From positions 25,172,001 through 25,236,000 of the forward strand of contig NC_135253.1 in NCBI RefSeq assembly GCF_964204865.1: DNA of 64,000 bases, given 5' to 3'. The notes under the pieces were generated by a model. That model saw only the letters and a list, made by a program, of their open reading frames with translations. It made no database searches and was not told the origin of the DNA. Source of the DNA: Styela clava. Taxonomy: Eukaryota. Every line of letters begins with the position of its first letter. Positions within the stretch are counted from its first letter, which is position 1. Below are positions 1 through 64,000 of this stretch, piece by piece. Made by a program: the position numbers and the translations under genes.

Positions 1-3000
1 TCACCACTATTTAGTTCGACGCTGTAATGCAGTCTTAGACACCCAACACCCCAGATGAAGTGGTAAATACGAGGTTTGAACCCGAGATATTGAACTTGTC
101 CATCATAACTAGCACTCTGTTCACGCAGAATTTCAACAACACTCTTGCAACCTCATTACCGAAAAATCTTAATATCGATGTTTTGACATGAACGCAAAAT
201 ATTTGGTTGAAACCTTAAATATCCGCCTGGAGGGCTGGATGTCATTTTTATAGTAATTCGATAGCTCAATATCTCGTAAACAGTCTCAAATATGATACTT
301 TGGCATTAAAGAAGGCAATAATGACTTGATACACCTGCGGTTGAGGACTAAACTGTATAATCTGTTATAGTTTAAAATAATATTTTCAAATATGAAATAT
401 TAAATAAAATATAAATTGATCGTGCATAACAAGGAAATTTCCAAAACTCATCATATAAATAAATATAAATTGGATATTTCAGCGCAGTGCTCAGTGGCGT
501 TTCCCTTGTGTTAATTCTTTAATGTCCGCGTATTTACTCTTAATGATCTAGTTCTAATGTAAATCAATCTAACGTACATCGAGTGGAACGAAAGATCAAC
601 CCCTTAGATCCTTACATATCTTGTTTAAATCCTTGTTCAGAGAGAATATGTGACCAGTACCTTCATAAAAACAAAATTCCATTTTAAAAATTCCGGTGCA
701 TCCGCCAAATATTACTATTTTTCTTTACTGCTATACTAGACTCCATTACTCAAGTTTTATTGCACAACACAAACTTCACAAAAGCGTGCAAGTTGAGCGG
801 AACACTGGTGTGGTTCCATTTAAGATTGAATAACAAATAGAAACAGAGTTTTTATGCGGTAGCGAAATTTCGAAATAGAGAAAGGTCGAAATGTAATGAA
901 AAAGCTTGGGACATTCAATAAATTCAATTATTAGAATCGAGTAGGAACAGAACGGATTACTATGAAATCGCAATTCATTTCACACACTTTTAAACACATC
1001 GAAAATGCCTATCAATTAAGACGCAAAAATTTTGGGTTAGAACGGTTCAAAATTTATTGGAAATAAAAACAAGTTCTTTGGAATATTCATTTGACGTCAA
1101 TATGTCGTCCATCACTTGTCGAAAACTTACTTCTTCTCAATGATTATTTCATCATAAAAAGTTTGTTTGATCACAATAGAGAATATAAAAAGTGAAAACT
1201 ATTATTTATTTTGATTACGACAAAAAATTGACACATCTGCAAAATTATGCACAGGAAGTCTGAAATGGCGCAAAATCAAAATAAATCAATTAGTTTTATA
1301 GATGACTCGATAGTTTTGGCCCGGGATGTGGTAAACTAGCAAAAGCAAAAGGGTTTTGGTTTTACTCTTCTTTTGCTGCTCTTAAGCAGTGATTTTCAAG
1401 CTGCGATCTGCGGGCTATTATGACCCGCCGAACTTTATAGTTTAATTTAATAGTTTTTAATACTTATGTTACTACATTTTCATGTTTTACTTTTCTAGAT
1501 TCTTATGTGGTTATCACGGTTTAAGCACGTGTATTCGTAACAGTTCAATTATATCGGTATCTTAAATATACGTGCCGATATTATGATTACATACGAGTCG
1601 CGCTTTCGCGGGCACTTTCCCGTTCCTGGCCCGCGAAAGTCCGCCCGCTTCTAATTTGCCCTTGCTCTAAGTCTTTGTAACTGTGTGTTATAGATCAAAA
1701 AATAGAAGCTATTCACGTATCAGCGTCTTCCCGTATAGAGCTGCCTTATAAATATCGCTTCTCTGAAAATCACGCGGCTTCTAGTCCACATCCATGTTTT
1801 GAGCGTGTTCCGTATCAATTTTGTTACGTCAATCTAAAGTAACTTGCCTAAAGCCACGTTAGTAGCATACTTCCTTTATACGTGGAAACCAGCGCAGATG
1901 CACGCATATCCGATCGATCAAACATATTTGTGAAGTTAGATATGAAACTTGATTTGATTCATGGTTCGCTATTGTTTGTTTTGCTAAATGCTTTCTGTCA
2001 CGGAATATCATGAAAAATTATGTGATGCTTCTGATATTTAATTCCTGACACACTGACTTGATTAAAATGCAATTTTGCAAGTTAGATCACTTTTAAAATC
2101 ACGCATCTATTAAATGGTCAACTATTCCCGCAGTCGGGACGAGAGAACATGGTTCGTCATATGATTAAGTAGTACCGTCGGCTTTCCTTTTCCCGGAATA
2201 AATATGAAAATAATATCCTACTTTTATTCCTAATCCCCAAAATTGTTTGTAAATCCTTGGCTCATAACAAATTGAGTTGGCAATGCTGAAACAGAAAGTT
2301 TTATGTTCCGCGAAAATTATCATTCGGCTCCATAAATATCAATGGAAGCTTGTATACAGCGTTATTTGGAGTAAATTGGTGAAAAGAATAAAAATGAGAT
2401 AAATAGTGCCCAAGGCTGATGCTTGGCTAATAGCAGAATTTCATACCTGACAAAACTAGATTTAATTAACTTTAATAACATTTAGCTTCCCTTGCTTATT
2501 GCTTCAAAATTTCTGAGTTAGGCTATTCTCTTACAAAAAAAAATCTTATATCTGGATAAAGCTGAACTGTGTCTCAACGAAACATTCGTAATACTCTACC
2601 GTGTCGCCAAAGTGTTTTATTCTTATTGATTCACTCCGCGACGTCAATGTCCAATTACTCCGCGATTACCGGATCAAGATTTAATCTGATTCGATTTTGC
2701 CAGGTAATAACGCTAACACTTGGTAAAACTTCAATAAAAACTTAGCGATGACGACTAAGTGGTCTCGGTAATTTGTGGGCGCGTTCAGTTTAACTGTATT
2801 GGCGTCGTACGTTGAATATCTTAGGCTAAAATACTATACTCACAACTTCAACCAATGTGCAATAAATTAAGTGGAAAATATATAGCATGCATGTCTTTAC
2901 GAATATACCCCACTCCAAATACTTCATTTAAAATTGCATGGCGCGCGTCTTTACTGCTAGAATGATAAAAACACATTTCTGGGCTTTAAAAATTACCAAA

Positions 3001-4405
3001 ATCGCCCTGTGTGTCACTTCATTTTCGCTTCAGAAAATCGAAATTTAATTGAAAGTTAGCAGTTATTCGACTTTCATTTCGACTATTTCTCAGTTGAAAC
3101 AATAAAATTAGCCCCCTCCTGACAGAACAACATACACTGCCCTTTGAAAATCACTTGAATTGCATCACGTTTTTAGCTCCAGAAGATCGGGATTAGAACA
3201 AAATTAGGCAAGATTTTGAATATTTGCTGAAATTCAATCATAGCAATATCGTTCATTTTTAATAATATAATTTTCCTACTTTCCTACTTCTGGGCAGTAA
3301 AAATCACCACCAAAGTCGCAGTATTAGTTGCTTTAGCTTTGACACGAATCTAAATTTTGTAGAATTCACCCCGATAGACCCAAGATCTAACTGCTAAAGT
3401 GCTAACGTCTACACGACACGTATTTTTTAAAAATGCCCGATCACCCAGATAGATAAATCGTTTTCTATTGTTCAGCTATTTGTAAAATAATAAACGATTT
3501 ATCCTCCAGGTTATACAATGTGGCTTTGTTTGCAAACAATAATGCAGTTATCGCATATTTCATCTTTAGGCAGCCAGCTTAGAGTGGAAAATTTAAAGAT
3601 TCACTGGATTTATTAACTAATATTTAAAGCGTTGAAATTTACCGTTTCAGCGACTCATGTTTTTGAACAGAATTTGTCCATAAATAATTGCGGGCACTCA
3701 CCTAAAGGTAAATGTAATTCACCCATATTTGGGAGAAAAGTTATTTACTTATCCATTACATTTCGCCTATAATCTGGTAATGTTACTGGTCAATTCGTGC
3801 GCACTCATTCAGAAGTATTGGAGAGTTTTCTTTGAGCAACCTATACAACTGCTCATAAAATCCCGCTTCATGTATTAGCCCTTCCATGCTCCATACCCAC
3901 TATTATCCTAGAGCGTTGTTCAAAGCGAAAGTGCGAAACAAGCTCTACAGCAAAACACAATGTTTGAAATTCTTAAATGTTTAATAGATCCAATCACGTT
4001 GGTCTATAATAATTTATATAAAGCTTAGTCATGACACTTTCGTTCTGGAATAAATTTGAACCTTAAAAACGTAATGTCAAATGAACTGAGTGGACTTCCT
4101 TCCGGGTTCACCCGAATTGATACATTTCCGTCTTCACTAATTCTGAATTTAATTATAATATGTCACATTTCTTGAGATCTATATCTAAAAATAAATTTCT
4201 AAATGTATAGCTGTACAAAGGCCAATATCCAACTCCGACTTTCTGCCAGCAATTGTTATTGCATAGCAAAATTTTAAGTGCGATTTTGAAATTATTTAAT
4301 ATATGAATTGGGGTTACGCTATAGCTAGTTTGCCTTTGTGTCAGTAGTCCGTATGCGTGTATTTAATGCAAGCATACCATAACAAAAGTGAAGACTACGC
4401 CTGCC

Positions 4406-4536
4406 GGTACTTCCGAAGTATGCGAAACAAGATGGCGGACACTGGAATGTAGTATGTGTACCAGGTTAAGGTTAGGCCATAATTTCTCGTACTAATACGG
4501 TGTCCGCAATCTTGGTTCACATACTTCGGGAATACT
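4406..4536. mobile_element. Palindromic MITE family A (GG-start termini, ~8-bp TSD; Merlin- or hAT-like)
   Basis: TIRs GGTACTTCCGAAGTATGCGAAACAAGATGGCGGACAC / GTGTCCGCAATCTTGGTTCACATACTTCGGGAATAC; flanked by CGCCTGCC on both sides. Confidence 0.8.
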
Positions 4537-5549
4537 CGCCTGCCTGCTATCAGTGCGCACATTCTGACAGAATTTGTTCTTGGAAATATCTACACACACA
4601 CTTCATTTGGGAATCACTACCATTACCCACTCTCTTCCACAAAGATATGATGGATCTTGGAATATGCTTCTTACACAAGTATCGACACGGCAGGACAAGC
4701 CATCCCATCATGCTACCTAGATATTTTCTGTTTTGCTTTAAACAATCCTTTCTATCTCCGCTAGACTACTGTTCCATTTCACAAACTCAGGTCAAAACAT
4801 GGTGACATTCTCTTTTATTATTGTCTTATATAATTTTTTTTCGCAAGTTTGAGGCGTTGCATATATATGCTTATGTCAGATTGGGAACAAACAAATATAT
4901 TTATCATTGTTTCTTATTTCCTGTTTATGACGACATAGGTAGCTTGCGGATCAAAAAATATCATTCTAATCGATGACGTAATAATGTTGAATAAGTTTAA
5001 CGCGGGAAAAATTGTCTCGGTTGCAGATTGGTTCCGCCAGAGATAACATCGCAGTAGAGAGGTCACGGTCTGATCAAAGATGCAGAAGTTTGAGTTTTTA
5101 TTTCAAAACATGACCGGCTCTCTTTTTCTAAATTTATGTTTTAATAATGAGAAAATACTTGACGGTTGACTATATTTAAATTGTATTCTAATAAAATCAT
5201 TGACCAATACATGTGTATTAAATGACGTAACAACATTATTAAACACTGATTAAAATAAAACAAACCTGGTTAAGATATATTGAGAACAGACTTCATAAAG
5301 AAATTATTCTTCCTCTTCCTAATTAGGAACGCCTTAAAAGTTAGTTGTAAACGCCTTACTCCCTTCTTGATGATCAAATCAAGTTTCTTACAATGGCACC
5401 TGTCATTGGGACGTCATAACTTCATAGTTTTTACTGATTAAATGCAATTGAAGTGATTCCTATTTTGCGGCAACCGTTATTTACTAATGTGCACTTTGTG
5501 CTATAATTCTGTATAGTCTCAGTGCCCCTTGACATTTCAGGGATTGCCC

Positions 5550-5970
5550 CTAACTTTGCCCAGAGATGAGTTTTCGTTACTCCTGAGTGAGTGCATGTAA
5601 CTTTGCCCAGGGATGAGTCTCCTTAATTACTGAGTGAGTGCCCGCAACTTGGCTCAGAAATGAGTCTCTTTTACTTTTAAATGAGTGCCCGTAACTTTGC
5701 TCAGAAATGAGTCTCCTTTACTTCTGAGTGAGTGCCTGTAACTTTGCTCAGAAATGAGTCTCCTTTACTACTGAGTGAGTGCCTGTAACTTTGCTCAGAG
5801 ATGAGTCTCTTTTACTTCTGAGTGAGTGCCCGGAGTTTTGGTCAGAGATGAGTCTCTTTTACTTCTGAGTGAGTGCCCGGAATTTTTCTCAAAGATGACT
5901 CTCCTCTACTTTTGAGTGAGTGGGCGTAATTTGCTCAGAGATAATTCTCCTTTACTTCTGGGTGAGTGCG
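5550..5970. repeat. 47-bp minisatellite, about 9 copies
   Basis: Unit AACTTTGCTCAGAAATGAGTCTCCTTTACTTCTGAGTGAGTGCCTGT starting at 5552, 5599, 5646, 5693 and onward; related units at ~43730-43800 and ~46190-46285. Confidence 0.92.
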
Positions 5971-8028
5971 CATATCGCACCAACATAATTCTATTTAGTT
6001 TCAGTGACTTTTGTTACTACAGTGGTCTTTCTTGACTTAGTTCAAATATGACTTTCACTTTTGGACGGGTGTGACCGTAATTCAATCAAACTCTGTTGAA
6101 TAAATCTATTCATGATTTATTTCAGCTACGCCCCTTTTAACATTTATTATTAAACTTGTCTAATTTTACTTTACTTGGCAAAATCATTTTTAAATTGAAT
6201 ATTTTATTGCATGACTTGGCAAAATAATAGGTTTTGACAGATTTTGAAACTTTTTTTGTTAAAAATAACTTTCGCTAATTTGTCTACGTCATGTTGAATT
6301 TCGCGGTGATCAATCTAAGAAACGCTCTGTCATACAAAGGTCACAATGATTGTGTAATACCCGTTTCCGGTCATGCGTGAATGCATTTCATTCGGTAAAT
6401 AATGCTGTATAAGACTTAAATGTTTCTCATCATGCATGACTGTATTTTATTCGTTAAATAATGCTGCCCAACAAATACCTCCAATTTTATTGTTCCGCAT
6501 ACTAATAAATCAGAAAGCAGCGGAACAATGTATTTTTCTGGATTCTAGTTTTGGTTTCGATCTCCTAATTCAAAGTTTAGCTGTTTTTAGAATTAATCAA
6601 TCTCCTACTTATTTTATATATAGCCCAATACATATTTAAAACCTTAGGTGTGAGTCAGCAACCTCACTCGATGACTTACTTAAACTTAAATCCGTAAACA
6701 AACACAGGCGCCGAAAAATATTTTAAAGCTATTTAGTGAGAATTCGTCAGTGCTGTGTGTTTTTACGCCCAGCAATCATCAGCCACACATTGTTTCAAAA
6801 AAATAAAATATAAAGAAAACTTTTGATGAACCCCGAGCATCTATTTCCTTGTTTATTTCCGTAACAATTACAAATCAACAATGGGTTGACAATGACGCAA
6901 CAATTGGAATTCACGCCGTCACTCAGGCACTTCTTTTGCTCAGACAGATATTTAATCGTGGTTGTAAACATTGCCTCGTCTTCATAGTTTCGCGTGGTAT
7001 TTGTCAGTTGTTGTGTTTCCCAAAATCAGGTGTAAACAAATGACTCAATTATCATCACGCTTTCCGAGGAACCCACAATTCTCAAAAATTGATACACTGC
7101 GATAAACAATCAAAAAATTAGCTATCAGTACCTGTAAGCGGTATACGCAGTTAAATGTTTTGAATAAAAATGATAGTTTTGGACAAATGATTCAGTTTGT
7201 AAGCGCCAATTCTCTAAAACCCTCTCAAAATCAGCGTTGAAAATTTTGCAATGATGAAGCATAGGGAAAATCTTTCAGGGGTCAAGGGTCGAGGGAACGT
7301 CCATTGGAGTCGTACGACATTGTGAAAATTGTGATGGCATAGGTCGAAAAGTCAAGGCTAAACTAAACAAGCATTACGAGGAAAATTACGAAGCAGAACG
7401 AAAATGTTGGAAAAACGTTCACTTGCTCAAGATCCAAATTTTAATTTCGATGACGTCATCGGTATATGACGTCATAAAATGCGAAAAGCACCAAATTATA
7501 TTATTGAACTGTCAAACTTTTGTGAGTATTCATGAATTCGAAAGTACAGTTTCTCGCTAAGTGATAAGAAGTATCAATGACATCATCATCATATGACGTC
7601 ATAAAAGGACCGTTGATGAACAATCCACCGAGAATAGGAATTAGCTAACGTGTTTTCGAAGTCCGAGCGTGCTGGAATGCCAGTTTGAATATTCATCATT
7701 TGTGTGTTATGCTTGGAATTTATCAGATTTGAGCAGAAGAAAACGAAATGAGTAAATGACCATAATCCTGTATAGTTTCAGACGATGACATTTCCGTGGT
7801 CGCCCGTGTCTTTGCTCAGATATCAATCTCCTAAACTTCTGAGTAAATGTACGTGGCATTGCTCTGAGCATACTTTCTTTAAAAAACAAGCTTACGTGCT
7901 TCGACTGTTGTTTTATTATTGTACTGAACTACATAATATTGTTTTTCATTAAATAATACGAAATAACAATAACGTCATAGAAAGAGTTCACACGTCGCAA
8001 AACTAAGCATGTACAAATATGACAATTT

Positions 8029-8138
8029 GGACCTCCTGAAGTATGCGCACCAAGATGACGCACAACCTGAACTCCGGTTGTGTACCAGGTTAGTGTTCAG
8101 GTTATGCGACATCTTGGTGCGCATATTTCAGGAGCACC
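8029..8138. mobile_element. MITE family A copy
   Basis: Same TIR (CTCCTGAAGTATGCGCACCAAGATGACGCACAACCTGAAC and its inverse); flanks GACAATTT/GACAATTC. Confidence 0.8.
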
Positions 8139-9115
8139 GACAATTCGTAATATCATCCAATTATTAATCAGTTTTGGATGTTTCTTTTTATCTTAGGGAC
8201 ATGTTGGTTCAACGTTTCCCGATCGGGGAGTGATTTTAATGTCGTTAGAAAGGAAATTTTACTTTTCATTTATTTGTAGAAAAACTAATAATTTCATTTA
8301 TTAGGTATCATAGTGATGCATATACGGGATGTCCAAAAATGTCGCCCGATGTAATAGTAATAAAAATTTTAAAATTTCTTCGTCTTTGTTTATTAATATT
8401 TCTTATTGTTCTTGTAGTCATTTATCATACAATAAAATTTATTTAAACTTGCAATTGTTATTACTATAAAATCGGACACCCTGTATGCATTCAATATCAA
8501 CCATTCAAAATGTTCAAAATACAGTTTAAAAGACAAAGTTGCACAAATCACAAACAAATGTTGCGCTGAAGAATGAATAACAAATTCAAACACAGTCTCT
8601 TAACGTACTGGGTGACGAATTAAGAGCTTAAAAATAGGCTAGATCGGAAATCGCTGTGTAAGGTGGTCACCCCACCTCTATGACCTTAATTTAATGGTTG
8701 GGCGATAACAAGATATCATCGATGTCCGCATAGACAAAATGCTGTATTCATCATAAACCAAGCCCTGTAGCGTTGGGAATATGGAGATTCAATTTCTGAA
8801 GGAGATAATAAGCATAAAACAGCAAACATGTCCTGGTTAGCAGACGTCAGGTTTGCCAGGTTTTTGTGGCTTTGCATGGGAATAAATATAGCTTTGGCGC
8901 GAGGCGATTGCGTCAAATCAGCATTTACTATCAGCATGCTTCTTTTAATTAATCGAGAGTTCGTGATTCTGTTTCGAGTAAACTCAATTCAAAAACTATA
9001 CATCATTGAACACTTTCAAATAATCCTTCGGCACTTCTGCTTCTTTAGGTCGAGATCTCGCAGACTTACACGAGTAAGCCTGTGCTATACAGCTCTCATT
9101 AGGACTGTGATTCGC

Positions 9116-9317
9116 GGTTCCGTTACATTTGAACCCACGTACATTTGAACTCATGACAATTGCACCTGCCTACTATTGCACCTATTAATTTTTTTTGTTT
9201 CACGTATATTTTAACCCACACTAACCCTAACCCATGGGTTTTAGCACCCGCATATAGATTGAACCCGTGGATATACACATGGGTTCAAATGTACGTGGGT
9301 TCAAATGTCCGGTCATC
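9116..9317. mobile_element. Mutator-like palindromic MITE
   Basis: Arms ACATTTGAACCCACGTACATTTGAAC / GTTCAAATGTACGTGGGTTCAAATGT; internal CTAACCCTAACCC; 9-bp flanks GTGATTCGC/GTGCTTCGC. Confidence 0.7.
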
Positions 9318-10357
9318 GTGCTTCGCAACTCGTCTCTCAATTCTTTTTCGCACCTTTAGTAAAAACTCTATAATGAGCAAATTTGCCTGAAATATTAACG
9401 TTCGAAAATACTATTTATTTCGAGCGAGCTGAACCACACTGACAATTATTATTGTAATAAAGTAGAACGTGGGCGGTAGGAATTCCTCCCGAGAGTTGGA
9501 AATGTTTTGAATTTAAAAAATATTCTTTAATTAAGTCAAATTTATCTATCGTTTTAAAATGCCTATTATTTAATTGAGTTACTTTTTTGAGAAAAAATGT
9601 ACCACGTTTTCTGTGTTTTACGAGATACCTTTCCTAAATTTAAAATGAAAAGACGAATACGCGAGAAACCAAAATGATATTAAATTTATACTAATTGTTG
9701 TTGTAAGGTGGTAGAGGCAGGCGGTAGAATATCTTCACGGGAGCTAGAAATGCGTGGGAGATAGGTTAAATCCTGTTTTAAATTTGAATAGTAAATCGTT
9801 AATTAACTCTAAGATCGTAATCAGCAATAACTTTTTTCTTTTTTGAGCAAGCATAGCCAAACCGCAATTATTATTATTACCATTCCTGAGAGTTGAAGAT
9901 GTTTTGGATTTAAAAACATATTTGCGGAATAAGGCTTTATCTTAATCAACATTAACTAAGAAAAACTAAATTTACTTTTCAATATATATTGAATATTTTT
10001 GTTATAAGGTGAAGGCCGATAGTAGAAGCTTCCCTGGGAGCGAGAGATTTGTTTGAGTTAGGTTATATCGTGTTTTAAAATTGAAAAAAAAAAATAATTA
10101 CCGTAATCAGTGAATTTTATTAAAAATGAAAATTGTTCATTAGGAGCTAAGGACCGGAAAATACCAATATTTATTCCAAAAAAAAATGATAAAATCTAAC
10201 AATCTAAAACTGACGTTAATAAGCAATTTTTCTGTCAAAAAATCAAATGTATGTCGCCAGTAAACTTCAAGAAAATACTAATTCACTAAAAAATACACAA
10301 CATATCTTAATTCAAATATCACACATCTATCTGGCTATTATATAGCGAAGTCTATAA

Positions 10358-10640
10358 CAAGGGGTCGGCAAGGTTTCTAGACCAAGGGCCAAAAATTTTG
10401 CTCACCTAGACTGGCGGGCCATGTGAGTGTGACGTAAAAAGTTGCATTTTATGAACAATATTTAGAGTGTTACAAAAACAAAAATTGGAAAACAGTAAGT
10501 CTCTCGCCAAAACTGAATTTAATCGCAATCTCAACAAATTCTGTAAGTTATTTTTCAGCCAAAAGATCAAAATTTGGGTTCAATTTGGTTATGTTAGCAT
10601 CAGGCGTGCTAGATTGAATTACCCAACGGACTGATTTTTG
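10358..10640 (-). mobile_element. hAT (Charlie-like) non-autonomous element family B, inverted partial copy
   Basis: Reverse-complement match to 29390-29689 (GGCGGGCCATGTGAGTGTGACGTAAAAAGTTGCATTTTATGAACAATATTT). Confidence 0.75.
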
Positions 10641-11620
10641 CTGTCTATCTACGTATACGTATAAAATATTACAACAATGATGAAGCTTTCGACCGCTTCT
10701 AAAATTTATGGAAACTGTCTGAAATTACTGCCAGAGAATAGCAGTTTTCTGCGCACGGGTCTATGAAATTTAAACATTCTAACACTATATAAGCGATATA
10801 CTTTAAGAATGTGTGGGAGTCGGAACCCGATCTGAATAATCCCAAAATTACTTGCGTTAATGAAAAGAGAGCCTACTGCGTATCATATTCGTATGCAAAT
10901 TATGTATCGAATTTTACCGCATTGGAAATATTTCACCCCTGCGTGTCAGACTCATGAATATGTCTTGCCAAAAGTTAACACGACTGGTGAGTCAGACGGA
11001 TAGATGAGATGTGGTGCAAAAATTAACAGTTCATCATTTGAGTAATGACATTACGTCACGAATCTACAACCCCCATGTACTCATCGCCAATAACAAAGCT
11101 CTCAGGACACTGTGCGGAATTGTCCGGCGCCATTAAGAAAGTACGTTGACCCGATTTGTGTGGATTTTTAAATTAATATTCATGTGGATGTAAATCTTAA
11201 TACGAGACCCAGTACGTGCGCTGAAAAGGGATTCTCCAATAATCCGCTGTGTAGGGTATCAGACGATTATTTTGTTTGTAAAAATCGTGACAAGAGTTGA
11301 GCTCGAAGTTTCAGACACTAGGCCACACCGGTATCCATCTCATCCGGCATCGCGTACTTGATTAACTAAATGTTCAACGCCATCACAGTCAGTGACACAG
11401 TACTGACACGAGGTTTGAGCTTGACGTCTCAAACGCTGAACCACACATTATTGAGATGTGGCGGAGTGTAACTGCGAAACAGGGATTTGTACGATTCGGC
11501 AGTTATTCTCCTTAATAAATTAATCTTTGGATTACACAGCCAACACGAATTTTCGAGACACTGTAGAAAAAGGCCAGTTTAAGGTTATCTCATTAGAATA
11601 CAACTAAAATATACATTAGA

Positions 11621-11928
11621 CAGGGGTGCACAACTCAAATGAGGACTTGTGCCAAATTTTTCTAAATAATCTTGTTGCGTGCCACACTAATCGTTGGTAT
11701 TGTAAATTAACCCCCGTAAAACACACATCAGACAAATTTCAATAATAATATCGAATATCTATTGATTGGAACAATTTAATGTCTTGAACAACAGCTGATT
11801 TTGATATAAACGTGGTATTTCAATGTATATCATGAATACAATTTTTTTTTTACAAAACCGTTCGTGTGCCACGTTTGAGCATATGACGTGCCAAATTTGG
11901 CACGCGTGCCCCGTGTTGTGCCCCCCTG
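11621..11928. mobile_element. hAT (Charlie-like) MITE
   Basis: Termini CAGGGGTGCACAAC ... GTTGTGCCCCCCTG. Confidence 0.7.
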
Positions 11929-12054
11929 CACTAGAATATCCAACTGTTCACATACAACTCAAAATATACAATATCGTGCAGAAATTTCAAGCGCGATTGA
12001 AAAAAAAGGGACCAGATTTAAGCGCATTTTTAAACTACGTGACATGGCTAAGCT

Positions 12055-13465
12055 TGGGGTGTAATACGTGAATTCACCACGTGCACAGTGAAAATATTCT
12101 CAATCCCCTTGCGGCTAGATATTAAGTGAAACTCATATTTCTAAAACCGAAAGAAACATTTCTCCCTAAAAATCGTTTTTTCGACCCGATTCGAAGAATA
12201 GAGTTTTATATTTAGACTTTAGAAAACAATTCACTCATTTCTCATAACTACGTCATTTGGTCGTCACCTTTAGATCGTGATTTTAAAAATGATTTCTTTG
12301 TGCACGGTTTATTATTATGAAACAAATGTTATTGTTTTTCTGTATATCTTAGTACTAGTCTTTATGTGGATGCAATGCGTAGATCACGATCACTTGTGGT
12401 GTGGATTATCGAACAGTGTTTTATTTCGAAAAGGACATTTCTCATTATAAATCGTGCCAGAAGTTAATGCCTAAGCTGCAACCACTGGGTCACAGCATGT
12501 TTCCCACTGGCATTAAGGTTCCAAAATCTATAACAGCCACTTTTTTGGTTCGGCACAAAGCCAACCCAATCGACCTAATCAACCTCTAGTCAACGACGCC
12601 CACACAGTCGGACCTGACGAACTAACACGGCAATCGCGCTTGCATATACTTATCACATGTAGACAGGTTCTTGGGACACTGTACACAGTACACACCAGTG
12701 GTTCTGCCCTTCTATGGCTCGTGGCCGCTTCCGGGGGCTTTTAGCACTCATGCCCCACTGTTTATCATTCCAATGGCATTTATGGTGTTATTTTGATTGG
12801 TAGATTTATTTATGTTTTAAACAATTTATGCTCGGAAAGGTCAAAACACATAGAATAATGGGCGCTCCCGAAGTATGTGCACCTAGATGGCGCACAACCT
12901 AAACTCTAACCTGGTACCCATACTATGTTCAGGTTGTGCGTCTTCTTGGTGCACATACTTCTGGAGGTTCAAAAAATGATCTTATCCAGCAAGGAAACTA
13001 GGAAGAACGGGATGTTCACGGGCTCCCGGCTGGGAACCGCCAGTATAGGAGAAGGCATGTTACAGGTTGTTACACGTGAATAGCTTACTTTCAGAATGTA
13101 AAACCCTTTGAAAAGGTATTCTCGCTTGATTAGAAAAAGTGACTTGATTTGCAAGTATTTTCGTGACTCGGTGGTGTAATACGTGAATTCCTGCGTAGTG
13201 TTAGGCACCAAACGAATGTTTATATTTAAACTCGAAAGGGACATTTCTCTCTAAATATCGTTTTCCCCTTGTCAAACAACTCAATCTCAAAATACTTTGG
13301 TATATATTTCGATTTTTTAGTAAAATATTTTCAATGCCGGTTCGAAAGATCACTTTTTTCTCGTAATTACGTCATCAAGACGTCACAATCAGATCGTGTT
13401 TTTGAAAATTAATGCATTGTTCGTGATGTATTATTATTAAACAAATAGATGCGTGGTATTGTTTT
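12055..13465. repeat. Diverged ~290-bp direct repeat pair (about 12055-12345 and 13170-13465)
   Basis: Shared GGTGTAATACGTGAATTC, CGAAAG..ACATTTCTC.CTAAA.ATCGTTTT, TACGTCAT...CGTCAC...AGATCGTG.TTTT. Confidence 0.7.
12861..12970. mobile_element. MITE family A copy
   Basis: GGCGCTCCCGAAGTATGTGCACCTAGATGGCGCACAACCT ... inverse repeat. Confidence 0.78.
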
Positions 13466-16400
13466 TAACCGCTGGTTTCAGTTTGTTCAACTATTTTCCA
13501 CGATTCAGCAAAAAAGAATGTATGACATCATACTAGTCATCAAATTTTTCAGAGTTTTTTTTTGTTGTTTTGTCGGCCACGCCCGTTTGCAAAAGGAAGC
13601 GTGATACAGGCTTCGATATATTGTTCGACTATTTCAAAATTATTTATACCATGTTTTCACAACTTCAGTCCTAGCACGGTCCTGTACGATCATTCACGGC
13701 GCGGTAAAGAACAATTATAATGTATGAATTTTTACAAATAACATAATCTCTTTCCAATTAATAGCAAGTATATTTGTGAGAGAAGGAGGAGCAAGGAGAA
13801 TAGACTTGCAGTTTAGTGCTCAATACCCAAGTACACCCCATATGAATATTTATTCGAGGTTTTTCACTCTTATCAAAGCTGAATGCAAACTTCCACTGAT
13901 AGGTGAAGAGTCAATATTTTGGGAGTAGCTGAGTCTTTCTGGTTCGGCATTGTAGACCATTTCACGAAAGACGTGAGAAATTGGGCACGCAATGGCGGAA
14001 CGAACTTTCCAAGAACAGTAGATCTTCACTTGTCTATTGAATCTCTTATACCGAGTGCTATTTGGAGGGAAAGGCGCGGAAATCTTTTACCAAACCAAAC
14101 ATGCAATATTACCCTGTAAATGTGTGTCTAATTACCAATAAGAGACTTGTTCGGAGCGCATACCCTTATAAAGCCTTTTGATCCTCGTTCCAAGAAATAA
14201 TGAATGAAAGAACTGTTGCGGATAATAACCGTTGGTATTTCTAAGCATTGAAGCGGTTAACCAATCAACCAATCTCCTAATATGTAATTAAAAATAAATT
14301 AATTGCGACAGGCGTCGCGGCGTTCCACATCAGTCGGGAATCACGGTTCTAATTAGTGATCAGATTTGGGAATCGATTTCGTGGAATACTTGTGTGTATC
14401 CTAGGTTGAATGGATAAGCGTGCGTGATGCAATGGCCAAGCATTAGGCATTTTGAATTTTCAATGTCTTCAATGGTACGCACTTTAGCTAAGAATGCTCA
14501 CAAGATTGGCGGAGAAAGTTGCCCGAACAGATTAAAAATTTAATTTGGCTATGGCGTTTGTGACAGGCGTCGCTCTGCTCCTGCATCAGTCTTAATTCGC
14601 ATTTCTAATTAGTGATTAAATTAGGAATAGTTTTCGCGGGATATTCTGTGTATCGCAGGTTCAAGACTTAACTATGTGGTTATTCATTTGAAACCTATTA
14701 TGTTGGTGTTACGGTTTGTGAAATATATTTTACTGAAGCTGGCAAGGTTTGTGTAGCACTAAACGCGCATATAATTGGACATAGTCTAAGATGTGTAAAG
14801 TTGTTTTGGGTAAATACAAGCAATAAACTGTTGACTGAATCATATTACCATTATTTTATATTACAATATGTCCACTACATTAGACAAAAGCTCAGAAATT
14901 TGAGCAGGCTGTGCGGAGCAAGAAATACTCCAATATTCCTAATTCCAAATCTGTCCAACACTATATCAAAGTATTTGACAGTACAGAACATGCAAGATGT
15001 TCCAAGAACATCAAACTCTTTCAAGTCAACTACAAGCGAACTATTGTTTCCTCGCGCCACCACATCAATCAAAGATTCTGTAATTCCATTTCTTTATTAA
15101 TTGGAATCAGCAGCCTATGAGACAGTCAATGCTCCCCATTCACTGGAAACACAATTAAACATTTCATTTGCTTGGGCAAACCACGCACGACTGCACGCAC
15201 GCCACTTTGTTTTATGTGCCGTGAGGGTTTATTATCCGCCGTTACTCGTATCTTGCAAGACTGTCTTAGTCAAAGATTACTCTGTATAAATTCGTCATTA
15301 ATTGAAAACCACAGCGGTTAAGACGGTGAGTCAATGCTCTCCACTCATTTTACCACAATAAACGCCGCATTCAAACATTTTATTTGATCTCGTGCGGATG
15401 ATGAATTGTATTTATCTTCGTTGTTTGTCGATCATGATAACCGTGCATTCCCATTACTCGTCTCCTGCAACACTGAGCGCCGTCTTGCCATAACGTGAGA
15501 TCCGTCGCCTACACATGTGTGGTCAGGGGTCAGCCACTCAAATTAAGTCTTTTTCGCTAAATTAAAGGAAATGAGCTAAATGATATCTATTGGAGATTGG
15601 AATGCTACGGAAGACCTCACGCTGTAGTGTTGCACGAATCTACCGTCCATGATATAGATTTCTGCCAAGTTTTCCTCAAACCAAAGTCAGCGGGATTCCG
15701 ATATTTCTCTCGTGTAGATAAAATTATTCGCCGATAGAACAACCTGCTAATAGTGACAGAAGGGAATATTATTGGACGCTTATTTAGGCTGTTCGCTCCG
15801 AACTGGTCGCCACTGATATCTAACGGTATGTAAGAAACACCTATTTTTAGAGAACCTAAATCTATCACGGTATCATCATCCGAAATTTATCAAAACAGTT
15901 GTCATATGTCAAATATGTAGGAAGATATGGTTAAGATATCTAATTCCGTCTTGTAACGATTCGTTCTGCACATCTCGGGATATAAACAACAACAAACAAA
16001 AGGAAAGGCTTTTACTTTGAAACAGTGTTTGAAATGTATGGGTTCAAATGTACGGTCATCCAAACACACAGCTTCTCAGACTTTTCAATCTCTCGACGTG
16101 ATTACAGTTAAAGCTTAAACTGTATTGTTATCGTAGCGTAGACTGTATTGTGGCGTAGACAATAATTTTGAAAGGGGGGGGGGGGGGGGTTCTGAAATTT
16201 CTGACTGTCAAGTCAGACCGGAACAGCTAACGGGTCCAGCCGGAAGCCGAGTTAAAATTCTCTTCTTACATTTCCTATTTCCAACTCCCTGGATGCGCCC
16301 CGAGTAGGTTACACCTCCTCGATTCAACCGCATGCCTTCAATGAACCCAGGGTGCAATAAATTTAGTAGGCAATGCTGGAGAAGTAAAAACATCCAAAAT

Positions 16401-17224
16401 ATCAGTTCATTACATATCAGTGTCTGCTTTTACAGGCATTTTTCCAAGAAATGGCGTGAATAAGCGTCATAGAAGACAAATTACCTATAATTCTGTCTCG
16501 GAAGGATGTGAGTCATTCAATGTATTTATTGAAGATAAAAGTCGAATAAAGACAACTTAGTAGATCGGTAGGAAATCGTTAGAATCAGATCTTCACATGG
16601 TGATATCTCGGTTATCTGATTAGGTTTTGATAAGTTTGTTTATATTATCTATCATGTTTGATGTTATCCAGATGTTACCGATTCCACGAGCAAGTCCCGT
16701 GACTTCAAACGTTAGATTGTGTGTTTGATAATTACGGACGTTTTCGTTAGAAAATGCGTTGGTGACGAGTCATACCCTCCACAACTATTAGACCAAATTA
16801 TTCTAATATTTCATTACTTGAAGATGAGCTGATACTTTACCCTGGATCTTGCTATTTCCTTGAACATTTTGCTGATACGGATCCAGGAAGTAGGAATTAA
16901 ACAAAGAGAAAGTACTTACAGTTCAGTGCACTATGTCGCGGCACCCGCATATCTGAGAATTTAGCTTACACTTGTTCTGTGCAATAACAGCATCGTTGTG
17001 AGATGTGGTTATATATATAATGTCACAATCGCCCCTTGAATGGCTCCTACCAGTAAATGGCTATTGGGCTGTTTATAGAGAATAGGGGCGCATATATATG
17101 GCCTTAATCGTCATTTAAATTTTCTCCTCCATACAGGGTCATTGGAATAGGGAGTTATGTTTAGTCCCAATTGCAATTTGAACGGCATCCACTCTGCAGA
17201 GGGGCTATTGGTCTGCTATTTAGA

Positions 17225-17722
17225 TAGGCTTACCATACGTCCCGCTTTAGGCGGGACAGTCCCGCTTTTCAGCGTTTTGCCCCGCCGTCCCGATAAGTCA
17301 GCCAAAAGTTCCGCTTTTCCAGCATAATACACAAACATGTTCTCGTTACTGTTGTTTCTGTGTAGCGCAGCGCTAGTCTACTTACTGAAGGTGAAGGTGT
17401 TCGTTTCCCGCTGATTCCCATTGATGGCAGACGTATCGCATGTAAAACCAATACTAATTAGTCTAAATTCGAATTATTTGTACCGGTATCGTTAACGTCA
17501 ATTCCTTCCTACTTTTCGAACTGAACCCGATATTTGGACAGAGAATATGCGCATGAAATTTCGATAACAATATGGTCAATAAAGACAGCCGAGACAGCTT
17601 TAAATGTAGGAATGTAGGGCTATGTAGTAAAATCAGAAAATGTGAAGTTATAAAATCACAGCTAAGGGGTCGTTGTCTTTCGAGGCGTCCCGATTTGAAG
17701 TCACAAAAATATGGTAACCCTA
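17225..17722. mobile_element. hAT (Blackjack-like) MITE
   Basis: Termini TAGGCTTACCATA ... TATGGTAACCCTA, subterminal GTCCCG repeats, 8-bp flanks TATTTAGA/TATATAGA. Confidence 0.75.
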
Positions 17723-19169
17723 TATATAGACAATAAGCTAAGAATTGGGGTAGATAGATGACCCTAATTGTCATTTGAATGGTCTCTCTGTATACGGCTA
17801 TTTTACTAAAATTATAAAGCGACATCCAAAATTCAAATGGCGTCTTCCACAGAGGTGGCAGCTGCAATAAATCAATCGCTTATACAAACGTCGTTAGCGT
17901 CACGTTGTTTATCACTCTCGGTTATCAGTGAGAAAACAAACAAACGAATCCGAAACTCTGGAACCGGGGCCGACGGTCTCTGTTTATTATTTTAACAAAT
18001 GTAATTTATTTCCTGAAAGTTTAAGCGACTGGGCTATGACGTCATTGGGATGTTGTTATTTACTTTTACGTATGACGTAGCGAGTGACTGCTATCATGCT
18101 TATTTATAGTAAATGGATGATTGACTGTTAAGCAAACGATATAGTTCAGCCAATGTGGATGTCTATGCCTGAAATTTCTAATTGTCGAGTTAGGCCGTAT
18201 TTGAGGGTCTAAAAAGCGTTAATTAAAAGCTACGAAAAATTGCTATGTAAAATATATTCCGGGCGACCATTGAAATTCCATGAGCTGCTGAAAATTTATT
18301 ATACAGCGTAGCAATAAGCGACAGCAAGAGCTGATTGACGTGACATTTGAAAAACATTTTCGCATTTCATGTTGTAGCCTATGTTATTTTTACCTCAGCG
18401 TTCTTAATTTATAAGACAAGGAATTTCTATAAATTGCATTTATACCATTGAGTGTTTACTCGAATTTATCCGCGTGGAAACAAATTCTCATCCTTAAGTT
18501 GGAGGCATTATCTGCCGTACTATGAATTGCTGAAACCTCAAGTTTATACAAAACTAAATGCCAAACCCAGCATTACATTTCTGTGGTCGCTGCAACATCC
18601 GCATCAAAGTAATAGATGTGTGTAATGTATTGAATGCTGAACATGTATATATTGAGGTTACCGATGAAGTGCAGATTAGATGAGACAAGTGCCTGGCGGA
18701 AGCACACACTCAACTATATGTGCTCATAAGAAGCACTGTTATTGAGAATGTGAACATGTATAAATGCACACTCATGTATTCATTCATCGATATACACAGT
18801 TGTTGGTAACGTGCACATTTAACGTAACGTTCACACATATACACAGATTAAGAAACGCACTTTTTGACGTAGTTATAAACATATTTAAGTACACTAATCT
18901 CGAATGCACACACAAAACGCACTGTTGTTGAAATCACTTACACAGTACTTACTTTGATGTTTTGAAAGTTATGTATTAGATTTATGTAAAGCGTGTTACC
19001 TTATAGTGGCATAACATACACATTTTCTGAAACCTGGAAACCTGGTAGGAAACAGACGCAAGAGTATATAATAAATTACTTTTTCCAATATTTCGCAAGA
19101 AACCAAAAGTATATGTACCGGTTGTGACGTTCAAGTCGATATTTACTGCTATTTGACAAGGCATAAAAA

Positions 19170-19480
19170 TGGGCAAATAGTTGTTGTTCTACTATTAAAT
19201 TCCCGCACTGTTTGCCACGAAAAATGCAGTTACGCATTTCTCACCAAAACGACACCTAGTGGCAAGATAGGGTTTTACATGGCTATCAGACCATGTCGGA
19301 TATGGGATCAGTTGGCCAGTTATTGATGCATAGACTTGATGGTGGCGGAAGCCGTTACCAACCACGGTTACGTTAACAACCCTACGTAGGCGAGTATTCA
19401 AGCAATCCTCTGGCACATAATGATCTCTCCAAGGGATTCAAACCTGCGAAGAGCCGTAAGGTAATCATATATCACATTAG
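19170..19480 (-). mobile_element. Degenerate tRNA-derived SINE copy
   Basis: Homologous to 55165-55481 (GCATAGACTTGATGGTGGCGGAAGCC..., GCAATCCTCTGGCACATAAT, GGATTCAAACCTGCGAA). Confidence 0.65.
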
Positions 19481-21373
19481 TTTTCATTCTGGGAACGTTC
19501 AGATGAGATCATTCACGTTGATCTGGACGCGAATCATTCAAGACAATGCAGTTTGAGTTTACTAAACAAACAATTATGAATGGAATCCAAATTTTAATCA
19601 CATTTAAGATTTTTCAGCGTCATCAAATTCTATTGTTTTATGGTTGAGTTGATAAACAGATTATGATCAGGTCAAATATATTAAATATTTGGCGAATCTC
19701 TTCTCCCTCCTTCGTTTAGTAGTAACGTCGCAAAAAGATTGAAATTCTCAATCTCTTACGGGCGGAAGGAATGTCGATAATATGGCTTTATCATGAGGCA
19801 AACTCTCGTGCCATCACCAATCTATGTCGAATTTGGGATTCCACCCTATATATTGACTCCATTTCGCCACCTAGTGGCGCTCTATAAGACATTGGTGTAT
19901 CATGATGTCGATATTTTATATAATAGTAAAAGCCGGGTTAAGTTTGTTTGTTTTTTATTTTGTTTTCTAGTATGACTTCGTTTGCATACATGACTAAATA
20001 TTTTTTTCCGTTTTCGAGACTTTGTTACAAATTCCACAAATCTACTCTCACTACTACCCCGCAGCTTTTTCACAAGAGACACTTACTTTCGATGAGGGGA
20101 GTATTTTGTTCGAATCTTCTGTCAATAAGCAGTTTTGTCATTGTTGCGCTTCACGGGGTTAAAATGAATATTCAGAGCTGGTTTTAGGAAGACCGATATT
20201 TTTCTGATTCGGTAAATCGTACAGACTGCAACGCGTATATTTTTAAACATCATCTGTCTCTTAGGAATCAGTGGCTACTTGCTCGAAGCCTTGTTTAAAT
20301 TGAGAGCGTAGGAAAACCCTATACGAAACACCGAATACAGGAATTTATTTATCATTTCACACAATTCCATCTGAGGTTCCCGGGGCTTAGTAGCATGTTG
20401 CAAACTCAATCTTTATCACAGACACTCACTGGTGAACTAATCCTACCCACCCTGCCTCATGAACCCACCAACACGTGGCATTTAAAAAGGGATTAAAATA
20501 GGTTCAATTAATTCACTCAGCCCATTACGCAGCTCTATCTGGGATGCTTGGAGATGTGATAACGCGGTACAATAACAATCTATATCAATACCAATGATAT
20601 GCTTTCTAGTTTTCATTCCTGCAGTCATACCCAATCAATCTCATAACTATATCCACGCAAAGTTTTAAAAAACAATATTTTATTTTACATTTAAAAATAA
20701 CTCCAGCAATAACGCCTTAAAGCAAACATGGAACAGTCTCGCAGATTTATATTTTTTACAAGTAGATAGGTTTCAATGCCATGGTGTTACATTTCTGCAC
20801 GAATAAGAAGGATTTAGATTTAGAATGAGAGAGGGGGTGTTGAAATATGAAGCAATAAAGCAATGTCCGAATATGTGAACACGAATTTCATATTAAAATG
20901 TTTTCTCGTATTGTCATATAAAAGTGTTACCGCAAATTCAAATGGCGAATCAAAGTTTTGATGGAAATATGGAGTCCCTAACAATGCGGGGAAAATTAAA
21001 CGTAAACTATCAGATGCACACACAACATTATTCTAAATATTCAGAACTAAAAGTAAACTATACTCTATTTTTATGATTACGCGTTCGCATACCATTCTTT
21101 TGAACCTTTGAATACAGTATAGTTTTTTAATACTGCTAAATTAAAGTAGGACTTAGACCAAGGGTTGGCAACTTCTGGGCCGAATGTGGGAAAATCAAGT
21201 CCTCGGTGGGCCGGATTATATCATGAATAGTATTCAATATCTTAATCACATATATATTCGCTAATGCATGAAAGAAAGTTATAATTCGCGTTTAGAGTAA
21301 AGTTTGAACTTTACAAAAAATAGAGACCAAAAAACACATAATGAATTTATCATAATGTACACAGTTTTACCAA

Positions 21374-23934
21374 TCACATTTTTGTTTCAAAGACGCAACG
21401 CCCTCCAACGATTATCCAATCCGAGCATTTCTTTAGCGATGAAACTCCCGGAATATCGAGACAGTTTTCAAAATCTTTTGCGTTCTCTTCGGGGACGAGT
21501 ATCCATGCTATATGGGCCTGTGCTGCGAGAACGCACCTCCCTTCCAAAGACCCGGACCCGTTCGGGGGATTCTTGAACCTACAACTTCCAATTGTGGCGG
21601 GCTGGAAAGAAAGGAATAAATTAGGTTCGAATAAGAATGATTTACAGTTGTCAGACGTAATATTCTGATGAAATGCTGTTCACTTACAGTCCGGGTTGCG
21701 CGATTCAAACTACTTTTTTTCCACTGTCCTATTTTAGCAGTTATTGTGGTCATTGTTTTGAATAATAGCGCCACCTCGTGACGAAAAAGTTCTGTGTGTA
21801 TCATCACTAGACGGCGTTGGAACATGTGACATATTTACAGAAATAAACCCGGAGTTAGCAGGAAGCCGGTTACAAACGTAGGGATTATACATATCAACAT
21901 CACAAAAAATATGCCGGGATTAAAGTTTAAATGTAATGTTGTTTCAGACATAGAAGACAACTGTTGGGCTTTATATCCCAACGGTATTGAAAATACTTCT
22001 TTATTTACGATACAGCAGGTATTCCATACTGTTCTATACGAGGTCTAAAATTGAGATAAATCACCCTTATAGCAGGAAACACGCACAAAATAAAAAAATA
22101 AACATAATGCCGTTTGAGACATAAAATATGAATTCCCAGCAGACCGGGGTCAGAAACTATTTGAAAAGAGGCCCGCTTGTACAAAATATGACTCATCATA
22201 TTCTAAAAGAATGCTTTTTAGTGCAATAAAGTCATTTAACTGTTCACTTTCAACTTACAATCGGATGAGCCAATGTTGCCTTCGGTGCTTCGGGTGTTCG
22301 CATCAGTAGGGCTGAGTGAACTTGTTCGACCTGCGAAGTAAGAGTTGGATTATAAAAATTAGTTGTTTATCTGTGTGTCTACTTTATGGAAGGGTAGCTG
22401 GATTTTATCAAGTTAACTCTAGTAATGCTAAATTTTGTGTGAAGGGCGTCGCACCGATAGCACTTTGATTCATTGTTTAACACTGGTTGGCCATTACACA
22501 GAAATTGCGATGTTTGGCGAAATTCGAATCAATGGCGAGTGCCGTGACTTTGTTGTTACAGCGTAGGACTCATCTATGTTGGCTTAGCATGCTAGAGCTG
22601 GGTGTCCTTCGTCCACCAACCCGGGACAAAAAATTTCTCTCTAAGCGTATGAACATAAATCTGTACCGGTATTGCTTATGATTAAATTCACTACACTATA
22701 TAAAATATCCTTACCGTATATTGTGTTTTGCACATCCCAACATCCCCAACAACAATCTCAGAAGCCTTCACTGATCGAGGTCCGTTCACAAATATCGGTA
22801 GAATAGTTCTCTGTTTTGACATTCCGCCGATGATTCGCTGCTGCGACCCGGACCTCACTAGATTTGTAATACCAATTCATATTTATGTTAGTATCTTGAC
22901 TGAGCAGATGATTCAATATTTAGAATCGATAAAAATTAAAGGGAGGGGGTGGTGGTTGGGGGGTAATTTCCGAATAACCAGACTGGTATTATAATAAAAC
23001 GCACAGGAGTTTTTATTGGTCTTAGCGCATTATGGTATGAATATTCGGATTCTAGGAAGGAAAGTGTCTTATAAGGCAAACGATGTTTGAGGATAAAAAA
23101 GATTTAGAGTCCACCTATGGTCCGTAAAATAGGGCAAGCCTTTATACAAGTGGAAAACACGCGCTCCCCACCGACGCATGATTATCTGCATTCTTTTTTT
23201 ACGGTTCTGGGTCCGTCCAGTTTATCGAATCAATTCGATTCTGGTTTGCGTTCGATTTAATATTCCTGAACTCAGAGGTGAATAAAATAGTAAATTTTTG
23301 GCTTATTTTAAGATTCTGGACTTGCGTTCTATTTGATTTGATATTTCTAAGTCAATAGTGGATAAGAATAGTAAATTCATTGGCTTATTTTTTGACTGAA
23401 CCAATCCATAGGATCATCACCCACCTTTGTCAGGCTGCACAGCCATGGGCATCACGTCCTCGATCATTGTCAGAGTCATTCCTTTCTTATTGTCGCCATC
23501 CCAGTTCTCTGTCTCCTCTGGTGGCGTGTCTCCGTATTCCACGACTCGTCTTGTTTCAATCTTGAATCTTAAAATATAGATATAATGTATTAACCGGGTA
23601 GAAGTCCATAAAGTCAGTAGGTGGGATGTCCTGGCTGGTAAAGCGTTAGTCTTAGCGGTTATGACATTGTAGGTTACACATCAGGGCGTCATGGTATGAT
23701 ACATTTTATAGGCAATGCCTTGTAGATTGCTCCAAAAACAGTAATTCTTACATATCGTTAAATATCAGTAGAAGTTCTTGTACAGGGCTTAGTTGGACAA
23801 GCGTTTTTCGGAGATGACGTAGTCGGAATATTCGTGGTGTGAGGTCCCGCAGGAAATTTATAAACTGAGACGGGCGTTGCTACAGTTACAGTGACGTAGG
23901 CAGTGACGAAAACGAGAAATTTTATTCCTTCCAT
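21374..23934 (-). CDS. Paralog 2 of the secreted six-Cys protein; exons 23934-~23752 (in-frame TAA at 23760-23758), ~23567-23425, 22857-22715, 22330-22259, 21601-21374; 5' junction unresolved, possible nonsense allele, pseudogene or assembly indel
   Basis: Signal peptide MEGIKFLVFVTAYVTVTVA; FKIETRRVVEYGDTPP aligns with paralog 1 VKIRNVISIKFDDTPP. C-terminus GDVGMCKTQYT-VEQVHSALLMRTPEAPKATLAHPI-PATIGSCRFKNPPNGSGSLEGRCVLAAQAHIAWILVPEENAKDFENCLDIPGVSSLKKCSDWIIVGGRCVFETKM*. All six Cys and the last two intron positions and phases match paralog 1. Confidence 0.78.
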
Positions 23935-26900
23935 TGTTGTAGGTTTGATCTTCGTGAAATATAGTAAATAATTTGTATTTTACGATTCTGAAGCTGAAAT
24001 ATATTATATATTATGTTAGTCGATAGGCGAATATTTCAAGAGTTTTGCTACACACTGACACAAATGTATTTCCGTAACATTTTTATGTCCTCTACTGTTG
24101 GGGGAAGTTCCTGCGTCCTCTTACAATTCTACATACCAACTGACTAGTTATTCCCTTTCAATGCGTCCTATTCAATGCAGATTCGTATGCTCATAATGCA
24201 AGGATGCTGTAGCAAGATTAAAGATAACTATCCCAAGCGATCCATCTATCTTGCTGCGCATTAAAACAAATCTATTTCTGTAACGTTTCGTCTGGCCAAT
24301 GTCAGACTTCTCCAGACAAGCATACCTGTCTACTGTAAACTGTTTCCCTGAGAAAGTCTGTCTTCGTTCAGACGAAAAGTTACAGAAATACATTTGTATT
24401 ATACGCAAAGCTGTAAAATCTGTCTGAGGCATCAAAACTTTCGTTTGGCACTAATGATAATTTATCTCTGATTTGCCAATAACAAGGAAGTCGATGCACG
24501 TTTAGCTTCACGAATCGATACTGAGATAATACTTGTCTGCAAAATACGAATAATTAGTTACAATAAAATATTTAATTAAAATTTCTTCAGCTAATTAAGA
24601 ATGTTTTGCACAAAACCTTGTTACATATGAGCCACAAGGTGACACGACGGCGCCGAACAATTTCCCAAATTGCACTTTTCTGGTGAATTACATGAATTAC
24701 AAGTAATATTATGTTGAACATGCCTTAATTGCCATCTATTTCGTGGCTTATGGTTTATAATACTCTGTAATGCGACACCAACTTCAAAGACGGCGATCAT
24801 TTTCATAATTCACTGAGCTATTATGGTTATGAATGCGCATTTTGTCACAATCAATTTTTTATTATATGTTTTCCATACTTGTTTAATTCATATCGCATTT
24901 ATAAGCCTTCCACTCTGAGCAAGGCATTGTATAAGCAACATTTGTTTGTTAACAGCTACTATATCTTGAAAATATAGATGTCTTTTGGGTTCGGCATCAC
25001 CAACCCAATTTATTTCACCCTTGGTGAGGTGATGGGTATGGTGTTCGCCTGCAATGCAAACAGTTGCATACAACGCGAAACAACTAAGCCATGCATAAGA
25101 GAAAGGAGCATTGATTGAGACTGTGCGGCCACTACGTTTTACCTGTCATGCGCGCGTGTTTTGTTGGTGCTAGATATATGTCGATATAAAATCTAATCAT
25201 AGAAACCTGGCAAATAAATCCTGTTGAATTTCTGTTGTTTTAATTTGGTGTTAACTGGAAGAGTCATAGCGAATATAACAATAGACGAAAGCTAGCCCAT
25301 ATAAAATTAGAGCGAGTTTCCTTTAATTTTTATTACTTTCTTTAAGATTTCATTAATATTAAACCAATCATGACTATTTATACATTCCAGTATTTTTTGG
25401 CTATTAGGCTAACAATACAAATTCGAATCTGAATCAATATCTTGTCACCTTATCACCGACAGTCACTAAGGTCTGTATCACGGCGAGAATACGGCAATGT
25501 GACTTATATTCACACATTTATACCTTCCAGCTATTCTTGAGAAATTAAAAATTCCCGAGTCCTTAAGTGACATCTGACTGTTGTTTATAGAGCAACACCT
25601 CAAAATTCAGAGCCAAATTTAGTTTTCCACTAATACTAAACGCTTTTTCAATAATTCGTGTTTTGCTCTTGAGATTCCACTCGAACTACTTGACTTTATT
25701 GAGAAAATTACCATTAAAGTCTATTTATTTCAGAGAACGTCAAAAACTGAAATTTATTTTAAAAAGTTATCATCGTATACTTCAAATTTTCGTAAGTTGT
25801 AATGCACTGCAATAATTCAATAGTTCCCATTTTTGAAATCCGTTTTTGATCAAATAAATGAAAAGCAGAAAACAGTTGCCGTTAAGTGAAAGATATAGAT
25901 GACTGGTCCAAAAATAGGTTCACGTGTTGTTCTCTGCATATCAGTAGGTGCTGGTCTGGGTCTTTGTACTAAGCGAATATGGGGAAAGGCTTGTAAAAAG
26001 GCATGGCAACCGCTTGGCAGAGAAAGAGTACCAACATAGCGTTGAAATGCCGACGTTCAGAGCGTATACATGAATGCAAACCGCATTTAGCTGTTCGCTC
26101 GGAATTGCAAGCGTGCTGATTTTTATTAAGCCTGAACACTGAGTTCGACGCGAAAATCCAAATTTCGTATCGACTTGAAAATCAAATTTGAAGTTCGACT
26201 CAAACTTAGGGTCCTGAGAGCAAACTTGTTCATGAAAGACCTGGAATCTTAGCAGTAATTCCACAAATTAAATTCGGAATTCGGCTTCAACGCATAAATT
26301 GGTCCGAAACGAAACGCTCGTTATTTGAAGACCTCAGTCTGAAGTTGAAAGATCAATTAAAAGCGAATATTTCAGATGCTTGATCAGAACCAAAACAAAA
26401 TTTCCGTGCAATTCTATACTCAACGAGAAGTTGACACTCTTACTTTTTATTATCCGTCCCTTCTCATCTACCTTGTCTTAGCTTTGAATCTCTGACAACG
26501 ACACAGACACACCAATGTGGCTTTTATATCCATATCTGCTCGTCAGATTTTTTCGCCAAAATACGTCGACCTGTCATTCACATTCATCAAATATTTCGCC
26601 CGCAGCGATATTTTCTGTCGTCTGTTTATGTGTAACATGCTTCTGAAATAATGTGTGACGACACAAACCTATTTTCTGAATTTAACTGTTACCTCTTATT
26701 TTATAATTATGACACAACAAAATAAAATCATTATCTTTACAAAATTTGATTGTTTAATTGCGTCATTCATAAAAAAACTAATTAATTTAAATCAATTGTC
26801 AATTAAACTAAACATTGAAATAGACAATTCACGCACTTTGTAGCGTTGGATGACGTCATAGAGTACACCAATATTAATTACGCTAATAAATTATTATGCT

Positions 26901-28223
26901 TGGTATTCGTGACAATGCAAAACTAGTCATGCATATCAAATCACGTGATTTATGATGCATCCATATTTGATTGGTGCAACAACAGGATATCCGGCTTTCA
27001 CTTCTCGCTAATGCAAAGGTTGGCCAATACTCTCTACATTAGCAAATAGCAGATATCCATAGAAATACCCGCTTTCTTTTCTTGCTAAATTTTTCCATGT
27101 TTTTTTTTTCAAGGAGCATTCCCTTTGTGAAACTTATTGTATTTGTAAGAAACATAAAATGCAAATGTCGCATTGATTAGTTGCCCTTATATTAAAAAAG
27201 GCTCATACTTTGATTTTGTCTTGTTTCAATCCCTAGTACTTCTTAGCACCTACCTTATAAAAGCAATTATTACTAATTAATAACGTCATAATTTTGTCTT
27301 TCTCTAAATTTCGGTTCACCAAAGAATATTCGCTTGCCAACCTCGCTAGCTTTCTCCAATATTTTCAATAAAATTCGTTTCGTAAAATTTTGTTCAGAGC
27401 CAGTGTTTGTGTTTAAATACTATTGTCAGATGATAGATTGTCGTTCTTTCTTGTTCTTTCTCAAAATTTGATCGGGTAGACGATATTGTACTGAAAATTA
27501 CTACACCAGATACGATACCAGTGGCTTCAGTGCCTTGTTCGGAACAAAAGTCATTAAATGCGCCGTATAAAAAACGAAGTTAGTAATCCTAGCACAGTGG
27601 TCGTTCTTCTAATTCACTCATGTATTTTCACATTGCTTTTTTTGTCTTCCCCCATAACTTGCTATTTTCCCCTTTAAATGGTGTCTCTGGAATTACGAAA
27701 TTATAACTTCAATTCTCCTTAGTTATTTCCAGAGACATTACCTAATTTCTGATCTCATTGTTTGTTTGTTTTACTATATTTAGTCTCTACTTTAAGAGAA
27801 AATCAAGTGTTTTGTTTATAAAATCCCCCGATTTAGGTAATATCCATAATTATAAACCTATATTAATCAAGTTTCATAGTTTCCACATGACCATTTCTTC
27901 GTTAATAGCCGGACCTTGTGACTTGACAATTCTTTGGATCAACGTAGGAAGTCCCCTATAGCTTTGCGCAATAAATGAGCCTGATATAAAATTTATTCAT
28001 GTAGGCTGAATGGCCCAGTTGTCAAAGTTTTGGACTTGGACCATCGCGGGGGCAGGTTAAATATACCCGCCACTCCATAGTGTAATAAATTCGGTGGCAT
28101 TCCGCTCCTTGGGGGCAAAGTAGTAGCTTTCTTCATACATATCAGTGTCCGTCCAGTACGGAATGGAGGAATAAAAACCTCATATTAAAGAATTATTCCA
28201 AATCGACTTTTTGGCGTCTAGAT

Positions 28224-28432
28224 CTGGCATGGGCAAACTACAACCCGCGGGCCAAATCAGGCCCATTGGTTGATTCAATCTGGCCCGCCTGATGCTCTGA
28301 TGCTGCCACGATCAAACTAAAACCAAATTTTAATGAGGCTTATTGTTTTCCACTTTTGGTTTTGTAACACTGTAAATATTGTTCATAAAATGCAACTTTC
28401 TACGTCACACTCACATGGCGCACCTCTGGTCT
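28224..28432 (+). mobile_element. hAT family B partial copy
   Basis: CTGGCATGGGCAAACTACAACCCGCGGGCCAAATC... shares blocks with 29390-29689. Confidence 0.72.
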
Positions 28433-29389
28433 CGATCGTTCAAAAAAGTTTTACATTCACGATTTCCCCGTTCGTCATAATAATATTTTTGTTTATTTAA
28501 ATCTCTCAAAATATCCACAAGTGGGCGTCGAGAGATCTTGAAAAAGTAAAATCTGGAACGAAGCCGAATTCATCGTAACAGCCACGAGGTTTTAAAAATA
28601 ACTTTCCGATCTAAAATTATATGAGATTCGAATTAATCACATCACGATGTTTCGAGACAACGAGTATTTGTCACGCGATGACACGCAGAGCTCGAAATGA
28701 ACAATAAATTTTTTACTTTTTTCTACTTATTAGTAATCTCACGCTTTGAAAATAAACGTTGAATTGTTGTATTGTATCTTATAAGGTTTCCAAGCATAAC
28801 TATGTTTTTTATTTTTACTTTGTTCAATTTGTGATAAGATAGCCTAGTACGTCACGGGTAATTACTATCCTGTTATCTTCGCTGCGTAAAGATCTTGAAA
28901 CTGCTGGCTTTTTCGATTTCGAATTTTTCTTTTTCATCCCATATCGAGTTCGACACTTGTGTATTTCTTGTCACCAAGATTTTTTAGACCCAAATCAATA
29001 CACCACAGTAGAGATATGCAGCAAATGAGTTTCGGTATTTTCAGTTTCCAAAGTAAATTTGTCGTTTTCACCTAATTCATAATTTTCGGCGTCAGTGCGC
29101 CACTTTTCTTGGAGAAAAATAGCAAGTAATTTTAGCCAAATAGTAAAAAACCGAAACTGCAAAAAATTATTTTTTTTCTGTTCAAACAAGATGATGCGCA
29201 AAAATCGAATAGCTAAGTGCTTGGAATTGATCCAATCTTAAACGTTTGCCTTTTCGGTTTCTGAAACGAAATTGTGTGTTAGATCTAAATCCCGACTTCT
29301 CTTTTTTCTCTGAACTATGTGCAAGAAGCCATTGATAACTGAGAAATTACTAAACTTGCGGTATTTGTTGCTCTTACACTGTCTTAGCA

Positions 29390-29689
29390 CTGACATGGGC
29401 AAATTATGGCTCTCGGATCGAATCCGGCCCGTTAGGTAATTCAATCTGGCCCGCCTGATGCTGCCACAACCAAACTGAAATCTAATTTTGATGTTTCAGT
29501 TAAAAATGAATCAAGAAATTTGTTAAGATTGCGATTAAATTTAATCTTTTTTTTTGTTTTCCACTTTTGCTTTTGTAACACTGTAAATATTGTGCATAAA
29601 ATGTAACTTTTTACGTCACATTCACATGGCCCGCCAGTCTAGGCGGGCAAAATCTTTGGCCCGTGATTCGGAAACTTTGCCCATCTTTG
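29390..29689 (+). mobile_element. hAT family B near-full copy
   Basis: Termini ..CATGGGCAAA / TTTGCCCATC.., internal GGCCCG repeats typical of hAT subterminal sites. Confidence 0.75.
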
Positions 29690-31023
29690 GTATAGCAAGT
29701 ACGAATGCGTAGAGCGCACTTTGAGTGAAGTTGTGGACCCGACCCTAACTAACAGTTAATCAGACATAGATATTCTGAAATGTATTTAATTTATTAAAAA
29801 ATGCAACGTTGAGTTCACAAAGATGAAAAATATTCCGATTATAAATAATAAATATAGCTCATAATATTCAATATATTTAACAATTTGATACAAATGAAAT
29901 ATAAATTCTGTTATAGTGGTAAACTGTTTAATAATCTGGAACATATTTTATTTATAAAATGCTTTCGCATTTTTGCTCTACTAACACATTCGTAATTTCT
30001 ATTGTTTAATAAGCTAATTTTTTGTTCCAAAAAAACTTCAAGTTATTTTCATTTCAAAATTTGTTGGTTTGTTCAAAAAGTCACGACGATTAAAATATAT
30101 TCACCAAATCGATGAAACAATTTGAAGACGTGAAATTGTTTTTTGTATGATTCCAAATAAAGGTGTCATGCAGTATACAATTTTGATAAATTCAGGCGCA
30201 CTTGATATTCGGTATTCGAATTATAAGACTCACGGGGATTTGTTACAACAAGTATTCATTGCAAAACATTTTTTGGAAACTCATAGATCAGATTTCATAA
30301 GACCGCAAAAATTAAGCGTTCGCGCTAATAAACACATGAATATAGTACAGTGGTAATCAACTCTGGGTAAATAAGAAATAAATAAAGATAATAACTGTGC
30401 AGATAGTACGTATAATAAGTTATGTTTGAAAATAAAAGATGCATTAATGCTATATATGTGCCAGTGTGGCGTGGTTGTGGCAAAAGTTGCTGAGGAGGGG
30501 AGTTTCCCGCAATCGGTATAAATAGTCAATGTCAAATGGGATATTTTTATTTAAACTTTGTTCAACTTATTACCGCGTCAAATAAACACGTAATATTGGA
30601 TAAATACAAGTTTTTAAAAATACCAATTTTGAGATATTTTCCTAAATATTCTCTCCAAATAAGGCGGTTGTAATAAGTTTGGACTTGACGAGGAGGACCA
30701 AGTATCGGAGGCCGATACCCGATTCATATATCACAATGAAGCTAATAGGATTGGTTTTATGAGCCAATAGGTCAAATGAAAATAACTTTTTCAAAAAAAT
30801 ATATAAATTGGAGCGACTTTTTTTTTATAAGCGACCATGTAAGCATCTGCTTATGTCTGATATCACTCTGATTTAGAAAAATAATTGACAATATTTTGTA
30901 CAAATTCACGATGTCGGTTCGTTATATTGCTCATTGAAATTACTTCTACTTTAACCCATAAACCCGTATTCGCGTTATAAGTCATTATCGATGATAATTT
31001 AGGCGATCGCAGTTACGAATTTT

Positions 31024-33423
31024 TCATCTATTTTTCTTCAGTACGCAATATCCAGGTACAATAATATAGTCCCAACACTGCATGTCCGATGAGTTAGCAA
31101 TCGCAAAACAATTTTCTCTGTTATGATGGGCCATGTCAGCCTGTGTTGCTCTCACCCATGCACCATGCGGATAGCCAACCACCACACATTCCTCGTTGCC
31201 AGACCCTTGAGGAGGGTTCGAGAATCTGCACTCTATGTCTCTCGTGGCCTGAAAGATTAGATTGAAGTTTGATTAATGTGAAATATGAGTAATTTTACTG
31301 TTATTTTATATTAGTTTCATGAATGTTAAAAAGAATATGAGTTTGTCAATGCTTCTAGTCTTCATGAAGAATATTCAACATTTTATACGAATAATGAATG
31401 AAAATAATATAGAATTTATACATCAAGATATCTCTACTAATCTCTGGAAGTCTACTAGTTCCAATTCAATTATAGAGAATAAACCATTTTAGTAACTTTG
31501 CAGTAATTTGGATATCTTGCCCACAGCAGTAAATATACTCAACTGCTAAAATCGCATCTCGTATATTTTTCCTACTGTGATTTCTACTCGCTAAAGTCAG
31601 TATACGTTCTGTCACACTACATAAAACAAGCAAATATGCATTCAAAAAATGTTGTTGATGTCGCTAAGGCTTTAAATACTTACAAGTGCTTGATACAGAG
31701 TTACTTTCCGGTTCGCACTTCCTCTTGGAAAATATAAATATCCTTCGTTGATTCGTTCGGCCTTTAAAGAAAAATATTATATTAGTGTTGTAATGTGTCG
31801 ACTGGCTTGTACACAGAATGGCCCGAAGAGAAGATCTAAAACAGCGTTTCCTAACCAGTCGGTTGCGTTTACATTATTAGTTAATTGCATAGGGATACAT
31901 TGTTAATTTTCTCATACATGAACATTTCATTGTGGGTCGCACAGAAAAAAAAGGGCAATAAAAGTGGGTCGCAAACTAGTCGTTAGTAACTCTGTTATGC
32001 GCAAATCTTTTTACACATCATTAGTAACTCTTTTATCGCTCTCGCTTTTTTAAGTTGCTCAGAGCAAACGGTATTAAAATCTATATAGCTGATAACGCGA
32101 CAGTGGTATCTTGCAAATGTTCTATCAGAAATTGACAATTTTAACTTTTCTGTCAGTACTAATTCCACTTCAAAGTGAGATAATGCGGCCTTGATTTTAG
32201 AAAGAAAACTCAAATAAAAACGGGACACTTATCTTCGCAGTAATGCTTTTGTGAGGAATGAAACACTTACTGATTTTACAATTGTGCTGCAAGCTCCTAT
32301 ATCGCCAGTGATGGGAATCTTCTGCGATGAGATCAGAGCTCGAGCTGTTGGGGTCGAACTAGGACGTTTAGAAATGGCTGAATCAAGGCCGGGTGGGGGT
32401 ATAGCTTGTCTGAAGCCTAAAAATCTGGCCCCACTTCCGACTCTGGCTGTTGTTGTTGTTGTTGTTGCTCGTGTAGTGCTGGGGGGTGGAGGGGGAGTGT
32501 CGTCAAATTTAATCGAAATAACGTTTCTTATTTTTACTCCACGTCTCAACTGTAGAAGTCTCGATATGATTGAATTCCATACATGGGAATCGGCACTCGT
32601 TATCAAACCATTTCTCGCCTGTTAAATATTGAAACATAGTTAATTACTTATTTTTTATATTAACCTTTTGTGACTATTGATCCCTTTCCGGGGACTTTTA
32701 ACACTCATTCCCCCCTGTTTATCATTACAGTGGTTTTATTGCGTTATTTTGAATAGTAAATTCCAAATTATCTTATGATCAAACAATTTATGCATTCTAG
32801 CATTGTGGTCCCACTCTAACTGACCTGTGACCCCATTGCTGTGCGGGTGTATCCAGTTCGAATCCGAGTCTATGCAAACATTCAAAGTTCTTAATCATGG
32901 TGTGATATGTTAGATATTTCTTGGGAAGCAGATATTACAAGTGAAAAAAAGCCAAAAATAGCCCCAGTACGGTTGGTTCAAATTTCTTTCGTATAAACCA
33001 GTATCTGACTGGAGTTGCAATCCCGTAAAAACACACATTTTCGTGGGCCTAACCTATTGGCCAATCCCCAGTTCACTCCTACCGTTGAAACAATATGTAT
33101 TATTCGACTAATCATGTCAAATCTAAACTCTGTTCAATATTAGGAGTTTTTTGGAACCTTAACTTGTCGGAATATTCTGTAATTCATTTTTCTCCGAACG
33201 AATTTGCAACAAATAGTACATGAGCTTTCTCTAGCTCTGATCTCCCAACAAATATGAAAAACAAACAGCTACTCACCACCATGTTTATCGACTTAGGCGG
33301 ATCGATAGGAAATTTCGGCTGCGGGGTTGTCGGCCTTGGAATATTTTTGATCCCGACAACCTGAGGTGAAGGCGATGCTCGAACAAGTGACACAACCAGA
33401 AGTATATTTAGAAGGTGATTCAT
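31024..33423 (-). CDS. Secreted pre-pro-protein, 265 aa, with neurotrophin/Spaetzle-like six-Cys C-terminal domain (paralog 1); coding exons 33423-33277, 32618-32271, 31761-31684, 31248-31024
   Basis: Four exons joined by phase-0 GT-AG introns (gtgagt, gtaagt, gtaagt) give an uninterrupted ORF. It has a signal peptide MNHLLNILLVVSLVRA and a Pro/Thr-rich pro-region, then GDIGACSTIVKS-AERINEGYLYFPRGSANRKVTLYQAL-ATRDIECRFSNPPQGSGNEECVVVGYPHGAWVRATQADMAHHNRENCFAIANSSDMQCWDYIIVPGYCVLKKNR*. A paralog 7 kb away supports the model. The gene model is well supported; the family call is inference. Confidence 0.85.
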
Positions 33424-36400
33424 TTTCCCGCGCTTTTTATATCGTTTCGTTTGCGTAAGAGTTTCGATGTTTTCCCGCGCTTTTGTAGATAATTAATTCT
33501 AAGTTCTGTGACGTTAGTTTAGTAATATCTGAAACAAAAAATATTTATCAAATATACTATAAGAAAAAAGCAGCAATTTTACTTGTTTAATATCACGATT
33601 TCTTGCCAAGGTTAATGTGGCACTCGCAACACTATTACTTTTTATTTGAATTTTAAAAATCTCTTCTGTGGAAAATTATCGGGTCATAACGACAGCAGGT
33701 TTGATTTTTAAGACAGCCACATTAGTGCAGTGCCAATCAGGTGCGACGTTCATTATAAAGCCTTACTTATTCGCAATATATAAAGAAAACAATAACTCAA
33801 ACCAACATTTAATTCTACCTCTCCAGTATAGCTTGGTCAATATGCTAACAATAAGACAATTCAAATTTAGAATAAACCCAAGATGTAATATAGGCAACCT
33901 TGAAAGAAAGGTTATTTCAAATATAGTAGCTTTCTATGCACCAGTGGCTTTACAGGGTTCGAAGTGAAGCTCACCAAATCATTAAAATAAATCTCAAACA
34001 ATACTGCATACCTCTGCTCAATTCCATATAAAACTGTGAAACCAGAGAGAAAGAAACGGTATTTCAGTTACGCGTTACCTAAAATAATATCAGCCTTGCA
34101 AAAGCAACTCTCACTTCTCGCCACTGCACTAGATTCTCCCGTAATATGTGTACCAGGCCATAATTTTATTCCGATATTCCTTATTTTAGTTCTATTACAA
34201 GTTCGGGGACTGTCTGTGTTAGCCAAGTGAATATACCCCCTGCCCATAGGATTCAGTCCCTTTACACAACTTGATGTAAAATAGGTTACCGTGATAACGT
34301 AGGCGAACAAAATTAGTTACCTCCATATTGGTACACATACTTCTGAAGCGCCCTAGATTGAATTTTTATTCTTATGTTTTAGTCTCGCTAACATGCGTTA
34401 TTTATGCAAGTTATTATGAGTAATAACACTTTGGATTTTCAATTCGTGATTCAGAATTTTTTCTTTTGCAAACAAATTAATTTGAATTTTAAGTTTATGC
34501 AACAATTCAGAGATGGTTTCGATAAGACATAATAACCAGCTGTCACGTTCTGTGCCGAAATAAATTATTTTTGGAAAGCACTCGATGTCTCGTATTTCGT
34601 GGATTTCCGGTTAATCGGCGTGTCATATCTTTCGATCTAAGTATCATATAGCATAGAAATGAGTTTGGTTTTTATTCTACAGTTACTATTTCAAACCAAC
34701 AGTATAACCGTTATTAATATTTTTACCATTATTCTTCTAAACTACCATTGTACCGGGTAATTACAACATTGTTAAACGTTACCTTTCCAAATTACTGTTA
34801 TACCTGTTGTTATTAGTATTATTAACTATTACCCAAACTATCGTTATAACCGTTTTACTTTTATTCTTTTCAGCCGTTACCATTCAAACCATTCTTTTAA
34901 CCGTTTTACATTCATTTCTACCAACCGTTACTCTTGCAAACTATTTTTCTAACCGTTTTACTATTTTCCACTGGTATCGTTCCAAACTATCGGTATAACC
35001 GTTATATTGTTTTCATTTACTCTATCAAACCACCCGTAAAACGCTATTTTTCCAAGTACTGGTATAACGGTTAGTGATTTTCTCACTGTTACCCTTCCAG
35101 ACTATCCTGATATCTATGTGGAAATAATTCATGCGAACCGGAGTGAACCGGGTATAGTTTTGTTGCTCCTACCACCACAACCATTACCGAAAGTGCATAG
35201 GCATTAATAATTCATCATCAGTTTCACAAGGCAGACAAAACCTAATTATCCAAAGTAAATTCCATCGATTTATCAAAATCTAAAAATCTGACGTCATTTT
35301 AATGGTTTTATCCAACCCCGAAAAAATCGTAAAATTTTTTTTTCTGGAAATGAATGATAGTAAATTGATTATTTTACAATAACATGCATGACACATGCTC
35401 GCCCTGTTCTAGGGTCGCGGTTAACACAGACAAAAATTTTGCGTGCAAACGAGAGTTCACAACGTTACAATCTTTAATTCGTCGTCTTACATTACATCAC
35501 ACTGTTTTCATAGTTATTTTAAACATTGCACGAAATGACCCGAAAACACTGAATTTCTCGAGTAATTGGTGAGAAGCTAACAATATATGTATCGTTATTT
35601 TCTAATAATTGCCCTGGCCCAGTAGCATCTGCATCTCATTGACATTTTAACGAAAAACTGCTGGCACATTTAGCATTTCGATTTTAGGCCAAACATCATT
35701 GAAATTCTACATAATTACTGTCCAACATTCATTTTGATCGATTACATGTGATTGATGTTTGTCCGTATAATATGACTTGAGATCAATAGTTTTGCAGCAT
35801 TCTAAGGTAAACGCGTTCGTTTGCATTCTTAAAAAGTGTAAAAGCATTTTTGACTTTACTTCGATGCAACTGCGCACAAAAAAAGATTATTTCCACCAGT
35901 AATTTCCTTTTACTAGACAATTACATTAAGAATTGAACCTAGACACGGCTTATCGATGTATCTTCCATCCCTGGCAAATATTACTTATTTTTATGCGTTT
36001 AATTAAGCGATTGGCACTTTAATTTGTAATTTTCCGAACTCCAGACTGCGCAAGGGAAGGCCACACATGGCTGTAAATTTTGCGCTTTTTTAGTAAACAC
36101 TGACTTCTAACGAAAAAGTCCCGAAAATCTATATCGAAGTGTGCTTCTTACTTCTGAAAAAGCATGTCTTACCTTATTTCTATGTTCTGGCTCTGGAAAA
36201 ACATAACTTAAGCTTACTAAGTTATCACATTCGAACTTTTCACACAGGTCTGACTCCTAACGAAAAAGCCCCGAAAGTGTCTGCTCATAGTAACAACTTC
36301 CCCGCTTCCTTTCGACCGCATTGCCAACAATATACCAGTAGATATAGTAAGGTTTAGTCATGTTAGGTGTTATGTTACAGCCTGTCACAGGATGGCTCGC

Positions 36401-37808
36401 TTTTCATTAGTCATGGAGTCAAAATATAACTTTCACAGAATCTAATATGCGATTGATTATGCGAGATACGTCCAGATGGTTGAAGTTACGATTAATCATA
36501 TGCTATACTTCAAATCTTCGTTCCGAACAAGGCACTGGACAAGCGACACAAAATCTCATATGCAATCGATTACGTCTACCCCGATTTGATTTGAGTTTTT
36601 CAAGCACCCTTCTGACCAGAAAAAAGCCTTAAACAAGCAAAATATGTTATTCGTAGTTCTGCTGACCTATTCCTAGAATATATATTGCGATTCAAATCTG
36701 AAACTTTCTCCCCGCATTGCGTAGTTCCTTTACCGTTGGCTGTATATAAACAACCGCAAATCGTCTACATATCGCCTCGAGATCTCGCAAGCTTATTTTC
36801 ATTTGAGCAAGTTCAACTGTAATGAATAGGTATAACCTGAACCAACCGGCCAAGCATAAAATGAAGGATATAGAATCCATTATGATCGGTCCATGCTTGT
36901 CACATACCTGTCTCATTTGCTAGAATATGCAATAAAATTCATGAATGGCTATTGTTACACAGATTGTAAATTGTTTATTGCGTCATAATGAGCCGCAGGT
37001 AAGGTCGTACAAAGCGCGGGAAATGCCATCGTCGTTAGTAAATGTCATTTCATACTTGATGGAGAAGACGCGTGGGTTCAATATGGCCTCAATAAAGGTT
37101 ATATTAATGCATAATATCGTATTTGGCTTGCAAAAGATGTTTATTAATCTAGAATAGAAGGTAATTGAGTGATGCACGGAATTTTAATCAAAAAGCGTCA
37201 ATCGTTGCGAGTTCATTACTTTTTTATTTTTAACTTTTCCTTTGCGAAGTTAAAGTACCGATAAGAGGTTGCGATAAGTGGTTCAAAGGGGAACTTCGAT
37301 TCAATTTCTAAAAGTAGTGACAAAGATGTCTTATTTTACATTAGTTTTTGATATTCCGTTTCGACATTTCTTAATCCTTCTTCAAATTAACCATAGCACG
37401 AAATTTAAATATAGAGTTGGATGTTGACGTAGCGACACGAAAGGTCAAAGTTGCCGCAAATTGCGCTAGTTTCAATATTGCGCCACTATAATTATAATCA
37501 AACGAACAGTTGATCTGGGGTTGGTTACAGTGACGTCATCAATATAGACACGTCACTACTATTATGTAAATATGGTAAATTCCTGTGTCTTGAAATGTCT
37601 TTTCCTGAAGTATGATGCCATAGAGTTATAGTATGACGATACAATCAAACCAATGTGACGAATATAATGAAATATCAAATAACTTTATGTCGTGGATTTC
37701 TCATATTGTGACGCTCATTCTTACCGCGTACCATCGCCCATCTGGTTTAGACACTCCTCTTTCTCAAGTATAATTGACATATCTATACTTAAACAGCTCG
37801 TAATCATC

Positions 37809-37920
37809 GGCGCTCCGGATGTATTCGTACCAAAATGACGCACAACCTGAACAACTCAACCTGGTACACATACTATGTTCAGGTTGTGCGCCATCTTGGT
37901 ACGAATACTTCGGGAGCACC
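37809..37920. mobile_element. MITE family A copy
   Basis: Near-perfect hairpin; flanks TAATCATC/TTATCATC. Confidence 0.8.
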
Positions 37921-40900
37921 TTATCATCACCAGATGTATTGATGTTGAGCATAAATAACACACAACCGTCCTTACAAAAGCGATGTAACAAACATTCCGA
38001 ATTTCTAGACTAAAAAACTCCATCTTGGAATGATATATTGATGACACAAGTATATTGAAATTCGAAACGCGGGCAACTTTCATTGTTTTCTAGCAGCGGT
38101 TGTGCTTCCTTTTTCCCCAAAATCTCTGCTTATTCGCACCACTCATAATCTAAGTCGCCCTGACTAACATCACTGCAAGGATGTCAGTAATTTTCTGTCC
38201 TAAACTAAGCTATCATTCTAATTCAAAGGTTCAATTTTACTCAGTGTACCTGTGTGTATTACAATCTATATCTAAGATTTTAATCTTGAAGATCAGAAAA
38301 AAAGCTCAAATTTGTAGGTGGTTTCTTGTCGCTAATATGGCACGAATCGATTTGTTTGCCTAATAATAATAGACTCTGGTATTTTAATAATCTGTCTTTG
38401 TTTCCTGAGATATATAAAATCGATTTGTTTAAATGGAAATTTTAAGTTATTTAATCAGCTGCCGTCTAATCTTATGAGTTATACGCCCCCAGTGTTATGA
38501 TCTATTAGGTTCATTTTATATTTATAACCGACCGGAGCTGAATAGCCGAAACAATATCTGTGATCTCTGTGGATGCAATACACTGACTGACCCGCTCAAT
38601 ATCTACACCAATGAGCGAGCCTATTTAAAATGGGCATGGCAAAATGCTCCGTTTTTTACCTGTATCGTAGTCTTAAATGCTATAGCTAACTATGGTATAT
38701 CAGGGTGAAGGAAGAAGCGAAATAAACTTTGGTTATTGAGCAGCGATGTTAGAATTGAAAGCAAGAAGCCACTGAATTTAAACGAACAGAAATCTTTTGG
38801 GTTAGTTATTCCATGCACGCAATTTTTATACAAATGTGTTCAATAACACTTAACTACTAGGCCATAAATGACACTCTAGTTAAATCCAACTTACTACTCT
38901 CCGCTCAACATTGTACTCAATTCAAAACTAAACCCAATAACTATAAGCCAATTTCGTAAATTCTCAGTCGGATATTGTTCAACTACTGACTGAAACACGG
39001 TGTTCATCAGACATTTATAGATTTCGAACAACGCCGGTCTATAGCACCTGTGTTTCTGCGTCCCACGTATATGACGTCATAAAAAGTTTGGATACTGCTT
39101 TCTGCCTTACTATGATGTTAAATATGGAAACATTGCTCATAGTGATGTGGCAAATCAAGAGCCGATCTGGCGTATGTAAAAGGTGTATGCTTGTAATGTT
39201 AACGCGACGGTCTACATAGCGATTGGTTGGTTTCCCAACCGACTCCAAAGTATGCAATTTGCTTTGAGCAATAATTAGAATGAAAATCACCACTCAGTAG
39301 CAGAAACAGCATCATCATTCATTGCTACTACAATCAAGATTTACCAATAAAAATATGAATGGAACCAAATTTATCAAAAACTCTAAGAACTTTTAATGAA
39401 ACCTGAAAATGTTTCTGTAGCCAGTGGTGAGCCATGGCCCACTGGTTGCGAATCGGTGCACTGATACGACAATAAATTTAGTGAAGATTACCAATATCAT
39501 AGGTCACTACAAACAAAGAGTTTTATAAAGTCGTACCCTTGTTTTGATACAGGGCTTTGCAAAATGCTTAGCGGATCGAAGATATCTTTCAGGGGATAGA
39601 AAGATATTTATAAACAGAGTTTTTCAAATCAAACTTGATATATATGGTTTAAAGAAAATACACTATTGCAATCGATGGGTTTGCTCGCACTGTGTTGTTA
39701 GAATAAGTCACACCTCAATTTCCCGGGCTCGTGGTTTAAATGTAAAAATTTGTAAAATTAAGATGAGTTAGGAACCCTCAATGCGGCTATTCTTTCTATC
39801 CGTGCATCAACACAGACGCAAAAAGCAATAGTAAAGTACACGCTACTCTACCGTATTTTAAAAAATATTGCAAAACATTTAGGAATCGCCAACACGCTTG
39901 TTTCCACGAAACCGGCATATACAGCTGGATTCAACGCTCAACAAACGACGTAAGACGCGCAATTTGAGGTACTTGATGTAACGACACACGTGCACTTTCC
40001 ACCGACCTTTGCACATATCTTGTGCAGATGAATTGATACACTTTTCCTTATTTTGCCTTTATTTGGATTCTTTTCAAACTAGCTGTGCGTAAGACGTGTC
40101 ATAGGTGACAAACGGGGGAATTTCAAAGAGCAAGTTACAATGGCTACAAATCACCTGCTTGGGTCGCGAATTCTTTTGCATTGGACTTGTCCGTAATTGG
40201 TGGCTTGGCAATGCTAATATGGGAAATATCTCATCGCTGATGTAGAGATTCACAATGAGGTAATTTTCTAATTGTAATGGTTTAAAAATTGCCCACCATT
40301 TTTTAGACCCTCAAGACCGCGGCCTCTCTAGCTGTTACGGTCTAAACTGGAAATTAGTAATTTAAGAACCCTCCCTCCCCCCTTTTGAAAATTCATGGCT
40401 ACGCCTCTGTTTATACAAATTAAAAACAAACAACAGATCATAAATGGCGGGGCGATAATCGCATAGTATTAGAAATTGTCGCTTTATTTCTCCTGTTCAT
40501 ATTTTGCTTTGTCATTGTCGGACATTGACACAGGCCATGGTCATTTATAAATTCCAAAACGTTTCTTTCAAGTTATTCCATATATGTTCACTACTTTACG
40601 TTGCGTTATTCCACGTTTCTATGATTGTGATATCACCATGCGCGTGAAGTGACGCTCTGTGCGTCTGATGACAATTCCGACGTAGGCTGACTGATGTATA
40701 GTTGCGCTGTAGTAAGTGTGCTTCCTATCAGAGTGGAATTTACCAATTCAATCGCACTCAACAATACTCCGGAATCTGTCATGTACTATCGTTGTAGTTG
40801 AACAAATTCTTAGGATCTTAATTAAAGCTTATTTACTCCAGTATTCATCGCATTGAAGTTGCAAAATAAATAATTAAAATAAAAAAAAAATTGGGCAACA

Positions 40901-42316
40901 AAATATTTACCTAATATTGCATGTTAAATATTTTAACTGCGCGTTAAATAGTTTGATGCAATTTTTGATAGTAAAATCTCAGCGAGTCATTGAAAAAGTC
41001 GATTATTATTTTAGTTTTGGAAAGAAGTTATTACACTGCTCAATAACACTTATAGATCAGTGACTCTTTGACCCGTAACTTGCGTCAAATTTTCACGTGA
41101 GTTCGTACGTTTTGCAACCCATTACGTTGACAGAGAATGAATGCATGGACGTAAAATATGAATATCTTAGTCATGTTTCAACATTAGAATGCCAAATAAA
41201 GTCAAAGATTCGGTTGAGTCGGCTGAGTTTTGAATGCTATTGCAATAAATTTCATTCACGACCGCATCGATTTTCCTTAACCGCATTCACTTGAATTGGA
41301 GAACGCCTTCGACCGAAGTCTTGGGGTTTTGCTTTGATTAAAAAAAGGAATATAATTTCACGTGGTCGTATGCATTTCATCTATCAGTATTTTTCCTTAT
41401 ATTTCGGAATGTTCCCGCAAATCAGATTGAAGAACTTTATTTTAAATAAACTCATGCCGTTGTTCTTACTCTTTTAGCTGAAGGTTTGGAAACTTATTTG
41501 GATTAATTACCACTTAGTGGCGTATCTAGGGTATGGCTTGTACCATGGGCGTTGTTTGAAAAAGTGCGCAACAAAGAGAAAAGTTTAATGTTTCATAAGC
41601 TAATGTTAAATTGGAAATATTTGCAACTCGTATTTTTACTTGAATATTAACGTACAAGTATCTCAATTCAGCACCAGTCTGTAAAAATTTTCAGTCAACT
41701 ATCAAAGGGGCGCGTTTTAAACTTTGCAATGGACACCATTTTTCGTAGATACGATATTGCTCCCACGCAACAAATGTCTTAGGCAAGTTTGCTGGCTTGT
41801 ATTGCAAGATCAATGCTTAGGAATAATGTTTTTGCACAATCATTTTTTTTTGTTTCAAACCGACCGGGAAAGCATGATACATGATATTCCAACAATGTTA
41901 CATCAAATAGTACGAGTTATTTTCCCTCCAAATTTGCACAAAACTCATGGAACGTGTTTTGCGCGGATGGAATTTTCTGGTAAAGGTTAAAATATTCCAT
42001 TCAATGAACCCGAAACTGCCGGGGTCAGGAACAACAAATTTGATTATAAAATGGTTCCATTTGTACATTCTAAAATATAATTTTAATACTTATAAAATTT
42101 CTGAGAAATGTTGAAATCTCATCATATATAATTAAGATTATTTTCTCGTTCATTTTTGCATAAATTTTAATTTTATGTCGTCACAGATGATTTGCAATTA
42201 GCATTATTGTGATTACACAAAGCGGATGTTTGTATTATTTCGATATCCATTATGACTCAGCTCATTCCAACATGCCTCATCACATTTTTGAATTAAGAAT
42301 AGCCTGTTCCTACGTC

Positions 42317-42505
42317 AGTGACTGTGGCCCCATCAGAATTTCGTGGCGCAAGACGACGCCCCTTCCCCTATTTATGTGTCATGGATCAGATTTTATTTGC
42401 ATATCAGTGCCTGTGGCGCCATCAGAATTTCGTGGCGCAAGACGACGCCTCCTTCCACTATTTGTGTGTCATGGATCGGATTTTAATAGGTTATTTGCAT
42501 ATCAG
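42317..42505. repeat. Two-copy ~89-bp tandem duplication
   Basis: CAGTG.CTGTGGC.CCATCAGAATTTCGTGGCGCAAGACGACGCC.CCTTCC.CTATTT.TGTGTCATGGATC.GATTTTA repeated. Confidence 0.85.
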
Positions 42506-43874
42506 TTTTGTAGAAGTTCTTTCGACAAGCAGACATCGATATGTAATTGCTGTAATGTTTTTGAAGAATCTTTCCAGTATGGCATGAAACCAAATTATTT
42601 TAGCTTTGTATAATAAGAACAACCGTTGCCGCCCCTTTCACACCCCTTCTGTTACATGACAGTCTTTCTCAGATTCAACTTTTCGAAAGCTAACGATAGT
42701 TTGCTTAGGAGTTGTGAACCGTTCCCATTCTAATAGAACAAACTATAACTGTTATGTACAATAGGTCCTTGCTATGACCTATGCTTCTCACCCCAGCTAC
42801 GTTCAAAAATTGTCAGGAATTTAGAAAAAACCGAAAAACTGCGCACCCGAAAACTTTGCTATTTATTTTCATGTTATCAATGCAAAGCTCCCAAACCTAC
42901 AAAACCGCTCTGTGAACCGTATTGGGGTCCAAGAGCCCCCAATTGGGAAAAACCATGCTTTGTTGTCGATATTTTCAACGTATAATCTGTCATACATTTT
43001 TATTACATCTGGGTCCGCGCTTTTGAATTGTAGTCTTACGCGAGATACAACCACAGCAGCTGGCACCCATTCTTTTATTTCGTCTCCATATTATGAAAAC
43101 AAAGCTGACAGACTCCACTTACCCCTAAAATATTGTGGGGATGGACACATTGGGTCTATGTACCCATGTTGGGGACCACTTGATCAGGTTCTTCGTTTGC
43201 AGCGGTATAATATGATTTGTTACACTTTCAAGTACGGCCCAAACGTATTTTGTGGTAGACGGACGGCCATGCATGTTCGACCATACATGTTAATATCCCA
43301 AGTAATTAGCATATTAAATACAATAGGGTTGCATGTGATTTATGATGTAATACGCCGGATATTGTTTCGTTATGAATAGGCATTGTTGAGTCACAATGTA
43401 TACAATATACCTCACATATAAATAGCATATATACCTCACAGTAATTAGCATATTTAAGTTGATTGTGATTTATGATGTAATACACAAGTTGGCAACCGGA
43501 TATTGTTTCGTTTTAAATAGGTATTGTTGGGTCACAACGTTGAAACCTATGTAGTTCTTATGACATAATGCAATATACCTCACAGCATTAATAATAATGT
43601 CGATGAAACCCGTGAGTTGGTGTAATGATAACACTTTCAATGCATTACGGTAAAGATATTTTTAAACCCATTATGCGTGCAAGTATTGAAGATTAAGATT
43701 TATCCAAGTCATAAGACGTGTAATGCATCCCTGAGTGCTCCTAACTTTGCTCAGAGATTAGTCTTTTTTACTTCTTAGTGAGTGCTTGTAACTTTGCTAT
43801 GAAGTTGAGTACAGAGGCGAACCAATGTCTCAAGTCTCTTCAACTCTGATTTCAACTATTCTTTTCATATTCAG

Positions 43875-63998
<20,124 letters not shown>

Positions 63999-64000
63999 TA

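What the first reader, a model, noticed from the sequence alone, without database searches (positions are those of the whole stretch)
21374..33423. Tandem pair of unrecognised secreted neurotrophin/Spaetzle-like ligands hidden antisense in the non-coding region
Seen: two - strand multi-exon paralogs, mostly invisible in the ORF track. Each has a signal peptide, a low-complexity pro-region and a ~105-aa domain with six conserved Cys and conserved intron positions. Recalled knowledge: mature NGF reads R|SSSHPIFHRGEFSVC...KCRDPNPVDSG...WRFIRIDTACVC. These proteins read R|ALISSQKIPITGDIGAC and R|SVKASEIVVGDVGMC (Arg 17 and 15 residues before Cys1, plus a G-acidic-hydrophobic-small-hydrophobic-C motif). 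They continue CRFSNPPQGSG / CRFKNPPNGSG and end WDYIIVPGYCV / SDWIIVGGRCV; paralog 1 has the same W-to-C spacing as NGF. Inference: divergent neurotrophin/Spaetzle-superfamily pro-ligands activated by cleavage at a single Arg. Ascidians are generally reported to lack canonical neurotrophins and Trk. If this is an ascidian, these may be overlooked relics or a new ligand family, possibly for Toll-like, p75-like or RTK receptors.
Basis: partly seen in the sequence, partly recalled or inferred. Interest (0 to 1): 0.9.

Follow-up and report, generated by a model that had tools for sequence, protein, structure and literature searches.

The report
Sea-squirt NGF-fold ligand gene pair
Two neighbouring genes of the sea squirt Styela clava, lying backwards inside the otoferlin gene, encode precursor proteins (one clearly secreted) whose cysteine-rich end is predicted to fold like nerve growth factor without matching it in sequence, which gives a testable ligand candidate in an animal group said to have lost neurotrophins.

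Summary
Two minus-strand, multi-exon paralogs exist at 31024-33423 and 21374-23934. All quoted motifs are present. Both have six conserved Cys and two shared phase-0 intron positions.

The genes are not unannotated. RefSeq lists them as uncharacterized Styela clava LOC120325670 and LOC120325669.

No sequence method names the domain. Pfam, including NGF, Spaetzle and IL-17, gives nothing, and PDB sequence searches give no neurotrophin.

One AlphaFold2 model of paralog 1 has pLDDT about 70-88 over residues 156-265. It was built from a 7-row alignment, and only about 2 of 5 models look confident. It shows four long strands in two hairpins.

All 25 neurotrophin entries head the structural search (Z 6.0-7.2, rmsd 2.5-3.2 Å over 82-91 residues). 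IL-17, coagulogen, PTTH and Spaetzle follow at Z 3.5-4.5.

The canonical knot cannot form, because the C-terminal C-x-C is missing.

The family has four loci in this genome and one fragment from elsewhere.

Cleavage at a single Arg, dimerisation, expression and the receptor are all untested. The 5' end of paralog 2 is unresolved in this assembly.

The scan has already noted NGF-like genes elsewhere in this genome (s1-807447, s1-815906, s1-819832).

Verdict: a new variant of the NGF-like fold, supported by prediction only.

The parts
33277..33423 (-). Paralog 1 (LOC120325670) exon 1: start codon, signal peptide (MNHLLNILLVVSLVRA|S) and start of the Pro-rich pro-region
   Evidence: 100% match to P0004 aa 1-49; GTGAGT donor, phase 0
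32271..32618 (-). Paralog 1 exon 2: low-complexity pro-region (P5, T-run), KR and single-Arg sites, first strand of the domain with Cys1 (GDIGAC)
   Evidence: P0004 aa 50-165; acag acceptor, GTAAGT donor
31684..31761 (-). Paralog 1 exon 3: 26-codon middle exon (tip and return strand of hairpin 1), invisible in the ORF list
   Evidence: P0004 aa 166-191; aaag acceptor, GTAAGT donor
31024..31248 (-). Paralog 1 exon 4: Cys2-Cys6, CRFSNPPQGSG loop, WDYIIVPGYCV strand, stop codon
   Evidence: AF2 strands E210-225 and E247-263
23800..23934 (-). Paralog 2 (LOC120325669) signal-peptide-like first exon of the older RefSeq model; link to the rest unresolved in this assembly
   Evidence: P0005 aa 1-45; no GT donor in the required phase; the next exon of the old model is absent from the genome
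23425..23567 (-). Paralog 2 pro-region exon; holds the start codon of the current RefSeq model (23479)
   Evidence: P0005 aa 84-131 and P0002 aa 1-18
22715..22857 (-). Paralog 2 exon with RIIGG...GPR|SVKASEIVVGDVGMC: end of the pro-region and Cys1
22259..22330 (-). Paralog 2 24-codon middle exon (hairpin 1)
   Evidence: cag acceptor, GTAAGT donor
21374..21601 (-). Paralog 2 last exon: Cys2-Cys6, CRFKNPPNGSG loop, SDWIIVGGRCV strand, stop codon

Best explanation
These are two members of a small gene family (four loci in Styela clava, plus one fragment from another sample). They encode precursor proteins built as a signal peptide (shown for paralog 1 only), a disordered low-complexity pro-region, and a C-terminal domain of about 110 residues with six Cys.

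The domain most likely adopts the neurotrophin-type cystine-knot-cytokine fold: two long twisted beta-hairpins tied at one end. Its disulfide set is changed. Cys1, Cys2 and Cys6 fall where NGF has Cys15, Cys58 and Cys108. The C-terminal C-x-C is reduced to one Cys and the Cys80 position is empty. Cys4 and Cys5 sit together at the tip of hairpin 2. At most two disulfides can therefore tie the base, giving an 'open' knot.

Inferred, not shown: the pro-region is removed by a proprotein convertase or another Arg-specific protease. The mature domain then acts outside the cell as a signalling ligand, probably as a dimer, on a receptor that is neither Trk nor p75.

Both genes lie antisense inside the otoferlin gene.
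For: Gene structure:
- The models are identical to RefSeq proteins.
- Splice sites are canonical and introns are phase 0.
- The signal peptide and Pro/Thr-rich linker can be read directly from the sequence.

Family:
- The six Cys are conserved in paralog 1, paralog 2 and the chromosome-2 paralog. Cys3-Cys6 are conserved in the fourth locus and in P0003.

Fold:
- AF2 model m9984e4e2dc5f has pLDDT 70-88 over residues 156-265, with strands 159-174, 183-200, 210-225 and 247-263.
- An exhaustive VIA-align search of 48,161 chains puts NGF first (Z 6.9, rmsd 2.8 Å, 83 residues) and proNGF second (Z 6.4). The other named hits down to about rank 30 are nearly all cystine-knot cytokines.
- All 25 neurotrophin entries score Z 6.0-7.2.
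- Most of Foldseek's top 25 or so listed hits are neurotrophins.

Processing:
- The chromosome-2 paralog carries RVKR and RRDRR 5-12 residues before Cys1, the position expected for convertase processing.

Location:
- Otoferlin FerI and FerB exons lie upstream, and its C2 exons downstream, on the plus strand.
Against: - The fold rests on one prediction from a 7-row alignment. The five models have mean pLDDT from 50.6 down to 32.2.
- Paralog 2 modelled with 5 rows gave pLDDT 30.
- Z about 7 is within what models without true relatives often reach, according to the tool's own note. No Foldseek hit reaches E 0.001.
- There is no sequence or profile similarity to NGF, Spaetzle or IL-17.
- The CRxxNP match is to a loop that, from my memory of BDNF and NT-3, is not conserved among neurotrophins.
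- The homodimer test gave no answer.
- RNA evidence could not be obtained.
- Paralog 2 lacks a linked signal peptide in this assembly.
- No canonical furin site precedes the domain in either window gene.
Confidence: 0.55

Rival explanations
1. A lineage-specific, secreted Cys-rich protein family of some other fold (for example a PAN/apple-like or novel disulfide-rich domain). On this reading the NGF-like AlphaFold model is an artefact of a shallow alignment and of the network's memory of elongated beta-hairpin cytokines.
For: - Only about 2 of 5 models look confident, and the paralog 2 model failed.
- Best Z about 7 and Foldseek E at or above 0.07 are not significant on their own.
- The language-model look-alike search pointed weakly to PAN/apple clusters, with scores 0.84-0.88.
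- No profile similarity to any cystine-knot family.
- The family is confined to Styela and one fragment.
Against: - The Cys spacing does not fit PAN/apple (no C-x3-C-x5-C core), and Pfam PAN models did not hit.
- The atlas scores lie in the range that shuffled sequences reach.
- The structural hit list is strikingly specific: all 25 neurotrophin entries first, then mainly other cystine-knot cytokines. These cover 82-91 of about 108 residues at 2.5-3.2 Å.
- The model places Cys1, Cys2, Cys3 and Cys6 at one end, as in a knot.
Confidence: 0.3
2. A member of the cystine-knot-cytokine fold that descends from, or converged on, a family other than neurotrophin or Spaetzle. Candidates are IL-17 (already known with incomplete knots), Trunk/PTTH and coagulogen-like proteins.
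For: - IL-17A/F (Z 4.4-4.5), coagulogen (Z 4.5, rmsd 3.1 Å, 80 residues) and PTTH (Z 3.9-4.2) are the next best structural matches.
- IL-17 ligands with lost knot disulfides are documented, and tunicate IL-17s lack Cys 1/4 (PMC11087794).
Against: - Neurotrophins score 1.5-2.7 Z higher, with lower rmsd and longer alignments.
- There is no Pfam IL17 hit.
- IL-17, PTTH and Spaetzle keep the C-terminal C-x-C that is missing here (my knowledge of those families).
Confidence: 0.1
3. One or both loci are decaying or non-functional copies whose open frames persist by chance or recent duplication. There is then no functional ligand.
For: - The paralog 2 signal exon cannot be joined in frame in this assembly, and its RefSeq model changed from 278 to 165 aa.
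- The fourth locus shows only a last exon, with no matching upstream exon phase.
- No RNA data were obtained.
Against: - Paralog 1 is intact, with four canonical introns and 265 codons.
- The paralogs are only about 40% identical, yet all Cys, the hydrophobic strand patterns and the intron positions are kept. That argues for long-term purifying selection.
- A related fragment exists in another sample (P0003).
Confidence: 0.05

Closest known systems
Vertebrate neurotrophins (NGF, BDNF, NT-3, NT-4; Pfam PF00243)
   Same: - Precursor layout: signal peptide, pro-region, then a C-terminal domain of about 110-120 residues.
- Predicted two-hairpin fold superposes on NGF residues 14-114 at 2.5-3.2 Å over 82-91 residues, Z 6.0-7.2.
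- A Cys about 16 residues from the putative mature N-terminus, a Cys closing hairpin 1, and an aromatic-I-x-[IV]...C-V last strand with NGF's W-to-C spacing in paralog 1.
   Different: - No HMM or profile similarity; 13-16% identity in structural alignments.
- The C-x-C of Cys V/VI is reduced to one Cys and the Cys IV position is empty. An extra Cys pair sits at the hairpin-2 tip, so there is no true knot.
- The loop between the strands of hairpin 2 is longer.
- The domain is split by two introns.
- No furin site directly before the domain in the window genes.
- Trk and p75 marker domains were not found in the genome.
Spaetzle / Drosophila neurotrophins and horseshoe-crab coagulogen
   Same: Secreted pro-ligands activated by cleavage after Arg, with an NGF-like cystine-knot fold. 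Coagulogen aligns at Z 4.5, rmsd 3.1 Å, 80 residues.
   Different: Spaetzle scores only Z 2.8-3.5. PF16077 has no hit in the genome or the proteins. Spaetzle keeps the C-terminal C-C-x-C (my knowledge).
IL-17 family (incomplete cystine knots)
   Same: It sets the precedent for a cystine-knot-cytokine fold that lacks one knot disulfide, including in tunicates (PMC11087794). It is the third-best structural class here (Z 4.0-4.5).
   Different: Lower Z and higher rmsd. No Pfam IL17 match. IL-17 loses Cys 1/4 and keeps C-x-C, whereas this family keeps Cys1 and lacks C-x-C.
Other NGF/Spaetzle-like loci flagged by this scan in the same genome (s1-807447, s1-815906, s1-819832)
   Same: Same species and the same kind of claim: a secreted Cys-rich precursor with a predicted NGF-like fold and an open knot. 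By its length (981 letters), s1-807447 probably is the chromosome-2 paralog of this family.
   Different: My family profile finds only four loci genome-wide. The 10- and 11-gene clusters are therefore not linked to this family by sequence. The by-sequence look-up was blank.

Membership tests
Neurotrophin (NGF) family, Pfam PF00243 | Significant match to the NGF profile or signature | tested here: not met
   hmmscan of P0001, P0002, P0003 and all exons gave no NGF hit at E<=10. PF00243 against the whole genome gave no hit at these loci. The family profile against PDB sequences found no neurotrophin at E<=10.
Neurotrophin (NGF) family, Pfam PF00243 | Six Cys forming the I-IV, II-V, III-VI knot, with the C-terminal C-x-C | tested here: not met
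   The last strand has a single Cys (GYCVL / GRCVF / SHCKL). No Cys lies 12 residues after Cys3. Six Cys are present but their spacing is incompatible with the canonical knot.
Neurotrophin (NGF) family, Pfam PF00243 | NGF fold: two long twisted beta-hairpins tied at one end | tested here: met
   This is a prediction only. The AF2 domain has pLDDT 70-88. Neurotrophins are top in Foldseek and VIA-align, Z 6.0-7.2, rmsd 2.5-3.2 Å.
Neurotrophin (NGF) family, Pfam PF00243 | Pro-domain removed at a furin R-x-K/R-R site just before the mature domain | tested here: inconclusive
   The window genes have only KR (24 residues before Cys1 in paralog 1) and single Arg (17 and 15 residues before Cys1). The chromosome-2 paralog has RVKR and RRDRR 5-12 residues before Cys1.
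Neurotrophin (NGF) family, Pfam PF00243 | Non-covalent homodimer | tested here: inconclusive
   Complex prediction on residues 143-265, two copies, returned 'no answer'. The ESMFold2 fold had pLDDT under 50.
Neurotrophin (NGF) family, Pfam PF00243 | Signals through Trk and p75NTR | tested here: inconclusive
   The Trk LRRCT_2 domain (PF16920) and the p75 TM domain (PF18422) gave no hit over cut-off in the genome. These are short domains searched exon by exon, so power is low. The literature reports that Ciona lacks the system (PMC2772990).
Spaetzle, Pfam PF16077 | Match to the Spaetzle profile; C-terminal C-C-x-C | tested here: not met
   No hit (the control found the family nowhere, so that search is uninformative). 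Structural Z is only 2.8-3.5.
IL-17, Pfam PF06083 | Match to the IL17 profile; Cys pairs on strands 2 and 4 with C-x-C | tested here: not met
   No Pfam hit. Z 4.0-4.5, below neurotrophins.
Cystine-knot cytokine fold (superfamily level) | Four-stranded, two-hairpin elongated monomer with disulfides clustered at the base | tested here: met
   This is a prediction only. Outside a few low-Z unrelated rows, the VIA-align list consists of NGF, IL-17, coagulogen, PTTH, DAN/gremlin, sclerostin, TGF-beta, GDNF, PDGF/VEGF, Norrin, noggin and VWF-CTCK.

The most novel reading that the evidence does not exclude
These genes are true, much-diverged descendants of the ancestral chordate neurotrophin/Spaetzle-type ligand. 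They were retained in stolidobranch ascidians after loss of Trk and p75, have a re-wired ('open') knot, and signal through a different receptor class such as a TLR or TNFR-like protein. Tunicates would then not have lost the ligand side of the system.
Probability: 0.2. Interest if true: 0.85.

Novelty: new variant of a known kind. Interest (0 to 1): 0.6.

Why it matters
Published work states that Ciona lacks neurotrophins, Trk and p75NTR (PMC2772990). Loss of Trk-family components in Ciona has also been proposed (PMC13663574).

A secreted NGF-fold protein family in an ascidian would give a concrete candidate ligand for asking two questions:
- Did the ligand outlive its receptors?
- Which receptor does it use?

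It would also add a second example, after IL-17, of this fold surviving without a complete knot.

The family has no name in any database and is annotated only as 'uncharacterized', so the fold assignment is new information. It rests on prediction alone. The scan has also met the same theme at other loci of this genome, so this pair is one piece of a wider Styela picture rather than a unique find.

Tried and rejected
Tools that gave nothing:
- Pfam on every exon and on the RefSeq proteins gave nothing meaningful.
- PDB sequence searches with two profiles gave nothing relevant.
- PF00243 against the genome gave two sub-threshold hits elsewhere (C18, C6), taken as chance.
- PF16077 gave no hit, and its control was uninformative.
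- The first AF2 job (paralog 2, 5 rows) gave pLDDT 30 and was discarded.
- The search for homologous proteins with the full-length alignment was swamped by low-complexity words (8000 candidates). It returned only the two Styela proteins.
- The same tool with the last-exon profile returned only P0003.
- The same tool with the chromosome-2 exon returned nothing.
- The ESM Atlas gave a weak PAN/apple lead (0.84-0.88). I rejected it on Cys spacing and the lack of a Pfam PAN hit.
- Complex prediction on the domain homodimer returned 'no answer', which is no evidence either way.
- The findings look-up by sequence was blank.

Folds considered from the sequence and dropped, because the Cys patterns or motifs do not fit and Pfam is silent: CUB (C-x-x-D-Y-[LV]-x-[IV] motif), LCCL, C-type lectin, cystatin.

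Full report
**What is there**

The window is Styela clava chromosome piece C4:25172001-25236000. Reading the minus strand in three frames shows two related genes.

A HMMER scan of 1.84 billion representative proteins with the aligned last exons found three proteins:
- XP_039247698 (LOC120325670), which is paralog 1.
- XP_077968344 / XP_039247697 (LOC120325669), which is paralog 2.
- A 76-residue unnamed fragment from a Logan assembly (P0003).

Mapping these proteins back onto the window revealed a short middle exon in each gene that the ORF list hides.

Paralog 1 has four exons: 33423-33277, 32618-32271, 31761-31684 and 31248-31024. All splice sites are GT-AG and all introns are phase 0. The product has 265 codons and is identical to XP_039247698.2.

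The domain-coding exons of paralog 2 are 22857-22715, 22330-22259 and 21601-21374, preceded by a pro-region exon at 23567-23425.

The two introns inside the domain lie 5-6 residues after Cys1 and 6 residues before Cys2 in both genes.

Two corrections apply:
- The genes are annotated in RefSeq, though only as 'uncharacterized'.
- The signal-peptide exon of paralog 2 (23934-23800) has no in-frame donor in this assembly. The next exon of the older 278-residue model is absent from the genome. The current 165-residue model starts downstream, without a signal peptide.

**Family size**

A profile of the last exons finds only four loci in the 377-Mb genome:
- The two window genes.
- A last-exon-only match at C4:25151880-25152026, same strand, 41 kb from paralog 2.
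- A gene on C2 at 610.8-611.8 kb.

The C2 gene keeps all six Cys, has Cys1 to Cys2 in one exon, and carries RVKR and RRDRR 5-12 residues before Cys1.

Outside Styela clava only P0003 turned up.

**What sequence methods say**

They say nothing:
- Pfam, which includes NGF, Spaetzle, IL17 and PAN, has no hit at E<=10 on the proteins or exons.
- The NGF model run over the genome does not touch these loci.
- The Spaetzle model gave no hit anywhere, and its control was uninformative.
- Family profiles find no neurotrophin among PDB sequences.
- A language-model look-alike search gave only weak PAN/apple leads, in the range shuffled sequences reach.

**What the predicted structure says**

A first AlphaFold2 run on paralog 2 with five rows failed (pLDDT 30).

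A second run used paralog 1 with seven rows, adding exon-level rows from the C2 and C4 paralogs by reference (alignment A5). It gave a disordered N-terminal 155 residues and an ordered domain at 156-265. The domain has pLDDT about 70-88 and four long strands: 159-174, 183-200, 210-225 and 247-263. From the mean pLDDT of the five models (50.6 down to 32.2), I estimate that about two of them are confident for the domain.

Foldseek against the PDB returned neurotrophins as almost all of its first 25 or so listed hits. The scores are weak: E 0.07-0.5, probability up to 0.92, TM up to 0.58.

The exhaustive VIA-align search of 48,161 chains gave this ranking:

| Match | Z | Detail |
|---|---|---|
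| NGF | 6.9 | rmsd 2.8 Å, 83 residues; model 158-265 on NGF 14-114 |
| proNGF | 6.4 | |
| IL-17A | 4.5 | |
| Coagulogen | 4.5 | |
| PTTH | 3.9 | |
| Gremlin, NBL1 | 3.8 | |
| Spaetzle | 3.5 | |

Sclerostin, TGF-beta, AMH, VWF-CTCK, GDF15, noggin, GDNF, PDGF and Norrin follow.

In the second look, all 25 neurotrophin entries score Z 6.0-7.2, with rmsd 2.5-3.2 Å over 82-91 residues for the best entries. The next class, IL-17, scores 4.5.

The tool warns that Z about 7 alone can be a common arrangement. What carries weight here is three things together:
- The specificity of the hit list.
- The coverage of nearly the whole domain.
- The agreement with the cysteine positions.

**Cysteines**

From the aligned ranges, Cys1 (C159) falls on NGF Cys15 and Cys6 (C259) on Cys108. 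W250 falls on Trp99. Cys2 (C198) closes hairpin 1 as Cys58 does. Cys3 (C212) opens hairpin 2 after a loop four residues longer than NGF's 59-67 loop. The NGF numbering is from my own knowledge. No residue-level alignment or model coordinates were available.

There is no second Cys two residues after Cys6, and none where Cys80 would be. Cys4 (C238) and Cys5 (C249) lie in or next to the long loop at the tip of hairpin 2.

The simplest reading has three parts:
- A Cys4-Cys5 staple at the tip.
- Two disulfides among Cys1, Cys2, Cys3 and Cys6 at the base.
- As a result, an open knot rather than a true one.

This is inference from strand registers, not a measured connectivity. I cannot decide between the two.

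**Processing, dimer, receptor**

Neither window gene has an R-x-K/R-R site before the domain. Paralog 1 has KR 24 residues, and a single Arg 17 residues, before Cys1. Paralog 2 has a single Arg 15 residues before Cys1. The C2 paralog's canonical sites make convertase processing plausible for the family, but cleavage at the single Arg is unproven.

The homodimer test returned 'no answer'.

Marker domains of Trk (LRRCT_2) and p75 (TM) were not found in the genome. This fits reports that Ciona lacks the system, but these searches have low power.

**Context**

Otoferlin exons lie on the plus strand at window 44.8-64 kb. The FerB and FerI exons of the same ferlin lie upstream, at C4:25115886 and C4:25095768. 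The two genes, and the third chromosome-4 copy, therefore sit antisense inside the otoferlin gene. That explains why they looked like 'non-coding' sequence.

**Relation to earlier scan notes**

Three other findings in this genome describe NGF/Spaetzle-like genes. By its size, s1-807447 probably is the C2 paralog. The two large clusters (s1-815906, s1-819832) are not connected to this family by my profile searches. I treated all three as leads only.

**Limits**

- No tunicate genomes other than this one were searchable.
- No NGF sequences were available from any tool, so no profile-profile test was run.
- No self-joined spliced model was sent to any tool. The RefSeq proteins, which equal the spliced products, were used instead. 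Exons were joined only inside the sandbox, to count frame and stops.

**Verdict**

- The NGF-like fold is the best current reading, with confidence about 0.55.
- Membership in the neurotrophin or Spaetzle families fails on sequence and on the knot.
- Activation, dimerisation, expression and receptor are all open.

I class it as a new variant of a known kind, with interest 0.6.

Noticed in passing
window 21374-33423 relative to G000:C4:25095768-25116050 and window 44797-63886: The two genes, and a third copy upstream of the window, lie antisense inside the otoferlin gene. Its FerI and FerB exons are upstream and its C2 exons downstream, all on the plus strand.
   Followed up: partly
G000:C4:25151880-25152026 (L009:5875-6054, minus strand), about 20 kb before the window start: A divergent third copy of the last exon, with Cys3-Cys6 and a C-x-D-W-I-x-L-P-G-x-C strand. 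No upstream exon with a matching splice phase was found, so it may be a pseudogene or have a different structure.
   Followed up: partly
G000:C2:610842-611816 (L008:4840-5816, minus strand): A fourth family member on another chromosome. Cys1 to Cys2 lie in one exon, a single intron sits between Cys2 and Cys3, and canonical RVKR and RRDRR sites lie just before Cys1. It is probably the locus of scan note s1-807447.
   Followed up: partly
window 23567-23934: Paralog 2's signal-peptide exon runs into a stop without a usable donor. The 38-codon exon of the older RefSeq model (XP_039247697.1 aa 46-83) is absent from this assembly. This may be a structural difference between assemblies or haplotypes, or a 5'-damaged allele.
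   Followed up: partly
window 32271-32618 and 33277-33423: Allelic differences in the pro-region of paralog 1 between RefSeq versions: a Thr-run one residue shorter, and T/P at residue 32 in XP_039247698.1.
   Followed up: no
window 22817-22840: The pro-region of paralog 2 contains QQR-IIGG, which resembles the activation-site motif of clip/chymotrypsin-type zymogens and the R-VGG site of Spaetzle (my knowledge). It lies 43 residues before Cys1. It may be coincidence or an alternative cleavage site.
   Followed up: no
G000:C18:19569797-19569904 and G000:C6:11132393-11132476: The only genome matches to the Pfam NGF model. Both are below cut-off (18.7 and 15 bits) and one contains stops. They are taken as chance, so there is no canonical neurotrophin gene in this assembly.
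   Followed up: no

What the first reader, a model, noticed from the sequence alone, without database searches (positions are those of the whole stretch)
31024..32300. Possible 'knotless' cystine knot: Cys III and VI jointly absent, with a new Cys pair in the loop
Neurotrophin knots pair CI-CIV, CII-CV and CIII-CVI (established). Aligned by motif, both paralogs keep CI (GAC/GMC), CII (CRF.NPP), CIV (EECV/GRCV) and CV (GYCV/GRCV). Both lack CIII, since the CII-CIV spacing is only 14-16 versus 22 in NGF. Both lack CVI, reading C-V-L/F instead of C-x-C. Losing both partners of one disulfide is what a real structural change would look like. Both also carry an extra pair (ENC...x10-11...C) in an enlarged loop before the last strand. 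Inference: a rewired disulfide topology in which the ring cannot close.
Basis: inference. Interest (0 to 1): 0.7.

Follow-up and report, generated by a model that had tools for sequence, protein, structure and literature searches.

The report
Open-knot neurotrophin-like sea squirt proteins
A sea squirt has four related genes for likely secreted proteins that are predicted to fold like nerve growth factor but lack the two cysteines that close its knot and carry a new pair that likely staples an enlarged loop, in an animal group reported to have lost such growth factors.

Summary
Observation confirmed and extended. The window is Styela clava. The two tandem genes (B, 31024-33423; A, 21374-23934) are spliced in RNA-type contigs. 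Two more paralogs, D and E, lie elsewhere. All four domains have six Cys: CI, CII, CIV, CV plus an extra pair. CIII is missing and CVI is L/F. Paralog D's model (pLDDT 78) matches NGF best (Z 9.3). E's Atlas model matches Spaetzle/NGF (TM 0.6-0.8). B's own model failed (pLDDT 42), so its fold rests on homology. Gap-free motif matches to vertebrate neurotrophins fix the register. The extra pair is predicted far from the knot and would not re-close it; no S-S distance was measured. Loss of Cys3/6 is already published for invertebrate IL-17 type T1C, so the topology has precedent. I did not find it reported for the neurotrophin/Spaetzle branch, and neurotrophins are reported lost in Ciona. The scan earlier noted a neurotrophin-like cluster on other DNA of this genome (unchecked). 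Verdict: new variant of a known kind; receptor unknown.

The parts
33277..33423 (-). Gene B (S. clava LOC120325670) exon 1: hydrophobic N-terminus (likely signal peptide) and start of a Pro-rich pro-region
   Evidence: Kyte-Doolittle 10-residue maximum 2.8 at residue 5
32271..32618 (-). Gene B exon 2: Pro/Thr-rich pro-region, single Arg142 17 residues before CI, CI codon at 32291-32289
31684..31761 (-). Gene B exon 3 (78 nt): part of the CI-CII segment, no Cys
   Evidence: 78-nt gap in spliced contigs
31024..31248 (-). Gene B exon 4: CII 31230, CIV 31188 (no CIII between them), extra pair 31110 and 31077, CV 31047, Leu at the CVI position 31041, stop 31026-31024
23804..23934 (-). Gene A (LOC120325669) exon 1, 5' part shared with transcripts: likely signal peptide
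23607..23803 (-). Segment of this haplotype that replaces the 3' end of gene A exon 1; the frame from the ATG stops at 23760-23758 (likely loss-of-function allele)
23425..23567 (-). Gene A exon 2 (pro-region)
22715..22857 (-). Gene A exon 3: single Arg 15 residues before CI; CI codon at 22732-22730
22259..22330 (-). Gene A exon 4 (72 nt): part of the CI-CII segment
21374..21601 (-). Gene A exon 5: CII 21583, CIV 21535, extra pair 21463 and 21427, CV 21397, Phe at the CVI position 21391

Best explanation
Genes A and B, with paralogs D and E, are spliced sea-squirt genes for likely secreted precursors whose end domain is predicted to fold like nerve growth factor/Spaetzle but lacks knot cysteines III and VI, so it would hold its four strands with only two core bonds (I-IV, II-V), plus a likely third bond that staples an enlarged finger loop. 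Shown: gene structure, splicing, the Cys pattern and its conservation in 4 of 4 paralogs. Predicted: the fold (directly for D and E, by homology for A and B) and the register. Inferred: pairing of the extra Cys with each other (about 0.75); release of the domain by a protease, furin-type in D and cleavage after a single Arg in A and B (about 0.6); action as a non-covalent NGF-like dimer (about 0.6). My most likely receptor class is an LRR-ectodomain receptor, Toll-like rather than Trk (about 0.35; untested).
For: Fold: D model pLDDT 77.6, pTM 0.68. Best matches among 48161 chains are NGF (Z 9.3, rmsd 2.7, 91 aligned; Z 9.2, rmsd 3.3, 95 aligned), then coagulogen 6.3, IL-17A 5.6, PTTH 4.5, Spaetzle 4.2. 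All 34 rows with Z>=2 are cystine-knot proteins by title (family membership from my knowledge). The first 24 listed Foldseek rows are neurotrophins. E domain in the Atlas: Spaetzle cluster score 0.92; structure rows 1-7 TM 0.64-0.80, those with a family label being NGF/Spaetzle. Homology of A and B to D and E: all 6 whole-domain pairs beat 1000 of 1000 shuffles (z 4.8-25.7); a D+E profile scores A at E 3.6e-7 and B at 0.003. Register against 16 vertebrate neurotrophins (counted by eye): Ala at CIV+9 in 16 of 16 and in 4 of 4 paralogs; aromatic/Ile/hydrophobic at CV-7/-6/-4 in all four; Gly at CI-5 (15 of 16) and an acidic residue at CI-4 (14 of 16) also in A and B. The D model ends at residue 121 against NGF 113, which puts its last Cys on NGF 108 (CV) if the last strand has no gap. 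Genes A and E share a phase-0 intron five codons after CI, and B has one six codons after. In the D model the second extra Cys (106) and CV (116) lie on one continuous strand, 104-120, ten residues apart. All four have a hydrophobic N-terminus and no later segment hydrophobic enough for a membrane helix.
Against: B's own model is poor (pLDDT 41.7) and matches nothing (best E 1.1; best Z 2.3). B's Atlas search gave PAN-type feature hits under 0.9 and TM <=0.35 by query. The CI-CII half of B shows no similarity to D or E (z -0.1 and 0.2), and A's is weak (z 1.4 and 2.2). No Pfam NGF or Spaetzle match at E<=10 for any member, and no cystine-knot hit by sequence in the PDB. Foldseek's best E for D is 4.2e-3, with none <=1e-3, and the five D models range from pLDDT 52 to 78. 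AlphaFold may impose a learned NGF shape. No disulfide distance was measured. A, B and E lack an R-x-x-R site. Only one non-RefSeq relative was found, a fragment.
Confidence: 0.72

Rival explanations
1. Same fold and same loss of III-VI, but the extra cysteines join two chains or a partner protein (a covalent dimer) instead of closing the loop.
For: Spaetzles and some invertebrate neurotrophins form covalent dimers through an extra Cys (PMC2772990 section 16). The extra Cys sit on an exposed finger in the D model.
Against: The two are conserved together in 5 of 5 sequences and lie 9-12 residues apart. Both the D and B models place a short strand with the first next to the strand start with the second. 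The Spaetzle-type dimer Cys next to CV is absent.
Confidence: 0.1
2. They are diverged IL-17/Trunk-branch proteins of the published T1C type (Cys3/6 lost), not neurotrophin/Spaetzle relatives.
For: T1C has exactly this loss (PMC11087794). IL-17A scores Z 5.6 and PTTH 4.5. IL-17 clusters appear among the Atlas hits (0.84; TM 0.55).
Against: NGF scores Z 9.3 with rmsd 2.7, against rmsd 5.0-5.4 for IL-17. Atlas ranks Spaetzle/NGF first. The motifs around CI, CIV and CV match neurotrophins. The paper reports T1 types lost in tunicates.
Confidence: 0.08
3. D and E are open-knot NGF-like proteins, but A and B have degenerated further: only the C-terminal hairpin folds and the CI-CII half no longer forms the first finger, or they adopt another small disulfide fold such as a partial PAN/apple domain.
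For: B model residues 1-68 are under pLDDT 50. No N-half similarity of B to D or E. PAN feature hits 0.83-0.88. A disrupted allele of A segregates.
Against: A and B keep CI-CII spacing (35, 38; D and E 37), a neurotrophin-like motif before CI, a shared intron position and mutual N-half similarity (z 6.3). A shallow 5-row alignment explains a poor model. The PAN hits are below the tool's 0.9 bar.
Confidence: 0.1

Closest known systems
Vertebrate neurotrophins (NGF, BDNF, NT-3, NT-4; PF00243; PDB 1sg1, 3ij2)
   Same: Predicted fold (Z 9.3). Signal peptide, pro-region and C-terminal domain. CI, CII, CIV, CV in register with flanking motifs. No extra Cys next to CV.
   Different: CIII and CVI absent, whereas all six are invariant in gnathostome NGF (PMC13663574 passages). 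CII-CIV segment 3-8 residues shorter. CIV-CV segment 43-49 residues against 27, with a new Cys pair. Domain split by introns. 10-18% identity and no Pfam match.
Spaetzle family (PF16077; PDB 3e07), especially Drosophila Spz6
   Same: Top Atlas hits. Intron-split domain. Pro three residues before CV in B, D and E, probably the 'Pro136' of PMC2772990 (position inferred, figure not seen). [quoted passage not shown]
   Different: No dimer Cys next to CV. Spaetzle scores only Z 4.2. Which two Cys Spz6 lacks is not stated in the passages I saw, so whether this is the same loss is open.
IL-17 structural type T1C (invertebrate IL-17s; PMC11087794)
   Same: Loss of the Cys3/6 disulfide with 1/4 and 2/5 kept, the same open topology.
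   Different: Different branch of the superfamily, with a lower fold match (Z 5.6, rmsd 5.4). T1 types are reported lost in tunicates. No finger-loop pair is described in the passages read.
Chordate IL-17 type T2 (IL-17A/F)
   Same: An incomplete cystine knot that still works as a ligand.
   Different: It loses the threading bond 1/4, not a ring bond.

Membership tests
Cystine-knot growth-factor fold | Two pairs of antiparallel strands in the NGF arrangement | tested here: met
   Met on predicted models of paralogs D and E; carried to A and B by homology only
Cystine-knot growth-factor fold | The same fold in gene B's own model | tested here: inconclusive
   pLDDT 41.7; only the C-terminal hairpin is formed; no fold match
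Cystine-knot growth-factor fold | True knot: ring II-V and III-VI threaded by I-IV | tested here: not met
   CIII and CVI absent in 4 of 4 paralogs and in the fragment
Neurotrophins (PF00243) | Six invariant knot Cys with C-x-C end | tested here: not met
Neurotrophins (PF00243) | Pfam NGF profile match | tested here: not met
   No match at E<=10 for A, B, D, E
Neurotrophins (PF00243) | Signal peptide, pro-region, C-terminal mature domain | tested here: met
   Hydropathy scan only, no signal-peptide predictor
Neurotrophins (PF00243) | Furin-type site before the mature domain | tested here: inconclusive
   Present in D (sites at 282 and 289; CI at 299); no R-x-x-R in A, B or E
Neurotrophins (PF00243) | Precursor coded by a single exon (canonical deuterostome type, PMC2772990 section 16) | tested here: not met
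   Domain split by 1-2 introns in all four
Neurotrophins (PF00243) | Homodimer; binding to Trk/p75 | not testable with these tools
   Needs binding assays
Spaetzle (PF16077) | Pfam Spaetzle profile match | tested here: not met
   No match at E<=10; the Atlas language-model and structure search does rank Spaetzle first for E
Spaetzle (PF16077) | Extra Cys next to CV for a covalent dimer (found in some Spz paralogs) | tested here: not met
   Y, R, H, A or R at that place
Spaetzle (PF16077) | Protease activation and Toll binding | not testable with these tools
   Needs biochemistry
IL-17 type T1C | Cys3/6 lost, 1/4 and 2/5 kept | tested here: met
IL-17 type T1C | IL-17 family sequence or closest fold | tested here: not met
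   No Pfam IL17 match; NGF Z 9.3 against IL-17A Z 5.6
PAN/apple domain | Alpha/beta PAN fold | tested here: inconclusive
   Feature hits 0.83-0.88 for B only; homologs D and E model as NGF-like, and no PAN row appears

The most novel reading that the evidence does not exclude
Ascidians did not lose the neurotrophin/Spaetzle ligand line. It survives as a clade that opened its cystine knot (CIII segment shortened, CVI replaced) and gained a stapled finger loop. The clade signals through a receptor other than Trk or p75, most likely a Toll-like receptor, which would be a Spaetzle-Toll-like ligand-receptor pairing in the sister group of vertebrates.
Probability: 0.2. Interest if true: 0.85.

Novelty: new variant of a known kind. 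Interest (0 to 1): 0.52.

Why it matters
Neurotrophins are described as lost in Ciona (PMC2586362, PMC2772990). A 2026 chordate survey lists no candidate ligand gene for Styela clava and scores NGFR as not recovered (PMC13663574 table S1). These four unannotated genes are invisible to Pfam yet model as NGF/Spaetzle-like, so the apparent loss may partly be a detection failure. They also provide a natural test of whether an NGF-type protein can fold and signal with its ring open, since the six Cys are invariant in vertebrate NGF. They would show that the Cys3/6 loss known from IL-17 T1C arose again in another branch. They give concrete ligands for a receptor hunt in tunicates.

Tried and rejected
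PAN/apple reading of B: below the score bar and contradicted by the models of D and E. Alternative register with the last Cys as CVI: it would put Asp (4 of 5 sequences) where neurotrophins have the conserved Ile and would break the CIV+9 Ala match. Pfam scans and PDB sequence searches gave nothing relevant. B's model gave no fold match. The dimer job for two copies of B gave no verdict (score 0.00, alignment not used, fold uncertain), which is no evidence either way. Genome searches with Pfam NGF, Spaetzle, the Trk-type LRRCT_2 and the p75 TM model found nothing over cut-off. These are weak exon-by-exon tests and do not show absence. Of the 4 hits of the A+B profile against 1.84 billion representatives, two were the queries' own genes, one was the fragment P0005, and P0006 was dropped as a chance match (bacterial-type carbohydrate-binding protein). 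Weak genome hits L007, L019, L022 and L023 were inspected and dropped. A family profile run over the window and 9 fetched loci found no fifth paralog. No run was on record as RNA; the RNA label is the tool's guess, though the contigs are spliced. No Ciona, Phallusia or other named ortholog was found; these searches need shared words or were run with only the A+B profile. Supplements of PMC2772990 (alignment with Spz6) could not be read, and the T1C figure in the PMC11087794 supplement was not found as text; both bear on how close the precedents are.

Full report
Source and gene models. The last exon of the finding matches Styela clava LOC120325670 at 100%, and the paralog's last exon matches LOC120325669; both are 'uncharacterized'. 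Gene B has four exons on the - strand that give an intact 265-aa protein, equal to XP_039247698.2. Of the four runs laid, the two RNA-type runs X1 and X5 (two studies) each show one contig with exons 1, 2 and 4 and a 78-nt gap that fits exon 3. Gene A's introns 2-4 are bridged with GT-AG ends in 3 of 3 RNA-type runs and not in the presumed DNA run. The RNA label is the tool's guess.

Observation. Each protein has exactly six Cys, all in the C-terminal domain of about 110 residues. The residues between successive Cys number 38-13-25-10-9 in B and 35-15-23-11-9 in A. Human NGF, counted by eye from PMC3280201 supplement S2, has 42-9-11-27-1.

A family of four. Searching the genome with A's last exon gave two weak extra hits (E 0.19 each) that proved to be genes: D (LOC120335761, 411 aa, contig C2) and E (LOC120325666, 454 aa, ending about 20 kb left of the window). 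Their last six Cys are spaced 37-18-26-12-9 and 37-14-23-9-9. A 76-aa fragment from an unnamed public assembly (P0005, E 6e-12) has the last five Cys, spaced 15-23-11-9. All 6 whole-domain pairs beat 1000 of 1000 shuffles (z 4.8-25.7), and a D+E profile finds A (E 3.6e-7) and B (0.003). D and E were picked by similarity to A, so these scores are not fully independent. The CI-CII half of B is not detectably similar to D or E (z -0.1, 0.2). Exon searches found no fifth member, but they are lower bounds.

Fold. D, folded with the five-row alignment, gave pLDDT 77.6. Against 48161 representative chains the two best are NGF (Z 9.3, rmsd 2.7, 91 aligned; Z 9.2, rmsd 3.3, 95 aligned), followed by coagulogen 6.3, IL-17A 5.6, PTTH 4.5 and Spaetzle 4.2. 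All 34 rows at Z>=2 are cystine-knot proteins by title. Foldseek lists 24 neurotrophin rows first, though its best E is only 4.2e-3; the viral library gives poxvirus NGF-like proteins first. Independently, the Atlas ranks a Spaetzle cluster first for E's domain (0.92, 198 shared features) and finds TM 0.80 to a mixed NGF/Spaetzle cluster and 0.70-0.72 to Spaetzle-3, NT-4 and BDNF clusters. B's own model failed (pLDDT 41.7). It forms only the long C-terminal hairpin, in the same places as D, and matches nothing. For A and B the fold is therefore inferred from homology; A was not folded.

Register. Against the 16 vertebrate neurotrophins, the blocks anchored on each Cys align without gaps. Before the first Cys, A and B have Gly at -5 and Asp at -4 (Gly in 15 of 16, acidic in 14 of 16). 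After the third Cys, Ala stands at +9 in 16 of 16 neurotrophins (counted from CIV) and in 4 of 4 paralogs; the fragment has Val. Before the last Cys the pattern aromatic -7, Ile/Val -6, hydrophobic -4 equals that before CV. The structural match ends with D residue 121 on NGF 113, which puts the last Cys on NGF 108 if that strand has no gap. A and E share a phase-0 intron five codons after the first Cys and B has one six codons after, which supports CI being the same position. So CIII and CVI, partners in NGF (established knowledge: ring II-V and III-VI, threaded by I-IV), are both absent, and the CII-CIV stretch is 3-8 residues shorter.

Extra pair. The second extra Cys is ten residues before CV in 5 of 5 sequences. 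In the D model both lie on one continuous strand (104-120), which means roughly 30 A apart (inference from strand geometry), so this Cys sits at the finger tip, away from the core. The first extra Cys lies on a short strand (93-95) in the enlarged loop. The simplest reading is an intrachain bond that staples the loop and does not rebuild the knot.

Likely working. All four have a hydrophobic N-terminus and no membrane-like segment later. D has furin-type sites just before the domain; A, B and E have no R-x-x-R. A and B do have a single Arg 15 and 17 residues before CI, the distance at which mature NGF starts (CI is residue 15). I infer secreted precursors cut to release a ligand domain that acts as a non-covalent dimer; the dimer and the receptor are untested. 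NGF and Spaetzle both use LRR-ectodomain receptors (PMC11087794 passage), and Trk and p75 are reported absent in Ciona. A Toll-like receptor is therefore my single most likely guess, at about 0.35.

Comparison with what is known. PMC11087794 (passages; supplements searched) classes invertebrate IL-17 knots by lost bonds: T1C has lost Cys3/6 while the other two bonds still link the four strands. The open topology is thus a published type in another branch. PMC2586362 (passages) says Spz6 lacks two conserved Cys and has three extra ones, without naming them in the text seen, and that neurotrophins were lost in Ciona. PMC2772990 (passages and section 16; supplements unreadable) says Ciona lacks the system, describes extra Cys in Spz3/7/8, and notes intron-split precursors and a conserved Pro in Spaetzles. 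PMC13663574 (passages and table S1 rows) finds all six Cys invariant in gnathostome NGF and lists no gene for S. clava, while stating that non-assignment is not absence. PMC7535936 (passages) added nothing on tunicates. Eight paper searches (listings only, apart from the papers named) showed no description of these genes or of a III-VI loss in the neurotrophin/Spaetzle branch. The library lacks most subscription journals.

Earlier scan notes. An unreviewed note describes about 20 neurotrophin-shaped genes on another piece of this genome. A look-up with E's sequence found no look-alike window, so I cannot say whether it is the same family.

Verdict. The feature is real and conserved across the family. 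It works like a neurotrophin/Spaetzle-type ligand but fails the six-Cys definition of either family. New variant of a known kind; interest 0.52.

Noticed in passing
window 23607-23803 (gene A exon 1 / intron 1): This haplotype carries a replaced segment that ends the reading frame at 23760-23758. RNA-type contigs of three studies have 118 other letters here, in frame, as does the older RefSeq model (278 aa; the current one is a 165-aa form without signal peptide). One presumed DNA run holds both versions at similar depth (8.7 and 7.9), so it is likely a segregating loss-of-function allele. Part of the segment resembles three other genome places at 80-87%.
   Followed up: partly
G000:C4:25151874-25164300 (L010, L011) and G000:C2:610839-611815 (L013): Paralogs E and D have long pro-regions with 10 extra Cys each, including C-x3-C motifs near the N-terminus. 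A and B have Cys-free Pro/Thr-rich pro-regions.
   Followed up: no
window about 44700-64000 and L017, + strand: Exons that look like a ferlin (otoferlin-like) gene right of the cluster; label recalled from motifs, not tested.
   Followed up: no
window 21330-23950: Run X2 shows contig depth of about 400-1100 over gene A exons, against 20-54 in X5 and X6. Contig depth is a poor measure, but it may point to a tissue or condition with high expression.
   Followed up: no
window about 21260-21310, 24035-24400, 28330-28400, 29420-29610, 34150-34350: High-copy interspersed repeats between the genes, seen as extreme depth in the presumed DNA run.
   Followed up: no
window 1-21000: RefSeq numbering skips from LOC120325666 (E) to ...669 (A); the family profile found no further paralog between them.
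   Followed up: partly
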